Positions 1 to 64,000 of a DNA stretch of 64,000 nucleotides are shown piece after piece. This DNA comes from an uncultured delta proteobacterium (GTDB lineage Bacteria; Desulfobacterota; BSN033; UBA1163), in assembly GCA_963827685.1 (NCBI GenBank), contig CAWHBU010000001.1, forward strand, positions 160,001 to 224,000. The letters run 5' to 3'. The position numbers were made by a program, and so were the translations under genes. The notes beneath the pieces were generated by a model. That model worked only from the letters and a program-made list of their open reading frames with translations. It ran no database searches and was not told the DNA's origin. How positions within the stretch are numbered: the stretch's first letter is position 1; the number at the start of each line of letters is the position of its first letter.

Positions 1-411
<411 letters not shown>

Positions 412-430
412 AGATTTCCCATTGAAGGAT

Positions 431-3055
431 TTAAATGAGATCGTCAATGGCCTTAAGCGCCTCGTCCAATTTCTTAGAATCGGTCCCTCCTGCCTGCGCA
501 AAATCAGGACGACCCCCCCCAGTCCCTCCAATATGAAGGGCAATCTTTTTAATCAACTCGTTGGCACTGAAACGTTGGGTGAGGTCTGAAGTCACCCCCA
601 TGATCAAGGAGACTTTATTTTGGTTCTGCCCTCCGAGAAGGATGATGCCTGATCCAATCTTTCCTTTCAACTGATCAACGAACTCTCTCATTCTGTTTAC
701 ATCCTTCCCATCCACCTTGGCCGAAATGACTTTCACGCCTTTTATCTCTCTAACAAGAGAAAGAAGTCTCGAGAGCTCTTGATGGGATAGCTTGTCCTGA
801 AAGGATGAGACCTCTCTTTCTAACTCCCTCTCCCTTTCAAGCAGCCGATCCACCTTTGAAGAAAGTTCTCCGGGAACGGATTTGAGAGAAGAGGCAATTT
901 CCCAAAGTTCCCTCTCCTCTTCTTTAATAAATCGGTAGGCCCCTTCCCCGGTCACGGCCTCGATCCTTCTCACCCCTGCCGCGACTCCCGACTCACTGAC
1001 TATTTTAAAAAAACCGATATCGCCTGTTCTCGAGGTGTGGGTTCCTCCACAGAGTTCAATGCTGAAGTCCGAAACCATCACCACCCTGACCTTCTCACCG
1101 TACTTTTCACCAAAGAGAGCCATGGCTCCCGTCCGGAGGGCTTCCTCCACCTCCATAATCTTTGTTTCTACTCTTAAGTTCTCTCGAATTTTCTGATTGA
1201 CCAAAGCCTCCACACGCTCCTGTTCTTCCCCTTCCATCGAAGCAAAATGGGTGAAGTCAAACCTTAACCGCTCTGGTGAAACGAGAGAGCCTGCTTGATG
1301 GACATGATCTCCTAAGACTTCTCTCAAAACAGCCTGAAGAAGGTGGGTACCGGTATGGTTCAGGGTAATGGCTTTCCGGCGGTCCCCATCCACGCGGAGA
1401 ACTGCCGACATCCCTTCTTTCACCCTTCCTCTTTTTACTTTCGCCTGATGAACGATCAACTCCTCTATCGGTTTGATGGTGTTCTCCACTTCCAAAGAGA
1501 ATTCCTCATGGAAGATCACTCCTCGATCCCCTACCTGGCCACCTGCTTCTCCATAAAAGGGAGTCTTCTCTGTAACGACTTCGATCTCATCCCCTTCCAC
1601 CGCAAAAGGAACCATCTCATCGCCTTTGATCAATTTCAGAATCCTTGATTCGGATTGAATCTCTTCATATCCCAAAAAGGCCGTCTTCATCCCTTCATTC
1701 GCCAGCCGTCGATAGACCCCCCTTGCTCTTCCCTCACCGATTCCCAGCCCTGCCTGCTTACTCTTATGCTTCTGATCCTCCATCTGTGCTCTGAAACCCG
1801 CTTCATCAAAACTCATCCCTTTCTCTTGAAGAATCTCCGCTGTCAGGTCGAGGGGGAATCCATACGTATCATAAAGCCTGAAGGCTACCTCTCCGGGAAG
1901 AATCGCCTTTCCTCCCTTCTGAAGTTTTTCCAACTCCTCTCGCAGAATTTTTAGCCCTGAATCGAGGGTCTCAGAGAAACGCTCCTCCTCATTTTGGATA
2001 ACCTTTGAAACAATGGCTTCCGTCTCCCTCAGTTCTGGATAGGCTTGTTTCATCAGATCTACGACTTTGGAAGCAGTTCGATAGAGAAAAGGACCATCGA
2101 TTCCAAGCATCTTTCCATGGCGCATCGCCCTTCTCATGATTCGACGAAGCACGTATCCCCTGCCCTCGTTGGAGGGAAGAACTCCGTCGCTGATCAGAAA
2201 GGTTGCCGCTCGGCTATGGTCAGCGATCACTTTAAGGGAGGTGTCGGCCCGATGGTCTTGTCCATAGGAAATATGGCTGATCATTTCGATTTCTTTGAAA
2301 ATGGGTTTGAAGAGATCGGTCTCGTAGTTACTCTTAACCCCATGAAGGATGGCAGAAATCCTTTCCAGCCCCATCCCCGTATCAATACAAGGTTTGGCCA
2401 GAGGTTGAAGTTTACCCTTTGAATCACGATTGAATTGCATGAAGACGAGATTCCAGAGTTCCAAAAATCGGTCGCAATCGCATCCCACACGACAGTCGGG
2501 GCGCCCGCAACCCACTCCCTCGCCTTGGTCAATCACGATCTCCGAACAAGGACCACACGGCCCTGTCTCACCCATGGCCCAGAAGTTGTCTTTCTCCCCT
2601 AACCGGACAATTCGGTCTCCCGGGACCCCAACTCTCTTCCAGAGGGGAAAAGCCTCTTCATCATCCAAATAGATGGTGATCCACATCTTCTCCACGGGCA
2701 ATCCCCATTGGCGGATAAGGAAGTCCCATCCCATTTCAATGGCCTCTTTCTTGAAATAGTCCCCGAAGGAGAAGTTCCCTAACATCTCGAAGAAGGTATG
2801 GTGGCGAGCGGTCTTTCCCACAATTTCCAGATCATTATGTTTTCCGCCGGCACGAACACACTTTTGGGAGGTGGCGGCCCGTTTGTAGTCCCGGGTCTCT
2901 TCGGCTAAAAAAACCCCTTTGAATTGAACCATTCCGGCATTGGTGAAAAGCAGGGTGGGATCGTTTTTGGGAACCAATGAGGAGCTTCGAACAATCCGGT
3001 GTCCCCTCTCCTCAAAGAAATTGAGAAAGGCCCTTCGAATCTCGTCAGAGGTCAT
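431..3055 (-). CDS. alaS: Alanine--tRNA ligase
   Basis: 874 aa; DPTLLFTNAGM, HHTFFEMLGNFSFGDYFK, editing HTGTH and ELCGGTH, C-terminal GGGRPDFAQAGG. Confidence 0.99.
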   Translation of the reverse strand: MTSDEIRRAFLNFFEERGHRIVRSSSLVPKNDPTLLFTNAGMVQFKGVFLAEETRDYKRAATSQKCVRAGGKHNDLEIVGKTARHHTFFEMLGNFSFGDYFKKEAIEMGWDFLIRQWGLPVEKMWITIYLDDEEAFPLWKRVGVPGDRIVRLGEKDNFWAMGETGPCGPCSEIVIDQGEGVGCGRPDCRVGCDCDRFLELWNLVFMQFNRDSKGKLQPLAKPCIDTGMGLERISAILHGVKSNYETDLFKPIFKEIEMISHISYGQDHRADTSLKVIADHSRAATFLISDGVLPSNEGRGYVLRRIMRRAMRHGKMLGIDGPFLYRTASKVVDLMKQAYPELRETEAIVSKVIQNEEERFSETLDSGLKILREELEKLQKGGKAILPGEVAFRLYDTYGFPLDLTAEILQEKGMSFDEAGFRAQMEDQKHKSKQAGLGIGEGRARGVYRRLANEGMKTAFLGYEEIQSESRILKLIKGDEMVPFAVEGDEIEVVTEKTPFYGEAGGQVGDRGVIFHEEFSLEVENTIKPIEELIVHQAKVKRGRVKEGMSAVLRVDGDRRKAITLNHTGTHLLQAVLREVLGDHVHQAGSLVSPERLRFDFTHFASMEGEEQERVEALVNQKIRENLRVETKIMEVEEALRTGAMALFGEKYGEKVRVVMVSDFSIELCGGTHTSRTGDIGFFKIVSESGVAAGVRRIEAVTGEGAYRFIKEEERELWEIASSLKSVPGELSSKVDRLLERERELEREVSSFQDKLSHQELSRLLSLVREIKGVKVISAKVDGKDVNRMREFVDQLKGKIGSGIILLGGQNQNKVSLIMGVTSDLTQRFSANELIKKIALHIGGTGGGRPDFAQAGGTDSKKLDEALKAIDDLI

Positions 3056-4269
3056 TGTTTAAAACCTGTCCCCCTTCGGCCATCCATTTTTGGATCCAAG
3101 GGCTTTGCGACCTTCAACTTCTTCTCTTCTGCTGTCCCCTTCTCTTTCTCTTTTTCTTTCTCTAACATCTCAAAATCCTCCCAACCGGCGTCGCTCGCAG
3201 CGAGAATTCCCTTCACCCTCAGAGCAAAGTCGTCCGGATTGGTGCAGTGTTTGAGGGCCTCATCATAAGTAACCAACCCCTCCTTCATTAAAAACATCAG
3301 TGACTGATCGAAGGATTGCATCCCGTAACTGGTGACTCCTCGGGCGATGGCGTCATTAATCTCATTGGTCTTATCCTTTTCGACAATGCACTCCCTCACC
3401 CTTGCCGTGGAGACCAGGACTTCCACCGCAGGGACTCTTCCCATTCCATCTACCCTGGGCACCAATCTTTGGGAGATGACACCTTTCAGAATACCCGAGA
3501 GCTGAAGCCTAACTTGTTTTTGATGATAGGGGGGGAAGACGGAGATAATTCGGGTGATCGTCTCCGTGGCATTTAATGTATGGAGCGTGGACATGACCAG
3601 ATGTCCTGTCTCGGCAGCGGTCAGGGCTGTCTCGATCGTCTCAAAATCCCGCATCTCACCGACTAAGATCACATCTGGATCCTGCCGGAGGGCCACTCGC
3701 AAGGCGCTGGAAAAGGTGCTCGTATCTGAACCGACCTCCCTTTGATCCACGATCGATTTCTTATCTTCGTGGACAAATTCGATAGGGTCCTCGATAGTGA
3801 TGATATGGCAATTCCGTTCTTCGTTGATGATATTAATCATCGAGGCCAAAGTCGTGGACTTTCCGCTTCCGGTCGTTCCTGTAACAAGAACGAGACCTCT
3901 CTGCTCTAAAGAAATGCTTCTGAGCACAGGAGGGAGATGAAGGTCCTCCAGTCCCTTAATCTGGTAAGGCACGATTCGGAGGGCAATCCTGAGCTTTCCT
4001 CTCTGCTGAAAGACGTTGACTCGAAACCGCCCCATACCGTAGACCTCGTAACCCATGTCTACCTCTCGATTCTTGATAAACCGCTCCTTCTGCCAATCGT
4101 TCATCAGACCGAAGGCCATCTTCGACAAATCATTATGATCGAAGGGCTTCGATTGATTCCAGGGTCTCAAGGTGCCATTGACTCTGAAGATCGGGGGAGC
4201 CCCCTCCTTGATATGAACGTCAGAGGCTTCCTGGGAAAGGGCTTCCAAAAGGATCTGATTTAAATCCAT
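3052..4269 (-). CDS. pilT: PilT/PilU-family type IV pilus retraction ATPase
   Basis: ASDVHI, Walker A GTTGSGKST, TIEDPIE, ALRQDPDVILVGEMRD, AETGHLV, GMQSFDQ; start at MDLNQ after AAGGAG. Confidence 0.9.
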   Translation of the reverse strand: MDLNQILLEALSQEASDVHIKEGAPPIFRVNGTLRPWNQSKPFDHNDLSKMAFGLMNDWQKERFIKNREVDMGYEVYGMGRFRVNVFQQRGKLRIALRIVPYQIKGLEDLHLPPVLRSISLEQRGLVLVTGTTGSGKSTTLASMINIINEERNCHIITIEDPIEFVHEDKKSIVDQREVGSDTSTFSSALRVALRQDPDVILVGEMRDFETIETALTAAETGHLVMSTLHTLNATETITRIISVFPPYHQKQVRLQLSGILKGVISQRLVPRVDGMGRVPAVEVLVSTARVRECIVEKDKTNEINDAIARGVTSYGMQSFDQSLMFLMKEGLVTYDEALKHCTNPDDFALRVKGILAASDAGWEDFEMLEKEKEKEKGTAEEKKLKVAKPLDPKMDGRRGTGFKQ

Positions 4270-4288
4270 CTTCTTCTCCTTCCTTGTC

Positions 4289-5329
4289 TCATCCCATCGA
4301 TCCCGCTCTGGCGATGCGAAAGTTCTCAAGGATCTCTTTCTCCATCTGCTCCAGGACCTTGGGATTCTCTTTCAAAAACTGCTTTGCGTTCTCCCTTCCC
4401 TGACCGATGCGTTGGCCACCATAGGCATACCAGGTCCCGCTCTTCTCAACGATATTCTTTTCCGCAGCCAAGTCGAGGACATCTCCCTCTCTTGAAATAC
4501 CCTCTCCGTGAATGAGGTCGAACTCTACCTCTTTGAACGGAGGGGCCACTTTGTTCTTCACCACGCGAACCTTTGTCCGGCTGCCGATCACCTCCTGGCC
4601 CTGTTTGATGGAAGCGATTCGCCGAATATCGAGCCGAACAGACGAGTAAAATTTGAGGGCATTGCCTCCGGTGGTCGTCTCCGGATTTCCGAACATGATC
4701 CCGATTTTCATCCGAATCTGGTTGACAAAGACCACGATCGTATTCGACTTGCTGATGGTGGCAGTCAATTTTCTCAGGGCTTGAGACATCAGTCTGGCCT
4801 GAAGCCCCATATGGGCATCGCCCATGTCCCCTTCAATCTCCGCTTTGGGGACAAGGGCAGCCACAGAGTCGACGACGATCACATCCACGGCGCCACTGCG
4901 AACCAGGATCTCTGTAATCTCCAATGCCTGTTCCCCCGTGTCAGGCTGGGAGATGAGAAGGTCGTCGATTTTTACGCCCAACTTATTTGCGTATTTAACA
5001 TCTAAGGCATGTTCTGCATCAATGAAAGCAGCAATGCCTCCCTTCTTCTGTGCTTCCGCAACGACATGGAGGGCTAATGTCGTTTTGCCTGAAGCCTCTG
5101 GGCCGAAAATCTCCACCACCCGTCCTTTCGGCAATCCTCCAACCCCCAGGGCAAGATCTAAGGAGAGGGATCCTGTGGAGATGATGGGAATTTCTCCGAG
5201 CATTGCATCCGCACCCAATTTCATAATGGCGCCTTTCCCGTACTGCCTTTCGATCTGGGTGACGGCTAATTCCACTGCCTTACCTTTACTCGAATCTACT
5301 TTTTGATCTACTTTTGAATCTACTTTCAT
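4289..5329 (-). CDS. recA: Recombinase RecA
   Basis: [36 protein letters not shown]; ATG at 5329 after AAGGAGG. Confidence 0.99.
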
Positions 5330-5359
5330 CAACCCTCCTTTCCCCCGACAAGTCGGCGG

Positions 5360-5529
5360 AAATTCCAAGCTCCAAATTACAAATCCCAAATAAATTCCAA
5401 ATTTCAATATCAAATGACCAAAATGGCTTTATTGGGAATTTTGAATTTTGGTCATTGGGAATTATTTGTCATTTGGCCTGCCTGCGCGAAGCCGCTTCGG
5501 CGAAGGCAGGCGCTTGGGATTTGATGCTT
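5360..5529. repeat. 136-bp heptamer-periodic inverted-repeat element (copy A) with a 34-nt hairpin insert at 5477-5510
   Basis: AAATTCC-like units on the left arm and complementary units on the right arm; aligns without gaps to 11535-11670 and 57180-57315 once the insert is removed. Confidence 0.9.
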
Positions 5530-5534
5530 ATTCT

Positions 5535-6101
5535 TTATCTCCCTCCTAATTTCACATCTCCTAATAGTGTATAAATCGGACCCGAAGGTTTCAAATCGCT
5601 TTTAAATAAGACCACCCGCTCCACTTGAAAATCTCCAAACTCCTCCTCTTTATGTTTCTCCATCCTCCCCACCAACTCCTCTTTCCCTCGGCTCGATTTC
5701 ATCCTTCCCAGGGTCAGGTGAGGATGGAAGGGGCGATCTTCAGGTTGAAATCCAATTCTTTCTAATTGAGTCTCTATCTGTTTCTGAAGCGAAGTGAGGA
5801 CTTCCCTCCCGTTTACAAATCCCATCCAGATCACCCTTGGGTTTTTCAAATGGGGGAAGGCCCCTATCCCTTGAACCTTGATAGAAAATGGTAAAGTGTT
5901 CTGAATGGGTTCTTCAATTGATTTGAAGATGGAATCAATCCTCGACTCTTCAATGTTTCCAAAGAATTTTAGAGTGAGGTGGATCCTTTCGGGACTCACC
6001 CACCGCACATCTGCGTGAGTTGACCTTAAGTCTCCCTGAACCTCCTCGATCTTTCCAAGGATCGGTTTCGGAAGCTCAATTGCCAGAAAGGATCGGATCA
6101 A
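5535..6101 (-). CDS. thpR: RNA 2',3'-cyclic phosphodiesterase (2H family)
   Basis: Two HxT motifs (HLTLKF, HLTLGR), RSFLAI start, upstream of recA. Confidence 0.95.
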   Translation of the reverse strand: MIRSFLAIELPKPILGKIEEVQGDLRSTHADVRWVSPERIHLTLKFFGNIEESRIDSIFKSIEEPIQNTLPFSIKVQGIGAFPHLKNPRVIWMGFVNGREVLTSLQKQIETQLERIGFQPEDRPFHPHLTLGRMKSSRGKEELVGRMEKHKEEEFGDFQVERVVLFKSDLKPSGPIYTLLGDVKLGGR

Positions 6102-6127
6102 TCAAAAACCCCTTCAATATTGAGATG

Positions 6128-6155
6128 ATGTTAACATAACTATAAAAAAAGTCAA
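6128..6155 (-). promoter_or_regulatory. Putative sigma70 promoter for thpR-recA
   Basis: TTGACT-16 nt-TAACAT with extended -10 TG. Confidence 0.5.
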
Positions 6156-6182
6156 TGAGAAAAACCCCTTGGAAGTACTAAC

Positions 6183-6218
6183 AAAAAGGCCTGTCACACT
6201 TGTTCCGGTGACAGGCCC
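6183..6218 (-). terminator. Intrinsic terminator after dapA
   Basis: GGCCTGTCAC-loop-GTGACAGGCC stem followed by a T run on the minus strand. Confidence 0.75.
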
Positions 6219-6249
6219 TTCTTACCATTTGTCTCATACCATCAATCGA

Positions 6250-7275
6250 TTATTTCCAATAACGATCGTTGGAGAGACGCTCCTCGATATTGATTTTATA
6301 AAATTCTTGAAGAGGCCTGAATACTTCTTTATCCTTTCCATAAACCTCTTTAAGGGCATTTCTAACAACCTCCATCCCTTTTAACGTCATCTTTCCAAGA
6401 GGTGGACGGCACGGCCCGGCTGGTAATCCAAGGCCTTTCATCATCGTCTTGATTGCTAAAGGGTTTCTAAATTTACATGGGACATCAAATCCCTCATAAG
6501 ATTCGACGGTATTGACCGTCACCACTTTGAAAAGAGGATCCAGAATATCTTTCAGCCGATTGGCCCTCTCCATATTTCCATTCTGTATGGCCTTGACCAT
6601 CTCCCCGATGGGGCCTGGAACGATATTTGACGTTACCGAGACCACTCCAGAGGCACGAATGTCATTTCGGGTCATCATCGCAAAGGTTATATCATCATCT
6701 CCCGAAAGAATATCAAAGTCCTCTCCACATAAGGTTCTCGTTTTGGCCATCCGCTCGAGATCTCCGGTGGCCTCTTTCACCGACCTCACATTCTTGAACT
6801 TGCGATGAAGGATGGCCAGGTCCTCCACCTCCAATTTCGTTCCTGTCCTTCCGGGGACGACGTAGGGCATGATGAAGGCCCTGCGGAACGCCTTTGCAAT
6901 CACTTCATAGTACTGGGTCCTCAATTCAAGAGAGGATGGCCCATTATAATAGCAATCTACAAGTAGGACCCCGTGGGCTCCGACCTCCATGGCATGTTTT
7001 GTTCCTCGAAGCGACTCTCTCGTGGAATTGGAACCCGTCCCTGCCATGACAAAGGCTTTAGCTTTTGCCACCTTAGCTGTCTTCGTAATCACCCGATCGT
7101 GTTCTTTCCAGTCCAAAGTCGGAGATTCGCCTGTCGTCCCAGTGGGGATGAGGTTTGCTCCGTTTTCTATCTGGAACTGAATGTTCTTTTCGAGACCTTC
7201 AAAATCGACCTCCCCTTTCCGATTAAACGGTGTCACCATCGCTGTCCAACAACCCTCAAACCTCTCGAGTTTCAT
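6250..7275 (-). CDS. dapA: 4-hydroxy-tetrahydrodipicolinate synthase (DapA family)
   Basis: TAMVTPF, GTTGES, AGTGSNST, YYN, Schiff-base VKEA, LSGDD. Confidence 0.88.
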   Translation of the reverse strand: MKLERFEGCWTAMVTPFNRKGEVDFEGLEKNIQFQIENGANLIPTGTTGESPTLDWKEHDRVITKTAKVAKAKAFVMAGTGSNSTRESLRGTKHAMEVGAHGVLLVDCYYNGPSSLELRTQYYEVIAKAFRRAFIMPYVVPGRTGTKLEVEDLAILHRKFKNVRSVKEATGDLERMAKTRTLCGEDFDILSGDDDITFAMMTRNDIRASGVVSVTSNIVPGPIGEMVKAIQNGNMERANRLKDILDPLFKVVTVNTVESYEGFDVPCKFRNPLAIKTMMKGLGLPAGPCRPPLGKMTLKGMEVVRNALKEVYGKDKEVFRPLQEFYKINIEERLSNDRYWK

Positions 7276-7292
7276 CTCTGCCTCCTCCTCTC

Positions 7293-7388
7293 GTAGCGCC
7301 CCCATTTATTGCCTGCCTGCGGTAGGCAGGGGGGCGACTTAATCGTCAGCAGTACCTGCCTGCCGGTAGGTAGGAATGCCGCCGCTAC
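7293..7388. repeat. GTAG-type REP-like doublet with two CCTGCC-hairpin inserts
   Basis: GTAGCG...CGCTAC ends; 57 bp after removing 7312-7330 and 7355-7374, collinear with the reverse complement of 12594-12650. Confidence 0.9.
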
Positions 7389-7438
7389 ATTCTTCTTCTA
7401 TTATGAAGCAATAGAAAAAAATTTCAAGAAAAAATTAT

Positions 7439-7955
7439 TTACATGGAAAAACTGACCTTCCCAATTCGAGACCGTCTAGAACGAATTAATATTTTATAAA
7501 AAAAACCCAGGCTTCTTTCAGTAGCTTCCCTCTTGATCTCTCTGCGGGTCCCCTTTAGGTCTAATTTCTCCACCCATGTTCCTTTTCCCTTAGCAATGCC
7601 GATAAAAACTCTTCCAACAGGAGATCTTTTTGTTCCACCTGTTGGTCCTGCCACACCTGTGGTGGATAATCCGAATGTCGTATTAAAGGCTTTCCGAACT
7701 CCCTGAGCCATCTTCTTCGCCACCTGGGGACTCACAGCTCCGTATTTCTTTATATCATTCAAAGGAATCCCTAAATGCCTGGCCTTCGATTCGTTGCTGT
7801 AAGTTAACCATTCCTCCCATAAAGTAGTCCGAGCTGCCTGACACATTGGTGATACGATCGCTAATCAATCCTCCAGTACAAGATTCTGCAATCGATAGGG
7901 TCCATCTTCTTTCCCTCAAACGACCTCCAATGGTTTTTTCTAAGGAATTGCGCAT
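7439..7955 (-). pseudogene. cinA: CinA C-terminal domain (PncC-like NMN deamidase), frameshifted
   Basis: AESCTGG...GSSDYFMGGMV in one frame continues as TYSNESK...GAVS...STTGVAGP in another; one extra base at 7804-7807. Confidence 0.85.
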
Positions 7956-7960
7956 TATTT

Positions 7961-8000
7961 TCACCCCCACCCTCACCCTCCCCCATCAAGGGGGAGGGGA
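7961..8000. repeat. C-rich/G-rich hairpin element
   Basis: CCCCCACCCTCACCCTCCCCC-atcaa-GGGGGAGGG. Confidence 0.75.
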
Positions 8001-8014
8001 TTTTTAAAGTGAAG

Positions 8015-8464
8015 TTATATGAAGAGATAGATAAGATGGAGAATGATATTGGCATAAACTCCCGCCAACACATCATCCAAGACAACTCCCCATCCTCCCT
8101 TTAATCTCATCTCCAGACTGCGGATGGGAAAGGGTTTGAGAATATCAAAAAACCGGAAGAGAAAAAAACCCATTATGATAAAGGGGAGCGTTTTGGGAAC
8201 CCAGAGCATGGTGATCAGAAAACCGATTATCTCATCGATGACGATCCTCTGATCATCTTTTTTCCCAAAGAATATTTCGGCATTTTCTGAAATCCAAACG
8301 GAGAGAAAGAAAAAACCAATGAGAGTAATTTCATAGAGTGGTGAAGGGATCTCGGAAAGGAAGTAGTAGATAGGGATTGCGACGAGGGTTCCCAGAGTCC
8401 CTGGGGCAACGGGAGAGTACCCGACTCCAAATCCGGTGGCGAGGAAGAGGAAGAAATGATTCAT
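8015..8464 (-). CDS. pgpA: Phosphatidylglycerophosphatase A
   Basis: GYSPVAPGTLGT, IVIDEIIG, FRFFDILKP, GVVLDD. The ORF-track N-terminal extension is translated repeat DNA. Confidence 0.95.
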   Translation of the reverse strand: MNHFFLFLATGFGVGYSPVAPGTLGTLVAIPIYYFLSEIPSPLYEITLIGFFFLSVWISENAEIFFGKKDDQRIVIDEIIGFLITMLWVPKTLPFIIMGFFLFRFFDILKPFPIRSLEMRLKGGWGVVLDDVLAGVYANIILHLIYLFI

Positions 8465-8470
8465 CTTCGT

Positions 8471-8560
8471 ATTGCGGATTTCGGAATTTTTAAACCAAGG
8501 AAAGAAATCATAGGCTAATATTAAAAAGATTCCGCATTCTGCAATCCGCATTCCGCATTT
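8471..8560. repeat. Heptamer-periodic inverted element (ATTCCGC type)
   Basis: ATTGCGG ATTTCGG left arm; ATTCCGC ATTCTGC AATCCGC ATTCCGC right arm. Confidence 0.8.
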
Positions 8561-8565
8561 GCTCA

Positions 8566-9321
8566 TCAGAGTCTGACTATGACTCCCTTTTCCTTCAAGT
8601 ATGTTTTGACCTGACCAATGGTGAATTCTCGATAATGGAAGATAGAAGCCGCGAGCACGGCGTCGGCCTTTCCGAGAACGAGACCTTCATAAAGATGTTG
8701 GAGATTGCCAACGCCCCCTGAGGCAATGACAGGAATACTCCCCTGCTCTGAAATGGTTCGCGTCAATTCAATGTCGTAGCCATCTTTTGTTCCATCCCGA
8801 TCCATGCTCGTCAGTAAGATCTCACCCGCTCCCATCTCCTCCATCTTCTTTGCCCAATGGATCGCATCAATTCCTGTTGGGACCCTTCCTCCGTGGGTAT
8901 AAACTTCCCAGCTCTCCCCTTTTCTTTTTGCATCAATGGCGATCACGATACATTGGCTTCCAAAACGTTTCGAGGCTCTTTCTACAAAATGTGGATCCTT
9001 CACAGCAGCGGTATTGATCGATACCTTATCCGCTCCAGCCTTAAGAAGCTTACGAATATCCTCCAAACGTCTGACCCCGCCTCCCACCGTGAGGGGAATA
9101 AAGATTTCCTCCGCCGTCCTGCGAACAACATCAATGAGAATGTTCCTCTCCTCATACGAGGCCGTGATATCTAAAAAAGCGATTTCATCCGCACCTTGTT
9201 CATCATAGACTTTAGCATTCTCCACCGGGTCGCCGGCATCCTTCAGGTCTGCAAACTGAGTTCCCTTCACCACCCTTCCGCTTTTTACATCCAGACAGGG
9301 GATAATTCTTTTTGCCAGCAT
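8566..9321 (-). CDS. hisF: Imidazole glycerol phosphate synthase cyclase subunit
   Basis: [34 protein letters not shown]. Confidence 0.99.
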
Positions 9322-9334
9322 CTTAGGTTCCTTA

Positions 9335-9413
9335 ATTCAGAATTAAGGAGCCAGAATTCAGAATGGACTATGTTTTTCCTATTCTGGCTTCTGGCTTCTG
9401 CCTTCTGCCTTCT
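9335..9413. repeat. Heptamer-periodic inverted element (TTCTGGC type) overlapping the hisA stop
   Basis: ATTCAGA/AGCCAGA left arm; TTCTGGC TTCTGGC TTCTGCC TTCTGCC right arm. Confidence 0.8.
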
Positions 9414-10131
9414 TAACTAATCGTATGGCTTCTTCCAAATCGAGGCCCCCTGTATAGAGGGCGCGACCTACAATCACTCCGATGACTCCATCCGGTTCTA
9501 ACTCCAGGAGATGTTCAATGTCCTCAATTCGCGAAACTCCACCTGAAGCAATCACTGGGATCGAAGTGGATCGAGCTAAGCTCTTGGTTGACTGAACGTT
9601 TAAACCTGTGCCCATCCCGTCTCTCTCGATATCTGTGAAGATAATCGCTGAAAGGCCCATCCCTTCAAACTGATGTGTCAGATCGATCGCTTCCAAAGAA
9701 ACCACCTCATTCCAGCTCTGGATAGCAACCTTTCCTCCTTTGGCGTCGATTCCGAGGATCACCTTTTCGGGAAACCGATGGCACGCCTCCTCAATCAAGG
9801 AACGATTTTGGAAAGCCGCCGTTCCTAAGATGACCCATCTCACTCCGGATGAAAGATAATCCTCGATGGTGGCCAGATCACGAATGCCTCCGCCCACTTC
9901 GATCGGAATTTGGACGGATTGGCTGATCTCCTTGATCAGAGATTGATGAATAGGCCTCCCCGCCACGGCTCCGTTAAGATCAACCACATGAAGCCTCTCT
10001 GCTCCCTTTGACTCCCATTGCTTGGCCATTTCAACAGGATGTTCTGAATAAACTGATTCCTGATCCATCCTGCCCTGAGAGAGTCTGACACATCTCCCAT
10101 CTTTCAGGTCTACAGCAGGGATAACGATCAA
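9379..10131 (-). CDS. hisA: ProFAR isomerase
   Basis: IPAVDLKDGRCVRL, LHVVDL, EVGGGIR, FTDIERDG. Confidence 0.98.
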   Translation of the reverse strand: MIVIPAVDLKDGRCVRLSQGRMDQESVYSEHPVEMAKQWESKGAERLHVVDLNGAVAGRPIHQSLIKEISQSVQIPIEVGGGIRDLATIEDYLSSGVRWVILGTAAFQNRSLIEEACHRFPEKVILGIDAKGGKVAIQSWNEVVSLEAIDLTHQFEGMGLSAIIFTDIERDGMGTGLNVQSTKSLARSTSIPVIASGGVSRIEDIEHLLELEPDGVIGVIVGRALYTGGLDLEEAIRLVKKAEGRSQKPE

Positions 10132-10784
10132 GGCGTTTCCTCCAACTCCTTGGGTCCGGGGAAACGTTTCAACATCTCATCCATTCCCACGCTTGAGAGT
10201 TCTTCTGCCGTCAGCCAAGAGGCTTTTCTTCTAAAGAAAGACCCTATTTTGAGAAGGTTCTCGCTAAGGGGCTTTTGCGTCTCATCAAATTTTCCTATCC
10301 ACACCATCTTCTCGTCCCTCAACCGGATGAGATGGACATCGAAGCCCACCGAGGCGGGTTTCTCCGCACCGATATGAGATCCAATCCTTTCCTCAAAACG
10401 GAAGACATATCCAATAAAAATAAAATCCATGTTCAATGTTTTTCCTAACTGGATGGATGAACGCATGGGTTTTATTTCGAACTGCCTCCTGTCGCTTTGG
10501 GAAAGAGCTTCTTCCACTTTTTCCCGAGGAAGAATCTTGAATGTATCCATGGCCTCCATCTTCTCTTGGAGAAGCCGGGTCAGAGTATTTTGTGATCCGG
10601 CTGAAATATCTCCTTTCCGGTAGACCCCTTTACAAATAGGACAAACCGCCCCCCTTCCTGGATCTTCAACTCTCTCGATAAAAAACGGAAAGATGGCTAA
10701 GTTGGGTTTCGTCTCTGCCATCAATTGAACGCTCCATGCGAGGGTCATCCCCAACACGAAAACCAGTAACAGAAACTTTTTCAT
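10128..10784 (-). CDS. Hypothetical exported protein with a CPIC motif
   Basis: Signal peptide MKKFLLLVFVLGMTLAWS, GGAGG RBS, stop overlaps the hisA start. Confidence 0.75.
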   Translation of the reverse strand: MKKFLLLVFVLGMTLAWSVQLMAETKPNLAIFPFFIERVEDPGRGAVCPICKGVYRKGDISAGSQNTLTRLLQEKMEAMDTFKILPREKVEEALSQSDRRQFEIKPMRSSIQLGKTLNMDFIFIGYVFRFEERIGSHIGAEKPASVGFDVHLIRLRDEKMVWIGKFDETQKPLSENLLKIGSFFRRKASWLTAEELSSVGMDEMLKRFPGPKELEETP

Positions 10785-10818
10785 CTGTCCCCTCCTTTGG
10801 ACACTTTTCATCTTTTCT

Positions 10819-11472
10819 TCACTTCTTAGCTCCAATCTTCTTGGCGTCCTCCAAAAATTGTGCAATCCCTTTATCGGTCAGTGGATGTTTCACCATCTGC
10901 TCGATGATGGCGGGAGGGATTGTCACAATTTCTGCCCCCAACATTCCAGCCTCCATGACATGAATGGGATTCCGGACACTGGCGACAATAATCTGTGTTT
11001 CTATGTTTGGATAGTTCCCGTAGATTCCCTTGATCTGCCGAATCAGCTCAAGTCCGTTGAAACTGATATCGTCGAGCCTTCCTAAAAAAGGACAAACATA
11101 AGTGGCGCCAGCCTTTGCAGCCAAAATAGCCTGGCTGGCTGAAAAGAGGAGGGTAACGTTTGTATGAATCCTTTCTGAGGAAAGGATCTTGACTGTTTTT
11201 AAACCTTCTGGAGTGATGGGAATTTTGATGACAATCTCTTCTCCCCAGGTAGCCATGACCTTTGCTTCCTTCACCATCTCCCCACTGGTCGTTCCTGTCA
11301 CTTCCACGTTGACCGGTCCCTTCACTTCCTCTGAAATCTTTCGGATCAGCGACTCTGTCTCCTCTCCTTCTTTTGCAAGAAGTGTAGGATTGGTCGTCAC
11401 TCCATCGACCAAGCCAAGCGCCTTCGCCTTCCTGATCTCGTTGAGATTCGCCGTATCGATGAAGATCTTCAC
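10819..11472 (-). CDS. tal: Small transaldolase (Tal/FSA family)
   Basis: FIDTAN, GVTTNP, VIKIP, NVTLLFS, PFLGRLDD; Glu and Phe at the Tal-versus-FSA discriminating positions. Confidence 0.88.
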   Translation of the reverse strand: MKIFIDTANLNEIRKAKALGLVDGVTTNPTLLAKEGEETESLIRKISEEVKGPVNVEVTGTTSGEMVKEAKVMATWGEEIVIKIPITPEGLKTVKILSSERIHTNVTLLFSASQAILAAKAGATYVCPFLGRLDDISFNGLELIRQIKGIYGNYPNIETQIIVASVRNPIHVMEAGMLGAEIVTIPPAIIEQMVKHPLTDKGIAQFLEDAKKIGAKK

Positions 11473-11500
11473 GTTTCAACCTCCTCTCTTATTAAAAAAT

Positions 11501-11707
11501 CGCAAAGGGCATAGAGTCAAGCGCATAGCGCCTAAAATCCCAAATCACAAAATCCAAATTACAAATAAGCTCCAAATTCCAATTTCAAATGACCAAAACG
11601 ATTTTGTTTGAGATTTCGAATTTGGACCGTTGGAATTTGTTTGTTATTTGGTGCTTATGATTTGGTGCTTCCATGTATGCTATGCTCCAGGCGCTTTGCG
11701 CTATGCT
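11501..11707. repeat. Nested repeat: GCATAGC/GCTATGC outer element containing the 136-bp element copy B (11535-11670)
   Basis: Outer arms GCAAAGGGCATAGAG..GCGCATAGCG and GCTATGCTCC..CGCTTTGCGCTATGC. Confidence 0.85.
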
Positions 11708-11716
11708 GTTTATTGA

Positions 11717-12550
11717 TTAAACAATCCCCCATTCTCTCACCATATCGTGAATGGCTTTTGTCTGCTTGAGAAGATTTTCCATTTCGTTGAGTGGAATCAT
11801 GCTCGAGGCGTCACAGAGGGCTTGACTCGGTCTTGGATGAGTCTCCAGGAAAAGACCATTGCAACCAACCGCCGCCGCTGCTCTCGAGAGATGGGGAACA
11901 TATTGGGGACTGCCTCCCCCCGGATCCTCACTCGGGATACCATAATTTCTGATGACGTGGGTGGCATCGAAGATCACCGGGCAGCCGATTTCCTGCATGA
12001 TAGGAATAGAACAAAAGTCTGAAATCAATTTATTATAGCCGAAACAAGTTCCTCTCTCGGTCAAAAGGACCTGTCGATTCCCGGTGCTGTAAATCTTCTT
12101 CACGGCTCCTGCCATGCTTTCAGGTGCAACGAATTGCCCCTTCTTGATATTGACCACTTTGCCTGCCGCCCCCACTTTAAGAAGAAGGCTCGTCTGCTGG
12201 CAGAGAAACGCGGGGATTTGGAGAATATCAAGGACCTCTTTTGCCGAATCCACATCTTCCATCCGATGGATGTCAGAGAGGACAGGAACACCCACTTTCT
12301 CTTTCACTTTGGACAAGATCTTCAAACCCTTTTCAAGACCCGGGCCTTTATAAGATCTTTCTGAACCCCGATTGTCTTTCTCATAAGAGGCCTTAAAGAT
12401 ATAGGAAATCTTCAGATTTGAACAGATCTTCTTCATCTCCTTAGCCACCTCGAGGGCATTTGCTTCACTCTCGATCACACAGGGTCCTGCAATGAGAACC
12501 AGAGGGTTCCCTTTTCCGATTTGAATCTCTCCCACCTTAACCTCATTCAT
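11717..12550 (-). CDS. kdsA: KdsA-like (KDO8P synthase family) aldolase with divergent substrate motifs
   Basis: LIAGPCVIE, VNIKKGQF, LTERG, VIFDATH, FLETHP; but KDNRG and PAFLCQ replace KANRS and PAFLxR. Confidence 0.8.
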   Translation of the reverse strand: MNEVKVGEIQIGKGNPLVLIAGPCVIESEANALEVAKEMKKICSNLKISYIFKASYEKDNRGSERSYKGPGLEKGLKILSKVKEKVGVPVLSDIHRMEDVDSAKEVLDILQIPAFLCQQTSLLLKVGAAGKVVNIKKGQFVAPESMAGAVKKIYSTGNRQVLLTERGTCFGYNKLISDFCSIPIMQEIGCPVIFDATHVIRNYGIPSEDPGGGSPQYVPHLSRAAAAVGCNGLFLETHPRPSQALCDASSMIPLNEMENLLKQTKAIHDMVREWGIV

Positions 12551-12593
12551 GGATTACTCCTCCGCTTTATTGTTAAATGCTCCGTAGTAAAAC

Positions 12594-12650
12594 GTAGCGT
12601 CGGCATTTATTGCCGACGCTCTCTTCACCCCCAATAAATGAGGGCGCTAC
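12594..12650. repeat. GTAG-type REP-like doublet (uninterrupted copy)
   Basis: GTAGCGTCGGCATTTATTGCCGACGCT...CCCCCAATAAATGAGGGCGCTAC, 57 bp, two hairpins. Confidence 0.9.
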
Positions 12651-12676
12651 AGAGCCTTGGGCGTTCCCGTCTATAG

Positions 12677-13294
12677 TCAAATCGATTTTACAAAATTTTC
12701 CAATATTCTCAATCCTTTTTGTTGACTCTTCTCCGGATGGAATTGGGTGGCAAAGACGTTCTCCTTCCAGATGCTGGAGACGAAAGGTCTGCTATAGGTA
12801 GTGAAAGTGGAGATCCACTGTGTCTCTTCTGGAATGACATAATAGGAGTGGACAAAATAGAAAAAATCCCCACTCACTATGCCCTGGAGCATGGGAACCT
12901 CGCTCTCCTTCTCAATTGTATTCCAACCCATATGGGGAACCTTATGCTCCGGATCGGGCTTGAATTTCACCACTTTTCCTCTGATCAGATCTAATCCCTT
13001 GTGGGCTCCAAACTCTTCGCTTTCAGAGAAAAGAATTTGGAGCCCAAGGCAGATGCCTAAATAGGGCTTTCCTTTCTCAATGGATCGAAGCAGAGGTTCG
13101 ACGAGTCCGTGCCTTTCCAGATTTTCCATGCAATCTTTAAACGCCCCTACCCCCGGAAGTACAATGGCAGAAGCCCCTCCAATCTCCTTTTTGTTTCGGG
13201 TCAATTTTGCTTCAAAACCAATCTTCTCAAAACCCTTCTGCACATTTCTAAGATTTCCCATTCCGTAATCAATGATGACAATCCTTGGAGTCAT
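12677..13294 (-). CDS. hisH: Imidazole glycerol phosphate synthase glutaminase subunit
   Basis: IDYGMGNL, LPGVGAF, LGICLG, PHMGWN, QFHPEKS. Confidence 0.98.
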   Translation of the reverse strand: MTPRIVIIDYGMGNLRNVQKGFEKIGFEAKLTRNKKEIGGASAIVLPGVGAFKDCMENLERHGLVEPLLRSIEKGKPYLGICLGLQILFSESEEFGAHKGLDLIRGKVVKFKPDPEHKVPHMGWNTIEKESEVPMLQGIVSGDFFYFVHSYYVIPEETQWISTFTTYSRPFVSSIWKENVFATQFHPEKSQQKGLRILENFVKSI

Positions 13295-13312
13295 GGTTCT
13301 CTCACTGAACAC

Positions 13313-13409
13313 CAGGGTTCGAGGGTTCAAGGATTCGTGGGTTCAAGTTTAAGTAATTTAAAGAAACCATTTTACTTGACCGCTGGAACCCTGGACCCCT
13401 AGAACCCTC
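13313..13409. repeat. Octamer-periodic inverted element (GGGTTCNA type)
   Basis: GGGTTCGA GGGTTCAA GGATTCGT GGGTTCAA ... TGGAACCC TGGACCCC TAGAACCC. Confidence 0.8.
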
Positions 13410-13414
13410 ATCAT

Positions 13415-14008
13415 TTATAGAATTCCTTTGGTTGATGGAATTTGAGAGGCCCGCTCATCAAAAGAGACCGCCTCTCTCAGCGCCCTTCCAAATCCTTTGA
13501 ACACAGCTTCTACCATATGATGGCTATTTCTCCCATAAAGGAGGTTGATGTGAAGGGTGATCCTCGCATGATTGCTAAGAGCCTTGAAGAACTCCTCCAC
13601 TAACTCGGGGTCAAAGGTCCCGATTCTCGATCTTCTTAGTTTCATCTGAAAGACAAGGCAAGGCCTCATTGAAAGATCCAATGCAACGGAGACTAACGTT
13701 TCATCCATTGGAATCATGGCCATCCCGTATCTTTGGATACCTTTCGCCTCTCCAATGGCCTTTCTGATCCCATCCCCAAGACAGATGCCCACGTCCTCCA
13801 CGGTGTGGTGTGCATCTACCCCGATATCGCCCTTTGCTTTGAGGGAGAGGTCCATGCGGCTGTGATAGGCCAACAGGCTGAGCATGTGATCGAAGAAAGG
13901 AATTCCAGTCTTGATCGAATGTTTTCCGTTTCCATCCAGATTTAGTTTTAAGACAACCGCTGTCTCCTTTGTCTTCCGCTTCACCTCTGCCTTGCGATTC
14001 CGTTTCAT
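13415..14008 (-). CDS. hisB: Imidazoleglycerol-phosphate dehydratase
   Basis: RKTKET, FFDHML, DAHHTVED, NSHHMVEAVFK, PSTKG. Confidence 0.98.
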   Translation of the reverse strand: MKRNRKAEVKRKTKETAVVLKLNLDGNGKHSIKTGIPFFDHMLSLLAYHSRMDLSLKAKGDIGVDAHHTVEDVGICLGDGIRKAIGEAKGIQRYGMAMIPMDETLVSVALDLSMRPCLVFQMKLRRSRIGTFDPELVEEFFKALSNHARITLHINLLYGRNSHHMVEAVFKGFGRALREAVSFDERASQIPSTKGIL

Positions 14009-15333
14009 CTTTTCTCCCTGCCCTGAATGCTACGTCGTTCAGGGTCCGTCCTCTTCTGAATCGATTGATAGTGTCCTTCCAATCCTTCCCACTCGGCAAA
14101 TCTCTTGACATCTTTCTCAAACCGCTCCAATGCACCTCGTGTAAAACTCAGCAGATTGGTCCTCTTGATAAAATCCTCCACCCCCAAGGGTGAAGAGAAC
14201 CGAGCTGTGCCGGCTGTGGGAAGAATATGGTTGGGCCCTGCCATATAATCTCCAATAGCCTCAGGCGCATAGGGGCCAAGAAAGACGGCACCTGCGTGTC
14301 GCACACTTTTTATTAGCGAGAGAGGTCTCGAAACAGCAAGCTCCAAATGCTCCGGAGCAATCCGGTTCACCCACTGCATTGCCTGCTCGAGATTTTTGAC
14401 AATCAGAATCGCACCTCTTCGATCCAGGCTTTCAGAGGCCACTTTCCTCCTTTTTAGAGAGGAAAGTTGTCTCTCCACTTCTTTCTTTACTTCCCTTCCG
14501 AATGCTTCAGAGCTGGTAATCAGAATGGCAAGCGCCATTTCATCATGCTCAGCCTGGGAGATGAGATCTGCTGCGACAAAGGAAGAAGGCGTGCTCTCAT
14601 CGGAGACGATCACAATCTCACTTGGCCCAGCCACCATATCGATATCTACCTCGCCGTAGACCAATCTCTTGGCCGCTGCCACATATTGATTTCCCGGTCC
14701 CACAATCTTGTCCACCTTGGAAATCGATTTCGTCCCATAGGCCAGAGCGGCAACAGCCTGAACGCCTCCTACCCGATAGATTCGATCCACCCCTGCCAAA
14801 TCCGCTGCGACCAGGACAGCAGGACTGATCCCCTCTTTCCGGGGGGGAGTCACCATGAGAATTTCCTGAACCCCCGCCACCTTCGCAGGGATGGCCGCCA
14901 TGAGAACGGTCGAAGGATAAGAGGCTTTTCCACCGGGAACATAGATGCCTACCCTCTCTAAGGGCCTCATCACCTGCTCAAGCCGAATCCCTCTCTCTCC
15001 TGCCTTCAATGATGGGATTAATCTCTTGCTCATAAGGTGATGAAACTTTTGAATCCGCTGGGTTGCCTTCTTGAGTGTTCCTAAAAAATCCCGAGGGACC
15101 CCTCTGTAAGCCTCTTTCACCTCGCTTCTCTTCACTTGGAGTTGATGGATCGGAATTCGTAAGCCGTCGAAGACTTGAGTGTAATGAACGAGAGCTTCAT
15201 CTCCTCGTTTTCTCACATCCTCCAATATGGAACGGACTTTCTTTTCGAACCGAAGGCTATTCCGAGCCATTCTTCCTTCCACCTCGGAGAGGTATCTCTC
15301 AAATCCTTTTTCTCCAGCTCGAAAAACTCTCAC
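14005..15333 (-). CDS. hisD: Histidinol dehydrogenase
   Basis: [48 protein letters not shown]. Confidence 0.98.
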
Positions 15334-16592
15334 TCTTCTCCCTCTTTCACCCTTTTAATATTCGCTCCGAGGTTGGCCAATTTTTTGTCCAGTCCCTCAT
15401 ACCCTCGGTCTAAGTGATAGACTCTGGAGACCTCCGTCACACCCTCTGAAGCCAATCCGGCCAGAACGAGGGAGGCACTGGCTCTTAAATCACTCGCCAT
15501 CACCGGTGCTCCACTTAAGCTTTCCACACCCTGAATGATGGCTGAATCGCCTTGGATGCGAATATCGGCTCCCATTCTTCTCAGTTCGCTCACATGGATA
15601 AATCGATTTTCGAAGATGGTTTCGGAAATGACACTCAACCCTTTTGCCATGGACATCAAGACCATGAACTGGGCCTGCATATCCGTTGGGAATCCAGGAT
15701 AAGGTTGCGTCTTGACATCCACGCTCCGAATTCTTTTCGTACCCACCGCCCTGACCCCGTCTCCCTCGGACTCAATCTCCATGCCCGATTCTCTTAATTT
15801 GTGGACAACCATTTCCATTTCAGAAAGAGGACAATGGAGAATCTTTATATTTCCGCGCGTCAGTCCAGCTGCCACCATCAACGTCCCGGCCTCGATCCGA
15901 TCCGGAGTGATCGTATGCTCAACGGCATGAAGCGATTTCACCCCTTCGATCTCGATCACATTCGTCCCTGCACCACTGATCTTTGCCCCCATTTTATTCA
16001 GGACATTTGCTAAGTCAACCACCTCGGGCTCCATGGCAGCATTCTGCAAAGTGGTCTTTCCTTTAGCAAGCGTCGCGGCGATCATCAGATTCTCTGTCCC
16101 AGTAACGGTGACGGTGTCAAAGGAGATATTCGCTCCCCTCAACACGTCGGCCTTTGCCTCGATGTATCCATGACGGAGTTCGATCTTCGCTCCCATGGCC
16201 TCAAGACCCATGAGGTGGAGATTGATCGGCCGTGCGCCAATGGCACATCCTCCTGGAAGAGAAACGGTAGCTCTCTTCATACGAGCCACCAAAGGGCCTA
16301 AGACGAGAATAGATGCCCTCATGGTCTTCACCAAATCATAGGGGGCCTCATCACTGGAGACCTCTGTGGCATTGATCTGATAAACCCCTCCATCCTCCGA
16401 TACTTTTACTCCGAGATTTTTAAGGACCTTGATGATGGTCTGGACGTCCCGCAGGTTCGGAACATTATGGAATCGATTGTCTCCTTCGCTCAGGAGACAG
16501 GAGGCGAAGATCGGAAGGGTGGCGTTCTTTGAGCCGCTCACCCCCACTTCGCCAATTAACCTTTCCCCTCCTCGTATGACGATTTTATCCAT
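15330..16592 (-). CDS. murA: UDP-N-acetylglucosamine 1-carboxyvinyltransferase
   Basis: [41 protein letters not shown]. Confidence 0.99.
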
Positions 16593-17622
16593 TCTTCGCT
16601 CCGTTAAATCCCCCCTTCCCCCCTTTACTAAAGGGGGGAGATGCGGGGATTTTCTGTGCCTTCACGACTCTTTCTGTGCCAGATAAGTCTGGCAGAATTT
16701 GTGGCCTTAGAAAAGCTCCACTGCTCTCGATTTGTTTCGCGACCATTTCGGCCTGGCCCTGACCCACTTCCATCAGGAGCCATCCTCCTCCTCGCAGAGA
16801 GGAAGGAGCTTGAGAGATGAGGCGCCTGTAAAATTCTAATCCGTCCTCTCCTCCATCCAAAGCGATGACGGGTTCATAATCCCTCACCTCTTTAGCCAAA
16901 GACCCGATCTCGGACCGTATAATATAGGGAGGATTAGAAAGAATAAGATCGAAACCCTCTCTCTCTTTTGAAGAGTGAAAGGGATCCAAGAGATCGCCAT
17001 TCACAAATTCTATCTGATGCTGGACGCCCGCCGATTCAGCATTCTCCTTTGCCAAGACAAGAGCGTCTCTTGAGATATCGGTAGCTACCAGAAATATATT
17101 TTTCACCTCTTTCGCCAAGGCGATAGCAATCGCACCGCTTCCCGTCCCTATTTCGAGAACAGATGGGACTCCGCCCAAAGAATTTTCTGAGAGGATCAAC
17201 TCTTCGGCTCTCGCCGCCTTGCAGGCTGCAGTTTGCTCAGAGTTGATACTGAGTGGTACTATTGACCCCGCCTTTACGGGCGGAGTTTGGTACTGTCGAA
17301 GTATCAAGAGGCTTTGTTCAACCAGAAGCTCTGTTTCCGGTCTTGGAATGAGGACCCGAGGGTCCACCTTAAAACCGATCGACCAAAACTCCTGATGTTT
17401 TAAAATGTATTGAAGAGGTTCTCCCGAAATTCTTCTTTGGATCATCTTCTCCAGGGTCTCTCTCTCCCTTTCCTTGAGTGAGCTATGGAAATTCCTATAG
17501 AGCCCTTCTCTGCTGAGATTCAAAGAACGGGCCAGAAGAAGTTCTGCATCCAGCCGAGGACTTTGAATCTGATGATCCTTCAAACGATTCGTCGACCAAT
17601 TGAGGAGTTCTAAAACCGTCAT
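16585..17622 (-). CDS. prmC: Release-factor glutamine methyltransferase with a 36-aa in-frame repeat insertion
   Basis: [39 protein letters not shown]; downstream of prfA. Confidence 0.96.
16606..16652. repeat. C-rich/G-rich hairpin forming the prmC C-terminal codons
   Basis: AAATCCCC..TCCCCCCTTT-act-AAAGGGGGGA..GGGGATTT, translated as [16 protein letters not shown]. Confidence 0.8.
17195..17307. repeat. 108-bp nested palindromic insertion inside prmC
   Basis: Flanked by ATCAA direct repeats (17195-17199 and 17303-17307); several internal hairpins. Confidence 0.85.
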
Positions 17623-17637
17623 TCTTAAACCATTCTT

Positions 17638-17801
17638 CCAAGTGTCAAAGTTCGCACCAAGTGATGAACCGAAGGTGAATCAAGCCCCAATAAAACCCAG
17701 AGTCCCAATGCCAAAAATTGGGTTCCGAATAAATGCATTTTTGAAATCTAAAGTTTGAACTTTGAGCTTCATTTGGCATTTGAGCTTTGAAATTTGGAAT
17801 T
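17638..17801. repeat. Heptamer-periodic inverted element overlapping the prfA stop
   Basis: Right arm TTTGAAC TTTGAGC ..TTTGGCA TTTGAGC TTTGAAA TTTGGAA; degenerate left arm. Confidence 0.75.
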
Positions 17802-18869
17802 CTCCAATTCTCCTTTCAATATATCTGCTTGATAATGTGTGGTCAATGCATCGATGATCTCCTCGATTTCTCCCTCAAGGATAGATTCCAGTCGATAAAG
17901 GGTCAATCCGATCCGGTGATCAGTCACTCTCCCTTGGGGAAAGTTATAGGTCCGGATGCGTTCGCTTCGTTCTCCTGTCCCCACCTGGTTTCTTCTCTTT
18001 TCCGAAATCTCCGTCTGTTTCTCTTGCTGGGCTTTATCCATTAGCCTCGCCCGAAGGATTTTAAGGGCTTTGGCCTTATTTTTGTGCTGCGACTTTTCAT
18101 CCTGACAGGACACCACGATTCCCGTGGGGAGATGGGTAATCCGCACAGCGGAGTCTGTGGTGTTGACGCTCTGACCTCCCGGTCCCGATGATCTGAAGAT
18201 ATCAATTCGCACATCATTGGCATCGATCTGAACATCCACCTCTTCTGCCTCTGGAAGGATAGCCACGGTCACCGTGGAGGTATGAATACGGCCTTGAGAT
18301 TCTGTGACGGGAACTCTTTGAACCCGGTGGACGCCACTCTCAAATTTCAGTCGACTGTAGACCCCTTTCCCCTCAATCAGGGCGATCATCTCTTTGAACC
18401 CTCCCACACCCGTATAGTGGCGACTCAATATCTCCATGCGCCAGCCTCGTTTTTCAGCAAACTTGGAATACATCCTGAAGAGATCTCCTGCGAAAAGCCC
18501 TGCTTCCTCTCCTCCAGTTCCTGCACGGATTTCAAGCAAGATGTTTTTTTCGTCATAAGGATCTTTGGGGAGAAGCGCCATTTTTAACTCCTCCTCGACC
18601 TTTTCCTTCTGCTGGTTCAACCGATTGACTTCCTCTTTGGCCAACCGTTTCATTTCTTCATCTTCTTCGTTATCAAGGAGGTGCTGGCTTCCTTTGATCT
18701 CCTCTTCCAATTTTTTAAGCCTTCGGTAAAGGTCGACCACCTTTCCCAGTTCGGCATACTCTTTGGCAGCCTTCTGAAATTCATCCTGTTTCGTGATCAA
18801 CTCGGGTTGGCCGAGGAGGTAGGAGAGTGTCTCGTACCGATGCTCGACCTCTTCTAATTTCTCAAACAT
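17769..18869 (-). CDS. prfA: Peptide chain release factor 1
   Basis: [11 protein letters not shown] anticodon-mimic motif, [12 protein letters not shown]; start MFEKL. Confidence 0.99.
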
Positions 18870-18884
18870 CTCTTTCCCCTTCAA

Positions 18885-18990
18885 ACAATGACAAATGTCA
18901 AAATCCAAAGTTCAAATGAATGTCCAATGGCCTTAATGTCAAAATTTCTTTTTTGGTAAATTTTGTTATTTGAGCTTTGAAATTTGACAT
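18885..18990. repeat. Heptamer-periodic inverted element upstream of prfA
   Basis: CAATGAC AAATGTC AAAATCC AAAGTTC ... TTTGAGC TTTGAAA TTTGACA. Confidence 0.8.
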
Positions 18991-19003
18991 TATCCCTTAT
19001 CTT

Positions 19004-19957
19004 TTATCGATGTCCCTCTAACTCCAGTACTTCATGAAGGGCACGGAGTGCGACCTCAATCTGATCTTCAGAAGGCTCGCGGGTAGTCATCCGTTGGAGC
19101 CAGAGGCCGGGCTTGATGAAATATTGCATGCCTTTGCTCTCTCGCTTTTGATCGGCGAATCGGATGATCTCATAAGCAAGCCCTGCGATAAGAGGGATGA
19201 AAACCACCCGAGAGGCCACTTTATATCCGAACGAAAGATGGTGAGGGATGAGGGCAAAGACCAAAATGCTCACCACCATGACCATAAGAAGGAAGCTTGT
19301 TCCACATCTGGGATGAAGATAGCTAAAGCCCTTTACCCGGTCGGCCATCAACGCCTCACCGGACTCGAAGGCGAAGATCGATTTGTGTTCGGCACCATGA
19401 TATTCAAAGATTCTTCGAATCTCTTTGAAAAAGGAGATGGCCCACAGGTAAGCCAGAAAGATCATCAATCGGATGATCCCATCCACCAGATTGAAGAGGA
19501 TCCCGCTTGTGGAAACCGTGGGGATAAAAAACCGCAACCACTTCGTTAAAAAAAGAGGGATGAGAAAGAAGAGGAAGATGCCGAAACAGAGGGCGAAGGT
19601 AAACGTAAGACCCATGGTCCAGGAGCTGACTTCTTGCTCTTCCTCAAGGGACTGATTGGCCGAAAAATTGAGAGCCTTCATCCCCAAAACCAGGGCGGAG
19701 AGCAAGTTGATCACCCCCCGGATCAAAGGAACTTTGGAGAAAAATTTTTTTTCAGAAAAGAAGTCCAACCTCTCCCGTTTTACCACAATCTCGCCATTGG
19801 GCCTCCGGACCGCAACGGCCATGGAATTGGGAGATCTCATCATCACCCCTTCGATCACAGCCTGTCCGCCGACTCGAATGCGATCCTCCCTTTTTTTGGA
19901 GATAGATGGATTGGATCGAGGATATCCCTGCCCAGCATCCCTTCTCCCAAAGAGCAT
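19004..19957 (-). CDS. DUF1385 family membrane protein
   Basis: VGGQAVIEGVMM, YHGAEHK, HPRCGTSF; usual position between rpmE and prfA; start uncertain. Confidence 0.92.
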   Translation of the reverse strand: MLFGRRDAGQGYPRSNPSISKKREDRIRVGGQAVIEGVMMRSPNSMAVAVRRPNGEIVVKRERLDFFSEKKFFSKVPLIRGVINLLSALVLGMKALNFSANQSLEEEQEVSSWTMGLTFTFALCFGIFLFFLIPLFLTKWLRFFIPTVSTSGILFNLVDGIIRLMIFLAYLWAISFFKEIRRIFEYHGAEHKSIFAFESGEALMADRVKGFSYLHPRCGTSFLLMVMVVSILVFALIPHHLSFGYKVASRVVFIPLIAGLAYEIIRFADQKRESKGMQYFIKPGLWLQRMTTREPSEDQIEVALRALHEVLELEGHR

Positions 19958-20230
19958 TTAAACCCTCCCAATGAACCCTGTTGTTAAACAACTGGCCAAA
20001 TGACCCCTTTTTGATTAGCACAAATAATAAATACTTCTTAGAGATGGACTAAAACACCCATTCTCTTCAAAAAAACATTTTTATATAACAGGATGAACTA
20101 ATGCTGAATGCCTGTTAAAAAAATGACAGACAGAAAGAAAGGAGCATAGGATGAACCTTGGGGCGCATAGAAAGAGATTGGCCCAACGGTAATGGATCGG
20201 GATGAGTCATGATGAATCGGGAAGTCTGAA

Positions 20231-20446
20231 TCATTCCTTCTGTTTTTCTTTTTTCCCATATTTTTTCTGAAACCGTTCAATTCTCCCAGCGGTATCTAAA
20301 AACTTTTGTTTGCCAGTGAAGAAAGGATGACAGTTGGAGCAGATCTCTACATGGATTTCCTTTTCCGTACTCTTCGTCTCAAAGGTAGCTCCACAGGCAC
20401 ATTTAATCACCGAATCAAAAATCTTTGGATGAATATCTTTTTTCAT
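20231..20446 (-). CDS. rpmE: 50S ribosomal protein L31 (Zn-binding type)
   Basis: [24 protein letters not shown]. Confidence 0.98.
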
Positions 20447-20543
20447 CTAAATGGCCTCCGAAACATAATATTACTGAATTTTCACAAATTTTCAACCATT
20501 TTTAGAAACATAAACCCCTTCCTCATCACTACCGCCAACACCT

Positions 20544-21797
20544 CTATTGATTCATGGAGTCGAGGAATTCTCGATTGTTCTTGGTGGCTTGCATCTTCTC
20601 CAAAAGAAATTCCATGCTCTCTACCGTATTCATCGGCTGAAGCACTTTCCTTAGGAGCCAGATGCGGTTGAGATCGTTACGCTCGAGGAGTAACTCCTCT
20701 TTTCGAGTGCCGGAGCGCTGAATATCGATAGACGGAAAGACTCTCCGATCCACCAACCGTCTGTCCAAATTGATTTCCATGTTTCCTGTTCCTTTGAATT
20801 CTTCGAAGATCACCTCATCCATACGGCTTCCTGTGTCGACCAGGGCTGTCCCGATAATGGTCAGGCTTCCGCCCTCTTCAATATTTCTGGCGGCGCCAAA
20901 AAAACGCTTCGGCCGTTGAAGGGCATTGGCGTCTATTCCTCCGGAGAGAACCTTTCCGCTGGGTGGCACGACCGTATTGTAGGCCCTGGCAAGCCGGGTG
21001 ATGCTATCGAGAAGGATCACCACATCCTTTTGATGTTCCACCAACCGCTTTGCCTTCTCGATCACCATCTCCGCTACTTGAACATGACGCGAAGCAGGCT
21101 CGTCAAAAGTGGAACTGATGACCTCTGCATCGACAGACCGCTCCATATCGGTCACTTCCTCGGGGCGTTCATCGATGAGGAGGACGATTAAGGTGATCTC
21201 TTTATGGTTGGAGGTAATGCTGTGGGCGATGGCCTGGAGAAGCATTGTTTTTCCAGTTCTCGGTGCAGCGACGATCAGCCCTCGCTGTCCCTTTCCAATG
21301 GGCGTGAGAAGGTTCATCACCCGGGCAGAGTAATTTTTTGAATCGTTCCCCACCTCTAATTGGATTTTCTCCTGAGGATAAAGGGGGGTCAAGTTGTCGA
21401 AGAGGATTTTATCCCTGGCCACCTCCGGGTCTTCATAGTTGACCAATTCGACTTTCAACATGGCGAAGTACCGCTCGGTATCCTTGGGGGGTCGAATCTG
21501 ACCTGAGACCGTGTCACCGGTTCGAAGGTTGAATCGCCGGATCTGGGACGGGGAGATATAAATGTCATCCGGCCCGGGCAGATAATTGTAATCGGGGGCT
21601 CTCAGAAAACCAAACCCATCGGGCAGGATTTCCAACACCCCTTCCCCAAAGATCAGGCCATTCTTCTCCGTCTGGGCTTGAAGAATAGCAAAGATCAATT
21701 CCTGCTTCCTCATTCCGCTCGCCCCTTCGACATTGAGCTCCTTGGCGATCTTGTATAGCTCGTTAATCTTAAGCTTTTTCAAATCTTTGATGTTCAT
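20544..21797 (-). CDS. rho: Transcription termination factor Rho
   Basis: [37 protein letters not shown]. Confidence 0.99.
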
Positions 21798-21838
21798 AGT
21801 TTTCCCTTTATCCTCCTGATATTCTGTCAGTTACCACA

Positions 21839-22486
21839 CTACGTCCGCCTGCGGCAGGAACGCGTCGTGGCCTTTCTTTTCTGAACCACAACCTTTTTTA
21901 ATTCTTTAAAAACTTTTCTGGCCCTTTTCTTGGTCTCCTCAAAAGATCCCTCATTTCGAATGACGAAGTCTGCAATTTTTGCCTTCTCCTCGACGGGCAT
22001 CTGAGAGGAAAAAATTCCCAAAGCCTCCTCGGGGCTTCTCCCATCCCGTTCTTTCAGCCTTTCAATTTGCTGTGCCTGGGTTGAAGTGACTACAATCAGT
22101 TTATCCACTCTACGGTGCGCTCCAAGCTCAACAAGGAGCGGCGCATCGATCACCACGATGGCTTCGGGATCTCTTTGCCCGATCTCTCTTGCCCTTCGAT
22201 CCATCTCCTGTTTGATCTCAGGATGAAGAATCTGGTTCAGAAGTTTCCTCTGCTTCAGATCTGCAAAGACCTTCTCAGCCAATTTCTTTCGATGAATGGT
22301 CCCATCCTCTTGAAGGATTTCCTTGCCGAATGCCCTGACTAACTCATTCCAGGCGGGTTTGTGGGGTTGAACCAGCTCCCTGGCAATCTGGTCTGCATCG
22401 ATGATATAAGCGCCCTCTTCCTCTAAGACTCGGGAGACAGCCGTCTTTCCGCTCGCCACCCCCCCCGTCAATCCGACGATGAGCAT
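21839..22486 (-). CDS. coaE: Dephospho-CoA kinase
   Basis: VGLTGGVASGKT, IDADQIAR, LNQILHP, DAPLLVE. Confidence 0.97.
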   Translation of the reverse strand: MLIVGLTGGVASGKTAVSRVLEEEGAYIIDADQIARELVQPHKPAWNELVRAFGKEILQEDGTIHRKKLAEKVFADLKQRKLLNQILHPEIKQEMDRRAREIGQRDPEAIVVIDAPLLVELGAHRRVDKLIVVTSTQAQQIERLKERDGRSPEEALGIFSSQMPVEEKAKIADFVIRNEGSFEETKKRARKVFKELKKVVVQKRKATTRSCRRRT

Positions 22487-22501
22487 TCTTGTTGGAGTCT
22501 C

Positions 22502-24904
<2,403 letters not shown>

Positions 24905-24929
24905 TCAAAGATTCATTCCTACGACGTAT

Positions 24930-26066
24930 TTAAAGCCTCATGGGCATGACGATGCAAAACTGATTGGAGAGCCCCGGGGAGGAAGAGGAAGGTCTGAGAA
25001 TCCCGGGACTTCCTTCATCTTTCAACTCCATGAGAACTTCTTCCGTATCGATCACATTGAACGCCTCGATTAAATATCTGGCGTTAAATCCCACTTGAAA
25101 AGGAGGCCCATCGTAAACCATCTCGACCTCTTCTTTGGCATCTCCAAAGTCCTGATGGGTGGAGGACATCTCCACAGAATTTGTTTTAAGGGAAAACTTT
25201 ACTCCCTCCATCCTCTCGCTGGCCATGGTTGAAACACGCTTTAGACCGCTGACCACCCGCTCTTTAGCCATCACTAGTTTTTTATCATTCCCCTTTGGAA
25301 TCACTTGTTCGTATTCTGGAAATTCACCGTCGATCAGTCGGATCACGGTGAGAGATTTTCCGAGTTTAAAAAATCCATGGGTGGCATCGAAATAGATTCC
25401 CATCTCCTCTTCCCCGTCTCTGTCTCCGATGACTTTTTTAACCTCCAACACTCCTTTTTTGGGAATGATCATCCCTTTTTCCTCAATACCACGAATTTTT
25501 TGATTCTCCCGATCAACCAGAGAAAGGCGATGTCCGTCCGTAGCGACCATTCTTAGCGTCTCCTTCCCCCCTTGTTTAATCTGTGTAAAAAGAATTCCAT
25601 TAAGGTGATACCGAGATTCTTCATTGGAGGCAGCAAAAACCGTTTTTTCGATCATCGCTCGAATGAGTCGGATCTGAATTGTCGAAAAATTTTCTTCTTG
25701 GTAGGTGGGAAGAGAAGGAAATTCTTCTGGATCTAACCCGGCAAGATTAAAAACGGATTTTCCGCATTGAAGAGTAATCCATTGATTATCTTTCTTTTCT
25801 ATACGGATGCTCTCTTCTGGCAATTCCCTTACAATTTCATATAATTTTTTTGCAGAAACAGAGGCCTTTCCTTTTTGATGAATTTTTGCCATTAATTCCT
25901 CGCGGATTCCTGTTTCTAAATCTGTTCCGGTAAGATAGAGAGAGTTTTCCTCCCACTCTAATAACATGTGGGATAGAATGGGAAGGGTTGTTTTTCTTCC
26001 TGCTACACTCTGCATTAAACCTAATCCTCTTAGGAACTCCCTTTTGTCAATTTCAAAATTCATCAT
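24930..26066 (-). CDS. dnaN: DNA polymerase III beta clamp
   Basis: GTDLE, VATDGHRL, LIDGEFPEY, GFNARYL, VMPMRL. Confidence 0.98.
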   Translation of the reverse strand: MMNFEIDKREFLRGLGLMQSVAGRKTTLPILSHMLLEWEENSLYLTGTDLETGIREELMAKIHQKGKASVSAKKLYEIVRELPEESIRIEKKDNQWITLQCGKSVFNLAGLDPEEFPSLPTYQEENFSTIQIRLIRAMIEKTVFAASNEESRYHLNGILFTQIKQGGKETLRMVATDGHRLSLVDRENQKIRGIEEKGMIIPKKGVLEVKKVIGDRDGEEEMGIYFDATHGFFKLGKSLTVIRLIDGEFPEYEQVIPKGNDKKLVMAKERVVSGLKRVSTMASERMEGVKFSLKTNSVEMSSTHQDFGDAKEEVEMVYDGPPFQVGFNARYLIEAFNVIDTEEVLMELKDEGSPGILRPSSSSPGLSNQFCIVMPMRL

Positions 26067-26267
26067 GTTTGCCTCCTAATATTATTCTTTATATCTTGTT
26101 ATTACGTCATCACCGTCTATGTCTGTGGAAATGAAGAAAAAAGTCCTAACTTAAAAAAAAGAAATAGTATTTACATGTTGAATATTCGCTCAAGGGGTTT
26201 GGGAAATCTATTTCATTTTAAAAAATGGACTCTCTTTCCTCATTCATTCACAACATTTCCACCTTAT
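26067..26267. promoter_or_regulatory. Probable oriC segment between dnaA and dnaN
   Basis: AT-rich; near-consensus DnaA boxes (TGTGGAAAT near 26124, TCATTCACA near 26244) and trinucleotide-like A-rich repeats next to the dnaN RBS. Confidence 0.6.
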
Positions 26268-27605
26268 TTATGATTTAATTCGACCTTGCAAAGTTTCTAT
26301 CATTTCTTTAAAGGATGTCTCTTGGGACATCTTTTCTTCCACTTTTTTGATGGAATGAAGAACGGTCGAATGATCTTTTCCTCCAAATTTATCCCCAATT
26401 TCAAGTAATGAGGCATTGGTTAATTTTCGGGAAAGATACATAGAGATCTGTCGAGGGAGCACATACCCTTTATTTTTTCTTTTTACCTTTAAATCAGAAA
26501 TTTTAATATTGAAAAAGTTAGAAACGATTTTTTGAACCAGGTCGATGGAGACGAACTCCTCTTTCGGTTTAATAATATTCTTCAAAACTTCTTTGGCCAA
26601 GAGGACGTCAATGGGAGTTTTGGTGAGGGAAGCAAAGGCACCGATACGAATGAGAGACCCTTCTAAAACTCTAATATTGGAATCAATTTGAGAAGCAAGA
26701 AAGAAAGCAACGTCATTAGGGAGAGCGATATTTTCGGTTTCGGCTTTCTTTCTCAAGATGGCAACCTTGGTCTCGATGTCTGGTGGTTGAATATCGGCGA
26801 TCAAACCCCATTCAAAACGAGATCGGAGTCGTTCTTCGAAGTTAGGAATATCCTTTGGAAACTTGTCACTGGTGACGACAATTTGCTTCCTCGCTTCATA
26901 GAGGGAGTTGAAGGTATGGAAGAATTCGGCTTGCGTTCTCTCTTTCCCAGCAATGAATTGGATGTCGTCGATTAAGAGGATATCCATCCTTCTAAATTTA
27001 TTTCGAAACTCATCCATTTTCTCGTAGCGGAGCGAGTTGATTAATTCGTTGGTGAACTCTTCCGAAGAGATGTAGCAGATTTTCCTCACGTCGGGAAGGA
27101 TACGATGTTGTACAATATGGTTTCCAATGGCGTGAAGGAGATGCGTCTTTCCCAATCCGACCCCGCCATAAATAAAGAGAGGATTGTAATTCTTAGCCGG
27201 TAAATCAGCCACGGCCAAACAGGCCGCATGAGCGAACTGGTTGCTCGCCCCCACCACAAAATGGTCGAACGTATATTTGGGATTGAAGATCGGTTGGAAA
27301 GAATGAAGGGCCTGCTGTTCATAGCTTGGCAGGGCCTGGGAGATCGCGTCCTTTCCATTGATCTTTTCGTTTCTGATTTGGAATTGGAGTTGACAAGGCA
27401 TATGGGTAAAGAGAGAAATTACATCTTTAAGATGAAGGGAATAGTGTTCGTTGATCCACTCTTTGAAGAATCGGTTCGGGACCTCTAACTCGACCTTTTC
27501 TCCTTCCTTGGAGATGAAGTGGATCGGTTTAATCCAAATGTCGAAATTCTGTTGACCGACTCTTTCCTTTAAAGCATCGATCACCTTAGGCCATAAATCT
27601 TCCAT
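26268..27605 (-). CDS. dnaA: Chromosomal replication initiator DnaA
   Basis: YNPLFIYGGVGLGKTHL, LLIDDIQF, RLRSRFEWGL, GGKDHSTVLH; start likely MEDLW. Confidence 0.99.
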   Translation of the reverse strand: MEDLWPKVIDALKERVGQQNFDIWIKPIHFISKEGEKVELEVPNRFFKEWINEHYSLHLKDVISLFTHMPCQLQFQIRNEKINGKDAISQALPSYEQQALHSFQPIFNPKYTFDHFVVGASNQFAHAACLAVADLPAKNYNPLFIYGGVGLGKTHLLHAIGNHIVQHRILPDVRKICYISSEEFTNELINSLRYEKMDEFRNKFRRMDILLIDDIQFIAGKERTQAEFFHTFNSLYEARKQIVVTSDKFPKDIPNFEERLRSRFEWGLIADIQPPDIETKVAILRKKAETENIALPNDVAFFLASQIDSNIRVLEGSLIRIGAFASLTKTPIDVLLAKEVLKNIIKPKEEFVSIDLVQKIVSNFFNIKISDLKVKRKNKGYVLPRQISMYLSRKLTNASLLEIGDKFGGKDHSTVLHSIKKVEEKMSQETSFKEMIETLQGRIKS

Positions 27606-27711
27606 GGAGTCGACCTTGACGGATTGGACTGTTGGATGAGGGGTGTCTGATGGAATGGGCAGGACAGGCCCCAAAAAGAAAACATCTTCATTTTCAATTA
27701 GTTATATGTCT

Positions 27712-27742
27712 CTTTGCACAACGTTTCCACAACTGTGGATAA
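27712..27742. promoter_or_regulatory. DnaA box cluster upstream of dnaA
   Basis: CTTTGCACA, GTTTCCACA and a perfect TGTGGATAA (27734-27742). Confidence 0.8.
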
Positions 27743-27853
27743 AAGAAATTAAAGACAAAGAGGGGAAAAATTTTGAGGATTAAAATTCTTGAAAATTTAC
27801 GTAACCAATATTAAATCCGTTATTTAAAAAAATCAAGCTTTTTTTGATGGAAT

Positions 27854-30280
27854 CTATTCTTTCTCTGCCAACCTCGCGACAGCGACCACCCTTTCCCCCT
27901 CCTCGAGAGTGATCAGCCTCACCCCTTGGGTGCTCCTTCCTTGAACAGGGATATCCACGGCTCGCAAACGGATAATTTTCCCCTTGTTGGAGATGACCAT
28001 CAATTCATCCTCATCCACGACGGTCTTAATACCTATCACATCTCCAGTTTTTTGGGTTCTCTTCACTGTAAAAATCCCGGAGCCTCCCCTATTCTGAATC
28101 CGATATTCAGAGGCCTGGGTCCGTTTTCCATAGCCATGCGCTGTGACCGTCAAAATCTGAGTGTGAGGAGCGACCGCTTCCATCCCCACCACTTCGTCTG
28201 CTTTTGAAATCTTAATCCCTCTGATCCCACGAGCCGTGCGGCCCATATCTCTGATCTGGGTTTCAGGGAAATGAATGGCCTTCCCCACTTTGGTGCCGAT
28301 AAAAAGATGCAGTTTTCCATCGGTCAGTTTGGTAGAGATCAGCTCATCCCCCTCATCGAGGTGAATGGCGATGATGCCACCTGACCGGGGATTACTGTAG
28401 GCTTCAAGCGTTGTCTTCTTAATCGTCCCTCTTTTGGTCATAAAGGTAATGAACTTGTCTTTTGCAAAGTCTTTGAGGGAGAGAATGGCGGTCACTTTCT
28501 CCTGGGGGTTGAGATTGAGAAGATTGATAATGGCCTTCCCCCGTGTGATGCGACCAGCTTGTGGAAGTTCGTGAACCTTCATCCAGTGGATCTTGCCGGC
28601 ATCCGTGAAGAATAAGATGTAATCATGGGTTGAGGCGATGAAGAGGTCCTCTACAAAATCTTCCTCTTTGACATTAATCCCCACCTTTCCTTTCCCTCCG
28701 CGATGCTGACTACGGTAGAGGCTGATGGGATTCCTCTTGATATATCCCGTATGGGTGATCGTTACCACCATATCCTCTTCGGCGATGAGGTCTTCGACCC
28801 GGATTTCTGGGGCGGCCTCCACAATTTCCGTTTTTCTTTCGTCTCCAAAGGCATCTCGGATGGAGAGGAGTTCTTCCTTAATTAAATTGAGAATCAATCG
28901 ATCACTCGCCAAGAGGGCCTTCAACCGATTGATCAACTTGATAGTCTGCTCATACTCTTCCACAATCTTGCGTTGCTCAAGGTTGGTGAGCCGTTGGAGC
29001 CTCATCTCCAAGATCGCCTGGGCCTGCTCATCGGAAAAGGCGAATTTTTCCATCAAGCGGTCTTTCGCCTCCTTCGGGGTTTTGGAGGCCTTAATCGCAG
29101 CGATGATGGCATCGATATGGTCAATCGCCTTTTTCAAGCCTTCCAGGATATGGGCTCTGGCCTCTGCCTTGTTAAGCTCAAAGCGGGATCTCCGGATGAC
29201 TACCTCTTGGCGATATTGAACAAAGAAATGGAGCATCTCTTTGAGGGAGAGGAGCTTTGGCTGATTCTGGTGGATGGCCAGGAGAATGATCCCGAAGGAG
29301 GTTTGCATCTGGGTGTGTTTATAGAGCTGATTGAGGGTGACCTCAGCCACCTCATTCCGTTTCAGCTCGACGACTACCCTCATCCCTTCCCTATCCGATT
29401 CGTCACGGATATTGGAAATCCCTTCAATCGCTTTCTCCTGGACCAATTCAGCGATTCTTTCGATGAGCTTGGCCTTATTGGTTTGATAGGGAAGCTCGGT
29501 GATGACAATATTTTCACGTTCTCCTTTTCGATCCCTCTCGATGAGCGCTCTGGCTCGAAGTTGGATCACACCCTTTCCAGTTTCATAAGCCTGGCGGATT
29601 CCCTCTCTGCCGTTAATGAAACCTCCCGTTGGAAAGTCAGGTCCGGGGAGGTGATCCATCAATTCCACCACGGAGATCTCAGGGGTTTCGATCAAGGCAA
29701 TGATGGCATTAATGGTTTCGGTGAGGTTATGAGGAGGAATATTGGTTGCCATTCCCACAGCAATTCCGGAAGAACCATTGACGATAAGGTTCGGGAGTTT
29801 AGAAGGGAGCACCGAGGGTTCAACTAAAGATTCATCGTAATTCGGAACGAAGTCGATAGTTTCCTTATCAATATCAGCCAGTAATTCGGCCGTGACCTTG
29901 GACATCCGGATCTCTGTATATCTCATGGCCGCTGGTGGATCGCCATCTATGGAGCCAAAGTTCCCTTGGCCATCGATCAGCGGATAACGGAGAGAGAAAT
30001 CCTGTGCCATTCTGACAATGGCATCGTAAACAGCCATGTCGCCGTGGGGATGATACTTGCCGATCACATCGCCAACAATTCTCGCTGACTTTTTATAGGG
30101 TTTATCCCAATCGTTATTTAACTCATTCATCGCATAAAGAATGCGGCGATGAACGGGCTTCAGACCGTCCCTTACATCGGGCAGGGCTCGACCGATGATG
30201 ACGCTCATCGCGTAGTCCATGTAGGACTTTTTCATCTCATCTTCGATATTGACGGGAATGTGCTCGAGAGCAATATTCAT
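27854..30280 (-). CDS. gyrA: DNA gyrase subunit A
   Basis: [29 protein letters not shown], GyrA-box QHRGGKG. Confidence 0.99.
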
Positions 30281-30549
30281 GGAAACTCCTGAAGTAATAG
30301 AGGTCTGGAGAGAGCCCTTTAAGTCATTTTTACACTTAAATTAAGAGACAAAATGATTGGTGATTTGTCGTCTCCGGGAATGCCTGCGCTTCTGGGCGAA
30401 GGGCTTAAGATTCATTACAAAACTTAATATAAAAACCCCTCTTCTGTCAACAAAATTAGGAGCAAATCTTGACAATAGGTCATAAATATGGTTTAAATAA
30501 AAAGTTTAATTATTTCAAAAAATAAGCCACTCTAACGAAGAGGGATTGA

Positions 30550-30684
30550 ATGAAAAGGACATATCAGCCCAGTAATCTCAGACGGAAGAGGACTCATGGT
30601 TTCTTGGAGAGGATGAGTACTAAGAGCGGTCGAAATGTTTTAAAGCGGAGGCGAATGAAAGGGAGAAAAAGGTTGACCGTTTGA
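30550..30684 (+). CDS. rpmH: 50S ribosomal protein L34
   Basis: Below the ORF cutoff; [44 protein letters not shown]. Confidence 0.98.
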
Positions 30685-30729
30685 ATTCTGAATTCCTGAA
30701 GCCGGTATGGGAGTCCATTTCATAGATGG

Positions 30730-31086
30730 GTGACGACGAGGATCGCCGTGAAAGGATCCCTCAGGTTTACAAAAAAGGAGCGAATCACTCAACCGCAGGA
30801 TTTCAGAAGGGTGTTGAAAGCAGGGAGGAGGAATTCCTCTCGAAGCTTTATCCTTTTTGTCCGCCAGAATGAGAACAGATTTCACCGATTAGGGATTGTG
30901 GTAAAGAAAGAAATTGGCCCGGCGGCTTTACGGAATCGAATGAAACGCTACATCCGAGAATTTTTTCGCCTCCATAAGCATCAGATCAAAGGTTCTTACG
31001 ATATTATTTTGATGATCAAAAAGGGATGTTCATTCAATCGATATCAGGAAGCGGAGGAAGAACTAAGGGGGCTCTTCATTTTATGA
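30730..31086 (+). CDS. rnpA: Ribonuclease P protein component
   Basis: FTKKERI, RLGIVV, RNRMKR (RNR motif); synteny. Confidence 0.95.
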
Positions 31087-31337
31087 AAAAGAGAACGACC
31101 GACGAGTTGATTAAAGAAGGACTTATCATTCTGATTCATGTCTATCAGCATCCGTTTTCAACCCTCCTTGGGCCTTGCTGTCGTTTCACTCCTTCCTGTT
31201 CCTCTTATGCTTTGCTATCGATTCAACGCTTCGGAATCATCGGGGGGGCCTGGCTCATTTTCAAGAGACTGATCAAGTGCCATCCTTTCCACCCAGGCGG
31301 ATACGATCCAGTTCCCGAAATAATCGAAAAATATTAG
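31083..31337 (+). CDS. yidD: Membrane protein insertion efficiency factor
   Basis: [24 protein letters not shown]. Confidence 0.95.
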
Positions 31338-31362
31338 GAAGGAGATTTAGGGCAAGGAAGAT

Positions 31363-33108
31363 ATGGAAAAAAGAGCTATCTACGCAATATTATTGACATT
31401 TTTTATTATTATATTCTGGACTTTCATCCAGTCCAAGTTCTTTCCCCAGGCACCCAGTAAACCGCAACCTCAGGAAGTAAAAAGAGAACAAGAAACTCTG
31501 ACAGAAAAGGCAGCGGATAAAAAGGCAGAGATAAAAGAATCAAAACCCTTAAGAGTGGGGAAATCCCGTGAAAAGCAGAAGGTAGTTCCGAAAAAGGAGG
31601 TCTCTATTGAGACCCAGAATTATTGGGCTGTCTTCACGTCCGAGGACGCGAGGTTAAAGCATTTCAAACTTAAGAAATATGAAGACAGGGTGAAACAGAC
31701 TAAGCTCACAATAGAGTTGACACAGCTCATTGAGGAGATTCTCGGTAAGAAAGTGGAAAATCCGAAAAAACCAGAACCTCTCGATCTCGTCAATACAAGG
31801 GAGGCAAAGGATCTTCCATTGGGGCTGACGTTAAACGGCTCTAATCTACCCCTTGATGAGAATTGGGAAGTGGATAAAGATCAACTCCGTTTGCTCGAGA
31901 GCGGTCAAGAGGGTGAAATCATTTTCTCAAAGAGCACGGATGACGGGTTGAAGGTTTTGAAGCGCTTCAAATTCAACGCTGATCTATACACCATCAATCT
32001 GGAGGTGGAGCTTCAAAATAGTTCTTTAAAAGAGATCAAGAATCAATTGGGACTTGGATGGATCGGAGAGATTGAGCTGGCAAAACTGGCGAAAGAGGAA
32101 AACAAGGATTACGGTTTGAAATACTCCTTTCTCAGGAATGAAAAAGTGGAGAGGAAAGGGTTTGGAGGAGCAGGGACATCAGGCTGTGTCCCAGGTTGTG
32201 GAACTCGTAAAACGACCATCGAACCTTTCGAAACCACAGAAAGGGGTGATATTAAATGGTTTTCTTTCGGGGGTGAATACTTCGGCGCCCTCTTAATCCC
32301 TCCCCCATCGAAAGAGATCTCCTTGTCAGTAAAGGGGTCTGAAAAGGAACTGCTGAAGGCAGAAGTTATCCCACCGCCTATTTCTATTCCTCCCCAAGGA
32401 AAGGTTAATGTTACCTACCGGATCTACTTGGGCCCCAAGGATGAAGACCGGTTGAAAGCATTGGGTGTTGGTGCGGAGAAGCTGGTAGATTTTGGTTTCT
32501 TTACGATCGTTGCCAAACCGCTTCTCTGGTTTTTGAGACTCACCCATATCGTCACTAAAAATTATGGGATCGATATCATCATCCTCAGCATCTTGATCAA
32601 GATTATCTTCCTTCCCTTAACACAGATCAGCATGAAATCTATGAAGGAAATGCAGAAGGTGCAGCCGGAGATGAATCGACTCAAGGAGCAGTACAAGAAT
32701 GATAAGGCGAAGCTTCAGCAGGAGATTATGCTCCTTTACAAAAGGAGAAAGATCAACCCCATGAGCGGTTGTCTTCCAATGCTCATCCAGATTCCTGTAT
32801 TTATTGCGCTTTATAATGCCCTTCAGAATGGGATTGAGATGAGACATGCCCCATTTTTCCTTTGGATTATGGATCTCTCCGCAAAAGATCCCATTTATAT
32901 CACTCCGCTCATCATGGGGGTAACCATGTTCATGCAGCAAAAGATGACCCCTACAGCAGGCGATCCGGCGCAGGCCAAGATGTTCCTGCTGATGCCAGTC
33001 ATGTTCACTTTTCTCTTCCTCAATTTCCCATCTGGTCTGGTTTTGTATTGGTTGGTTAATAATGTTTTATCCATAGCTCATCAATATTATTTGAATAAAG
33101 GGACATGA
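31363..33108 (+). CDS. yidC: Membrane protein insertase
   Basis: VDFGFF, NYGIDII, NPMSGCLPMLIQIPVF, GLVLYW. Confidence 0.98.
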   Translation: MEKRAIYAILLTFFIIIFWTFIQSKFFPQAPSKPQPQEVKREQETLTEKAADKKAEIKESKPLRVGKSREKQKVVPKKEVSIETQNYWAVFTSEDARLKHFKLKKYEDRVKQTKLTIELTQLIEEILGKKVENPKKPEPLDLVNTREAKDLPLGLTLNGSNLPLDENWEVDKDQLRLLESGQEGEIIFSKSTDDGLKVLKRFKFNADLYTINLEVELQNSSLKEIKNQLGLGWIGEIELAKLAKEENKDYGLKYSFLRNEKVERKGFGGAGTSGCVPGCGTRKTTIEPFETTERGDIKWFSFGGEYFGALLIPPPSKEISLSVKGSEKELLKAEVIPPPISIPPQGKVNVTYRIYLGPKDEDRLKALGVGAEKLVDFGFFTIVAKPLLWFLRLTHIVTKNYGIDIIILSILIKIIFLPLTQISMKSMKEMQKVQPEMNRLKEQYKNDKAKLQQEIMLLYKRRKINPMSGCLPMLIQIPVFIALYNALQNGIEMRHAPFFLWIMDLSAKDPIYITPLIMGVTMFMQQKMTPTAGDPAQAKMFLLMPVMFTFLFLNFPSGLVLYWLVNNVLSIAHQYYLNKGT

Positions 33109-33118
33109 GGTTTGATGC

Positions 33119-33607
33119 TTGGAAGAAATTGAGATTGTCAAACAGCTGACAATGGGATTGCTGGAGCGCATGGGCGTCAGGACAGAAGTAGAAGGGTTCT
33201 TAAAAGAGGGGAATCTCTATCTCGAGATCAAGGGAGATCAGGAGGGGATTCTCATCGGGAAGCATGGCCGCACCCTGGAGTCACTCCAGATGCTCATCAA
33301 TCGAATGGTTAATAAAAGGTTGAAAAACGCTTTGAGAGTAATTTTGGATATCGACGACTACCGAAAGAGAAGGGCGGACAGCATGACCCAGATGGCGCTT
33401 AGATTGGGTGATAAGGCAAAGAGGACGGGACATTCCCAAACTGCCGGACCATTCAATGCTTCCGACAGGAGGATCATTCATCTCACTCTCAAAGAGGACC
33501 CATCCCTGAATACGGAGAGCCTTGGGGAAGGGGAGTTAAAAAAAGTTAGGATTATCCCAACAAAGAAAGAGGGATATAAAACAGAAGACCCCTTTAGATT
33601 AAAGTGA
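33119..33607 (+). CDS. jag: Jag/KhpB-like RNA-binding protein (KH plus R3H, no Jag_N domain)
   Basis: LIGKHGRTL (KH GxxG), RRIIH (R3H); lies between yidC and mnmE. Confidence 0.9.
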   Translation: MEEIEIVKQLTMGLLERMGVRTEVEGFLKEGNLYLEIKGDQEGILIGKHGRTLESLQMLINRMVNKRLKNALRVILDIDDYRKRRADSMTQMALRLGDKAKRTGHSQTAGPFNASDRRIIHLTLKEDPSLNTESLGEGELKKVRIIPTKKEGYKTEDPFRLK

Positions 33608-35028
33608 ACAGAGGCTCCTCAGACAGCTCTTCAAGAAAAACCCCACTTGATCAAGAAGAGACGATTGCAGCCATTTCAACTCCATTTGGAGAGAGCGGCA
33701 TTGGCATCGTCCGTATCAGCGGCTCTTTGGCCGAGCCTATTGGTAAGAGATTATTCAAGCCTAGAAAAGACCAACCCTATTTTGTTTCCCATCACCTCCA
33801 CTATGGGGAAATCATCGACCCCCAAAGTGGAAATCCTGTTGATGAAGTGTTGATTGTCCTGATGAAATATCCAAAGACTTATACAAAAGAAGATATTTTA
33901 GAAATACACTGCCACGGAGGATACTTCGTTTTGCAAAAGGTATTGGAGTTAGTATTGAGGGAAGGAGCTCGGATGGCCAATCCGGGCGAATTCACGAAGA
34001 GGGCGTTTCTAAACGGGAGAATTGACCTCACCCAGGCTGAGGCTGTGATTGATCTGATTAAGGCAAAGACTCAAATCAACCTTGAGATTGCCACCCAGCA
34101 ACTGAGAGGACGGCTATTCAGCGAGATGACCGATCTCAAAGAGAGATTGATCGAGTATCTTGCCATGATAGAAGCTCATATCGATTTTCCAGAAGAAGAG
34201 ATGGAGCCGATCACTTTTGGAGAGATGACAAAAGACCTGGAAGACATGGTCCATCAAATAGAGGAATGGATCAACTCGTATGAAGAGGGAAGGATTTTTC
34301 GTGAAGGAATCTCGTGTGCGATCGTGGGGAAGACCAATGTTGGTAAATCGAGCCTTCTCAATGTGTTGTTGAAAGAGGAAAGAGCCATTGTGACTCCAAT
34401 CCCAGGGACGACCCGGGATGTGATTGAGGAGGTCCTGAATGTTCATGGAATTCCGGTGCGTCTGATGGATACGGCAGGTTTGAGAAAACCCGCGGATTCC
34501 ATTGAAAAAGAAGGGGTGAGAAGGGCAAAAGAGCGGGTGGCTGACTCTGATTTAGTTCTGTTAATGCTTGATGGAAGTCGGGAACTTGATGGGGATGATT
34601 CGGAAATTTTCAGAGAAGTAAACGGAAAGAAGAGGGTGGTAATCATCAACAAGAGTGATCTACTTCTAAGAATATCCTTAGAAGAAGTGAAGAATCGATT
34701 CGAGAATGACCCGATCGTCCTAATCAGCGCTCTGAAAAATGAAGGGATCGATGATCTGAAACAGGCCATTTATGCCTTCTTGGTTCACAGAGATGTGAGG
34801 GCAACGCCAGAGCATCTGATCGTGGTGAACATACGCCACAAAACCGCTCTTACTCAGGCCAGGAATAATCTTTCCAGTGCAATGAAGGGACTGGAAGAGG
34901 GGGCTTCGCTTGAATTTATCGCCTTTGAAATTCGCTCTGTATTGGAAGCCCTGGGAGATTTGGTTGGAGAAACAGCCACCGAAGAGGTACTAAATCGAAT
35001 CTTCGAACAATTCTGTATCGGCAAGTAA
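33604..35028 (+). CDS. mnmE: tRNA modification GTPase
   Basis: TIAAISTP, GEFTKRAFLNG, GKTNVGKSS, GTTRD, DTAG, FCIGK. Confidence 0.99.
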   Translation: MNRGSSDSSSRKTPLDQEETIAAISTPFGESGIGIVRISGSLAEPIGKRLFKPRKDQPYFVSHHLHYGEIIDPQSGNPVDEVLIVLMKYPKTYTKEDILEIHCHGGYFVLQKVLELVLREGARMANPGEFTKRAFLNGRIDLTQAEAVIDLIKAKTQINLEIATQQLRGRLFSEMTDLKERLIEYLAMIEAHIDFPEEEMEPITFGEMTKDLEDMVHQIEEWINSYEEGRIFREGISCAIVGKTNVGKSSLLNVLLKEERAIVTPIPGTTRDVIEEVLNVHGIPVRLMDTAGLRKPADSIEKEGVRRAKERVADSDLVLLMLDGSRELDGDDSEIFREVNGKKRVVIINKSDLLLRISLEEVKNRFENDPIVLISALKNEGIDDLKQAIYAFLVHRDVRATPEHLIVVNIRHKTALTQARNNLSSAMKGLEEGASLEFIAFEIRSVLEALGDLVGETATEEVLNRIFEQFCIGK

Positions 35029-35044
35029 TGTTTCACGTGAAACA
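35029..35044. promoter_or_regulatory. parS site
   Basis: Perfect palindrome TGTTTCACGTGAAACA near the origin. Confidence 0.95.
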
Positions 35045-35112
35045 TACCACCTTTTTACGTCGAGGAATTGTCGTTATTGACAGAAATGGCTGATGCCTGA
35101 AGGGTTCCTAAA

Positions 35113-35655
35113 ATGATTACGATTCAACCCGAGAGGAGGGAGGATTATGCTGCCATTCATGAGATCAATGTTCTTGCCCTCGGCCAGGCGAACGAAGCAA
35201 GGTTGGTGAAGCATCTTAGGAAATCTTCTATTTTTATCTCAGGTCTTTCCCTGGTTGCCCTTACTGAAAATAGGGTGGGTGGTCATATTCTCTTTACGCC
35301 CATAGCCATCCAGACCAAAGGTGGATCTGTTCCAGGCTTGGCTCTTGCACCCATGGCAGTTCATCCGGAAATCCAAAACCAAGGTATTGGTTCGAAACTT
35401 GTAAGGGAAGGCGTAGAGTTATGCAAAAAATATAGGCATGGCATAGTGATTGTTGTAGGCCGCCCGCAATTCTATTCACGTTTTGGGTTCACCCTTGCAA
35501 GAGCAAAAGGGCTTGAAGTTCCATCCCCTGTTCCAGATGAGGTCTTTATGGTTCTCGAGCTTGTTCCAGGTGCTTTGAATGGTTCCATAGGAATGGATTA
35601 TTTATCCTCCAGAATTCTTAGATGTTTAGGAAGAAGTGAGAGTAGAGATTTTTGA
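35113..35655 (+). CDS. YhbS-like GNAT acetyltransferase, probably frameshifted near the C-terminus
   Basis: GHILF, LAPMAVHP, QNQGIGSKL, YSRFGF; the family-like end IIYPPEFLDV* lies in another frame (stop 35629). Confidence 0.85.
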   Translation: MITIQPERREDYAAIHEINVLALGQANEARLVKHLRKSSIFISGLSLVALTENRVGGHILFTPIAIQTKGGSVPGLALAPMAVHPEIQNQGIGSKLVREGVELCKKYRHGIVIVVGRPQFYSRFGFTLARAKGLEVPSPVPDEVFMVLELVPGALNGSIGMDYLSSRILRCLGRSESRDF

Positions 35656-36998
35656 TCATGTTTCACGTGAAACATATAGCCCCCAACATCCTCCTTATCA
35701 ACCCCTGGATCACGGATTTTGCAGCTTATGATTTGTGGATAAGACCTCTTGGCCTCCTCAATATTGCCAGTCTTTCAAGGATGAATGGATTTCGAGTTAC
35801 GCTGATCGATTGTTTGGATTACTCAGTAAAAACAAAAAGGTACACCGATGGGAAGTTTTATAAGACTAAGATTGAGAAACCTTTTTCACTTAAATCTATT
35901 CCACGAAATTATAGCCGATATGGAATTCCTGAGGAAATGCTGTTGAAAAAGCTCTCATTCCTTGAAGAACCAGATCTCATTTGTGTTACTTCAGGAAGGA
36001 CTTACTGGTATCCAGGAGTATTCAAAGTAATTGAAATAGCAAGAAAATTATTTGTGGACGCCCCAATGATTCTGGGAGGGATCTATGCGACACTCTGTTA
36101 CGAGCATGCAAAAAAACACTCGGGCGTGGATATTGTGTTCAATGGAAGAGGGAAGCTTGAGGTTTTAAAGTTAATTTCAGATCTTTTAGGTTTCAAAATT
36201 GGGTTATCTGAATTCCGCAATTCGCAATCCGCAATCCGCAGTGAAAATTACCCCGCCTTCGACCTTTATCCCCAGCTTAATTATGCTTGTATTTCTACTT
36301 CCAAAGGATGCCCATTGAAGTGTACCTATTGTGCCTCTCCATTTTTAACGAAGGGTTTTTTCAGAACGGATCCTTTAAAAGTAGTTGAAGAGATTGAATA
36401 CTGGACAAGTAAACATCAAGTAAATGATGTTGCCTTCTATGATGATGCCCTTCTCATCGAGCCATCAAGACATATTATTCCAATTTTGAAAGAGATAACT
36501 AAAAGGAGCATTCACTGTAATTTCCATACGCCCAATGGTCTTCATATTAAGGAGATTGATGAAGAGGTTGCAAGCCTTCTATTCCGCACCGGGTTCAAAA
36601 CCATTCGTTTTGGTTTTGAAAGCTCGAATGAAGCGACACAGCTTGAAACCGGAGGTAAGGTCGACAATCAGGAATTTCGGCGAGCGATCAAACATTTAAA
36701 GAGGGCAGGGTATTCAGGGGAAGAAATTGGGGTATATATAATGGTGGGACTACCGGGCCAAAGCGTAGGGGAGGCGGAAGAGAGCATTGCCTTTGTAAGG
36801 GAAACGGGAGCGAGACCCATGCTGGTTGAATATTCGCCCATTCCTCATACGCCATTATTTGAAAAAGCAAAGAGAATGTCTTCATTTGATCTTGAAAAAG
36901 AACCCTTATTTCATAACAATTCTATTCTACCCTGCCGGTGGGATGGGTTTACAATGGCAGATTATAGAAGGTTAAAGGAAGAATTGAATAGAGGATAA
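35652..36998 (+). CDS. B12-binding-domain radical SAM protein
   Basis: ILLINPW, PLGLL, ILGGIYA, CPLKCTYC, FYDD, GFES; start uncertain. Confidence 0.9.
   Translation: MIMFHVKHIAPNILLINPWITDFAAYDLWIRPLGLLNIASLSRMNGFRVTLIDCLDYSVKTKRYTDGKFYKTKIEKPFSLKSIPRNYSRYGIPEEMLLKKLSFLEEPDLICVTSGRTYWYPGVFKVIEIARKLFVDAPMILGGIYATLCYEHAKKHSGVDIVFNGRGKLEVLKLISDLLGFKIGLSEFRNSQSAIRSENYPAFDLYPQLNYACISTSKGCPLKCTYCASPFLTKGFFRTDPLKVVEEIEYWTSKHQVNDVAFYDDALLIEPSRHIIPILKEITKRSIHCNFHTPNGLHIKEIDEEVASLLFRTGFKTIRFGFESSNEATQLETGGKVDNQEFRRAIKHLKRAGYSGEEIGVYIMVGLPGQSVGEAEESIAFVRETGARPMLVEYSPIPHTPLFEKAKRMSSFDLEKEPLFHNNSILPCRWDGFTMADYRRLKEELNRG
35659..35674. promoter_or_regulatory. parS site
   Basis: Perfect TGTTTCACGTGAAACA. 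Confidence 0.95.
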
Positions 36999-37002
36999 CT
37001 AT

Positions 37003-37689
37003 ATGAAACTATTAGAAATTGAAGAAGATATTTTTATTGTTGGGGGGCCAGACATCACAGATGGTCGAGATGGATGTATCTATTTGATAAATTTAGGGGA
37101 ATTGATACTGGTCGATGCTGGAGCAGGATGGAGTGTTGATAAAATTGTTAATAATATTAAAAAGTTAGGGTTTAATTGTAACAATCTGACTAAGATTCTT
37201 CTTACCCACTGCCATATCGATCATATTGGAGGTGCGCCAGAAATTAAAAAGAAATTTGGCTCTAAGATATACATCCATAAGTTGGATGCCCCACCTTTGG
37301 AGAACGGGGATCCGATTTTGACGGCTGCCAAATGGTATCAGACGAGTTTCCCACCAACTCCTGTGGATGTGAAATTCAATTTGCCTGAAGAGATATTAAT
37401 GATTGGAGAACAGAAAATTATCTGTCTTCATACACCAGGTCATACTCCGGGATCGATATGTATCTATTTGGATAAAGATGGAAAGCGAATTCTTTTTGCT
37501 CAAGATCTTCACGGTCCTCTTCTCGAAGAATTTGGTTCGAACATAGGAGATTGGGATCGTTCGACGAAGAAGTTACTCGACCTGGATGCAGATATTCTTT
37601 GCGAAGGACACTTCGGAATATACAAGACAAAGAAAGAGGTTAGAGAATATATCCTCTCCTATCGCCGCCAGTATGGAGTAGATGAATAG
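37003..37689 (+). CDS. Metallo-beta-lactamase-fold hydrolase
   Basis: THCHIDHIGG, TPGHTPG, EGH. Confidence 0.92.
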   Translation: MKLLEIEEDIFIVGGPDITDGRDGCIYLINLGELILVDAGAGWSVDKIVNNIKKLGFNCNNLTKILLTHCHIDHIGGAPEIKKKFGSKIYIHKLDAPPLENGDPILTAAKWYQTSFPPTPVDVKFNLPEEILMIGEQKIICLHTPGHTPGSICIYLDKDGKRILFAQDLHGPLLEEFGSNIGDWDRSTKKLLDLDADILCEGHFGIYKTKKEVREYILSYRRQYGVDE

Positions 37690-37770
37690 GCAATAAAAGG
37701 AATCTTCTCTTGACTTATCTGGAGCATTAAAATACAAAAGAAGCAAGAATCCACAACAAAAACTAATTTA

Positions 37771-38325
37771 ATGGAGGCAAATATGTTCAAAAAGCCCAGG
37801 TTGTCTCATTTCATCTTTTTTAATATTTTTCTTCTTGTATGTATTGGATTCTTGCAACAAGCTTCTGCTCAAGAGAACCGTTTCAGCTACAAAAGATTTT
37901 CCCTTACCTTGCCCGAAGGCTGGGCGAAACAAGATATCTCTAAAGGGTCGGAAAAAGAGGTTGTGGGATCTTTGAAGTCTGAAAACATTAAAGGGGCCAC
38001 AGTCCTGGTGCTTTGCTATAGCAGTTGGCGATATGACTACAGTAGAGTAAGAATCGCCGGCCTGAAAACCATTGCCTCGGTTTATCCCAAAGGTCAAAAG
38101 ATGCTCAAGAAAGAATCCAAATTGAAGACAGACGGAGGATTAACAGCCGTCACGGAATTGTGGCAAGGCGCTGTGGATGCCGGTGGAACAACGGTGCTTC
38201 TCCAATCGCCCATGGGAATCATGGAAACCAGGGAGGGATGGATACTCATGCTGGGATTTGCACCCGATGCATCCGGAGGACAATTGGAGGAAGATTTCCT
38301 CAAAATGATAAAATCAGCGAAATAA
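37771..38325 (+). CDS. Hypothetical exported protein
   Basis: Signal peptide ending ASA-Q; GGAGG RBS favours the second Met. Confidence 0.75.
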   Translation: MEANMFKKPRLSHFIFFNIFLLVCIGFLQQASAQENRFSYKRFSLTLPEGWAKQDISKGSEKEVVGSLKSENIKGATVLVLCYSSWRYDYSRVRIAGLKTIASVYPKGQKMLKKESKLKTDGGLTAVTELWQGAVDAGGTTVLLQSPMGIMETREGWILMLGFAPDASGGQLEEDFLKMIKSAK

Positions 38326-38514
38326 GGACTCAACTTCGATTAAGTCTTTTTCCCAAAACCTCTCCGCCCAATGATTTCTTCACTTCTAAAGATTGAGCTC
38401 ACAACTATCCCTACTCAAGAAGATGATGGACTAATCAGTATAAAAGACAGTTGGGTAATTGTGGGTTAATATTTTATAATTTTAGAAATTCCTTTAGAGT
38501 GGTGATAATAATAA

Positions 38515-38712
38515 GTGGCTGATTCTGACAAGAAGTTTATCTATGAAGACGGAATCTGTTTTGAGGTAACACCTTATGGACTCGTCTGTTGTTTAAAAGA
38601 GAGCAAGGACAAGAAGCATCGCTGCCCTGACTGCAAATTCTGCCAATGGTGTTCCGATTCGCGATGCAGCCTCTGTCTTAGACAGGGAGAATACGGTTGC
38701 GGCAGCTACTGA
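38515..38712 (+). CDS. Small Cys-rich putative metal-binding protein
   Basis: KKHRCPDCKFCQWCSDSRCSLC; 10 Cys in 65 aa. Confidence 0.65.
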   Translation: MADSDKKFIYEDGICFEVTPYGLVCCLKESKDKKHRCPDCKFCQWCSDSRCSLCLRQGEYGCGSY

Positions 38713-38788
38713 TCATAAAAAAGGATCTTTACCTAGTCACATCAAATTCAAAGACCTGTCTTTCTAATCCTACGATAATGGTAAAGGG

Positions 38789-39475
38789 ATGACCATTCCT
38801 GTTAGCTACCATTTGATGAGAAGTAAGAAGAGGAGAAAGACGATTTCTCTCCATATCAAAGAAGACGGGAAAATAGTCATTATGGCTCCTTATCACACAC
38901 CGAAATGGGAGATAGAAAGATTCATCGAGGGAAAACAGTCATGGATAGTTGAGAAAATATCAGAAAAAGAAAAACAGATGAAAGAAGTAGAAAAGACGTT
39001 TCTACCGGGAGAGAGATTTTTGTATTTGGGAGAGTGGTATCCGTTAGAAATTCATGATTCTAGTCATAAGGAACCTCCTCTAACATTATCTTTTGGTACT
39101 TTCATCCTCAATAAGGATCATATTGAGGAGGCAAGGGGTCTTCTTATGCAGTGGTATAAGAGAGAGGCTAAAGAGAAGATCGTTGGAAGAGTTGATTACT
39201 ACAGCGGTAGGCTTCATTTGTTCCCGAAAGGGATAAGAATAACAAACGCCAGATCCCGGTGGGGCTCCTGCTCACGAGATAATCGATTATCTTTTAGCTG
39301 GAGAATTATCATGGCCTCCTTGGCCGCCGTCGATTACATCCTCATTCATGAACTTGTCCATATCAGAGAAAAAAATCACTCTAAGAAATTCTGGGCCACC
39401 TTAGAGTCAATTCTCCCTGACTACAGAAAACATAGACTCTGGCTAAAAGAGAATGGACATCTATTACAGCTCTAA
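38789..39475 (+). CDS. YgjP/DUF45 (M48-like) metal-dependent hydrolase
   Basis: RRKTISL, SRWGSCS, HELVH, NHSKKFW. Confidence 0.92.
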   Translation: MTIPVSYHLMRSKKRRKTISLHIKEDGKIVIMAPYHTPKWEIERFIEGKQSWIVEKISEKEKQMKEVEKTFLPGERFLYLGEWYPLEIHDSSHKEPPLTLSFGTFILNKDHIEEARGLLMQWYKREAKEKIVGRVDYYSGRLHLFPKGIRITNARSRWGSCSRDNRLSFSWRIIMASLAAVDYILIHELVHIREKNHSKKFWATLESILPDYRKHRLWLKENGHLLQL

Positions 39476-39561
39476 TAGGGATTGGTGACCCATGAGCAAT
39501 CTTGAAATACTGATGCAATCCGCTCATGATGTTTGTAGATGGAAAAGCCGAGGCTTTACGG

Positions 39562-40554
39562 ATGAAGAGGATTAGCCGAAGAGATTTTTTAAGATATACT
39601 GGAGCGGTTGGAGGAACTTTATTTTTAGGTAGGAATGGAGGAATAGCGATGTCCAGCACAATGAGTCATGTTGCATTGGTGAAGACAGATAATAGGAAAA
39701 ACGGGGTGAAGACATCTTTGAAGGCCCTCAATATTAATCCCTTCAAGGGAAAGAATGTTTTAATCAAACCCAATTTCAACACCGCTGATATCCCGCCGGG
39801 CTCCGCGCACAACGATACATTAATGGCATTAGTGGAAGAGGTCTGGGGAATGGGGGCTAAATCGATCAGCCTCGGAGAAAGAAGCTATCCACCTACCCGT
39901 GAGGTGATGGAGAAAAAAGGCATTCTGCCCGTTCTGGATAAATTGAACGTAAAGGTTATTGACTTTGATCATCTTGACGAAAAGGATTGGGTGTTATTCA
40001 AGCCTAAGAAGAGTCACTGGCCGAATGGGTTTCGGATTGCACGCCCCATTCTCGACGCAGAGTGCCTCATCTCCACCTGCTGCCTGAAGACCCATCAGTT
40101 TGGAGGAATCTTCACCCTATCCCTAAAGCTCCATGTCGGAGTTGTTCCCACGTTTCGTCATGGATATGATTACATGAAAGAACTTCACAGCTCTCCCGAT
40201 CAACGAAAGATGATTGCAGAGATTAATGAACCTTTTAAACCTGCCCTTATTGTCCTTGATGGAATCGATGCCTTTGTGGATGGCGGTCCTATGACTGGAA
40301 AGCCAGCGAAAGGAGAGGTCTTCCTTGCCTCTACGAATCGGGTTGCTATCGATGCAGTCGGAGTGGCCATTTTGAAACTACTCGGAAGCAATGAAAGCAT
40401 CATGAAACCAAAGATATTTGAACAAGATCAGATTGCAAGGGCAGTCGAACTTGGTTTAGGGGCATCGTCTCCTTCAGAGATCGAGGTGATGCCTGCCGAT
40501 AAGAATAGCCAGGATTTCCGCGACCGCATTATAGAGGTGTTGAGAAGAGGGTAG
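39562..40554 (+). CDS. DUF362 family protein with a Tat-like leader
   Basis: ISRRDFL leader; VLIKPN, LKTH, LSLK, AIDAV; second possible start at 39649. Confidence 0.85.
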   Translation: MKRISRRDFLRYTGAVGGTLFLGRNGGIAMSSTMSHVALVKTDNRKNGVKTSLKALNINPFKGKNVLIKPNFNTADIPPGSAHNDTLMALVEEVWGMGAKSISLGERSYPPTREVMEKKGILPVLDKLNVKVIDFDHLDEKDWVLFKPKKSHWPNGFRIARPILDAECLISTCCLKTHQFGGIFTLSLKLHVGVVPTFRHGYDYMKELHSSPDQRKMIAEINEPFKPALIVLDGIDAFVDGGPMTGKPAKGEVFLASTNRVAIDAVGVAILKLLGSNESIMKPKIFEQDQIARAVELGLGASSPSEIEVMPADKNSQDFRDRIIEVLRRG

Positions 40555-40752
40555 TCTTAAGTATAAAGCTGTATTATTTTTTTATTCCATATTAGTCCAA
40601 TGTATAAAATAGTTATAATTATTTTAAATCAATCAATTCAATCACTTATAAAATCACGCCTGTTTATATTTGAAGATATGTATATTTAGAATATTCAATT
40701 TAACCTCAAATCCTCTTCCTAACAAATCCAGAGTTTCTAAAAAATTTAATAA

Positions 40753-40798
40753 TATCAAATAGTTGAATAATAAATTATTCTTTGGCATGCCAAATGCA
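40753..40798 (+). promoter_or_regulatory. IHF site plus sigma54 (-24/-12) promoter
   Basis: TATCAAATAGTTG matches WATCAANNNNTTR; TTGGCATGCCAAATGCA has GG-N10-GC (40784-40797). Confidence 0.75.
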
Positions 40799-40836
40799 CT
40801 ACTTAGCTTGAACGTCGAAGAAAGGAGGAATTCAAA

Positions 40837-41121
40837 ATGGAAAAAGCAAAAAAAGGATTAAGGGTAGGGTTAATGGCTGGGATGATCACACTTATGGCTT
40901 CTCCAGCATTTGCAAGGTCGATCAGCCTGAAAGAAGGCGGGACGATGCTCTGGATCTTCATCATTGTCGGAGCGATTATCGTTCTTCTCCAATTGATCCC
41001 AGCAGCCATTCTCTTCTTCAGCTTCATTGGTACTGCAACCACCATGGCTTTGAAGAAAGAGAAGAAAGTTGAAGAGGAACTGGTTCTTCCAGGTGCTGAG
41101 CCAGTAGCGGTTAAGAAGTAG
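40837..41121 (+). CDS. Small membrane protein (QLIPA motif), paralog 1
   Basis: AAGGAGG RBS, signal-like SPAFA, hydrophobic IIVLLQLIPAAILFFSFIG. Confidence 0.85.
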   Translation: MEKAKKGLRVGLMAGMITLMASPAFARSISLKEGGTMLWIFIIVGAIIVLLQLIPAAILFFSFIGTATTMALKKEKKVEEELVLPGAEPVAVKK

Positions 41122-41141
41122 AAGAAACCATAGTAAAGGAG

Positions 41142-41405
41142 ATGATCGTCATGTCTGAGAAGATGAAAAAGATTCTAACAATCTTGAGTCTAGTCCTAAT
41201 AATGTCGATCTCCTTGTTCTCTTTTGGGATTGCTTACAAGGGTGGGGTCAGGGGAATAGGACTTGTGGGAGTCATGTTTTTCTTCACCTTTGGGATCATC
41301 GTGGTCCTGGCTCAATTGATTCCGGCAGGTATCCTCCTCTCCTCTTTTATCGGAGCCGCTGTCTCCCCTACGAGAAAGTCTGAGATTCCCATTCGTGTGA
41401 CGTAG
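41142..41405 (+). CDS. Small membrane protein (QLIPA motif), paralog 2
   Basis: IIVVLAQLIPAGILLSSFIG. Confidence 0.85.
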   Translation: MIVMSEKMKKILTILSLVLIMSISLFSFGIAYKGGVRGIGLVGVMFFFTFGIIVVLAQLIPAGILLSSFIGAAVSPTRKSEIPIRVT

Positions 41406-41425
41406 GAGGAATGGAATAGGAGGAG

Positions 41426-41860
41426 ATGACCATGAAATCAAAGACGATACTATTAGCCTATCAGGATGATTCTTGGACCCGATCGCTCTCCACTTTTTTC
41501 CATGGCATGGGATATAAGGTTGAAATAACAAAGGTGATGAGCGAGATGATTCGGCGGATTCGAAAAGGGAATATTCATGTCATTCTCATCGACGATGAGA
41601 TCGAAGGGGTGAAGGCATGCGATGTCGTCCCCTTGTTGAAAAATATCAATCCGAAGATTCAAATTATCGTCATCTCGTCAGAAGAATCTATTGGGTTGGT
41701 GAAACGTCTCCGGGGAGCGGGAATCTTCTATCAGGCGATGAAACCTGTGGATCTGGGTGAAATCAAGTCAGCCGTGGAATGCGCCTTTGGGAAGATTGAA
41801 CGGGAAAGTACCAAAGAAGGATTCTTCTCCTTTCTCACTCCAGAGATGGTTCCGGCATAA
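41426..41860 (+). CDS. Single-domain receiver (REC) protein with an atypical acidic pocket
   Basis: ILLAYQD, VILIDD, IIVIS, AG, MKPVD. Confidence 0.85.
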   Translation: MTMKSKTILLAYQDDSWTRSLSTFFHGMGYKVEITKVMSEMIRRIRKGNIHVILIDDEIEGVKACDVVPLLKNINPKIQIIVISSEESIGLVKRLRGAGIFYQAMKPVDLGEIKSAVECAFGKIERESTKEGFFSFLTPEMVPA

Positions 41861-42282
41861 GGTCTGAGTCAATCCCACCCTCCACCCAATACAGGATTAA
41901 ACTCAAATCTGCAATTGTACCCCATTCTACGAGTGTTCTCTACGGTTTCCTCCATGCAGAGCTTCAGCATCGTCCTAAAATGATTGGGACATTTAAGGTT
42001 GCTCACAATTTCTTGGATATGGCACAGTTGTGAATGAGAAGGGCATATTACAATAGCCTACTTATGCTAGACTCGATTCTCTAGGATCACCGGGTCCACA
42101 ATCTCTCCACAGGGCAGTTCCTGCAGGGGGGGATTCCTCCCTGGTCCTTGGCGAACCACAAAAATGGGGTAGGCCAGGAATACCAAAAACTTCATCAGAG
42201 AAGAAGGGAAAAAAGAAGTTGATCCCGACAAAGGATGTGCCCTATACTGGAGTTAAAGCTATTTATTCCTAAAGGAGGAACT

Positions 42283-42624
42283 ATGTTCTTCATCGTTCGA
42301 TTGATCATTAATATGGTGGCCATCCTGATCATCTCTTATCTCTTTCCAAGGATGATCCGGGTAGATGGATTTTTAGCCGCTTTGGTCGCTGCTTTTCTCC
42401 TGGGGATCGTCAACACGATCCTCCGGCCCATTCTGGTCTTGCTCACCCTTCCCATCACCTTGTTGACATTAGGACTCTTCTTATTGGTCATCAATGGATT
42501 GATGCTTTGGTTGGTATCAGCCCTGGTCAGAGGGTTTCATGTCAGTGGTTTTTGGGGCGCGGTGTTGGGCTCAATCTTGATTAGCATCGTGAGCTGGATA
42601 TTGTCCAGGTTTTTACCCTCCTGA
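42283..42624 (+). CDS. YvlD/DUF360 (phage-holin-family) membrane protein
   Basis: LGIVNTILRPIL, LTLGLFLLVIN, GFWGA. Confidence 0.9.
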   Translation: MFFIVRLIINMVAILIISYLFPRMIRVDGFLAALVAAFLLGIVNTILRPILVLLTLPITLLTLGLFLLVINGLMLWLVSALVRGFHVSGFWGAVLGSILISIVSWILSRFLPS

Positions 42625-42765
42625 AAAAAGGAATACGTTTCGAATCATCAAAGGTTGTCATTGCGAGCCCGGAAAGCCTAAGAGGGTTAACAAGGATCAG
42701 AAAATCTTGGGCACGTTTTGGCCAGCGGAACCATACCACCATCATTGCCCTGATTTGATCACGTC

Positions 42766-43407
42766 CTACATGACCGTTGTCCTCATGTCTCCCAGAGATT
42801 GATTTAAATAATCTGTGAGGAGCCAGGCGAGAATGGCCATGGATTCCATGTCTAAGAATTTTTCTGCCCGACGTTCAAACAGCAGAAGACATTGGGCCGG
42901 GAATTCCTCATCCGCATCATTAAAAAGAAGGAGAGTAGGAACGCAGGGGAGGGGATCAAACTTGATCGATAATTGATACCCCCAATCCAATCCAGGATCC
43001 CTGCCGCCCAGTTGAAGGCATGCCCTTCTCAAGGCTTCCAGCCTACCAGCAAAGTTTTTTGCAATTGCCTTTTCTGTATTATTCTGAAATCCTCCCACAA
43101 AAGGAGAGGCATCCTTAAAATCTTTGTAAGAAATCCAATCCTCTCCCTCTGGTTCCACGGCCGGAGTATGGAGAAGGTGTTGACACAAAACTACCTTGAC
43201 GGAGTGAATCGGTTCTTTCCCAGAAGGATCCACAATCCCTCTGGAAGAAATCTTATAAAGTTGTCCGAAAAGAGGGACGAGAATGGAATCTCCTTCCATT
43301 TCAACCCCTATTCTTTTCGCTATCGTTTGAAGATCGACCTGACTCAGCTGTTTTAGATAATCTTGGTAAATTTTTTGGAAGATAGGCGCTTTTTGCTCTA
43401 AGTCCAT
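42766..43407 (-). CDS. DUF3786 domain protein
   Basis: WISYKDF, ACLQLGG, LPCVP, DEEFPA, LFE, FLDME. The ORF-track N-terminal extension is repeat DNA. Confidence 0.85.
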   Translation of the reverse strand: MDLEQKAPIFQKIYQDYLKQLSQVDLQTIAKRIGVEMEGDSILVPLFGQLYKISSRGIVDPSGKEPIHSVKVVLCQHLLHTPAVEPEGEDWISYKDFKDASPFVGGFQNNTEKAIAKNFAGRLEALRRACLQLGGRDPGLDWGYQLSIKFDPLPCVPTLLLFNDADEEFPAQCLLLFERRAEKFLDMESMAILAWLLTDYLNQSLGDMRTTVM

Positions 43408-43423
43408 TTTCAAAAATCTTTGC

Positions 43424-43492
43424 TTCCCCTCTTCGCACCCTCTCCTCCTGCCCAACGGCAGGCAGGCATTGGGGAGAGGGAAGGGTGAGGGG
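43424..43492. repeat. C-rich/G-rich hairpin with a 20-nt CCTGCC insert (43447-43466)
   Basis: CCCTCTCCT[CCTGCCCAACGGCAGGCAGG]CATTGGGGAGAGGG-AAGGGTGAGGGG. Confidence 0.85.
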
Positions 43493-43505
43493 GTATTCAT
43501 TAGGA

Positions 43506-44030
43506 TTAAGCTCCATCCAAAGTATGATGCTCTGCTTTTCGATACCAGGAGGCAGGATCAATGAAATATTCTTCCGTATCCTTGAGAGATAGATAGTGCT
43601 CATTTTCCATCTTTGACAGTAGATCAAAGAATTGCTTTTCTTTAGGATTAGAGACACTATCCCGCAGCTCGGCATAGAACTTTGCTCCCTTTGCCTCGAA
43701 GTCAAGAGCTGTACGGACCGCCTCCAGGTCATCCGAATCTCCTTTGGCCGTCTTATCTACCTTTTTGACGAATTCAAGCAGGATATCCTTCACGATCGTA
43801 TCTTTCACTTTAAGAGGAACGGTCTCAGGCCACTTTTCCTGTTTGGCCCACTTTTGATGGAGCTGTTTCAGCCGTTCATAATGTTCCAGTTCATCGTCCC
43901 CGATCTGCTGGAACATTTTTTTGCCGAGAGCGTTCTTGGTTCTATTGGCATTTTTAAGATAGAATTCTCGCTCCCTCATTTCATTATTGAGAGCCACCTC
44001 CAGAGCATTCAGACGGTCTTTTTGGTCCAT
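43506..44030 (-). CDS. Rubrerythrin-like ferritin-family protein
   Basis: Two E..FY..ExxH repeats (ELEH, ENEH). Confidence 0.9.
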   Translation of the reverse strand: MDQKDRLNALEVALNNEMREREFYLKNANRTKNALGKKMFQQIGDDELEHYERLKQLHQKWAKQEKWPETVPLKVKDTIVKDILLEFVKKVDKTAKGDSDDLEAVRTALDFEAKGAKFYAELRDSVSNPKEKQFFDLLSKMENEHYLSLKDTEEYFIDPASWYRKAEHHTLDGA

Positions 44031-44178
44031 TACGATTCCTCCCTTCCGAATATCCGTTAGCCTATGTCCAAATTCTGCATTCGTGTTTTTTATATTATCC
44101 CAGTTCTTTCGATCTATCAAGAAGTCTGTGGAAGGATTTCTCACTCTTTGGTGGAAGAGTAAGTGCGGAAAGGAAGAA

Positions 44179-45516
44179 TCATTCCATGCCTGCTTCGTTC
44201 AGATTGGCGACGATGACGAGGACATATTTTTTCGGGTAAAGGTATTTTTTCGCGACACGGAGAACGTCTTCCCGTGTCACGGATCGGATGAGGGAAGGGT
44301 ACTTTTCGGGATAATTGAGACCCAAACCAAAGTACTCCACCTGGCTGAGGAAATTAGCGAGCTTTCCCTGAGTATCGAGCCTCATGGGAAAACTTCCGAT
44401 GAGATATTTCTTTGCCCCTTCCAGTTCTTTCTCTGAAACGAGTTCTTTTTGGATCCGCTCCACCTGTTGGAGTGAAAGCGAGATGGCCTCCTTCGCAGAG
44501 GAATTTTTTGTCTGGAGAACAATCTGGAAAGAACCCGGATATTTCCCGGGATCAAAAAAGCTTGCCACAGAATAGGCAAGCCCCCTCTTGTTTCTAATCT
44601 CCTCCATCAATCGAGAAGCAAACCCCCCCCCTCCGAGAATATAATTCATGACCGTGAGGGCATAATAATCAGGATTCTCCCGGCTGACGCCAGCATGGCC
44701 AAGAATGATGTTGGCTTGGGTGATCGGCCGGTTGATCTTCACCGTCTTCTGCTCTTTTTCAAACTTGGTTATGAAAGGCGGTTTGGGAATCTCACCTGTC
44801 GGCCATTTTTCGAGAAGGGGGAGAAGTTTGGCCTTCACCTGGTCAGCTGTCATATCACCTACCACCGTCAGAATGGCGTTGTTGCGATGGTAATAGGATC
44901 GATAGAATCGAACGACCGCTTCCCGTGTGAGCCTGGGAACGGATTCCTTTGTTCCTTCGACAGGATGCCCATAAGGGCTGTTGAGGAAGAGGGATTTCAG
45001 AAACTCCTTTCCAGCAACTTCCTCGGGCTGATCTTCTTCAGATTGAATGGCTGCGAGGGTCTTCTCTATCTCTCTTCGGATCTCCTCTTCAGGAAAAGTG
45101 GGTTGGGTGAGTACTTCCATGAAGAGATTCAATCCCTTGTCGAGATCTTTCTTTAAAACCTTCAGGCTTAGGGTGGCATAATCTCTGCCTGAGGAAGAAG
45201 AGAGAGAGGCTCCCATGAAATCGAGCTCCTCATTAACCTGATTGACAGTGTGCTTCGATGTTCCCAGAAGAAGCCCTCTGGCTGTCAGGTATGACAAGCC
45301 TTCCTCTCCAGAAGGATCTTTCCACGACCCTGAATCGATCAAAAGCTGGAATGTGACAAATGGAAGGGAGTGTTCTTCAGAGACAAGAAGGATGAGCTGA
45401 TTGGGAAGAACCGTCCTCTGGACCGGAGGCATGGCTGAGGCCGCATTCGATTGTAGAGAGAGGCAGAACAGCAGCAATATGAGGATCATCGTCTTAAGGA
45501 TTTTGGTATTCATCAC
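44179..45516 (-). CDS. M16 peptidase, non-catalytic subunit (exported)
   Basis: Signal peptide; lacks HxxEH; ILGGGGFASRL, IRNKRGLAY. Confidence 0.92.
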   Translation of the reverse strand: MMNTKILKTMILILLLFCLSLQSNAASAMPPVQRTVLPNQLILLVSEEHSLPFVTFQLLIDSGSWKDPSGEEGLSYLTARGLLLGTSKHTVNQVNEELDFMGASLSSSSGRDYATLSLKVLKKDLDKGLNLFMEVLTQPTFPEEEIRREIEKTLAAIQSEEDQPEEVAGKEFLKSLFLNSPYGHPVEGTKESVPRLTREAVVRFYRSYYHRNNAILTVVGDMTADQVKAKLLPLLEKWPTGEIPKPPFITKFEKEQKTVKINRPITQANIILGHAGVSRENPDYYALTVMNYILGGGGFASRLMEEIRNKRGLAYSVASFFDPGKYPGSFQIVLQTKNSSAKEAISLSLQQVERIQKELVSEKELEGAKKYLIGSFPMRLDTQGKLANFLSQVEYFGLGLNYPEKYPSLIRSVTREDVLRVAKKYLYPKKYVLVIVANLNEAGME

Positions 45517-45522
45517 ACCCTC

Positions 45523-45586
45523 GATTTAGGAATTGGGGAATTTAGGAATTACCATTCCTCAATTCGAAATTTGGAATTCGCAATTT
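45523..45586. repeat. Octamer-periodic inverted element
   Basis: GATTTAGG AATTGGGG AATTTAGG AATT ... ATTCCTCA ATTCGAAA. Confidence 0.65.
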
Positions 45587-45594
45587 ATAATTTC

Positions 45595-46986
45595 TTATCT
45601 CACAATCCTTTCTTTAATGGTAGAGCCAGTCGGCGCAGGCATCCCTTCTTTGGGTGGAAGCGGGATAAGAATGCCCACTGTCCGATTATCCGGGGTCAAA
45701 TATTTTTGTGCAACTCGCTGGATATCTTCTTGAGTCACTTTACGGATGGAGGGAAGGTAGTCATTAATCGCTCTCCAAGTGAGGGCAATCTCGTGCTGGG
45801 CGAGGAGCATGCCTTGGTAGAATAGCGAATCCTGCCCAAATATAAAGGAAGCTTCGATTTGATTCTTTGCCTTTTCCAGTTCCTGTTTCTCCACCACTTC
45901 TTTCCGGAGTCGCTCCACTTCTTGATCGAATGCCTTCTCCACTTCTGTGACCTCTTTTCCAGGAAGCAATTCAGCAGAGAGAGTGAAGAGGCTTGGGTCT
46001 CGGGAGATCAGGGAGTGGTCAGCATCAGCACTGAGCACAAGCCTTTTCTGCCGGACGAGGCTCTGGTAGAGCCTGGAGCTTTTACCTCCAGAGAGAATGG
46101 TGGCGATCACTTCCAGCACGTAGCTATCTTGCTCTCGAAGGTTCGGCACATGATACCCCGTGACCAGGAATGGGAGTTGAGCCTCTTTTTTCACAAAGAC
46201 TCTGCGCTCCCCAATCTGTGCAGGGTCTTTATCTTTTTCCTGATGGGGAGCCACGCCTTTCGGATATGAACCGAAGGCCTTCCCAATTTTTGGAAGGAGT
46301 TCTTCTTTCTTAAAATCTCCCACGACAACGAGAATGGCATTGACAGGGTTATAGTAAGTTTTGTAGTACACCCTTAAGTCCTCAAGGGTGAAGCGGGCGA
46401 TATCCTCCATCCAGCCGATAATTGGCCAATGGTAAGGTTGCATCTCAAATGCAGCTGCCATGAGTTGCTCTACCAGAACAGCTTGCGGGTTATCGTCAGT
46501 GCGAAGCCTCCGCTCTTCCATCACCACCATTCGCTCGGTCCGGAAGTCTTGCTCCCGGAGGAGCAGATTCTGCATTCTATCCGATTCCAGATCGATCGAA
46601 ACCTGAACACGATCCGCATTGAGATTTTCGAAGTAGGCGGTGTAGTCATGTGAAGTGAAGGCATTGTCATTTCCCCCATTTTCCTGGATGATTCTGGAAA
46701 ACTCCTCGGGACCCACCTTCTCTGTCCCTTTAAACATCATGTGCTCGAGCATATGAGAAAGGCCTGTCTTTCCCCACGCCTCGTTCCGAGATCCCACACG
46801 GTACCAGACCTGAAAGGTGACAAGGGGGGCTTTGTGATTTTCAAGCAGGATCACTTTTAGGCCGTTTGGCAAAATGGTTTCGAATACCTGCTCTTGGAGC
46901 CCGGCCTCGGAAAGTGGTACGGATAAACCGTAGAGAAAAAAGATGAGAAAAGCTAAATTCCATTTCAGTCTTGCCCGATAACTCAA
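45595..46986 (-). CDS. M16 peptidase, catalytic subunit (exported)
   Basis: GLSHMLEHMMFKGT, NAFT, EERRLR. Confidence 0.95.
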   Translation of the reverse strand: MSYRARLKWNLAFLIFFLYGLSVPLSEAGLQEQVFETILPNGLKVILLENHKAPLVTFQVWYRVGSRNEAWGKTGLSHMLEHMMFKGTEKVGPEEFSRIIQENGGNDNAFTSHDYTAYFENLNADRVQVSIDLESDRMQNLLLREQDFRTERMVVMEERRLRTDDNPQAVLVEQLMAAAFEMQPYHWPIIGWMEDIARFTLEDLRVYYKTYYNPVNAILVVVGDFKKEELLPKIGKAFGSYPKGVAPHQEKDKDPAQIGERRVFVKKEAQLPFLVTGYHVPNLREQDSYVLEVIATILSGGKSSRLYQSLVRQKRLVLSADADHSLISRDPSLFTLSAELLPGKEVTEVEKAFDQEVERLRKEVVEKQELEKAKNQIEASFIFGQDSLFYQGMLLAQHEIALTWRAINDYLPSIRKVTQEDIQRVAQKYLTPDNRTVGILIPLPPKEGMPAPTGSTIKERIVR

Positions 46987-47076
46987 TTTTATCTCCCTTC
47001 CTATTTTTCTTAGAAGATTCTTCCCTTTAAATGAAAATTATGCCAGTTTTTTTGGAAAAAAACATTTCAGGTTCCC

Positions 47077-48393
47077 TTAATGTTGGCTGATTATCCCTTT
47101 TGTTGTTTTTTCTGACAAGATCCCCTTTTTAATATAAATGGGGCGAACCATTTTCCTTACTAATGGGAGTTTCTTGGCGAATACGAAGGAACCTAATAGA
47201 CATGAGGCTCCGCCGATGATTAAGGTATACGGGGCTCCAATTCTACCTGCGAGGCTGCCGCCGGCCAAGCTTCCAAAAGGGGCCATCCCCATAAATGCCA
47301 TTGTATAAAGGCTCATCACCCGGCCCCTTTTATCATCATCCACCATGGTTTGGAGGATTGTATTGCTCGATGCCATGTGCACCATCATTCCAAAGCCTGT
47401 AAGGGACAAGAGAAACAATGACAGCCATAAGATATGAGATAAAGAAAAAGAGATCAGTCCAATTCCAAAGATTCCGGATCCGATAACAATGACTCTTCCC
47501 AATCCAAGGACACTTCTGCGGGAGGCAAGGTAAATAGCTCCTATGACGGCACCCACACCGATCGCTGCCATCAGAAAACCGTAAGTCTGTGCATTGCCAT
47601 GAAGGATGTCTTTGGCAAAGACAGGCATGAGGGTTGTGTTCGCCATTCCCACCAAACTAATCCATCCAAGAAAAAAAAGAATTGACCGGATGGGGGGAAA
47701 GCGAAAGGCATAGGCAAACCCCTCTTTGAGCCCTTGCCAAAGTTGGGTCCGCTCGGTTTCTCTTTTGTTTGGGGTCATCTTCATGGCTAACAAAGCTATG
47801 ATGACGGCAAGAAAACTGACTCCGTTGAAGAAAAAACACATCCCCTCCCCCAGGATAGAAATGAGTATGCCTGCTATGGAGGGCCCCACCAGTCTCGCGC
47901 CATTAAAGAGAAATGAGTTTAGCGCTATGGCATTTCCTAAATCCTCTCTCTTTTTTACCATTTCCACCACGAAAGCCTGACGAGTAGGCATATCAAAGGC
48001 ATTGACAAGACCGAGGAAGACAGCAAGAATGACGAGGTGATGAACAGCGATGACATCCATCAGAGTGAGAAAGGCTAGAAGAAAGGCCTGTACCATGGCC
48101 AGGGATTGAGTGGCAACCAGGATGCGATGGCGGTTCCACCGGTCAGAAATGACGCCCGCAAAGGGAGAGAAGATGAAACTGCAAATTTGACTTGAAAATC
48201 CGATGACACCAAGAAGGAAAGCTGAATGGGTCAAGCGATAAACCAGCCAGCTCATTGCAATCTGCTGCATCCAAGTGCCGATGAGAGAAATCCCTTGGCC
48301 ACCGAAAAAAAGGCGATAGTTTCTATGGGAGAGGCCTCGAAAGATCAGCCTTAACCCTTTTGGATCAGCAGGGCGGGATTGATCTAATTCCAT
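47077..48393 (-). CDS. MFS transporter
   Basis: About 12 TM segments; GQGISLIGTWMQ, GVISDRWNR, RGRVMS. Confidence 0.95.
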   Translation of the reverse strand: MELDQSRPADPKGLRLIFRGLSHRNYRLFFGGQGISLIGTWMQQIAMSWLVYRLTHSAFLLGVIGFSSQICSFIFSPFAGVISDRWNRHRILVATQSLAMVQAFLLAFLTLMDVIAVHHLVILAVFLGLVNAFDMPTRQAFVVEMVKKREDLGNAIALNSFLFNGARLVGPSIAGILISILGEGMCFFFNGVSFLAVIIALLAMKMTPNKRETERTQLWQGLKEGFAYAFRFPPIRSILFFLGWISLVGMANTTLMPVFAKDILHGNAQTYGFLMAAIGVGAVIGAIYLASRRSVLGLGRVIVIGSGIFGIGLISFSLSHILWLSLFLLSLTGFGMMVHMASSNTILQTMVDDDKRGRVMSLYTMAFMGMAPFGSLAGGSLAGRIGAPYTLIIGGASCLLGSFVFAKKLPLVRKMVRPIYIKKGILSEKTTKGIISQH

Positions 48394-48447
48394 CTTTTGG
48401 ACTGAATCCTTCCGAGAAACGGGGAGTTCCTTTTCACTTGACTTGCT

Positions 48448-48729
48448 CTATTTCATTAACTCGTTAACTTCCTTTTCCCCTTCTTTCAATTCTTTCTCTT
48501 GCTCCTTGTCTTCCATTAATAAGAGAGCCTGGAACTCTCCCACATGTGTTTTTTCTTCTCTTGCCACATCCAAGAGTAATTTCCTGATGTTTTTGTTTTG
48601 GGTCATATCCGCCATTTGCTCGTAGAGATTGATGGCATCCAATTCGGCGATAATTGCGGATCTCAATATCTCTTTGTCCAGGGCTTCTTTTCTAATTCTT
48701 TCAAGATCGATTGGTATTCTGGATAGCAT
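48448..48729 (-). CDS. Short ferritin-like protein (encapsulated-ferritin type)
   Basis: AIIAELDAINLYEQMA, DVAREEKTHVGEF. Confidence 0.85.
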   Translation of the reverse strand: MLSRIPIDLERIRKEALDKEILRSAIIAELDAINLYEQMADMTQNKNIRKLLLDVAREEKTHVGEFQALLLMEDKEQEKELKEGEKEVNELMK

Positions 48730-48875
48730 ATCTTTGCCTCCCGTAATCCTTTTGGTCTATCAGTAAGCCATCATTAACAAGTCATCAGCATAATCCTGAT
48801 CCAAATCTTCCAGGGCTTTGTACTCTTACAAACCAGGCGGCAATCTCCTATTTGTGAATACAGAAAGTTGCTCAC

Positions 48876-49406
48876 TTATACGGGGATCTTTTCAGGTATT
48901 CCAATCTTAAACGTTTCCCACTCAATAAAGAACGCCCCGTTTTCCAATCTTGTTGGCAATGTATCAAGAGGACGAGGAGCCGGACCTCGCAGCACTTTGC
49001 CATCGATCGAGAAGACACTTTCGTGGCAAGGGCAGATGAATTCTTGCGTCTCAGGATGCCAGTCATACCTGCAGCCGAGATGGGGGCAGATTGGGGAAAA
49101 TATGGTCACCTCTGATGAGGAATGCTTGATCGCCCAGACATCGCGTAAGATCTTTTCCCGGATGACCATATCCACCTTTTGGTCAGTCCAGGATAACTTT
49201 ATTGGCTGACCCACAGGCAATGAGCCAATTTCAGCCACTTTGGCCCAGTCCGATTTTTTCATTCGGAATAGAGGTCCAACCAAAGTGCCGACAAGTGGAA
49301 TCCCCAATGTTAGGGCAACAAGGGAACCCAGCGCCCCAGTAAAAAGCTTCAGAAAACCTCGTCGAGTGTTTCCTCCATGTTCAACTGATTGCATCTCGTT
49401 CGTCAC
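48876..49406 (-). CDS. Rieske 2Fe-2S subunit of a cytochrome bc complex
   Basis: Tat motif TRRGFLK, CPHLGC, CPCH, GPAPRPL. Confidence 0.95.
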   Translation of the reverse strand: MTNEMQSVEHGGNTRRGFLKLFTGALGSLVALTLGIPLVGTLVGPLFRMKKSDWAKVAEIGSLPVGQPIKLSWTDQKVDMVIREKILRDVWAIKHSSSEVTIFSPICPHLGCRYDWHPETQEFICPCHESVFSIDGKVLRGPAPRPLDTLPTRLENGAFFIEWETFKIGIPEKIPV

Positions 49407-49467
49407 AATCGCTCCGTCTGTTTCAAAAAGTTGCGAAAGACCTCATAAAAACTTCATTTTCTCGGTG

Positions 49468-51447
49468 TCAAGCGTTTTTCTTCCTTGACAGCCCAATTCC
49501 AAGTCCCCCAAACACGATCGCAAAGGCTGCCAAGACCAGCCAGAAAAAGAGTTTCGGGGAGATTCCAGGATGAACCAACTGGGCCCGATTGACGCCGTTC
49601 AACTTCAGAACGTACGCTTCAACATTAGCCATTTGAGCTTGCGTCAACGTGTCGTCATCTCCGAAGGGCAGCATGTACAGCTGGGGATTCGGACCCGCGG
49701 GTATCGAACCGTGCTGGATGAGCCGATCAATGTTGTCGGCAAAGGTCTGTGCGTTTTTGCTAAAGAAGTCACGGTCGATAGGGTTGAGGGGTGGCACTCT
49801 GCCATCATCAGAACCAGGGTTCGGAACTTTATCGGTGCCTTGTGATCCGTGGCATGCTTCACAAACATTCTTGAATGTCACCGCACCGAGGTCGGCATTG
49901 CCAATGATAGAAGCTGCTTGCTCTGGAAGGCCATGGGGACCAATCTGTTCCTTCCCCGAAGCAGCCAGGACTCCGGCCTTAGGATGAGTCGCCCTCATTT
50001 TCGCCCTACCCAGAATCTGTGGGAGCGCTCCAGATCGAGGGGAGGGTGATGGAGCCTTTCCAGACTTGCCTTCAGGTTCCAGAGTGAGCAGATAATCGAC
50101 GAGATCATTCACTTGTTGGTTACTGGCCGAGGAGAAAGCGGGCATGATGGTTTTGGGGTCGTTTTTTTTGGGATTCCGGATCTGCGTCGTAAGCCACTCA
50201 CGTGTTCTGCCTTTCAGCACTCCGGAAGAGAGGTCAGGTGCTATTGTACCACCTGTGCCGTAAACCCGATGACATGCAATACACCCAAGGGTGTGGAAGA
50301 GCTGAGCACCCCGCTGCGCACTTGCTGACAGCAGAGTCGATTGAGTCGATGGGACAGGTGTCAGAAAATTGGTTTTTACTCCACCCCCTGAGTCAGCTCC
50401 TGGTTTGCTATAGTACCCGAGGATACCCAGGGTGATCACCCAGATAACAAAAACCAGATAGCCCCCCATGGCAACAGGCCGGCGGGCTGGGTTTCGCTCG
50501 GGATTTCGATCGAGAAAAGGTAGAAGCACGAGAAGTGAGATAACGAACAGTGGAATCCCTATCGTTCCGACCGGTTCAAATCTTCCATGGAAGGCTTTCA
50601 GGGATTGATAAAAAAAGAGGAAGAACCACTCTGGTTTCGGAGCGTAGGAAGTAGTCGTTAAATCCAAAGGGCCGGCAAAGGATGGAAGAATGTATGCAGA
50701 CAGTCCAACTAAAATGACGAAAATGGATGTGATGATCAAGGCATCTTTGAATACTTGATCCGGCCAGAATTGTCCAATACGGTTGCGTTTGGCTTCATCC
50801 CAGGGGCCGGCAATGCCGAAATTACGGAAGGCGATCAGGTGGACGCCGATCAATGCCAGTAAGAGGACTGGTAAAATGGCTACGTGAAGCACGAAGAAGC
50901 GGGAGAGCGTCAATTGGCCCATTTCTGCACCCCCCCGGAGAAGTTTTTCGACCAGTCCTCCAACAAATGGCGCTGTGCCTGCCATACTTGTGCCCACTTC
51001 GGCCTCCCAATAGCCCTTTTGATCCCATGGTAAAACTGGCCCTGTGAATCCCAAGGCTAAAGTCAAGAGCAATAGACCCACGCCAATTAACCAGGTGAGT
51101 TGGCGAGGCTGCTTGTAGGCTCCCCATATGAAGACACGAGACAGATGGAGTCCTATGAGGATGATCATCGCGTTGGCTCCCCAGCGGTGAAGGCCGTGAA
51201 TAAGCCACCCGAAAGGCACCTCTAAGCGCAGATAACTGAGACTATCATAGGCGTGATCCGTAGTCGGGACAAAGTAAAACAGCTGCCATATCCCCGTGAT
51301 GACCTGCAACAGAAAAGTGATCAGGACGGAACTGCCGAAGATATAAGCAAAGCTCGCCCCTCCAGGCATTTCTTCTTCAAGGCTCCAACGAATAACAGCG
51401 TTAAGGGGCCAGCGATCGTTGATCCAACGGATGATTTGTGAAGGCAT
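49468..51447 (-). CDS. Cytochrome b fused to two c-type heme domains
   Basis: GLHRWGAN, HLSRVF, LPWDQ, RFFVLH, PEWFF; CIACH and CEACH; C-terminal TM segment. Confidence 0.92.
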   Translation of the reverse strand: MPSQIIRWINDRWPLNAVIRWSLEEEMPGGASFAYIFGSSVLITFLLQVITGIWQLFYFVPTTDHAYDSLSYLRLEVPFGWLIHGLHRWGANAMIILIGLHLSRVFIWGAYKQPRQLTWLIGVGLLLLTLALGFTGPVLPWDQKGYWEAEVGTSMAGTAPFVGGLVEKLLRGGAEMGQLTLSRFFVLHVAILPVLLLALIGVHLIAFRNFGIAGPWDEAKRNRIGQFWPDQVFKDALIITSIFVILVGLSAYILPSFAGPLDLTTTSYAPKPEWFFLFFYQSLKAFHGRFEPVGTIGIPLFVISLLVLLPFLDRNPERNPARRPVAMGGYLVFVIWVITLGILGYYSKPGADSGGGVKTNFLTPVPSTQSTLLSASAQRGAQLFHTLGCIACHRVYGTGGTIAPDLSSGVLKGRTREWLTTQIRNPKKNDPKTIMPAFSSASNQQVNDLVDYLLTLEPEGKSGKAPSPSPRSGALPQILGRAKMRATHPKAGVLAASGKEQIGPHGLPEQAASIIGNADLGAVTFKNVCEACHGSQGTDKVPNPGSDDGRVPPLNPIDRDFFSKNAQTFADNIDRLIQHGSIPAGPNPQLYMLPFGDDDTLTQAQMANVEAYVLKLNGVNRAQLVHPGISPKLFFWLVLAAFAIVFGGLGIGLSRKKNA

Positions 51448-51542
51448 ACGTGGTTTTCCTCTAAAAAAGATTTTTGCCATGCCATGAGAACTCTGCAATG
51501 GCATTGTTCAGGCAGGAGGAGCTAAGAATTTACTATGAGGTA

Positions 51543-52050
51543 TCAAATGATCTTTGCCTCCCTCATCATTTCCAGGGCGTGAAAGGCTGCAATGGGTGCT
51601 TTCACTGAAGGCTCGACGCCCTCCAATGAACTTAAGACTGGACCCAAATATTTTCTCAGCCCACCCTTTGCCATGTAATGGATCACATGGTGTGCCCCTT
51701 CTAAGCAAAGGTGAGTCCCCATGGTCTATTAACGCCTGAAGCAAAGCTTTCAACCCATTCATACCCAATCCAATCAACTCTTCAGCCGCCAACCATCGAA
51801 TGTCAAATTCTTCATCTTCGAGAGTTCTTAACAGCGCAGGAGCCACCTCTGGACCTCCGATCTCACAGAGAGCCTTCACTGATTCGCGCCTCACATGGTC
51901 GTCCTTTTGTTTCAAGGCCTCAATCAACGGAGGAACTGCGCTCCTTCCGATCGCCACAAGAGACTGGCGAGCATCCTTACGGCCGGAATCATTGTCACTG
52001 GAGAGGGTCATCATGAGCCGTTTAATAGTAAGGTCTGTATCCCCTGTCAT
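51543..52050 (-). pseudogene. HEAT-repeat protein, frameshifted near 51700
   Basis: AVPPLIEAL..VRRESVKAL..IRWLAAEEL; after LLR, a helical protein-like tail GAHHVIHY..ALEMMREAKII* continues in another frame. Confidence 0.7.
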
Positions 52051-52158
52051 ATTTCCTTTGGCTGTATGAGGAACGGATTTACGCATAACTTTCTCCTTCC
52101 TTTTTGTAAGTGCTCAACGATTTTTAACATAAATACTAAATAACTTGCTAATGAATAA

Positions 52159-52198
52159 ATAAGGCAAAATCCGTATTTCTTGTGTGGAAATACAGTAT
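52159..52198. promoter_or_regulatory. Putative tandem transcription-factor site, also present at 55979-56018
   Basis: 29/40 ungapped identity between the two copies; core AAATCCGTAT. Confidence 0.55.
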
Positions 52199-52399
52199 AT
52201 TGGCTGATCGAGAATGGCTTTTTTCTTTGATCAACCGTTCCTTTCCGGAGTTTCATCTCCATAACATCCTACGGAGGATATTGTGCAAACATGTACGACT
52301 GGGCGTCGATCCTTGCACTTTCAACCATTGATGATTAAATAAAGAATAAAAATAGGTTTCCTTCACACTTTTCCGGTGAACAAAAAGGAGGAATGAGTT

Positions 52400-52966
52400 A
52401 TGGACAAGAAGGTACATATTTTGGGATTCGCAGGCAGTTTGAGAAAGCAATCTTACAACAGGGCCATCTTGGCAGCAGCGCTTGAGATGGTCCCTGACGA
52501 TGCATCTCTTGAGATCTTTGACCTCGAAGGGATCCCGCCCTTTAATCAAGACTTAGAACTTCAACCTCCGGATAAGGTCAAAGAGTTTAAAGGAAGAATC
52601 AGGGCAGCCGATGCCATCCTGATTGCTACCCCGGAATACAATTATTCAATCTCCGGGGTTCTGAAGAATGCTATTGACTGGGCTTCAAGACCTTATGGGG
52701 ACAATGCCTTCGATGGCAAACCTGTTGCCATGATGGGTGCATCCATAGGAATGTTAGGAACGGCGAGGGCACAGTATCATCTGCGACAGAGTTTCGTTTT
52801 TTTGAACATGCATCCCCTAAACCAGCCCGAAGTCATGGTCCCATTTGCAAATGAGAAAATTGACCAAAACGGGAAAGTCACAGACGAGAAGACGAAGAAA
52901 AAAATAGGTGAGCTACTCGAGAGCCTGGTGGTCTGGACCAAAAAACTGAAAAGTGAAAAGGGTTGA
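52400..52966 (+). CDS. NAD(P)H-dependent FMN reductase
   Basis: GSLRKQSYN, ATPEYNYS, LKNAIDWASRP, AQYHLRQ. Confidence 0.95.
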   Translation: MDKKVHILGFAGSLRKQSYNRAILAAALEMVPDDASLEIFDLEGIPPFNQDLELQPPDKVKEFKGRIRAADAILIATPEYNYSISGVLKNAIDWASRPYGDNAFDGKPVAMMGASIGMLGTARAQYHLRQSFVFLNMHPLNQPEVMVPFANEKIDQNGKVTDEKTKKKIGELLESLVVWTKKLKSEKG

Positions 52967-53057
52967 TTAAAATTTGCTCTTCTTATAAAAGATCTTCTTC
53001 GCCATCTCCGCTGCAACAATGTAGAAAACCACAACCGCGGCCAGTGTAATAAAGAAT

Positions 53058-53258
53058 GGCATTGGCAAAGGTCGTCCTTACTTCGCGCACGCCTTCGACC
53101 AGCACATCCAGACCTTTTTCGATGAGTACAATTTCAGCCGTCTCTTTAGCAACATCCACAGCGCTGTCCACCGAGATCCCCACATCGGCAGAGTGGAGTA
53201 CAGAGGCATCATTGATCCCATCGCGCATATAACCGACCACATTTCCAGCCTTTCTATT
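53058..53258 (-). pseudogene. Internal fragment of an MgtA-like P-type ATPase
   Basis: [33 protein letters not shown] (GDGIND mutated); the rest of the gene is absent. Confidence 0.85.
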
Positions 53259-53260
53259 TC

Positions 53261-53288
53261 GCTCTGCACTCTGCGCTAAGCGCTATGC
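53261..53288. repeat. Single arm of a GCTATGC heptamer element
   Basis: GCTCTGC ACTCTGC GCTAAGC GCTATGC; overlaps the S41 peptidase stop. Confidence 0.75.
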
Positions 53289-54530
53289 ACCGTGGCCTTT
53301 CTCTTGAAGAAGCAGATCCAGGGCGCGCAATAGTTGGACATCTTGGCTTTCCCGCAGTTTCTCTGCTGTCAATTCCCTCTCCGCCACAGGAAGAAATGGT
53401 GTAACCTCTGGAGGGAGATGGACGACGACATCAGGAGAGATGCCGTGGTGCCAGATCACTTGCCCGGCAGGGGTCAGCCATTCTTCGATCGCCAACATCA
53501 GTGCTGAGCCGTCAGAGAGGGAAAATGTTTCAAGGACAGTGCCTGTGCCAAAAGTCTTTTCGCCTATGAGCTTAGCGCGACGCGCATCCTGTAATGCTCC
53601 CGCAACGATCTCTGCTCCACTACTTGTTCCGCCATTGATTAACACCACCAGCGGTAAGGAAGTGGCTACACCACCTGGCCTGACAGGAACGGGATGGATC
53701 TTCCCAACAGCATTTTTTTCCAGAAGCACATTACCCCCGGTCAGAAACTGGCTGGCTGCGGACACGGCCTCATCATAGAGACCTCCGGGATTATTTCGCA
53801 GGTCTAAGATAAGGCCGGTAATCCTCTCTTTCTCGATGGTAAATAGTACCTTTCGAAGATTTTCGGCAGCTCCTTTGCTGAAGGTCGCGATTCGCAAATG
53901 GACTGCCTTCGTACCTGGCAATTGATGCCATGTTACATTTTGGACCGTGATGGACGCACGGGTTAAGGTAACATCTTTAGTAGTGGTTGTCTTCAGATTG
54001 AGAATGGTGAGTTTCACCCGAGTTCCTGCCGGACCTAAAATCCGATCCACTGCCTGATCAAGGGGAAGACCACTCACATCTTGATCGTCCACTTTCAGGA
54101 TGATATCTCCGGGTTTGAGGCCTGCCTTCTGCGCAGGGGAGCCGTCGATGGGTGCAACGATGACGAGTTGGCCATTCTTCATCTGGACTTCAGCGCCAAT
54201 GCCTTCGAACCTGCCCCTTGCGAGGTTTCGCTCCTGTTTCAACATCTCTGGGGTGAGAAAGCGACTATGCCCAGTATCGCCAAGGGCATCGACCATACCA
54301 CTGATAGCGCCGTAGGTCATCCGTTGAGGTTTCACCGCATTCCGATCCACATAGACCCGTTGGATTGTATTCCACGCTTCTGCCATTAACCGAAAATTGG
54401 ACTCTGCGTCAGGAGGAATAGTGTCCGGCGCAAAGGCGATCAGCAGGCGACAACCCAGTATCGCGCCTCCGATCAGACCGAGGGAGAGGAAGGCGAGGTA
54501 CTGTATCCATCGGTAACGTCTATTTTTCAT
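53283..54530 (-). CDS. S41 carboxyl-terminal processing protease (CtpA-like)
   Basis: PDZ GIGA..SPAQKAGL, LDLRNNPGG, TSSGAEIVAGAL, GEKTFGTG. Confidence 0.93.
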   Translation of the reverse strand: MKNRRYRWIQYLAFLSLGLIGGAILGCRLLIAFAPDTIPPDAESNFRLMAEAWNTIQRVYVDRNAVKPQRMTYGAISGMVDALGDTGHSRFLTPEMLKQERNLARGRFEGIGAEVQMKNGQLVIVAPIDGSPAQKAGLKPGDIILKVDDQDVSGLPLDQAVDRILGPAGTRVKLTILNLKTTTTKDVTLTRASITVQNVTWHQLPGTKAVHLRIATFSKGAAENLRKVLFTIEKERITGLILDLRNNPGGLYDEAVSAASQFLTGGNVLLEKNAVGKIHPVPVRPGGVATSLPLVVLINGGTSSGAEIVAGALQDARRAKLIGEKTFGTGTVLETFSLSDGSALMLAIEEWLTPAGQVIWHHGISPDVVVHLPPEVTPFLPVAERELTAEKLRESQDVQLLRALDLLLQEKGHGA

Positions 54531-54635
54531 CGCTCCTCCTTCCGAGCCAGGGCGGAAAGGCCAGCTCTTCCTGAGAGTTTGTCAATCAGGAGATTCGAAA
54601 AGGGTTTCTTAAAATTTTCTTATAATATTTCAGGT

Positions 54636-55963
54636 CAGTGCTGTCCGGTTAAGAATTGAATAAAGACAATTGGTTACAGAAATCGGGTTTTTTAATATCA
54701 TCAAAAAAACCTGAAAGCACCTGATAAATGGGGTTTTTCTCGAATAAAGTGATGCTCAAGATTTGCAGGATTTCGTTGAGACTTCGGTCGAGTTTCAATT
54801 CTTTCTTGATAATAGCGGAGAGAACATAAATACTTATTGCAATCCAGATTTGGGTTTTCACTGCATTCTCGGAGGTTCCATAAAAGGATTTGATTCGAAG
54901 GTGCTGTTTGATCCACTTGAAGAAGAGTTCCACCTGCCAGCGGCATTTGTACAGTTGGGTAATGGTCAGAGGGTTGAGCATAAAATTGTTTGTCAGGAAT
55001 ACGAATCGTTTGGACGTTACGATATCGAAATAGCTGATCCGGCGAAGGGGATCGGGATATTCCTGGGAGGTCTTTGGGCCATTGAGAAGAATCGTTTGAT
55101 CGCTTCGGAGTCCCGTGGTTTTGTCGACGAGGCGGTAGCTTCGACGAGTGCAATCGAGATTTCTCTTGGCGCGAATGATAAAGAAGGCTGAATGGAGGGC
55201 GAACACATACAGGCGGGCAAAATCGATATAGCCGCGATCCATAATGTAAAAAGAGCCAGGCTCTAAGATCAATTGGTCGAGGAGATTGACGTCGTGAACA
55301 TTGCCTTCGGTAACGCGGATAAAGCAGGGGATACTGCCATGGAGGTCCATCAGCGTATGGAGTTTGATGGCGCCTTTGCGTTTGCGAAAATGGGCCCAAG
55401 GAAAAAGCGAGAGACAGAGATCGATCGTCGTCGAATCGAAGGCATAGGCGGCTTGATCCAAGAGCACGCCGAAATCTTCTTTGGCATACAGGTACCTTGC
55501 TCTTCGGATCAGCACTTGAGCAAAATCGGCGTAGATCCGCCAGTCTCTGTTTTCGTTGGCTTCGGCCAGGGTGCTTCGAGCGACTTTGCTCCGAATCCCT
55601 ACATGGTAGAGTTTGGACTGCAAGGCGCGCAAGCACGTTTCGGTCTCGCGAAGACTTTCTCGGTAAGTAAGCTGGGCGAAGGCCATGCAGAGAAATTGAT
55701 CGAAACAGGAAAATCTTCGGACTCGGTAATTGCCTTGGTATCTTCGCACACACTTGTTGAATTCGTGTTTGGGCAGAAAGTTTATGAGTTGTGAAAAGAT
55801 CATTCGTCCACAGTGCATTGACCATTCCTTTCCACTCTGAGATGGAAGTATTATGGCCAATAAAAGCAGACGATCTGAAATCGAAAACGGTCATTGTTAT
55901 GTTTATCCTATTAACATTGTTTAACATTGTCAGTTTTTAAAAATCCTTAACCGGACAGTACTG
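54636..55963 (-). mobile_element. IS4-family insertion sequence, 1328 bp
   Basis: 22-bp TIRs CAGT(G/A)CTGTCCGGTTAAG(A/G)ATT; 9-bp target duplication ATTTCAGGT at 54627-54635 and 55964-55972. Confidence 0.97.
54649..55818 (-). CDS. IS4-family DDE transposase
   Basis: FDSTTI, MDRGY, YKCRWQVELFFKWIKQHL (YREK motif). Confidence 0.96.
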   Translation of the reverse strand: MHCGRMIFSQLINFLPKHEFNKCVRRYQGNYRVRRFSCFDQFLCMAFAQLTYRESLRETETCLRALQSKLYHVGIRSKVARSTLAEANENRDWRIYADFAQVLIRRARYLYAKEDFGVLLDQAAYAFDSTTIDLCLSLFPWAHFRKRKGAIKLHTLMDLHGSIPCFIRVTEGNVHDVNLLDQLILEPGSFYIMDRGYIDFARLYVFALHSAFFIIRAKRNLDCTRRSYRLVDKTTGLRSDQTILLNGPKTSQEYPDPLRRISYFDIVTSKRFVFLTNNFMLNPLTITQLYKCRWQVELFFKWIKQHLRIKSFYGTSENAVKTQIWIAISIYVLSAIIKKELKLDRSLNEILQILSITLFEKNPIYQVLSGFFDDIKKPDFCNQLSLFNS

Positions 55964-56153
55964 ATTTCAGGTAATAAAATGGGGGGAAATCCGTATTTTA
56001 TGTCAGGAAAGGCTGTATCTCAAACGGGTTTGAATGAAATTTGAAGGTCACAAATGATTTCCAAATATGACTTCACCTACTTCAATTGGAATCTTAAGGT
56101 TGGTTTTCGTATTGAAAGGGGTGATTAAGAAGAAAGAACTCGATCAACAAAAA

Positions 56154-57146
56154 CTAATAATAATTTTCTTTTCCAACTTTACCTCTGAAAACGATGTAGC
56201 TATAAACCGTATACCCTAATACCAAGGGCAAAACAATAATCACTCCCCAAAGGGTGAAGCGCAGGGTTTCTTGTTGTGCCGCCGCTTCCCGAAAGGTGAT
56301 GCTGGGAGGGACGGCATAAGGGTAAATGGAGGCGATGAGACCGAGATATCCCGCGAAGTAAAAGATGACGCTGGAAAAAAAGGGCAGGATCTCACGCCGG
56401 GCTTTCAGGCTTTTGATAAGTGTATAGAAGGCTGCGAGGCCCAGCATGGGGAAGGTCCAGATAAAATAGATTCTGGGTGGACTAAGCCAATTTTTCAAAG
56501 CCGAAGGATAGTGGAAAGGTGTCCAAATGGTAACCAAGATTTGGAATCCCAACACAATAAATGCCGTCCAGAGGGCGCAACGATAGGCCCGTTCTTGGAT
56601 CGCTCCGCTGGTTTTAATGATGAGATAGGTGGACCCCAGGAGGATGTAGCCAGCAATCAATGCAAGGCTCACCATCATTGAGAAAGGGTTCATCCAGTCG
56701 AAGGGGCCACCTGCGAATTGACTTCCTACCACCTTCATTCCAGAAAGAATGCCGCCAAGGGTCAAACCCTGAGCGATCACAGCAACCAGACTTCCGAAGA
56801 AGAAAGCCATATTCCAAGGTCCTTTTCGAGTTGCATTCGCCCGGAACTCAAAGGTCACACCACGAAAGATCAGGCCGAAGACGAAGGTGAGAAGAGGGAT
56901 GTAAAGGCCGCTGAAAAGAACGCCATAGATCATAGGAAAGGCGACAAAAAGGGCTCCTCCGCCAAATACCAACCAGGTCTGATTCGCATCCCATACCGGG
57001 GCAATGCTCCCCATCAATATATCTCGTTCTTCCTCGTCCCGGGCGGCTGGAAACAACATGGCTATCCCCAGGCTGAAACCATCAAGGAGGATGTAGAGGA
57101 TGATGGCCAGAGCTAACAAGCAAGACCATATGACGATGAGATCCAT
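56154..57146 (-). CDS. cydB: Cytochrome bd oxidase subunit II
   Basis: LDGFSLG, PVWDANQTWLV, FRGVTFEFR, YSYIVFRGKV. Confidence 0.96.
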   Translation of the reverse strand: MDLIVIWSCLLALAIILYILLDGFSLGIAMLFPAARDEEERDILMGSIAPVWDANQTWLVFGGGALFVAFPMIYGVLFSGLYIPLLTFVFGLIFRGVTFEFRANATRKGPWNMAFFFGSLVAVIAQGLTLGGILSGMKVVGSQFAGGPFDWMNPFSMMVSLALIAGYILLGSTYLIIKTSGAIQERAYRCALWTAFIVLGFQILVTIWTPFHYPSALKNWLSPPRIYFIWTFPMLGLAAFYTLIKSLKARREILPFFSSVIFYFAGYLGLIASIYPYAVPPSITFREAAAQQETLRFTLWGVIIVLPLVLGYTVYSYIVFRGKVGKENYY

Positions 57147-57179
57147 ACTTTACCTTTGCAAGAACAGTCTCTTGATTTG

Positions 57180-57315
57180 AAATTACAAATTCCAAGTTCC
57201 AAATCCCAAATAAGGTCCAAACGCTAATTTCAAATGGCCGAAACGATTTCGTTTGAGATTCAAAATTTTGGTCATTGGGATTTGTTTGTTATTTGGTGCT
57301 TGGGATTTGGTGCTT
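57180..57315. repeat. 136-bp heptamer-periodic element (copy C) overlapping the cydA stop
   Basis: Gap-free alignment with copies A and B. Confidence 0.9.
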
Positions 57316-58711
57316 TACTTAACTCTGCTTCCATTTTGCCCTTGACCTCTTGAAGGGGGCGCATGCCTGCCGGTAGCTGAACGGGTGGAATGGGGCTGGC
57401 GAGATCCGGCCCCCGCGACAATGTCTTGAGGACGTAATAAAAATAGCTTGCCCCAACGACTGGGAAGATGATCAGAAAGAGGCTCAAAGACCAGATGACA
57501 TTCCCTTCTGGAATCGGAGAAACACCTTCAGCTGTTCGCATGAGATGATAGACCAGCCATGGCTGCCGGCCCACCTCATTGGTCACCCAGCCCAGCTCGG
57601 TGGCGATAAAACCCAGGGGGTGGAGAATCAAGAGGGTTCTCAGGAATGGACGGTGGTCATAGAGATGCCCCCGTCGCCACAGAACTGCAGCCCAAACCAT
57701 AACAAAGAAAAGGATGAACCCGATCGCCACCATCAACCTGAAGCTCCAGAATAGGATGAAGACATTAGGACGATCGTTCCGTGGAAACTCCTTAAGCCCC
57801 GGGACTCGACCATCAAAAGAATGGGTCACCAGCAGGCTAAGACCATTGGGAATATTCATCTCAAAGAGATTCTTCTCTGCTTTCATCTCTGGAAGGGCGA
57901 CAACTGCAAATGAGGCTCCTCCCTCTGTATTGGTTTCCCAATGAGCTTCCATGGCTGCCAATTTTGCCGGTTCATGATCGAAGACTTGACGGCCGCTCAC
58001 ATCACCCAGATAAATCTGAAGGGGTGCGAAAAAGGAGGCCATCACTAAGGAGATGGCTAAAGAGCGTCGGAAAACGGCCGTCTGTTTCTCTTTCAGAAGA
58101 TAGTAAGCACTGATTCCGGCTACGACGAAAGCAGATGTCTCAAAAGAAGCCATCGTCATGTGACCCATTCGGGCAAACACGGAAGGGTTGAAGATGGCGG
58201 CTGAGAAATCGGTGACCATAAACTTTCCGTTCACGAGTTTGTAGCCGGCCGGGGTATGCATCCAGGAGTTCCCAGCCAGAATCCAGAAGGCAGAGAGGAT
58301 GGATCCCAGTGCCACCAGGCAGGTTGCAAGAAAATGGATGCTACGACGGACCCTTTCCCAGCCGAAGAGCATGATGCCGAGGAAACCGGCCTCCAGGAAG
58401 AAGGCGGTCATGACCTCAAAACCCAAGAGAGGAGAAAAGACGTTGCTCACCATTTGGGAAAAACGAGAGAAATTGGTACCGAATTCGAACTCCAACACAA
58501 TCCCGGAGACTACTCCCACTCCGAAATTGATGGCGAAGATCTTCACCCAGAAGCGGTACATCCGGTAATAGATCTCCTGCTTCGTCATTAACCAAAGAAG
58601 TTCCACGACTACCAGGTAGAGGGCGAGGCCAATCGTCAACACCGGAAACAGAATGTGGAACATGGTGGTTACAGCAAACTGAATTCGAGAGAGAAAAACG
58701 ACATCCATCAC
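57272..58711 (-). CDS. cydA: Cytochrome bd oxidase subunit I
   Basis: SRIQFA..FHILF, FGTN, FFLEAGF, PAKLAAMEAHW, EVGRQPW. Confidence 0.97.
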   Translation of the reverse strand: MMDVVFLSRIQFAVTTMFHILFPVLTIGLALYLVVVELLWLMTKQEIYYRMYRFWVKIFAINFGVGVVSGIVLEFEFGTNFSRFSQMVSNVFSPLLGFEVMTAFFLEAGFLGIMLFGWERVRRSIHFLATCLVALGSILSAFWILAGNSWMHTPAGYKLVNGKFMVTDFSAAIFNPSVFARMGHMTMASFETSAFVVAGISAYYLLKEKQTAVFRRSLAISLVMASFFAPLQIYLGDVSGRQVFDHEPAKLAAMEAHWETNTEGGASFAVVALPEMKAEKNLFEMNIPNGLSLLVTHSFDGRVPGLKEFPRNDRPNVFILFWSFRLMVAIGFILFFVMVWAAVLWRRGHLYDHRPFLRTLLILHPLGFIATELGWVTNEVGRQPWLVYHLMRTAEGVSPIPEGNVIWSLSLFLIIFPVVGASYFYYVLKTLSRGPDLASPIPPVQLPAGMRPLQEVKGKMEAELSKAPNPKHQITNKSQ

Positions 58712-58736
58712 CGACTCCTTCAGAATGATCCTTGCT

Positions 58737-59450
58737 TCATCTCAGCCTTCCCTCTACCGCCTTCCACTGGATATTCTTGAAGAAGGCTTCAATATAATCG
58801 GCCCTCTTCAACCCATAATCGATCATAAAGGCATGTTCAAAGACATCCAAAATTAAGAGGGGCGTGCAACCAGCAGGGTGTCCCACATCATGCTCATTGA
58901 TCCAGAAGTTGAACAGTTTTCCTGTGAGTGGATCCTGATAGAGAATGGCCCAACCGATCCCTCGCATCGCCCCGACGGCCCTGAATTCCTTTTCCCAGTT
59001 GTCGAGACTTCCAAACTCTTCAGAGATTTTTTTGAACAACTTTCCTGTTTTTTCCAACGCTCCCTTTCCCCCCAGATTTTCGAAGTAATATTCATGAAGC
59101 CTCATTCCGTTGAATTCCCATCCAAATCGCCTCTTCAACTCAGCAAACTCCAGAGAGCCCACTTTTCCCTCCTTGAGCATCTGGTTGAGGATTTCGACGA
59201 GTTTATTCGTATTCGTGACGTAACCCTGGTAAAGGGTGAAGTGGTTTTTTAAAAGGGTGTCGCTGAATCCTTCCATTCCCAAAAGCCGGCTGTAATCTTT
59301 AGTGATATAAGAGATCTTTTCCTCCTTTTTCATTTGAGCGAAAGAGAGGTCGGGTTGCCCGGACAGAAGGGCGATGCTTCCAAGGCCCGACAAGAATAAA
59401 AACTGGCGTCGATCGAAAACCCATGTTTTTAAAATCTCCTTTGTTACCAT
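58737..59450 (-). CDS. Fe/Mn superoxide dismutase family protein with a Tat leader
   Basis: DRRQFL leader; HFTLYQGYV, LHEYYF, DVFEHAF. Confidence 0.9.
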   Translation of the reverse strand: MVTKEILKTWVFDRRQFLFLSGLGSIALLSGQPDLSFAQMKKEEKISYITKDYSRLLGMEGFSDTLLKNHFTLYQGYVTNTNKLVEILNQMLKEGKVGSLEFAELKRRFGWEFNGMRLHEYYFENLGGKGALEKTGKLFKKISEEFGSLDNWEKEFRAVGAMRGIGWAILYQDPLTGKLFNFWINEHDVGHPAGCTPLLILDVFEHAFMIDYGLKRADYIEAFFKNIQWKAVEGRLR

Positions 59451-59517
59451 TGCGTCATCCCTCCTGTCTTCTTTATTCCTCTTTTCTTGAAATGCGTGGC
59501 ATGGAAAAAGTCCCGAA

Positions 59518-60522
59518 TTATCCTTCTTTCAGGAATTGAGCCGTCTCCTCAGGGAAGGCAATGTTGATAAAGATGCCCGATCCCATTTCAAATCCAGCAG
59601 AGGTGGTCAGCCTCGGAGTAAGCTGAAGATGCCAATGATAGTAATCTTCCCATTCATCTTTGATAGGAGCGGTATGGATAACATAGTTATAAGGGGGATC
59701 ATTCAGTTTGGAATAGAGTTTCAACACGGTTGCCTTTAGAACCTTTGCAAAGGTTTTAGAATCCTCCATAGAGATTAAACCGTAAGAGGCCTGATGGTCT
59801 TTGGGAATGATCCAGGTTTCAAAAGGAAACCGAGATGCAAAGGGCTGGAGGACGACAAATTTCTCGGTATTCATCACAATCCTCTTGCCAAAGCTGAGTT
59901 CCTCTTGAATCGAATCACAATAGACACATCTTCCGTGGTCATCGTAATATCGGGCTGCCTCCTCCAACTTTTTCCGGATATTGGACGGAACAACAGCGGT
60001 TCCAACAATTTGAGAATGAGTGTGCTCGAGTGATGTTCCCGCAGCCTCACCGTGATTCTTAAAGATGATGATCAGTTTGATCCTCGGATCCTCCCGGATG
60101 GCAAGATATCTCTCGCGATAAGCGAGGAGAACCTCTTCCACCTGTTTATCATCCATCAGAGGAAAAAGTTGATTATGAATAGGGCTTCCAATCACCACCT
60201 CGTGGATTCCTACCCCGTCCATCATCCGGAAGAACCCTTTCTCTTCTTTCCTTTCCAAACTTCCTTCTGGAGATAGAGCTGGAAATTTATTGGGTATCAC
60301 CCTTACCCACCATCCTTTACTATCCGCCGGACCGCTGCTTCGATAAGCGAGGGTTTCATGAGGAGTCAAGTATTCATTGCCTGGGCAGAACGGACAGTTC
60401 TCTTTGTAGGGAGGTTTCTCGATGGAGGGCTCAATCCTCTTAAGCTCATGGGGTCTTCTTGAACGCTCTGATGCGATGATGACCCATTCCTTCGTTGTAG
60501 GGTCCTGTCTCAATTGGGGCAT
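59518..60522 (-). CDS. galT: Galactose-1-phosphate uridylyltransferase (GalT family)
   Basis: CPFCPGNE, NKFPAL, HEVVI, GTSLEHTHSQI, YHWH. Confidence 0.9.
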   Translation of the reverse strand: MPQLRQDPTTKEWVIIASERSRRPHELKRIEPSIEKPPYKENCPFCPGNEYLTPHETLAYRSSGPADSKGWWVRVIPNKFPALSPEGSLERKEEKGFFRMMDGVGIHEVVIGSPIHNQLFPLMDDKQVEEVLLAYRERYLAIREDPRIKLIIIFKNHGEAAGTSLEHTHSQIVGTAVVPSNIRKKLEEAARYYDDHGRCVYCDSIQEELSFGKRIVMNTEKFVVLQPFASRFPFETWIIPKDHQASYGLISMEDSKTFAKVLKATVLKLYSKLNDPPYNYVIHTAPIKDEWEDYYHWHLQLTPRLTTSAGFEMGSGIFINIAFPEETAQFLKEG

Positions 60523-60536
60523 AGTGACCTTTCCTT

Positions 60537-60621
60537 AAATGCGGAGTGCCAAATGCGGAATTCTGTAATCCAAAAGTCTTTAAACAAATTGTTTTCCAAT
60601 CCGCATTCTGCATCCCGAAAT
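60537..60621. repeat. Heptamer-periodic inverted element (ATTCCGC type)
   Basis: AATGCGG AGTGCCA AATGCGG ... AATCCGC ATTCTGC ATCCCGA. Confidence 0.75.
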
Positions 60622-60630
60622 ATGAAGGCC

Positions 60631-60792
60631 TTAACCTAAGGCCAGGAGTAACCCTACCACCGCACCCAGCGGAATGGAGATGTAGGGGTTACAGGTAAGG
60701 GCTCAGGAACTTCCGATGGTCCGGAAAAGATAGCTTATACCAAACCCTACAGAACCCCCTATGAGCATACTCAAAAGAATCTTGAGAACCAT
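60631..60792 (-). CDS. Candidate 53-aa membrane selenoprotein (DUF6132-like), in-frame TGA at codon 30
   Basis: AAGGAG RBS; MVLKILLSMLIGGSVGFGISYLFRTIGSS-TGA-ALTCNPYISIPLGAVVGLLLALG; stem-loop at 60648-60692. Confidence 0.75.
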
Positions 60793-60810
60793 GAAACTCT
60801 CCTTATAAAA

Positions 60811-60839
60811 AGAGTATCATCCTGTTGCCAATAATTCAA
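60811..60839 (-). promoter_or_regulatory. Putative sigma70 promoter for the small ORF and galT
   Basis: TTGAAT-17 nt-TACTCT with extended -10 TG. Confidence 0.5.
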
Positions 60840-60933
60840 GAAAAACGATTTTCAAGATGAAAAGGCTTGTATTCGCCGGAAAAGGTGAAGTATAATTTTT
60901 TTAGTTTTAGATGGAGAATGCAAGAACATGTTC

Positions 60934-61016
60934 GAGGAATGAGGATTGAGGAGTCAGGGAATTCAAAAATTCACGAATTGAGGTATTCAAGGAGTTGAAA
61001 TTCCTAAGTCCGAAAT
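60934..61016. repeat. Octamer-periodic element
   Basis: GAGGAAT GAGGATT GAGGAGTC AGGGAATT CAAAAATT CACGAATT GAGGTATT CAAGGAGT. Confidence 0.65.
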
Positions 61017-61743
61017 GGATGCAGGTAAAATGAAAGAGTTCACCGCTGAGGAATTGACATCTTTTGACGGAAAGGAGGGTAGACCCGTCTATATCGCCTT
61101 TCAAGGGAAAGTTTATGATGTCAGGGAAAGCCCTCTCTGGGCCAAAGGCCTTCACATGAACAGGCATCCCTCGGGTAAGGACCTTGCGGGAGAGATCTCC
61201 GCGGCTCCTCATGGAACAGAGGTCCTTGAACGATATCCCCAGGTGGGGGTTTTGAAAAAAGGAGCACCCGAAGAATTGAAACACCTTCCTTCTATGCTTC
61301 AGAACCTCCTTCAAAAATTTCCAATGGCAAAACGCCATCCTCACCCCATGGTCGTCCATTTTCCTATCGCCCTCTTAATGGCCTCCCCCCTCTTTGTCCT
61401 TCTCTCCCTTATCTTCAAGAATCCTTCCTTTGAGATCACCAGCCTCTACCTCCTCATTCTTGGAGCAATCGGCTCTCCCTTTGCCATGGCCACAGGACTC
61501 CTTACATGGTGGATCAATTATCGATTGAAGCTCACCTATTTTGTAAAAAGAAAGATCCAGCTTTCTATCCTTCTTCTGATTTTCGAGATCATTCTCCTCC
61601 TCTGGCGTGGTTTTCAATCCCAGATATCTCATCCCATCTATTTCATCTTGATCGTTATCCTCGCCCCCATCGTTTCCCTCTTGGGTTACTACGGAGGACA
61701 GATGACCTTTCCCATGGAGAAATCAAACGCGGTGACGGAGTGA
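61015..61743 (+). CDS. Cytochrome b5-like heme-binding domain fused to a DUF2231-like membrane domain
   Basis: FDGKEGRPVYIAFQGKVYDV, H..H..GKDL, APHG; HPMVVHFPIAL. Confidence 0.9.
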   Translation: MDAGKMKEFTAEELTSFDGKEGRPVYIAFQGKVYDVRESPLWAKGLHMNRHPSGKDLAGEISAAPHGTEVLERYPQVGVLKKGAPEELKHLPSMLQNLLQKFPMAKRHPHPMVVHFPIALLMASPLFVLLSLIFKNPSFEITSLYLLILGAIGSPFAMATGLLTWWINYRLKLTYFVKRKIQLSILLLIFEIILLLWRGFQSQISHPIYFILIVILAPIVSLLGYYGGQMTFPMEKSNAVTE

Positions 61744-61797
61744 TTGCGTGACGCGGGGTTATTCTCTCTGTCTCCGTTTCTCCGGGTCTCCGCGTCT
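61727..61797. repeat. Octamer-periodic inverted element spanning two convergent stops
   Basis: ACGCGGTG ACGGAGTG ATTGCGTG ACGCGGGG ... TCTCTGTC TCCGTTTC TCCGGGTC TCCGCGTC. Confidence 0.75.
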
Positions 61798-63036
61798 TTC
61801 TTTTTTGGAGAAGGCGTAAAAGATGAGGCTTGCGGTCATACCCAAAAAGCAGATGAGGAAGGAAAGGTGATAAGCTTCAGCCGGATAAGAAGAGCCTGTC
61901 CGGGGGAAGGATTTAATGACTCCCCCTAATGCTGGCATGAAAAGGGCTGGGCCGCCCATCGTAAAAAAATTGACGCCCGCCATCACTGTACCCGAAATGG
62001 CGATGGGAAAGAGCTCTTTAGCATGGGCGTAGACCACCATCCCGAAACTGCAGAAAAAACCGATGAAGAAGAAGAGGAGACCAAACCAGAAAGGGGACTG
62101 AAGCTTCACGACTCCAATCAGGGGGAGTAGACTCAGACAATAAAGACTTAATCCCCCTAACGCGGCTCCTTTCCTGGAATGAAACGTCCGATCAGAGAGC
62201 CACCCCGCAATGGGGCCACCCACAATGATTCCAAAGGCAAGGAAGATGATCAGATTACCTGTTTGGATAGGAGAATATCCCTTGATGTCTATAAGATAAG
62301 GTCCCAACCATAAACCCTGAAGGCACACAAAAGTTCCGTATCTAAAAAAGGCAATGGCTCCGATCTGCCAGAAGGTAAGAGAACCAAGGATCAATCGGAA
62401 AGATTGTAGAATCCTTATCTTCGGTTGAGATGAGGGAGAAGAAGCAAGGCCCTCGATGTTTTTCCTCTCTCCGCCTAAAACCCAAAAGGTGAGAAAGGCA
62501 AGAAGAGCTGTCACCACACCGGCAATAACGAAAGTCATCCGCCATCCTATAGTGGAAGTGAGAAAAGCCAGAGGAGAGGCAGCAAAAACATTTCCCAATG
62601 CTCCAATGGCTTGCATGAGGCCTATGAGAGTGACAAACTCCTTAGGAGGAAATTTTATTACGAAGATCTTCATGGAGCCCATTAGGACAGAAGCCATTCC
62701 GACTCCAATGAGGATTCTTCCAAGAAGCGCTACAGGAAATGAATTCCCAAAGGCAAACACAAATGCTCCCAATGCCCCAATCATTGAAAAAGAAGTTATC
62801 ACGATGCGTGGACCAATTCGATCAAGCATCGGCCCCATCGGGATTTGAAACAGGGCAAAGGAGTAGAAGAAGGCCCCTCCGAGAATGCCGAGGGTTTCTG
62901 CATCAAGCCCCAGGTCATGCATGAGATTGGGAGCGATCACGGCACTTGAAACACGATAAAACATGGAAAGGGTAAAGAGGGCTGAGAGAATAGAAAAAAT
63001 GAAGAAGCGTTTGGAAGATTGGGATATCTCTGTCAT
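61759..63036 (-). CDS. MFS transporter
   Basis: GPMLDRIGPR, GRILIGVG, IGWR, GWLSDR. Confidence 0.93.
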   Translation of the reverse strand: MTEISQSSKRFFIFSILSALFTLSMFYRVSSAVIAPNLMHDLGLDAETLGILGGAFFYSFALFQIPMGPMLDRIGPRIVITSFSMIGALGAFVFAFGNSFPVALLGRILIGVGMASVLMGSMKIFVIKFPPKEFVTLIGLMQAIGALGNVFAASPLAFLTSTIGWRMTFVIAGVVTALLAFLTFWVLGGERKNIEGLASSPSSQPKIRILQSFRLILGSLTFWQIGAIAFFRYGTFVCLQGLWLGPYLIDIKGYSPIQTGNLIIFLAFGIIVGGPIAGWLSDRTFHSRKGAALGGLSLYCLSLLPLIGVVKLQSPFWFGLLFFFIGFFCSFGMVVYAHAKELFPIAISGTVMAGVNFFTMGGPALFMPALGGVIKSFPRTGSSYPAEAYHLSFLICFLGMTASLIFYAFSKKERRGDPEKRRQRE

Positions 63037-63167
63037 TTTACATCTCTGTATTTAGAATAATCCCCCCTTTCTTTAAAGATGGTAAGGATAAGTTTTACTT
63101 GAAATAGACCAAAGATATCCCGCTGACACGGGATCTTTGGATAAGGGTTGAAGTCGGGAGTATGATG

Positions 63168-63326
63168 CTAAACCTTTTCAAACATATCTTTGGGAGCGCC
63201 GCACACAGGACAAACCCAACTTTCAGGGAGTTTATTAAAAGGTGTGTTCGGGGGGATATTCCCGTCAGGATCGCCCTTTTCGGGATCGTAAATATAACCG
63301 CAGACATTACATTTCCATTTTTCCAT
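63168..63326 (-). CDS. Rubredoxin
   Basis: Below the ORF cutoff; [40 protein letters not shown]. Confidence 0.97.
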
Positions 63327-63350
63327 CTCGATCTCCTATCCGAATTCAAA

Positions 63351-63393
63351 TTCACCCCCTTCCCCTCCTCCCTCTTGAGGGAGAGGGGGGGCG
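63351..63393. repeat. C-rich/G-rich hairpin element
   Basis: CCCCCTTCCCCTCCTCCCTC-tt-GAGGGAGAGGGGGG. Confidence 0.7.
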
Positions 63394-63401
63394 CTTTGCG
63401 A

Positions 63402-63848
63402 CTATTTCAATACTTCATCATCGTAGAGTTTTTCAATGTAATACTTGTGCTTGCTCTCCTCCTGAATCAGAAAGGTGAAGAGATTTCCAAGATTTTCATC
63501 TTGGTTCTTCCCATTCAAATCCGTATAAAGTTTTACCGAACGTTCTTCTCTCTTCATTGCCATTCGGAGAATGTCTCCGTAAGGAATATCGGGCTTTAAT
63601 TCGGCTTCAACCATATAATCACTGATCTTCAGATTCGGAATTTTCTCGATCTTTCCCAATATGATTTTTCCTGCTCGCACCTCTTCGAGCTTTCTTTTGT
63701 GCCCCTCTTCCTGCTTCATAAAGTCCAAAAAAAGATCCTTGGTCCCAGAGTGTTTTACCATTTTGCTTGCTTTGTCATAAAAATCCATCGATTCGATCTC
63801 TCTTTGAATGGCAAATTGGATAATCTCCTTAAATTTCTTCTCGTCCAT
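63402..63848 (-). CDS. Rubrerythrin-like ferritin-family protein
   Basis: AIQRE..FY..EEGH and AMKRE..LY..EESKH. Confidence 0.92.
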   Translation of the reverse strand: MDEKKFKEIIQFAIQREIESMDFYDKASKMVKHSGTKDLFLDFMKQEEGHKRKLEEVRAGKIILGKIEKIPNLKISDYMVEAELKPDIPYGDILRMAMKREERSVKLYTDLNGKNQDENLGNLFTFLIQEESKHKYYIEKLYDDEVLK

Positions 63849-63954
63849 AACGGCTCCTTTCTATCAATGGCCTTTTCCTAATTCGTCCATATTTTTGAAA
63901 TATTTACCATTCTATGGGATAGTTTTTTTAGGGTCAAGATAAAAGTGATTTTTA

Positions 63955-63987
63955 GATCGGTGATGAGTGATAGGGTGATTGGGTGAA
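63955..63987. repeat. Arm of an octamer-periodic element
   Basis: GATCGGT GATGAGT GATAGGGT GATTGGGT. Confidence 0.5.
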
Positions 63988-64000
63988 TGTAAGATTCTCC

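Follow-up and report, generated by a model that had tools for sequence, protein, structure and literature searches.

Ultra-short palindromic elements inserted precisely into other repeats of a delta-proteobacterial genome and shared by distant bacteria

Introduction

Transposition is considered to require units much longer than about 20 nt. A single precedent at that size has been described, the small dispersed repeats (SDRs) of cyanobacteria, and it has stood without a mechanism for nearly two decades. SDRs are reportedly associated with heptamer arrays and MITEs and are said to have a common hairpin fold. In later papers they appear as repeats of about 21 nt in Nostocaceae (Elhai et al. 2008, Genome Res 18:1484, cited in PMC3116915 and PMC2884548) with precise insertion into the HIP1 palindrome (PMC5861425, PMC4390886, PMC13756078), and one of these texts describes them as restricted to Nostocaceae / heterocystous cyanobacteria (PMC5861425).

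IS200/IS605 elements, with IS608 as the model, recognise hairpins and insert into single-stranded DNA beside a short motif without target duplication; their requirements are a target of 4-5 nt and two different subterminal hairpins. Fungal and algal organelle genomes contain mobile GC-rich palindromes that are very short and that spread and nest in AT-richer DNA. Insertion of REPs within other palindromes occurs at times, according to Di Nocera et al. (2013, PMC3733652).

Here we describe short inserts in a window, i.e. the whole analysed stretch of 64,000 nucleotides, from a genome (G000) whose nearest named relatives are Syntrophaceae / delta-proteobacterial MAGs; an anammox affiliation was rejected, PF18582 being absent. 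An earlier note on this DNA had proposed mobile palindromes of about 20 nt and considered them an undescribed system. In that respect it has to be corrected, as this kind of element is already known as SDRs of Nostocaceae (PMC5861425, PMC4390886, PMC13756078). What appear to be new are the Syntrophaceae-like deltaproteobacterial host and the presence of an exact 20-mer across about 15 phylum-level groups.

Results and Discussion

Short inserts in the window and their hosts

Between a cinA-like gene (7439-7846, minus strand) and a dapA-like gene (6250-7275, minus strand) lies a GTAG-tagged doublet of REP hairpins interrupted by two short palindromes. Excising 7312-7330 and 7355-7374 from 7293-7388 leaves a 57-nt GTAG REP doublet that aligns without gaps to the reverse complement of 12594-12650, with 47 of 57 positions identical, exactly as the earlier note had described the excision. 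Both hosts, 7293-7388 and 12594-12650, qualify as REP/REPIN type by their GTAG tag and inverted doublets. The inserts and hosts of the window, with elements named S and L after the two families defined below, are as follows.

7293..7388, plus strand: GTAG-tagged REP doublet (REPIN-like host) filled by two short inserts, from the sequence and orthologue comparison
7312..7330, plus strand: S element, 19-nt form, CCTGCCTGCGGTAGGCAGG, at the border of loop and 3' arm of REP hairpin 1
7355..7374, plus strand: S element, 20-nt form, CCTGCCTGCCGGTAGGTAGG, one base of which varies (…GGTAGGTAGG), placed in the loop of REP hairpin 2 at GTA^AAT, boundary unambiguous
12594..12650, minus strand: paralogous REP doublet without inserts, the empty-site reference, from alignment to 7293..7388
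5361..5532, plus strand: palindromic MITE-like host repeat of ~170 nt, downstream of ligT and upstream of recA
5477..5510, plus strand: L element of 34 nt in one arm of the MITE-like repeat, with termini as in S and an inner UUCG-type hairpin
43426..43492, plus strand: host hairpin CCCTCTCC…GGAGAGGG…GGGTGAGGGG
43447..43466, plus strand: S variant CCTGCCCAACGGCAGGCAGG, with two mismatches to the reverse-strand consensus, in the loop of this host hairpin

The pattern CCTGCC-N(1-14)-GGYAGG matches six times in the window against 0.12 expected, and none of 100 shuffles reached six. A census of the two families returned the same four window copies as originally claimed (5477, 7312, 7355 and 43447), all of them inside other repeats: two in REP hairpins, one in the MITE-like arm and one in a hairpin loop. 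The MITE-like repeat has many paralogues in G000 and its relatives, and the CCCTCTCC...GGAGAGGG hairpin family hosts S in loci of other phyla too (L033, L082, L088, L090, L117). An Rfam search of the window gave no matches.

Filled and empty sites

Genomes of the same genus carry several of these sites in the empty state. The doublet orthologous to 7293..7388 is present without inserts in G004, G005, G012 and G006, and in G011 the doublet itself is absent from the orthologous site. The position of the 7312 insert is occupied by the 20-nt form in the independently assembled G010 and unoccupied in four same-genus genomes. All seven same-genus genomes that were read lack the 7355 insert at the orthologous site, as does a related contig of run X4. 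MITE copies orthologous to the 5477 site in G010, G011 and G006 have no L element (…CATTTGG^TGCTTGG…). Both S and L are thus polymorphic for insertion at orthologous sites. The hosts vary as well: the REP doublet at 12594..12650 occurs only in G000 among six genomes with both anchors, and one member of the CCCTCTCC-type hairpin host is an insertion in G010 relative to G000.

Library artefacts can yield palindromes, and many of the carriers described below are MAGs. Nevertheless, the same insert in the same place in the independently assembled G010, a Logan contig identical over 7308-7628, inserts included, decayed copies, four cultured isolates and presence/absence at orthologous sites make it scarcely credible that the inserts are assembly or sequencing artefacts, or an immobile conserved protein-binding or terminator motif. 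Read-level support was drawn from Logan contigs, each covering part of the 64-kb stretch. Assembly artefact, random location of copies and missing empty alleles had been named in the earlier note as grounds for abandoning the idea; with empty orthologous alleles, independent assemblies that carry the inserts and the enrichment in hairpin loops given below, these grounds fall away.

To define the boundaries across the genome, each copy was excised and the exact 8+8 junction was sought elsewhere in the genome. Such junctions were found at shift 0 for 45 of 122 S and 34 of 68 L copies, and at shifts of 3-5 or more there were none. Matches in the boundary grid fell on the diagonal only, therefore a target site duplication (TSD) of 1-4 nt is absent. 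Junctions were often G^G, in effect an overlap of 1 nt with the G that ends the element (43/105 S, 26/47 L and 45/116 copies across phyla). Insertion of S into S itself falls at CCG^G, one base from the exact centre; the insertion point of SDRs in HIP1 lies between the third and fourth base. These data show that S and L are discrete units inserted into unrelated sequences with exact boundaries and without target duplication, and the proposal of precise, TSD-free insertion of mobile palindromes is thereby upheld. MITEs of DDE transposons, which have a TSD and span 50-500 bp, differ from S and L on both counts, since the units measured here are 19-47 nt.

Two families with common termini

The genome holds 190 S and L copies in two families with common termini CCTGCCTGC...AGGCAGG: 122 copies of S (19-20 nt) and 68 copies of L (33-34 nt). 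Controls with reversed sequence gave no matches. The 12-mer CCTGCCTGCCGG, contained in S, is the commonest of the genome, and decayed copies are present. Further members have S/L termini and different interiors, so that what defines the superfamily is a pair of inverted termini, CCTGCCTGC…(K)AGGCAGG, around a variable interior. In S, 7-bp inverted arms enclose a 6-bp spacer, and only one strand of the dominant form has a G·T wobble. S and L open with CCTGCC, occur singly and bear neither a GTAG nor a CGTC tag. Among 41 relatives, L was found alongside S (20 vs 21 genomes); outside the family L was not found.

Neither family has coding capacity, therefore any enzyme acts in trans, in agreement with the suggestion that the enzyme is encoded elsewhere. 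Copies are nested in unrelated host repeats, as had been reported for the window, and in addition in heptamer arrays, in other S/L copies and in loops of displaced tRNA fragments. We consider that S and L form one superfamily of ultra-short, non-coding mobile hairpins moved by a trans-acting sequence-specific activity, with a probability of roughly 0.6.

Preference for structured and repeated DNA

Almost all copies are intergenic (174/190). The notion that the inserts always lie inside palindromes holds for the four copies of the window; genome-wide, only 39 of 190 (21%) occupy clean hairpin loops, defined as the apical loop of a perfect hairpin of at least 6 bp. This still exceeds the 136 of 5000 random intergenic positions (2.7%), and in other phyla 17 of 116 copies compare with 49 of 2350 controls. 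The enrichment rests on this explicit stem test, which was adopted after an MFE-based loop classification failed to separate copies (60/190) from controls (271/1000). A repeated 15-mer adjoins 113 of 190 copies against 901 of 5000 controls, 15-mers being used because 12-mers recur by chance and are uninformative, and heptamer arrays flank 19 of 190 copies against 93 of 5000 controls. Thus, the proposed targeting of structured DNA is best worded as a preference for structured or repeated DNA.

The base to the left is a purine in 107 of 116 cross-phylum copies and the base to the right is G in 64 of 116, G being 22% of the bases in these loci. The one-strand G·T wobble and this asymmetric flank preference suggest that one strand matters. 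Orientation showed no significant bias relative to flanking transcription (S 37:30, L 16:26) or to GC skew (S 54:41, L 28:35), which does not favour a lagging-strand ssDNA mechanism. Unlike IS200/IS605 elements, S is a single hairpin, and its left purine is the only preference that could stand in for their target motif. HIP1 is not enriched in the genome (79 observed vs 80 expected). Comparing tRNA gene bodies with the empty sites of S and L in G000 gave no match. One S copy in G000 lies 27 nt from a tRNA-Gln gene.

Spread of S across bacteria

The exact 20-mer occurs in at least 118 stretches, where about one is expected by chance, and the record titles of its carriers span about 15 phylum-level groups, including Bacteroidota, CPR and Omnitrophota. 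Twelve viral-contig stretches contain S as well. Among 301 sampled Bacteroidota species genomes, 34 have it, with 1 to 43 matches each and none in the controls. Multi-copy carriers are an Olivibacter isolate (G043, O. oleidegradans CCM 7765, 36 exact matches and about 30 copies), a Stahlbacteria MAG and CPR genomes of ~1 Mb (Saccharibacteria G046, 10 matches). Cultured isolates with S belong to Olivibacter, Flavobacteriaceae (R38), Thermobacterium and Salinimicrobium. An exact 20-mer shared by distant phyla implies a conserved sequence reader and horizontal spread, and S would be constrained because a trans-acting protein reads its termini.

Such a distribution could also arise with no dedicated enzyme at all, if stable GC-rich hairpins were copied at stalled forks or nicked loops, through template switching or microhomology-mediated repair by the host's usual replication and repair proteins, and chance interphylum DNA transfer spread them. 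The occurrence of S in very different phyla, ~1-Mb genomes included, fits this explanation, as do the frequent G^G junctions with their 1-nt overlap, the similar behaviour of several unrelated mini-hairpin families and the fact that neither a Y1 transposase nor a small GIY-YIG nuclease was detected in Olivibacter. However, the boundaries are base-exact despite unrelated flanks, and a 20-mer that is identical in about 15 phylum-level groups down to its asymmetric G·T is hard to maintain without a sequence reader. The distribution is moreover patchy and burst-like, as the Bacteroidota counts illustrate, and termini are common to S and L where interiors are not, as expected of recognised ends. 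We therefore regard an enzyme-free origin as improbable.

The behaviour of S and L resembles that of SDRs, especially SDR5: both are dispersed, high-copy units of ~20 nt with precise insertion into palindromes. Common to S/L and SDRs are also a high-copy unit of ~20-27 nt, orthologous presence/absence and, reportedly, embedding in palindromes, heptamer arrays and MITEs. This likening is to descriptions of SDRs. In contrast to SDRs as portrayed in PMC5861425, S is found in a Syntrophaceae-like genome without HIP1 enrichment and in about 15 phylum-level groups. In their passages on SDRs, the citing papers give no enzyme lead. Organelle palindromes are alike in behaviour alone, as they belong to another compartment and have other sequences.

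Y1 transposases and the short inserts

REP/REPIN systems with RAYT (Bertels and Rainey 2011, PMC3116915; PMC3733652) offer a precedent in which short non-autonomous palindromes are moved in trans and the cognate gene is flanked by its own repeats. A HUH Y1 transposase (RAYT or IS200/IS605 TnpA) could likewise move the short hairpins as REPINs, by single-strand excision and insertion. S is a hairpin whose insertion is precise and TSD-free, and G000 has 25 Y1_Tnp matches, including 18 identical IS200-like copies of ~546 bp. An S/L copy lies within 1.6 kb of 8 of 21 IS copies, above expectation. Yet the distance between S/L and IS is variable, and the end hairpins of the IS200-like element (CCGCCCAGCTCTGCTGGGCGG, CCCCGCAGCTCTGCTGCGGGG) are unlike S. 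PF01797 is present in 39 of 41 relatives irrespective of S and was not found in the multi-copy carriers Olivibacter G043 and Saccharibacteria G046; the lack of strand bias relative to GC skew counts against this route too. The G000 RAYT gene (C6:428143-428668) is flanked by host REP doublets and by no S, and S has no GTAG tag.

The RAYT/HUH link drawn in the earlier note consequently divides: it stands for the GTAG REP hosts, whose doublets are the ones that flank the RAYT gene, and is not supported for the short inserts, for which PF01797 does not discriminate. S and L differ from REPs and REPINs in moving as single hairpins of 19-34 nt, without a tag, and in a presence that is not tied to Y1 transposases. 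That a Y1 enzyme moves them seems to us even less probable than movement without any enzyme.

A small GIY-YIG nuclease as candidate mover

From the enzyme families listed for correlation in the earlier note, GIY-YIG is the one that gained support. A small GIY-YIG gene was found in 33 of 34 S-positive and 152 of 267 S-negative Bacteroidota (Fisher p=8e-7), and in 20 of 21 S-positive and 8 of 20 S-negative relatives of G000 (p=2e-4), both comparisons being confounded by relatedness. At least 10 genomes have an S copy within a displaced tRNA half, 19-52 nt upstream of the GIY-YIG start codon (loci L031, L045, L110, L154, L159-L164 and L217). L154 has a second S 30 nt downstream of the gene. All-vs-all clustering of S neighbours in 118 loci returned GIY-YIG as the sole recurrent family, the other top clusters being ordinary genes, and genes between paired S copies were ordinary too (Ldh_2, FtsH, a hydrolase, DUF5674).

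The S-linked proteins are 77-81 aa long, and PF01541 was recognised in 4 of 4 ORFs tested (E 1e-12 to 3e-18). Their nearest solved relatives are UPF0213 proteins and the structure-specific endonuclease SLX1 (PDB 1ywl, 1zg2, 7wme, 6seh), and no NCBIfam model names them. With cassettes in conserved tRNA genes and a duplicated gene fragment, they recall homing or integrating elements; they differ from the GIY-YIG homing endonuclease I-TevI in consisting of the bare catalytic domain without its DNA-binding domain. We know of no transposition or strand-joining activity in the GIY-YIG family. In article texts, a literature search linking GIY-YIG to tRNAs, hairpins, repeats or palindromes found nothing on such a system, and a search for the 12-mer found only two papers with unrelated primers.

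Several results limit this lead. Small GIY-YIG genes in the S-negative relatives G016, G018 and G022 and in the 152 S-negative Bacteroidota show that the gene is not sufficient for S. Nor does it accompany the hairpin wherever this is multi-copy: the G020 carrier has a divergent small GIY-YIG, and in Olivibacter G043 no small one was detected by profile, PF01541 matching only frames of 606 and 480 aa. S is directly upstream of none of the four GIY-YIG genes of G000 itself. In the Bacteroidota sample, 43 of 50 S copies have no GIY-YIG within about 700 nt, and the seven adjacent copies were chosen because listings displayed them. A tRNA-Leu half at L191 contains S, and no GIY-YIG ORF was detected next to it; in S-free genomes other mini-hairpins (CCCGCC…GGCGGG) fill the same tRNA-half positions. 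The adjacency could mean no more than that S favours displaced tRNA halves as neutral, structured targets.

In that event the trans-acting enzyme would be neither Y1 nor a small GIY-YIG nuclease, e.g. a tyrosine or serine recombinase acting on the 7-6-7 site, another HUH enzyme or an unknown nuclease. The arms and spacer of S have a suitable layout, and the L191 half, the non-S hairpins in tRNA halves and the insufficiency of GIY-YIG, undetectable in Olivibacter, all agree with such an enzyme. On the other hand, besides GIY-YIG no gene family recurs near S in the 118 loci, and, given what is established about recombinase synapses, a double-stranded circle of 20 bp seems implausible as a recombinase substrate. 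We hold this explanation to be unlikely, though less so than the enzyme-free and Y1 routes. The likeliest mover of S and L is, tentatively, a stand-alone GIY-YIG nuclease of ~77-100 aa related to UPF0213/SLX1, a proposal to which we would give distinctly less than even odds.

With such a nuclease, one strand of S or L would fold as a hairpin and then be cut out or copied. The hairpin strand would be joined, 3' of a purine, into ssDNA exposed in a structured target, the cutting and joining being assumed to require a trans-acting, sequence-specific nuclease/ligating activity. The S-linked GIY-YIG gene may travel as a cassette in tRNA genes, and the G000 HUH/RAYT transposase would move the GTAG REP hosts, the short inserts excluded.

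If an ~80-aa nuclease does move a 20-nt hairpin into structured DNA, it would constitute a minimal transposition system of a new kind. In many uncultured lineages it would then also generate variation in intergenic DNA and in RNA structure, and it might serve as a compact tool for short-tag insertion. Ultra-short mobile hairpins extend beyond a cyanobacterial oddity in any case and point to a poorly understood route for the movement of very short DNA; this wider occurrence, the exact 20-mer common to distant phyla and a candidate enzyme make the question testable. Should the enzyme lead fail, the conservation of the 20-mer would be left unexplained and still be worth pursuing.

A wider and somewhat more doubtful reading is that stand-alone ~80-aa GIY-YIG nucleases act as transposases for mini-elements found throughout bacteria. 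Each subfamily would have a cognate hairpin or TIR pair that inserts into single-stranded loops without target duplication, and the nuclease gene would itself be carried in tRNA genes or enclosed by those inverted repeats. Such a class would be the GIY-YIG counterpart of RAYT/REP and would account for the puzzle of SDRs in Nostoc as well as for the letter-for-letter conservation of the 20-mer. Candidate cognates are S/L (CCTGCC…GGCAGG), CCCGCC…GGCGGG, GTCATTCC…GGAATGAC and the CCCCGTTAGA… MITEs. A parallel case, which counts in favour of the narrower GIY-YIG proposal as well, was found in four same-genus genomes, where CCCCGTTAGAGAT-type arms flank a GIY-YIG ORF; inverted repeats of 17-22 nt were detected in 2 of 3 genomes tested, and G000 contains 37 MITE-like pairs with CCCCGTTAGAGAT-type arms.

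Abundance and structure of the short hairpins

The sequences that the earlier note quoted from the window are as written there, and its excision was reproduced: once the inserts 7312-7330 and 7355-7374 are taken out of 7293-7388, the remaining 57 nt form a gapless alignment with the reverse complement of 12594-12650, with 47/57 positions identical. The window holds six matches to the motif CCTGCC-N(1-14)-GGYAGG where 0.12 would be expected, and six matches were reached in 0/100 shuffles. In the source genome (5.23 Mb, 14 contigs, 47% G+C), whose C1:160001-224000 is the window, the most frequent 12-mer is CCTGCCTGCCGG. A whole-genome Hamming-distance census identified 190 loci of a short hairpin element (S) and a longer one with the same termini (L).

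Forms of S and L in the source genome
S20, CCTGCCTGCCGGYAGGCAGG, 95 loci with at most 2 mismatches
S19, 19-nt form, 27 loci
L34, CCTGCCTGCGCGAAGCCGCTTCGGCGAAGGCAGG, 34 nt, 60 loci
L33, 33-nt form, 8 loci

Reversed-sequence controls gave 0 matches in this genome under identical settings. Additional members of 40-47 nt keep the termini around different interiors, so the conserved part is the end pair CCTGCCTGC…AGGCAGG. A hairpin fold was computed for all S and L forms. Position 13 of S is T in the commonest form (50 copies, versus 15 of the perfect palindrome), so that one strand has a G·T wobble and the other an A·C mismatch. A crude ORF call places 174/190 copies in intergenic DNA and rates 82% of the genome as coding.

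Precise insertion without target duplication

Every S and L copy was excised in silico, and the source genome was searched for the exact junction elsewhere. With 8+8-nt junctions, an insert-free paralogue matching the boundaries exactly was found for 45/122 S and 34/68 L copies, and for no copy when the boundaries were shifted by 3-5 bases or more. On a two-dimensional grid of boundary shifts (10+10 nt) the matches were confined to the diagonal, with 31 for S and 26 for L at 0,0, while the cells corresponding to a target duplication of 1-4 nt held just 0-1 matches. Same-genus genomes were compared at one orthologous intergenic site.

States of the dapA-like/cinA-like intergenic site
G011: REP doublet absent
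G004, G005, G012, G006: REP doublet present, insert-free (…ATTTACTGGGGGCG…)
G010: 20-nt S in REP hairpin 1 only, at the same spot as in the source genome
Source genome: S in both REP hairpins

Public run X4 has a related contig whose doublet is likewise insert-free. In run X1, one contig has the same sequence as window 7308-7628; X1 may be the source sample and is hence not independent. G010, G011 and G006 all have the orthologous MITE-like repeat without the L copy of 5477. S and L are discrete units with exact boundaries and no target duplication, gained at orthologous sites; insertion is the parsimonious polarity. These data, as far as they reach, exclude an assembly artefact. The G010 orthologue of window 5361-5532 (L121) carries an insert of its own, a ~47-nt CCCCTCATCCCATCCCTCTCCCCAGTGGGGAGAGGGGGAGGGTGAGGGG element, which is missing in the source genome, G011 and G006, so this cross-phylum hairpin family seems mobile too.

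Landing sites are structured or repeated

Excised sites of the source genome have a mean folding energy of -8.0 kcal/mol, compared with -4.3 for random intergenic 60-mers. The apical loop of a perfect hairpin of at least 6 bp holds 39/190 copies versus 136/5000 random intergenic positions, a neighbouring 15-mer is repeated elsewhere in the genome for 113/190 versus 901/5000 controls, and period-7 tandem arrays adjoin 19/190 versus 93/5000. A loop classification based on minimum free energy did not separate the copies from the controls. Genome-wide, the earlier claim of insertion inside palindromes holds in part: since the majority of copies lie outside clean loops, the defensible statement is a preference for DNA that is structured or repeated. 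Recurrent hosts are GTAG REP doublets, a GTGCCCC… MITE (at two different sites), a CCCTCTCC…GGAGAGGG hairpin and heptamer arrays; one copy can also nest within another at CCG^G. The REP doublets carry inserts in both relative orientations, which implies at least two independent insertions at one loop position. Orientation showed no bias with respect to neighbouring gene direction or GC skew in the source genome. A second repeat family of ~135-210 nt, at window 11500-11711, has many paralogues in this and same-genus genomes.

REP hosts and Y1 proteins

Y1 genes of the source genome
C6:428143-428668 (-): 175-aa Y1 protein, GTAG REP doublets of the window host type on both flanks
C1:267550-268095, C4:636035-636580, C9:31421-31966 (approximate ends): examples of 18 identical copies of a ~546-bp IS200-like element whose sole gene is a Y1 transposase
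C4:98185-99037 (-): 284-aa protein, N-terminal Y1 domain
C6:19594-20587 (+): 331-aa protein, N-terminal Y1 domain

The first of these has the layout of a REPtron, described in PMC3116915 and PMC3733652 as a Y1 gene between its REP doublets, and is likely the RAYT of the window's GTAG REPIN family. The GTAG REP hosts of S in the window are ordinary REPINs. The RAYT/REP background stated earlier is right for these hosts and does not concern the short inserts. Movement of S and L by a Y1/HUH enzyme appears improbable: PF01797 was found in 39/41 relatives irrespective of S and was not found in the carriers Olivibacter (G043) and Saccharibacteria (G046), and the end hairpins of the IS200-like element (CCGCCCAGCTCTGCTGGGCGG, CCCCGCAGCTCTGCTGCGGGG), which appears recently active, are unrelated to S. 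The C4:98185-99037 gene lies between GGGGTCAGGTC-type inverted repeats, similar to the TIRYT/TIRtron of PMC3733652. In an Absconditabacterales MAG (G047:C79), S at 1014-1033 lies 82 nt past a truncated Y1_Tnp match (750-932, model positions 2-60) and may interrupt that gene.

The same 20-mer occurs across phyla

Among 41 relatives, S was present in 14/14 other genomes of the genus, in 6/10 of the family's other genera, and outside the family in 0/16 genomes; L followed the same pattern. An exact-match scan (one genome per species, taxa as labelled in the records) found the S 20-mer in at least 118 stretches versus ~1 expected by chance.

Labels among the matches listed
Bacteroidota, 44
Patescibacteria/CPR, 30
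Delta-proteobacterial or Thermodesulfobacteriota, 7
Ignavibacteria-type, 5
Omnitrophota, 5
Chloroflexota, 4
Gammaproteobacteria, 3
Nitrospirota, Planctomycetes, Acidobacteriota and Stahlbacteria, 2 each
Other labels, one each, 5
Unlabelled, 7

Four carriers among the matches listed are cultured isolates; one of the five single labels, 'Streptomyces griseus', looks like a mis-binned contig. Olivibacter has 36 matches, a 1.3-Mb Stahlbacteria MAG 59, and ~1-Mb genomes of Saccharibacteria, Absconditabacterales and Moranbacteria 10-13 each. In an even sample of Bacteroidota, 34/301 species genomes had S (1 to 43 matches each), and control sequences gave 0 matches in the same 301. Twelve stretches of IMG/VR viral contigs (L229-L240) contain the exact 20-mer, with 2-3 copies on two contigs; S could travel from lineage to lineage in phages or prophages.

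Contexts in other phyla resemble those of the source genome, including heptamer arrays and self-nesting, and hairpin loops hold 17/116 copies versus 49/2350 controls. A purine stands immediately left of 107/116 copies and a G immediately right of 64/116, G making up 22% of the loci. Because this flank preference is asymmetric around a near-palindrome, and the G·T wobble lies on one strand, the pattern suggests that one strand of S is the active form.

The small dispersed repeats (SDRs) of Nostocaceae reportedly share a common fold and are associated with heptamers and MITEs. PMC5861425, PMC4390886 and PMC13756078 describe SDR5 as a 21-nt element inserted into the HIP1 palindrome exactly between its third and fourth bases, give SDR function as unknown, and report no SDR-like repeats outside Nostocaceae among the HIP1-enriched cyanobacterial genomes examined. 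SDRs are the closest described counterpart and behave like S and L, so the kind of element is already known and is not the undescribed system once proposed. The literature searched contained neither SDR-like elements outside cyanobacteria, nor letter-for-letter conservation of one such element across phyla, nor a link to GIY-YIG cassettes in tRNA genes. A cyanobacterial identity of the source genome was ruled out: its closest named relatives are Syntrophaceae/delta proteobacterium MAGs (90, 73, 71 and 70% amino-acid identity), and HIP1 enrichment is absent.

Small GIY-YIG genes in tRNA cassettes

Clustering of the ORFs around 118 cross-phylum S copies yielded a single small family that recurs, that of a ~80-aa GIY-YIG protein that matches PF01541, with UPF0213 and SLX1 as closest solved relatives and no naming model in NCBIfam.

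GIY-YIG loci with tRNA sequences
L031 (Saccharibacteria), L045 (Bacteroidetes), L110 (Ignavibacteriota): ORF with a displaced tRNA fragment on one side and the intact tRNA on the other
L154 (Stahlbacteria): intact tRNA-Arg upstream of the ORF, S-bearing tRNA-Arg copy after it
L062 (Dehalococcoidia): intact tRNA, ORF, degenerate tRNA copy
L159-L164 (Bacteroidota), L217 and L226 (family members G023 and G019): similar cassettes

Within the displaced fragment S lies in the D-loop, the anticodon loop or the T-loop, and is separated by 19-52 nt from the GIY-YIG start codon downstream of it; with a displaced 3' fragment S lies downstream of the ORF (L165, L169, L170). The gene was present in 33/34 S-positive versus 152/267 S-negative Bacteroidota genomes (Fisher p=8e-7) and in 20/21 versus 8/20 relatives, kin not being independent in either comparison. 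It is common in genomes without S. No small GIY-YIG gene was detected in the carrier Olivibacter, no S adjoins the source genome's own four, and 43/50 Bacteroidota copies have none within ~700 nt, in a set made up of the listed places in low-copy genomes and of copies chosen for their adjacency, with G043, G161, G291 and the majority of G057 and G189 copies outside it.

Four Bacteroidota genomes, G165 (C34:6988-9766; C23:114369-115328), G091 (C19:516155-517910), G225 and G209, have tandem arrays of 3 to 8 GIY-YIG ORFs at ~350-380 nt spacing, presumably repeated units of ORF and tRNA fragment. On C3 of the source genome (~1158400-1159050), nine tandem ~71-nt units (GCCGCCAAGGCTTCGGTTGGCAAGCC…) lie between tRNA-Ser(GGA) and the GIY-YIG gene 1158145-1158369 (-), past which the 3' end of this tRNA is repeated.

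Candidate agents and related hairpins

S and L favour structured or repeated DNA, and combine conserved ends with variable interiors and identity across phyla. We propose that a trans-acting protein would read the termini and join a folded single strand into exposed target DNA, itself single-stranded, beside a purine. The small GIY-YIG nuclease is a testable candidate agent, to which we assign a probability of about 0.3. Another enzyme, neither small GIY-YIG nor Y1, is a slightly less likely alternative, and movement by host replication and repair only is unlikely.

The tRNA cassettes allow two readings: small hairpins may be cargo of GIY-YIG nucleases, with a different hairpin for every subfamily, or displaced tRNA halves may be no more than the best targets that are both neutral and structured. 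Relatives that lack S have CCCGCC…GGCGGG and TCCGCC…GGCGGA mini-hairpins at the same positions of the tRNA halves (L224 in G018, L225 in G022, L228 in G001). At these loci and L062, displaced tRNA-Ser/tRNA-Met-like fragments adjoin GIY-YIG ORFs and carry 15-nt hairpins (CCCGCCNNNGGCGGG, TCCGCCNNNGGCGGA) in the anticodon loop or D-loop.

Same-genus G004, G010, G011 and G013 have a ~76-codon GIY-YIG ORF flanked by CCCCGTTAGAGAT-type arms (L211, 603-879; L212, 628-914; L215; L216), apparently one orthologous locus. A repeat finder run on three of these loci detected 17-22-nt inverted repeats 243 nt apart in L211 and L212, and none in L216. The source genome contains 45 forward and 49 reverse arms; 37 of the forward arms pair with an inverted arm at a distance of 13-126 nt, MITE-like (for example at C1:307943, C2:253349 and C2:887640). 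This looks like an autonomous/non-autonomous pair with GIY-YIG as sole gene, and together the armed loci and arm pairs favour the reading in which GIY-YIG nucleases move small hairpins.

Another GIY-YIG gene of the source genome, C5:121273-121473 (-), has GTCATTCCCGC…GCGGGAATC hairpins (GTCATTCCCGCAGAAGCGGGAATC-type) on both flanks, a family that is itself a host of S in other phyla. GTCAT-tagged hairpins (GTCATTCC…, GTCATCCTGAGC…, GTCATTGCGAG…) turn up again in loci from many phyla and among the top 12-mers of the source genome.

Follow-up and report, generated by a model that had tools for sequence, protein, structure and literature searches.

The prmC gene and its surroundings

The stretch of DNA analysed here (64 kb, hereafter the window) carries housekeeping, origin-proximal genes, namely dnaA, dnaN, gyrB, gyrA, rho, his genes, recA, alaS, yidC and mnmE. 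A gene for a release factor N5-glutamine methyltransferase, prmC, is predicted on the minus strand (16585..17622; an ORF of 345 aa), with prfA (17769-18908) as one neighbour and murA (15330-16592), whose start it overlaps by 8 nt, as the other. Indeed, (i) the product of this ORF matches the Pfam families PrmC_N (PF17827; 4.5e-21) and MTS (PF05175; 6.6e-14), (ii) it matches NCBIfam TIGR03534 with 266.8 bits for a cutoff of 199.1, the match being in two stretches, and (iii) the SAM-binding motif G159-T-G-S-G163 and the catalytic motif N230-P-P-Y233 are both intact in this protein (P0001). In alignments of 34 and of 120 homologues, the residues G159, G161 and G163 and the motif N230-P-P-Y233 are invariant, whereas T160 and S162 vary little or not at all. 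On the basis of the family cutoff and of these motifs, the host gene is assigned to the PrmC / HemK release-factor glutamine methyltransferases.

No Rfam family was found at gathering score anywhere in the 64-kb window, and a tRNA scan of the window was also empty. The promoter and terminator scan gave no site within the prmC insert described below and no terminator-like site over positions 16400-17900. Furthermore, no transposase was detected among the 50 ORFs of the window in the NCBIfam screen.

A nested palindrome, separate from the insert, is located on the minus strand at 16606..16652, just upstream of the murA start, where it codes for the variable C-terminal tail of PrmC, a tail which is present in some relatives and absent from others. 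Its RNA fold (-33.5 kcal/mol, z -3.29) was matched by none of 200 shuffles. The similarity between the insert and this palindrome is marginal (18/500 shuffles in direct and 43/500 in inverted orientation); a kinship of the two was therefore not retained, and the palindrome is reported as context. The insert shows no similarity to two other C-run hairpins of the window. Over the whole window, 32 hairpins were counted, nested ones included, versus 7-22 in 10 simulations, which is not striking.

Borders, coding and symmetry of the insert

A segment of 108 nt (36 codons) in prmC, located on the minus strand at 17200..17307, corresponds to a 36-residue gap in relatives. Its placement slides by a 5-nt repeat, so that 17195-17302 is equally valid. 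A preliminary description of this locus had reported an insertion translated in frame, and most of what it said on borders and frame is borne out here: the coding-strand sequence that it quoted at 17195-17307 is exact; the TTGAT direct repeats do lie 108 bp apart, with copies at 17303-17307 and 17195-17199; the insert is open in the prmC frame, without a stop across 36 codons, and thus adds 36 aa in frame; its excision restores the reading EQSLLILSE..., which is that of 117 of the 120 closest PrmC proteins; and its position is the variable linker just before the SAM-binding GTGSG motif. The 5' copy of TTGAT (17303..17307, minus strand) codes for the first LIL of a LIL...LIL duplication in P0001-P0003 and belongs to a longer resemblance, in which TTGATACTT matches TTGATCCTC at the other end at 7/9 positions. 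The 3' copy (17195..17199, minus strand) could be a target-site duplication or a microhomology junction. A chance origin of the 5-nt junction identity (7/9 when extended) is unlikely, and the TTGAT pair would fit a target-site duplication and a repair microhomology equally well.

The PrmC relatives compared were the best 120 of 8000 scored (62-100% identity), and a smaller alignment comprised 34 proteins. Three of these 120 proteins carry the insert, namely P0001 (encoded in the window), P0002 (84% identical) and P0003; the other 117 have at most 3 residues in the insert columns and pass ungapped from EQSL to LILSE. Likewise, a clean 36-residue gap is present in 31 of the 34 close PrmC proteins, and the HemK protein of Thermotoga, for which a structure has been solved, is aligned by HMMER as two separate segments (query 22-113 and 151-306), the interval having no aligned counterpart. 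Because 117 of the 120 relatives read ungapped, the insertion is derived and lineage-specific. P0003 has 13 additional residues (PSAGLRTLSLSKC), placed one codon past the boundary of the two 54-nt halves described below, for a total of 49; the site has therefore changed length in frame at least twice. A shorter intermediate insert, including one of 18 residues, was not found in any of the 120 closest PrmC proteins. The insert adjoins residues 145-152, which are the least conserved run of eight residues in the 120-sequence alignment (majority fraction of 0.56 versus 0.85 overall), and its GC content is 0.537 versus 0.48 in the rest of prmC.

Translation of the insert as 36 extra residues is suggested by several features of the sequences. 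Three independent protein clusters have it open, in lengths of 108 and 147 nt that each amount to whole codons without a stop; among the six reading frames, only the prmC frame and one antisense frame are open through the P0001 insert. Its residues are identical at 33/36 positions between P0001 and P0002 and at 30/36 between P0001 and P0003, versus approximately 84% and 80% for the whole protein, and the insert peptide is thus conserved no less than PrmC as a whole. Removal at the RNA level, which the preliminary description had left as an alternative, is at odds with the two stop-free lengths in multiples of three and with a peptide conserved like the rest of the protein. Structure predictions made with 34 and then 120 close homologues reached a mean pLDDT of 49.2 and 58.9, respectively, with values below 50 in the insert region, at which the loop is unplaceable. 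By the general geometry of Rossmann folds, the N-terminal end of strand beta-1 would point away from the side that binds SAM and the substrate.

The insert is richer in inverted repeats than expected by chance. It contains five inverted 7-mers, a count attained by 2 of 2000 dinucleotide shuffles, and its longest inverted repeat, of 9 nt, was equalled in 19 of 2000. Its RNA fold (-38.7 kcal/mol, z -2.25) and its DNA fold (z -2.42) were each as good in 3 of 200 shuffles. The strongest palindromic feature is the outer one, in which the central dyad AGTATCAACTCT (17239..17250, minus strand), complementary to both insert ends (TTGATACT, 8/8; AGAGTTGAT, 9/9), pairs with either end, rather than one end with the other; the terminal inverted repeat is itself weak (CTTCGAC / GCCGAAG, 6/7, offset by one base). 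Hairpin 1 (17265..17286, minus strand) is composed of ACTCCGCC / cgtaaa / GGCGGGGT and has 8 pairs, namely five perfect pairs, one T.G and two further pairs; it is lengthened in the fold by GTAC/GTAC pairing between the self-complementary cores of the two AGTACCA copies (17288-17294 and 17254-17260). The hairpin 2 region, CTGCAGCCTGCAAGGCGGCGAG (17210..17231, minus strand), is weak, with one internal mismatch (GCAGCC/GGCGGC), and its full stem is not picked by the energy model, the fold taking just a 4-bp GCCU/AGGC stem. The dyad symmetry of the insert is genuine but moderate. The double-hairpin palindrome of the preliminary description can thus be kept as regards an inverted-repeat content above chance, with the outer feature as the strongest, but not as regards two well-formed inner hairpins, hairpin 1 being imperfect and hairpin 2 weak. 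Similarly, the 7-bp AGTACCA repeat is present, but lies within chance expectation (a direct repeat this long or longer arises in 326 of 2000 shuffles).

The insert can also be divided into two half-units of 54 nt on the minus strand: half-unit 1 (17254..17307) holds hairpin 1 and both AGTACCA copies, and half-unit 2 (17200..17253) holds the central dyad and the weak hairpin 2. The halves are related in register, a feature absent from the preliminary description, with 24/54 identical positions (44%), a value attained by 8 of 5000 shuffles. They code for QTPPVKAG (half 1) and QTAACKAA (half 2); P0002 and P0003 have QTPAC in half 2, which is closer to the QTPPV of half 1. The growth of the insert by three successive layers in situ, as proposed in the preliminary description, finds no support in these data. 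Indeed, the AGTACCA period is 34 nt, which is not a multiple of three, so this repeat cannot be the trace of a step of its own that kept a functional gene in frame; the intermediate that it implies is a frameshifting insert of 74 nt, and none of the 120 alleles is an intermediate.

Distribution among alleles and search for further copies

In a tree of 52 PrmC proteins, from which the insert columns were left out, the three insert carriers lie apart, and P0002 is sister to the insert-free P0007 (94% identity). A single clade of carriers is rejected by the AU test (p=0.0054, lnL difference of 62), and the starred branches of the PrmC tree force at least two presence/absence changes. By itself, this non-monophyly is compatible with several gains or with exact excisions, a pattern expected of a mobile element. 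Empty alleles could have arisen by precise loss between the direct repeats.

The similarity of P0001 to other alleles changes along the protein. P0001 and P0009 differ at 4/108 N-terminal sites versus 48/192 later sites (Fisher 8.5e-7), and P0001 and P0025 differ at 25/108 sites versus 5/124 (1.8e-5). P0001 and P0002 are mutually nearest or second-nearest only in the segments flanking the insert, segments so conserved that nearest-neighbour ranks there rest on differences of one residue. The differences between P0002 and P0007 near the insert (4/21 in 17/309 sites; 430 of 20000 draws) were considered as proof of a recombination tract and set aside, as they are confounded by the hypervariable loop. 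The prmC alleles are clear recombination mosaics, and homologous recombination of a short insert-bearing tract is the simplest account of the patchy distribution; with mosaic alleles, repeated insertion is not required for the carriers to be scattered.

The search for further copies of the insert was carried out at the DNA level in the same genome over the 64-kb window, in which blastn with 7-nt words gave no second copy (next best E=2.2) and nhmmer, run with the entire insert as well as with a profile built from its halves, gave a next best match at E=0.85. The cores of hairpin 1 and hairpin 2, with up to 3 mismatches, are each unique in the window. At the protein level, (i) a 33-aa sense peptide searched with phmmer against 1.84 billion cluster representatives had no match at E<=0.001, (ii) a 40-aa sense peptide searched in 5.8 billion protein clusters returned only P0001-P0003 among 8 word-sharing candidates, (iii) the peptide of the open antisense frame gave 63 candidates, none of them at E<=10, and (iv) residues 106-147 had no usable match in the ESM Atlas. 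A consensus pattern of the two hairpin cores, a degenerate core of 24 nt that has to be matched exactly, was scanned over 185,579 species genomes and gave 9 single-match loci in unrelated taxa, without similarity past the pattern; by our own estimate, chance would give about as many. The locus of the window, which would match the pattern twice, is absent from these 9 loci, which places its source genome outside that collection. Plasmids gave 3 matches, all at E=1, and phages gave none. In a crude screen for split family matches, 40 of the 50 window ORFs had an NCBIfam match and the top family was split in 2 of these 40, of which only PrmC was above the cutoff; the screen gives no sign of a genome riddled with comparable inserts.

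In the data searched, the insert is single-copy. The analogy that the preliminary description drew to Rickettsia palindromic elements (RPEs), a multi-copy family of in-frame elements, is thus not supported, no second copy having been detected in the window, protein, species-genome, plasmid or phage searches. The same description would have been contradicted by a segment conserved in distant PrmC proteins together with layers lacking other genomic copies; the layers have no other detectable copies, but distant PrmC proteins do not share the segment.

Possible origins of the insert

The reading to which we give somewhat better than even chances is that imperfectly palindromic DNA was inserted long ago, in one event, into the loop of PrmC that varies most, and has since been translated, tolerated and shuffled by recombination. 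This DNA, approximately 103-108 bp made of two diverged 54-nt half-units, would have entered prmC at a TTGAT that lies between the methyltransferase domain's first helix and strand beta-1 (VLEIGTGSG), leaving or using a 5-bp direct repeat at the junction. The site borders the loop that varies most and, by general fold geometry, would be placed at the N-terminal end of beta-1, off the SAM/substrate side, so that an in-frame insert could be tolerated there. It would afterwards have become an ordinary part of the gene, diverging at about the rate of the rest of the protein, with a later in-frame change of length at least once (49 residues in P0003), and homologous recombination would have passed it among diverged alleles, giving the patchy distribution. 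The DNA may have come from a small MITE/REP-like palindrome or from filler DNA copied from elsewhere during microhomology repair. We infer the translation, the single origin, the mode of origin and the tolerance of the insert from the comparisons above; the reading as an active element and that as three nested in-place insertions are not supported.

A copy of a non-autonomous MITE- or RPE-like palindromic element, inserted with a 5-bp TTGAT target duplication and repeatedly gained and precisely excised, the extra residues of P0003 being a nested insertion, is possible but doubtful. Such an element would account for a TTGAT direct repeat exactly at the borders, for the imperfect terminal inverted repeat, the internal hairpins and the significant inverted-repeat content, for the frames open in sense and in one antisense direction, for a length variant at the identical site (P0003) and for the higher GC content of the insert (0.537, versus 0.48 for the remaining gene). 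It would also account for the conflict between presence/absence and the gene tree (AU p=0.0054), although the mosaic alleles suffice for this patchiness. RPEs insert in frame into protein genes, according to a review (PMC10969869), and the prmC insert is like them in being short palindromic DNA in frame in a housekeeping gene, with an extra peptide in a tolerant region. RPEs, however, are approximately 150 bp long and form families with tens of copies per genome and a conserved peptide in many unrelated proteins, whereas the prmC insert, in frame and open as it is, has its peptide only in PrmC of three clusters, and neither a second DNA copy nor its peptide in unrelated proteins was found in the data searched. 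With bacterial MITEs that make in-frame fusions (ERIC, BOX and others; PMC10969869), it shares the size class, the flanking direct repeat, the hairpin potential and an ORF through the element, but its terminal inverted repeat is of 6/7 nt and slightly offset, it is richer in GC than the host gene, and no partner transposase or family was found for it in the window data. Neither multiple copies nor a parent IS with matching ends was found in the window, the 185,579 genomes, plasmids or phages. Since some MITE families are down to a single copy per genome, as noted in PMC10969869, membership in the RPEs or in-frame MITEs is nevertheless possible. Weighing against a mobile element are the blastn and nhmmer searches of the 64 kb, which gave no second copy, the absence of either open-frame peptide from other proteins (5.8 billion clusters, with no match among 1.84 billion representatives), the mere 9 chance-level matches in 185,579 genomes with nothing in plasmids or phages, the lack of a transposase in the window and a split-family screen without comparable inserts.

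An origin in place by replication errors is unlikely. In this case, slippage or template switching would have inserted about 54 nt in frame, a tandem duplication would have brought the insert to 108 nt, and divergence would have followed, the hairpins being made or kept by intra-strand template switching. The relationship of the halves in register (24/54; 8 of 5000 shuffles) would be so explained, as would the frame kept at each step, 54 nt being whole codons, and the QTPAC of P0002 and P0003 in half 2, nearer to the QTPPV of half 1; template switching is described as a source of new hairpins (PMC8794818). The halves are, however, only 44% identical, the 18-residue intermediate occurs in none of the 120 alleles, and no significant direct or inverted similarity links the insert to the 200-300 nt on either side, so the first unit was presumably not copied from nearby. 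Indeed, the local alignments of the insert with the 200-nt flanks in both orientations were attained by 300, 275, 139 and 16 of 300 shuffles (four tests, uncorrected), and direct matches of at least 7 nt with the 300-nt flanks were not found. The longest exact match is of 9 nt (ACTCCGCCC, inverted, 18 nt downstream; 78 of 300 shuffles), and local duplication or template switching from the flanks was accordingly discarded.

It is very improbable that the segment is absent from the mature protein, whether through ribosomal bypassing between the matched TTG-AT codons or through removal from the RNA. Mitochondrial byps are programmed translational bypassing elements. As in the programmed bypassing of phage T4 gene 60, matched codons border a hairpin-forming segment in prmC, and the identical TTGAT borders could act as take-off and landing sites, with a hairpin after the first; the insert differs in having no stop at the take-off, in being open and in being a multiple of three in both variants. 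Mobile bypassing elements have been described (bioRxiv 10.1101/2022.08.31.505936; PMC5462505), but no stop codon is present in or just after the presumed take-off site, both length variants are open multiples of three and the peptide has stayed as conserved as the remaining PrmC sequence. A programmed bypass element was thus rejected on account of the missing in-frame stop, in spite of the matched TTG-AT, and RNA removal finds no counterpart among the Rfam families, intron or other, none of which matches in the window. Finally, an assembly or chimera artefact of the metagenomic contig is scarcely credible: P0001 is a mosaic whose similarity partner switches close to the insert, as a chimera might do, but the insert is present in three separate clusters on different contigs (P0002 with 4 member sequences, P0003 with 2 contigs), and the three carriers differ by residue changes and by the 13-residue length variant.

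Palindromic elements that colonise housekeeping genes in frame have been well documented mainly from Rickettsia. A bolder and improbable reading is that the insert is one copy of a new family of small palindromic mobile elements with units of approximately 54 nt, in an uncultivated bacterial lineage; the family would insert in frame into core genes and grow stepwise (from 36 to 49 residues), a process comparable to that of RPEs but outside Rickettsia; the palindrome at 16606-16652 would be a second trace of this family, and gain and precise loss would be real. If further copies exist, a second, unrelated lineage would bear on the question of selfish DNA supplying new protein segments. If the insert is an orphan, it would show, as an ordinary case, that 36-49 extra residues are tolerated between the helix and strand beta-1 of a class I methyltransferase, and it would be a marker moved among strains by recombination, with possible use as a strain marker for the lineage.

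Two further types of sequence were compared with the insert. With REP and BIME sequences, it has in common a GC-rich stem-loop core of 20-40 nt and two units side by side. According to PMC3733652, REPs are extragenic, high-copy and mostly tagged by GTAG or CGTC at one end, whereas the insert is intragenic and single-copy and has no GTAG, CTAC, CGTC or GACG in 113 nt. An identity with REP/BIME was rejected on these grounds (intragenic, single-copy, untagged). Lineage-specific in-frame indels in conserved proteins are known as signature indels, and the insert resembles these in that, within a narrow lineage, a surface loop of a conserved enzyme differs cleanly and in frame in its length. It differs from them in its unusual length and in having a junction repeat and a dyad symmetry above chance, features which point to a specific insertion event rather than to gradual growth of the loop.

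Mosaic structure of the PrmC alleles

At the protein level, the PrmC alleles of the clade to which the window's own protein (P0001) belongs are strong recombination mosaics; besides P0001, the proteins concerned are P0009, P0025, P0002 and P0007. P0001 is near-identical to P0009 in its first part (residues 1-149) and to P0025 in a later one (residues 153-276), and outside these stretches it differs from each of them by about 25%. At the N-terminal end, an extension of approximately 38 residues (MFKCQGSTS...) is predicted in a subgroup of PrmC relatives with a length of 327-331 aa (P0037, P0047, P0052, P0081, P0085 and others), and is absent from the window's PrmC and from most other relatives; it could be genuine, or a product of alternative start calls.

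A nested palindrome at the 3' end of prmC

The 3' end of prmC contains a nested palindrome (16606-16652, minus strand), with outer arms AAATCCCC/GGGGATTT and inner arms TCCCCCCTTTA/TAAAGGGGGGA, and the start codon of murA lies 14 nt past its end. The predicted RNA fold of this segment has a z-score of -3.29, and none of 200 shuffled sequences folded equally well. The palindrome encodes the C-terminal 11-residue tail of PrmC. In the homologue alignment, P0001, P0002 and P0004-P0008 carry this tail and a few other homologues have part of it; many close relatives lack it, their proteins ending after KAQ(K/R). The palindrome looks like an intergenic hairpin that has been taken into the ORF. Its similarity to the 108-nt in-frame insertion within prmC is only marginal, being matched by 18 of 500 shuffles.

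Other palindromic elements in the window

A 19-nt repeat, perfectly palindromic over its initial 18 nt (ATGTTTCACGTGAAACAT), occurs in two identical copies spaced 630 nt apart. One is located at the mnmE stop (35028-35046), and the other where a B12-binding radical SAM ORF starts (35658-35676). The two copies flank a 180-aa ORF (35113-35655), for which no NCBIfam family was matched. This pair may be a paired operator, or may mark where a small inserted cassette begins and ends.

Furthermore, C-run/G-run hairpins are found directly downstream of two minus-strand ORFs, namely alaS (318-346; CTATCCCCTCCC..GGGAGGGGATAG) and pgpA (7976-7998; CCCTCCCCC..GGGGGAGGG). Each is probably a terminator of the kind typically used in this genome.

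Cytochrome genes

In a 678-aa fusion ORF (49468-51504, minus strand), the N-terminal part (residues 22-234) resembles cytochrome b6 and is joined to SoxX-like c-type cytochrome domains (residues 408-475). The ORF is adjoined by a Rieske protein gene (48876-49406), and cytochrome bd-like oxidase genes are encoded farther along (56154-58711).

What the first reader, a model, noticed from the sequence alone, without database searches (positions are those of the whole stretch)
60631..60792. Hidden 53-aa membrane selenoprotein candidate with a U-x3-C motif
Seen: a promoter-like sequence, AAGGAG RBS, ATG, TM helix, then SS-TGA-ALTCNPY and a second TM helix ending at TAA. A long stem-loop (GTAACC-C-CTAC..CATTC cgct GGGTG..GTAG-GGTTAC, 60648-60692) starts 10 nt after the TGA, where a bacterial SECIS is expected. 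From memory, DUF6132-like proteins read G..G.CP(I/L)T.NP, placing the TGA at the Cys position. The ORF track missed it. It heads the galT-SOD-cydAB run. Inference: a redox- or metal-active Sec microprotein.
Basis: partly seen in the sequence, partly recalled or inferred. Interest (0 to 1): 0.8.

Follow-up and report, generated by a model that had tools for sequence, protein, structure and literature searches.

The report
Tiny membrane selenoprotein gene, odd SECIS
A 53-codon gene that gene finders cut short at an in-frame TGA almost certainly encodes a two-helix membrane protein with selenocysteine, belongs to an unlisted selenoprotein family tied to thioredoxin, and seems to use an unusually distant RNA signal for selenocysteine insertion.

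Summary
On the minus strand (60792..60631) lie a conserved promoter, an RBS, an ATG, 29 codons, TGA, 23 codons and TAA. All 66 homologues found in the phylum keep an in-frame TGA (46 in the class search; 20 more in seven other families). Codons after the TGA evolve as coding sequence. In Cys-containing relatives a Cys aligns with the TGA in 33 of 34 rows. The genome has selA, selB, selD and tRNA-Sec.

The protein is a distant DUF6132 relative. It is linked to thioredoxin in several lineages by domain fusion and by operon. In the window it heads an oxygen-defence gene run. I read it as a thioredoxin-recycled selenol/thiol redox centre in the membrane.

A second hairpin over the stop codon carries the GGN triloop typical of this genome's SECIS elements. 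It lies 66 nt after UGA, outside the 16-37 nt rule, or about 21 nt if the first helix is looped out. No Se incorporation has been shown. The family is not among the 119 families in a 2026 review.

The parts
60811..60839 (-). Promoter: -35 TTGAAT (60839..60834), 17-nt spacer ending in the extended -10 TG (60819..60818), -10 TACTCT (60816..60811)
   Evidence: The same pattern, TTGnnn-13..16 nt-TGnTAnnnT, ends 15-21 nt before the ATG in 29 of 30 orthologous loci. The consensus scan did not flag it.
60799..60804 (-). Ribosome-binding site AAGGAG, 6 nt before the ATG
   Evidence: Sequence read. GGAG-type sites stand upstream of the ATG in most of the 30 orthologues, by eye.
60631..60792 (-). 53-codon gene (ATG..TAA) for a two-helix membrane selenoprotein, a distant DUF6132 relative
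   Evidence: Translation. Pfam DUF6132 at E = 5.7e-4. 30 of 30 orthologues have the same length and frame, and third-codon-position variation continues after the TGA: entropy 0.585 / 0.153 / 1.094 by codon position. Helical hairpin model.
60703..60705 (-). In-frame TGA, codon 30, read as selenocysteine
   Evidence: TGA in 46 of 46 matches in the class and 27 of 27 in the phylum sample. It aligns with Cys in 33 of 34 Cys-form homologues. Sec machinery is present.
60691..60693 (-). Cys34 codon, the likely resolving partner in the U-x3-C motif
   Evidence: Invariant in 30 of 30 orthologues. In another subfamily it is replaced by an upstream Cys, giving C-x4-U.
60648..60692 (-). Helix A: arms 60692..60682 and 60657..60648 enclose 24 unconstrained nt. 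It starts 10 nt after the UGA.
   Evidence: RNAalifold. Pair counts on 39 sequences: 87.9% of cells paired and 5 pairs with changes on both sides, at synonymous sites. Gly47 uses only GGR and Leu48 only TTR, in 30 of 30.
60627..60643 (-). Hairpin B: GGCCUUA-GGU-UAAGGCC, a 7-bp stem with a GGN triloop (60636..60634) spanning the TAA. It is the candidate SelB-binding hairpin, 66 nt after the UGA.
   Evidence: Present in 29 of 30 family orthologues and 12 of 12 more distant ones of this architecture. MFE -8.4 kcal/mol. The stop codon covaries with codon 52. The same loop type caps 5 of 8 known selenoprotein SECIS elements in this genome. Background frequency is 0.082 per kb.
56154..60522 (-). Downstream same-strand genes (context): GalT-like 60522..59518, SOD-like 59450..58737, cydA 58711..57272, cydB 57146..56154
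   Evidence: Pfam. A GalT-like gene follows the microgene in 19 of 29 related loci. SOD-like or cydA follows directly in others.

Best explanation
This is a real, independently promoted 53-codon gene whose codon 30 (UGA) is decoded as selenocysteine.

**Product (inferred).** The product is a helical-hairpin membrane protein. The pair Sec30/Cys34 (U-x3-C, followed by N-P) sits in the short loop between the two glycine-rich helices. It belongs to the DUF6132 superfamily. Members outside this phylum have Cys at the Sec position.

**Function (inferred, about 0.6).** The Sec/Cys pair cycles between selenol/thiol and selenenylsulfide and is re-reduced by the thioredoxin system. This would give strict anaerobes a redox-active centre in or at the membrane as part of oxygen and oxidant defence. 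A more specific guess, at about 0.25, is reduction of membrane or lipid hydroperoxides, or relay of reducing power across the membrane.

**Decoding (inferred, about 0.55-0.6).** SelB binds the GGN-triloop hairpin that spans the stop codon, 66 nt after the UGA. Helix A starts 10 nt after the UGA and loops out 45 nt. The path from the UGA to that loop then becomes 10 + 4 + 7 = 21 nt, the distance seen in this genome's ordinary SECIS elements.

**Shown versus not shown.** Shown by computation: TGA conservation, coding signal past the TGA, Cys/Sec alignment, presence of the Sec machinery, both RNA helices with compensatory changes, and the thioredoxin links. Not shown: selenium in the protein, SelB binding, topology, and any activity.
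For: **TGA conservation**
- One in-frame TGA in 34 of 34 strong matches among 61 genomes.
- 46 of 46 matches in 68 genomes of the class.
- 27 of 27 matches in a 201-genome phylum sample covering eight families.

**Coding signal past the TGA**
- Entropy by codon position after the TGA is 0.585 / 0.153 / 1.094.
- 59% of codon differences are synonymous.
- The other two frames carry stops in 30 and 24 of 30 sequences.

**Sec/Cys pair and family**
- Cys stands at the U column in 33 of 34 homologues.
- 22 of 36 aligned proteins match DUF6132.
- In a second subfamily the same column is U, with the partner Cys upstream (C-x4-U).

**Machinery**
- selA, selB, selD (itself with a TGA) and tRNA-Sec are present.
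- SelB was found in 41 of 41 relatives.

**Thioredoxin link**
- 9 of 36 homologues carry a C-terminal thioredoxin domain.
- Cys-form operons read TrxR-like, Trx-domain protein, ferritin-like, this gene, rubrerythrin; or this gene, Trx, TrxR.
- Sec forms of another family have a thioredoxin gene directly upstream in 5 of 5 loci.
- In a further family the order is ECF sigma, zf-HC2 anti-sigma, this gene, TrxR-like.

**Oxygen-defence neighbours**.

**RNA**
- On 39 sequences, 90.5% of cells are paired and 8 pairs show changes on both sides; 1 of 500 shuffles reaches that.
- The covariation score is 0.212 against 0.132 +/- 0.009 in shuffles (0 of 500 reach it) and 0.024-0.093 when the partners are slid.
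- Synonymous sites inside the stems are constrained (entropy 0.21-0.88), while unpaired four-fold sites are free (1.26-1.86).
- GGN triloops cap 5 of 8 known selenoprotein SECIS elements of this genome, 19-23 nt after the UGA. Genome-wide they occur at 0.082 per kb.
- The distal hairpin stays at 65-66 nt in 12 of 12 more distant homologues of this architecture. Three of these have their stop codon 90 or 114 nt away.
Against: - No experimental evidence exists. No RNA run holding the locus was found, so even transcription is unshown.
- Pfam's DUF6132 score, 19.9 bits, is below the gathering cut-off of 23.2.
- The genome is a MAG with 7.98% estimated contamination, and the Sec genes lie on other contigs.
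- The distal hairpin breaks the 16-37 nt spacing rule of the published bSECIS model (read in PMC13188914, section 5).
- Helix-A-like complementarity of at least 6 of 7 pairs also occurs in 7 of 15 Cys-form genes, from two lineages. Part of it may therefore be a by-product of the C-N-P and G-L codons.
- 7 of 12 distant Sec forms also have some G[GU]-loop hairpin 25-37 nt after the UGA, at varying places. The window itself has CCGC-UGGGU-GCGG at 34 nt. A conventional SECIS on top of helix A is therefore not excluded.
- One homologue, P0006, has Arg at the Sec/Cys column.
- 5 of 29 related family loci have unrelated neighbours.
- If the protein is N-in/C-in, the loop and a cytoplasmic thioredoxin would lie on opposite sides of the membrane. 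The model leaves this unresolved.
Confidence: 0.8

Rival explanations
1. This is the same selenoprotein gene, but the SECIS is conventional. Helix A with a small apical hairpin (in the window CCGC-UGGGU-GCGG, loop 34 nt after the UGA) binds SelB. Hairpin B is a 3' stabiliser, weak terminator or attenuator between the microgene and galT.
For: - Helix A starts 10 nt after the UGA and covaries.
- The window's apical hairpin fits the published loop rule and the 16-37 nt spacing.
- 7 of 12 distant Sec forms have some G[GU]-loop hairpin at 25-37 nt.
- The consensus scan flags hairpin B as terminator-like.
Against: - No such apical hairpin stands at any fixed position in more than 3 of 30 orthologues.
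- Synonymous sites in the 24-nt tip vary freely, with entropy 1.18-1.86.
- Most orthologues have no T-run after hairpin B.
- Hairpin B keeps its distance from the UGA, not from the stop codon, in three longer homologues.
- Its GGN triloop is the genome's own SECIS signature.
- The closest Cys forms keep helix-A complementarity but lack hairpin B.
Confidence: 0.27
2. The TGA is a true stop. The product would be a 29-residue single-helix peptide, and the conserved sequence downstream would be a non-coding RNA element or a decayed gene remnant.
For: Table 11 gives a 29-aa ORF. Public gene callers annotate that stub.
Against: - Three-base periodicity and an excess of synonymous change continue after the TGA, in the same frame.
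- The downstream part aligns as protein with Cys-form DUF6132 proteins, including the N-P motif and the second helix.
- Length and stop position are fixed in 30 of 30 orthologues.
- A remnant would not stay open across eight families.
Confidence: 0.03
3. The UGA is read through, but not as selenocysteine. This could be near-cognate Trp/Cys/Arg insertion or a lineage-specific reassignment.
For: One public call reads W at this codon (P0001). This is probably a table-4 style translation.
Against: - The genome uses TGA as a stop in ordinary genes and holds a complete Sec system.
- The codon aligns with a conserved redox Cys.
- A hairpin of the genome's SECIS type accompanies it.
Confidence: 0.03
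4. It is a real selenoprotein, but its job is binding or handing over a soft metal or metalloid (Hg, Cu, Fe, Se) in the membrane. This would resemble small Cys-pair transport proteins rather than thioredoxin-driven redox chemistry.
For: - A Cys/Sec pair between two membrane helices is what small mercury transport proteins have (recalled). A MerT-type 'putative mercuric transport protein' selenoprotein is listed in the review table.
- Neighbours include iron proteins: ferritin-like and rubrerythrin, rubredoxin. A CopD-like protein lies next to one homologue.
Against: No mer, cop or ars operon lies around any of the loci scanned. The recurrent partners are thioredoxin and thioredoxin reductase, by fusion and by operon, in at least four lineages.
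Confidence: 0.15

Closest known systems
Pfam DUF6132 (PF19628), Cys-containing small membrane proteins and their thioredoxin fusions
   Same: Same length, two glycine-rich helices, and the loop motif C-P-L-T-C/A-N-P with the first Cys at the Sec column. The profile search joins them at E down to 1e-11. Rubrerythrin neighbours occur in both Cys and Sec forms.
   Different: Sec replaces the conserved Cys. The window protein scores below Pfam's cut-off. Within this phylum only TGA forms were found in the samples searched. The family's function is unknown.
Canonical bacterial SECIS (E. coli fdhF type; consensus model as given in PMC13188914, section 5)
   Same: Hairpin B meets the loop size, stem length, 'G then G/U in the first two loop positions' and, in the window, the energy rule at -8.4 kcal/mol. 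It matches this genome's own SECIS hairpins. A sister subfamily of the same protein uses a fully canonical hairpin with a GGUC loop 19-20 nt after the UGA.
   Different: The loop lies 66 nt after the UGA, not 16-37 nt. A covarying 45-nt stem-loop sits in between. The hairpin includes the stop codon and 3' non-coding bases.
Listed membrane or small prokaryotic selenoproteins: MerT-like 'putative mercuric transport protein', YeeE/YedE, SO_0444 efflux transporter, UXX-star and dual-CXXC small proteins, TsoA (LULAxC)
   Same: These are precedents for Sec in membrane proteins and in very short proteins, and for SECIS elements near or beyond the stop codon. TsoA also has a U-x3-C spacing (table read).
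   Different: No sequence relation was found. There were 0 NCBIfam hits at E <= 10, and the TsoA model NF045695 finds nothing in this genome. None of the 119 listed families is PF19628 or a U-x3-C two-helix protein.
Membrane thiol-disulfide proteins served by thioredoxin (CcdA/DsbD-type relays; DsbB/VKOR-type quinone-linked pairs). Recalled, not tested.
   Same: Redox-active Cys pair within or at the edge of membrane helices, with Pro next to the reactive residue and a thioredoxin partner or fusion.
   Different: Far smaller, with two helices. No homology has been shown. Oligomeric state and sidedness are unknown.

Membership tests
Bacterial selenoprotein gene (UGA = Sec) | In-frame TGA conserved among orthologues, with coding conservation on both sides | tested here: met
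   TGA in 46 of 46 matches and 27 of 27. Codon-position entropy after the TGA is 0.585 / 0.153 / 1.094.
Bacterial selenoprotein gene (UGA = Sec) | Cys-containing homologues with Cys aligned to the TGA | tested here: met
   33 of 34 homologues have Cys at that column; one has Arg.
Bacterial selenoprotein gene (UGA = Sec) | selA, selB, selC (tRNA-Sec) and selD in the genome | tested here: met
   SelB was found in 41 of 41 relatives. Caveat: the genome is a MAG with 7.98% contamination, and the Sec genes lie on other contigs.
Bacterial selenoprotein gene (UGA = Sec) | Selenium incorporated at the UGA position | not testable with these tools
   Needs 75Se labelling or mass spectrometry.
Consensus bacterial SECIS (model quoted in PMC13188914, section 5) | 3-9 nt apical loop on a 4-16 bp stem, with G in the first two loop positions followed by G or U | tested here: met
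   Hairpin B has a 7-bp stem and a GGU loop. It is present in 29 of 30 orthologues and 12 of 12 distant ones.
Consensus bacterial SECIS (model quoted in PMC13188914, section 5) | 16-37 nt between the UGA and the apical loop | tested here: not met
   66 nt in linear sequence. The distance becomes 21 nt only if helix A is counted as looped out, which is an inference. The window's own small hairpin at 34 nt is kept in at most 3 of 30 orthologues.
Consensus bacterial SECIS (model quoted in PMC13188914, section 5) | MFE of -7.5 kcal/mol or lower | tested here: inconclusive
   Hairpin B is -8.4 kcal/mol in the window. The median over 30 orthologues is -6.7, with a range of -8.4 to -1.2 for the 17-nt segment.
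Pfam DUF6132 (PF19628) | Score at or above the gathering cut-off of 23.2 bits | tested here: not met
   19.9 bits, E = 5.7e-4, over residues 2-52 and profile positions 5-55 of 60.
Pfam DUF6132 (PF19628) | Homology to members that pass the cut-off, with a shared motif | tested here: met
   A profile of the Sec forms finds proteins that score 38-73 bits on DUF6132. 22 of 36 aligned rows match the family. The closest Cys form falls in Atlas clusters named DUF6132.
TsoA, LULAxC-motif selenoprotein (NF045695) | Match to the NCBIfam model | tested here: not met
   0 NCBIfam hits for the protein at E <= 10. The model finds no match in the genome at E <= 1.

The most novel reading that the evidence does not exclude
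Bacteria have a second, 'split' way to present a SECIS. The SelB-binding hairpin sits 65-66 nt after the UGA, here on top of the stop codon. A covarying helix that loops out 45 nt of coding sequence brings it to the usual working distance. This architecture decodes a previously unlisted family of 53-residue membrane selenoproteins that is widespread in Desulfobacterota. These proteins work with thioredoxin, perhaps as a minimal membrane peroxidase or electron relay. A sister subfamily of the same protein uses an ordinary SECIS, giving a natural side-by-side comparison.
Probability: 0.5. Interest if true: 0.85.

Novelty: new variant of a known kind. Interest (0 to 1): 0.72.

Why it matters
- **A blind spot in annotation.** Gene callers and SECIS-based selenoprotein finders both miss this gene. 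It is too short, it ends at a 'stop' after 29 codons, and its SelB-type hairpin lies outside the 16-37 nt search window. If the distal arrangement works, searches built on that window undercount selenoproteins.
- **A lead on DUF6132.** The finding gives a domain of unknown function a testable job: a thioredoxin-linked redox centre in the membrane. It also adds a very small membrane protein to the oxygen-defence kit of strict anaerobes (Syntrophales and other Desulfobacterota).
- **A natural experiment.** Canonical and distal SECIS forms coexist within one protein family. This offers a ready-made test of the spacing rules for SelB-dependent decoding.

Tried and rejected
- **RNA evidence**: 'no RNA holder listed'. 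One run held 0.03 of the sampled words. I did not lay reads.
- **Complex prediction** of a Cys-form protein with its neighbouring thioredoxin: no verdict, score 0.00.
- **Fold searches**: Foldseek against the PDB gave only generic helical hairpins, none at E <= 0.001. A profile against PDB sequences gave one chance hit at E = 0.54.
- **Protein Atlas**: A natural Cys homologue landed in DUF6132 clusters.
- **Mis-step**: one search covered 401 genomes with a profile that still contained the thioredoxin domain. It returned thioredoxins and is used only for three coordinates of Trx genes beside the microgene.
- **Metagenome scan**: one search found no conserved stretch in the first alignment. It was repeated with a narrower alignment.
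- **Consensus promoter scan**: missed the promoter.
- **Single-sequence fold statistics**: unremarkable.
- **Tandem-repeat search** of the downstream spacer: nothing.
- **Literature**:
  - 'DUF6132' found one irrelevant paper.
  - 'selenoprotein' + 'Syntrophaceae' found none.
  - Other searches turned up no paper describing such a protein, judged from the listed titles and abstract openings only.
  - Supplements of PMC12013277 and PMC13326102 hold neither 'DUF6132' nor 'PF19628'; the second file was cut when stored.
  - Haft & Tolstoy 2025 (PMC12013261) is not held. I could not read its description of TsoA or of other new families.
- **Rejected readings**: pseudogene or 29-aa peptide; non-Sec read-through; TsoA membership.
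Full report
**What is there.** The feature lies on the minus strand.

- -35 TTGAAT at 60839..60834, then a 17-nt spacer ending in TG at 60819..60818.
- -10 TACTCT at 60816..60811.
- AAGGAG at 60804..60799.
- ATG at 60792.
- 29 sense codons, then TGA at 60705..60703.
- 23 more sense codons, then TAA at 60633..60631.

Read through, the product is 53 residues with the motif GSS-U-ALTCNPY. A table-11 ORF list shows only a 29-aa stub. AlphaFold2, run on an alignment with Cys in place of Sec, gives helices 2-26 and 36-52 joined by the loop that carries the motif (mean pLDDT 82.9).

**Is the TGA read?**

*Search among relatives.* I searched 60 related genomes plus the window's own with the read-through protein.
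- This gave 34 strong matches (E <= 2e-12, 54-98% identity) in 33 genomes.
- All were in the window's taxonomic family, and each had exactly one in-frame TGA.
- Four of 36 family relatives had no strong match; their completeness is 73-94%.

*The 30 loci handed back.*
- All are 162 nt long, with TGA at codon 30 and a TAA stop.
- After the TGA, column entropy by codon position is 0.585 / 0.153 / 1.094.
- 59% of codon differences are synonymous.
- The other two frames carry stops in 30 and 24 of 30 sequences.
- This is how translated sequence behaves.

*Wider searches with a profile of the small domain.*
- Class: 46 matches in 45 of 68 genomes, all in one family, all with one TGA.
- Phylum: 27 matches in 25 of 201 sampled genomes, spread over eight families. 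Every match has an in-frame TGA, and none is a Cys form.

*Sec machinery.*
- The genome holds selA, selB and a selD that itself carries an in-frame TGA.
- It also holds a tRNA-Sec, which lies about 3.4 kb downstream of selA on contig C3.
- SelB's C-terminal domain is in 41 of 41 relatives.
- Record titles of related loci name MAGs of Syntrophaceae / Thermodesulfobacteriota.

**Cys homologues and family.**
- A profile of 30 Sec forms, run against 1.84 billion representative proteins, gave 110 hits at E <= 1e-3. I read 46 of them.
- In an alignment of 34 of these with two Sec forms, the Sec column holds Cys in 33 rows and Arg in one.
- Two motif types occur: C-x3-C-N-P, as here, and C-x4-C-P-L-T-A/S-N-P.
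- 22 of the 36 rows match Pfam DUF6132. Individual fusion proteins that I scanned score 22.8-73.5 bits, and one fusion (P0016) has no DUF6132 match at E <= 1e-3.
- The window protein reaches 19.9 bits, under the cut-off of 23.2, but aligns full length.
- By the table, 21 of the 110 hits cover only profile positions 1-29 and end there. These are public gene calls cut at the TGA. One call reads W at that codon.
- The more distant Sec forms include a C-x4-U subfamily. The universally conserved Cys is therefore the one replaced by Sec in both motif types.

**What it probably does.** Independent lines tie the family to thioredoxin.

- 9 of 36 aligned homologues carry a C-terminal thioredoxin domain, and one carries an N-terminal rubredoxin.
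- Cys-form loci read TrxR-like, Trx-domain protein, ferritin-like, this gene, rubrerythrin on one strand. Another reads this gene, thioredoxin, thioredoxin reductase.
- Sec forms of another family have a thioredoxin gene directly upstream in 5 of 5 loci.
- In a further family the order is ECF sigma, zf-HC2 anti-sigma, this gene, TrxR-like.

Neighbours in the window's own family point to oxygen defence.

- In the window, the gene is followed on the same strand by a GalT-like gene, a SOD-like gene and cydAB. A cytochrome-b5/DUF2231 gene is divergent, and rubredoxin and a rubrerythrin-like gene lie further upstream.
- A GalT-like gene follows in 19 of 29 related loci.
- SOD-like, cydA, rubrerythrin or a pyridine-nucleotide-disulfide oxidoreductase follows directly in others.
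- 5 of 29 loci have unrelated neighbours.

I infer a selenol/thiol pair (U30/C34) that is oxidised and then re-reduced by the thioredoxin system, at or in the membrane, as part of oxidant defence. The substrate, the sidedness and the oligomeric state are open. Lys/Arg-rich tails in homologues (by eye) suggest N-in/C-in. That would put the loop away from a cytoplasmic thioredoxin unless the hairpin is re-entrant or relays electrons.

**The RNA.** RNAalifold on 30 orthologues finds two helices.

*Helix A (60692..60648).* It starts 10 nt after the UGA and encloses 24 nt.

*Hairpin B (60643..60627).* It reads GGCCUUA-GGU-UAAGGCC and includes the stop codon and four non-coding bases.

*Pair counts on 39 sequences, from two taxonomic families and three further lineages.*
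- 90.5% of cells are paired.
- 8 of 17 pairs have changes on both sides; 1 of 500 shuffles reaches that.
- The covariation score is 0.212 against 0.132 +/- 0.009 in shuffles (0 of 500 reach it) and 0.024-0.093 when partners are slid.
- The sequences are related, so these controls overstate the case.

*The changes are nonetheless telling.*
- They fall on synonymous sites: Cys34 with Leu48, and Asn35 with Gly47.
- In hairpin B, codon 52 UUA changing to UCA goes with the stop codon changing from UAA to UGA (3 sequences).

*Codon use agrees.*
- Gly47 uses only GGR, and Leu48 only TTR.
- Ala51 is GCC and Leu52 is TTA in 29 of 30 sequences.
- Unpaired four-fold sites vary freely, with entropy 1.26-1.86.

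**Which helix is the SECIS?**

*The genome's own SECIS signature.* I looked at eight known selenoprotein genes of this genome: FdhA, a second Fdh, three MvhD, two Prx and SelD.
- Five have a 6-9 bp hairpin capped by a GGN triloop 19-23 nt after the UGA. Two of the five are near-identical paralogues.
- Such hairpins occur at 0.082 per kb genome-wide.
- Hairpin B is of this kind but lies 66 nt after the UGA.

*Evidence against a conventional loop on helix A.*
- Within 16-37 nt, no G[GU]-loop hairpin stands at any fixed place in more than 3 of 30 orthologues. The one at 66 nt is in 29 of 30.
- The tip of helix A shows no synonymous constraint.

*More distant Sec forms.*
- 12 of 12 with this architecture keep a G[GU]-loop hairpin at 65-66 nt. 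Three of them have stop codons 90 or 114 nt after the UGA. The hairpin therefore tracks the UGA, not the stop.
- 7 forms (six of the C-x4-U type and one other) instead have an ordinary hairpin with a GGUC or GGU loop at 19-20 nt, and no distal one. In two of the seven the stem is only 4 bp, read by eye.

*The distance with helix A looped out.* The path from the UGA to the triloop is 10 + 4 + 7 = 21 nt, the genome's usual distance. I therefore favour a split SECIS, at about 0.55-0.6: helix A acts as a bridge and hairpin B is the SelB site.

*Against this.*
- The arrangement breaks the published 16-37 nt rule (PMC13188914, section 5, read).
- 7 of 12 distant forms, and the window itself, have some candidate loop at 25-37 nt.
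- Helix-A-like complementarity of at least 6 of 7 pairs is also present in 7 of 15 Cys-form genes from two lineages. None of these has a GC-containing GGN triloop hairpin at 60-70 nt.
- This last point cuts both ways. Helix A may partly follow from the C-N-P and G-L codons. But hairpin B is what separates Sec forms from their closest Cys relatives.

**Known or new?**
- I read Table 1 of a May 2026 review (PMC13188914, section 7, parts 1-2 of 3). Its 119 families and subfamilies include no PF19628 entry and no U-x3-C two-helix protein.
- The nearest motif, TsoA (LULAxC), is unrelated. There were 0 NCBIfam hits, and its model finds nothing in the genome.
- 'DUF6132' occurs in one irrelevant paper of the library. 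It does not occur in the supplements I could search for two recent selenoprotein resources.
- Haft & Tolstoy 2025 is not held, and bioRxiv supplements are closed. Prior description elsewhere cannot be ruled out.

**Verdict.** It is extended in three ways: a family-wide, phylum-wide selenoprotein; a thioredoxin link; and a probable non-standard SECIS geometry. Everything rests on comparative computation. No expression or selenium data were available.

Noticed in passing
window 58737-59450 (-): The 'SOD' next door matches only the C-terminal Fe/Mn-SOD domain. It starts with what looks like a twin-arginine signal (..DRRQFLF..), suggesting an exported superoxide dismutase-like protein.
   Followed up: no
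window 60537-60617: The spacer between the microgene and the GalT-like gene holds two direct copies of AAATGCGGA. It also holds an imperfect 18-nt inverted repeat: 78% complementary, arms 40 nt apart. Many orthologous loci have CGGAAT/CAGATT-like short repeats in the same place. This could be an operator or a lineage-specific intergenic repeat.
   Followed up: partly
own genome, e.g. C3(-):1029259, C5(-):5561, C3(-):89763 (oriented-strand offsets): A GGN-triloop hairpin 16-26 nt after a TGA, with open frames on both sides, marks 44 sites. These include FdhA and two MvhD genes, and unlisted candidates such as ..FYNNL-U-IGCQQ... This may be a cheap handle on this lineage's selenoproteome. Most of the 44 are probably noise.
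   Followed up: partly
own genome C6:489003-489929 (-): selD is itself a selenoprotein gene (..KKAG-U-ASKVG..), with a GGA-triloop hairpin 20 nt after its UGA.
   Followed up: yes
L135-L138, L140, L143 (other families of the phylum): A C-x4-U subfamily (..KCxGST-U-GLTASPW..) of the same protein uses a canonical SECIS encoded by the P-W-S codons, with a GGUC loop 19 nt after the UGA. It sits beside CGGC-domain or ribonucleotide-reductase genes.
   Followed up: partly
window 60907-61359 (-): A 150-aa ORF with no Pfam match overlaps the cytochrome-b5/DUF2231 gene (61015-61743, +) on the other strand. It is probably not a gene.
   Followed up: no
G008:C28:25286-25444 and G008:C45:28105-28263: One genome of the same genus carries two copies of the microgene, both with the TGA.
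   Followed up: no
protein cluster of P0003: Public records name 53-55-aa Cys forms of this family 'LytS/YehU family sensor histidine kinase'. This looks like an annotation carried over from a hydrophobic-helix match.
   Followed up: no
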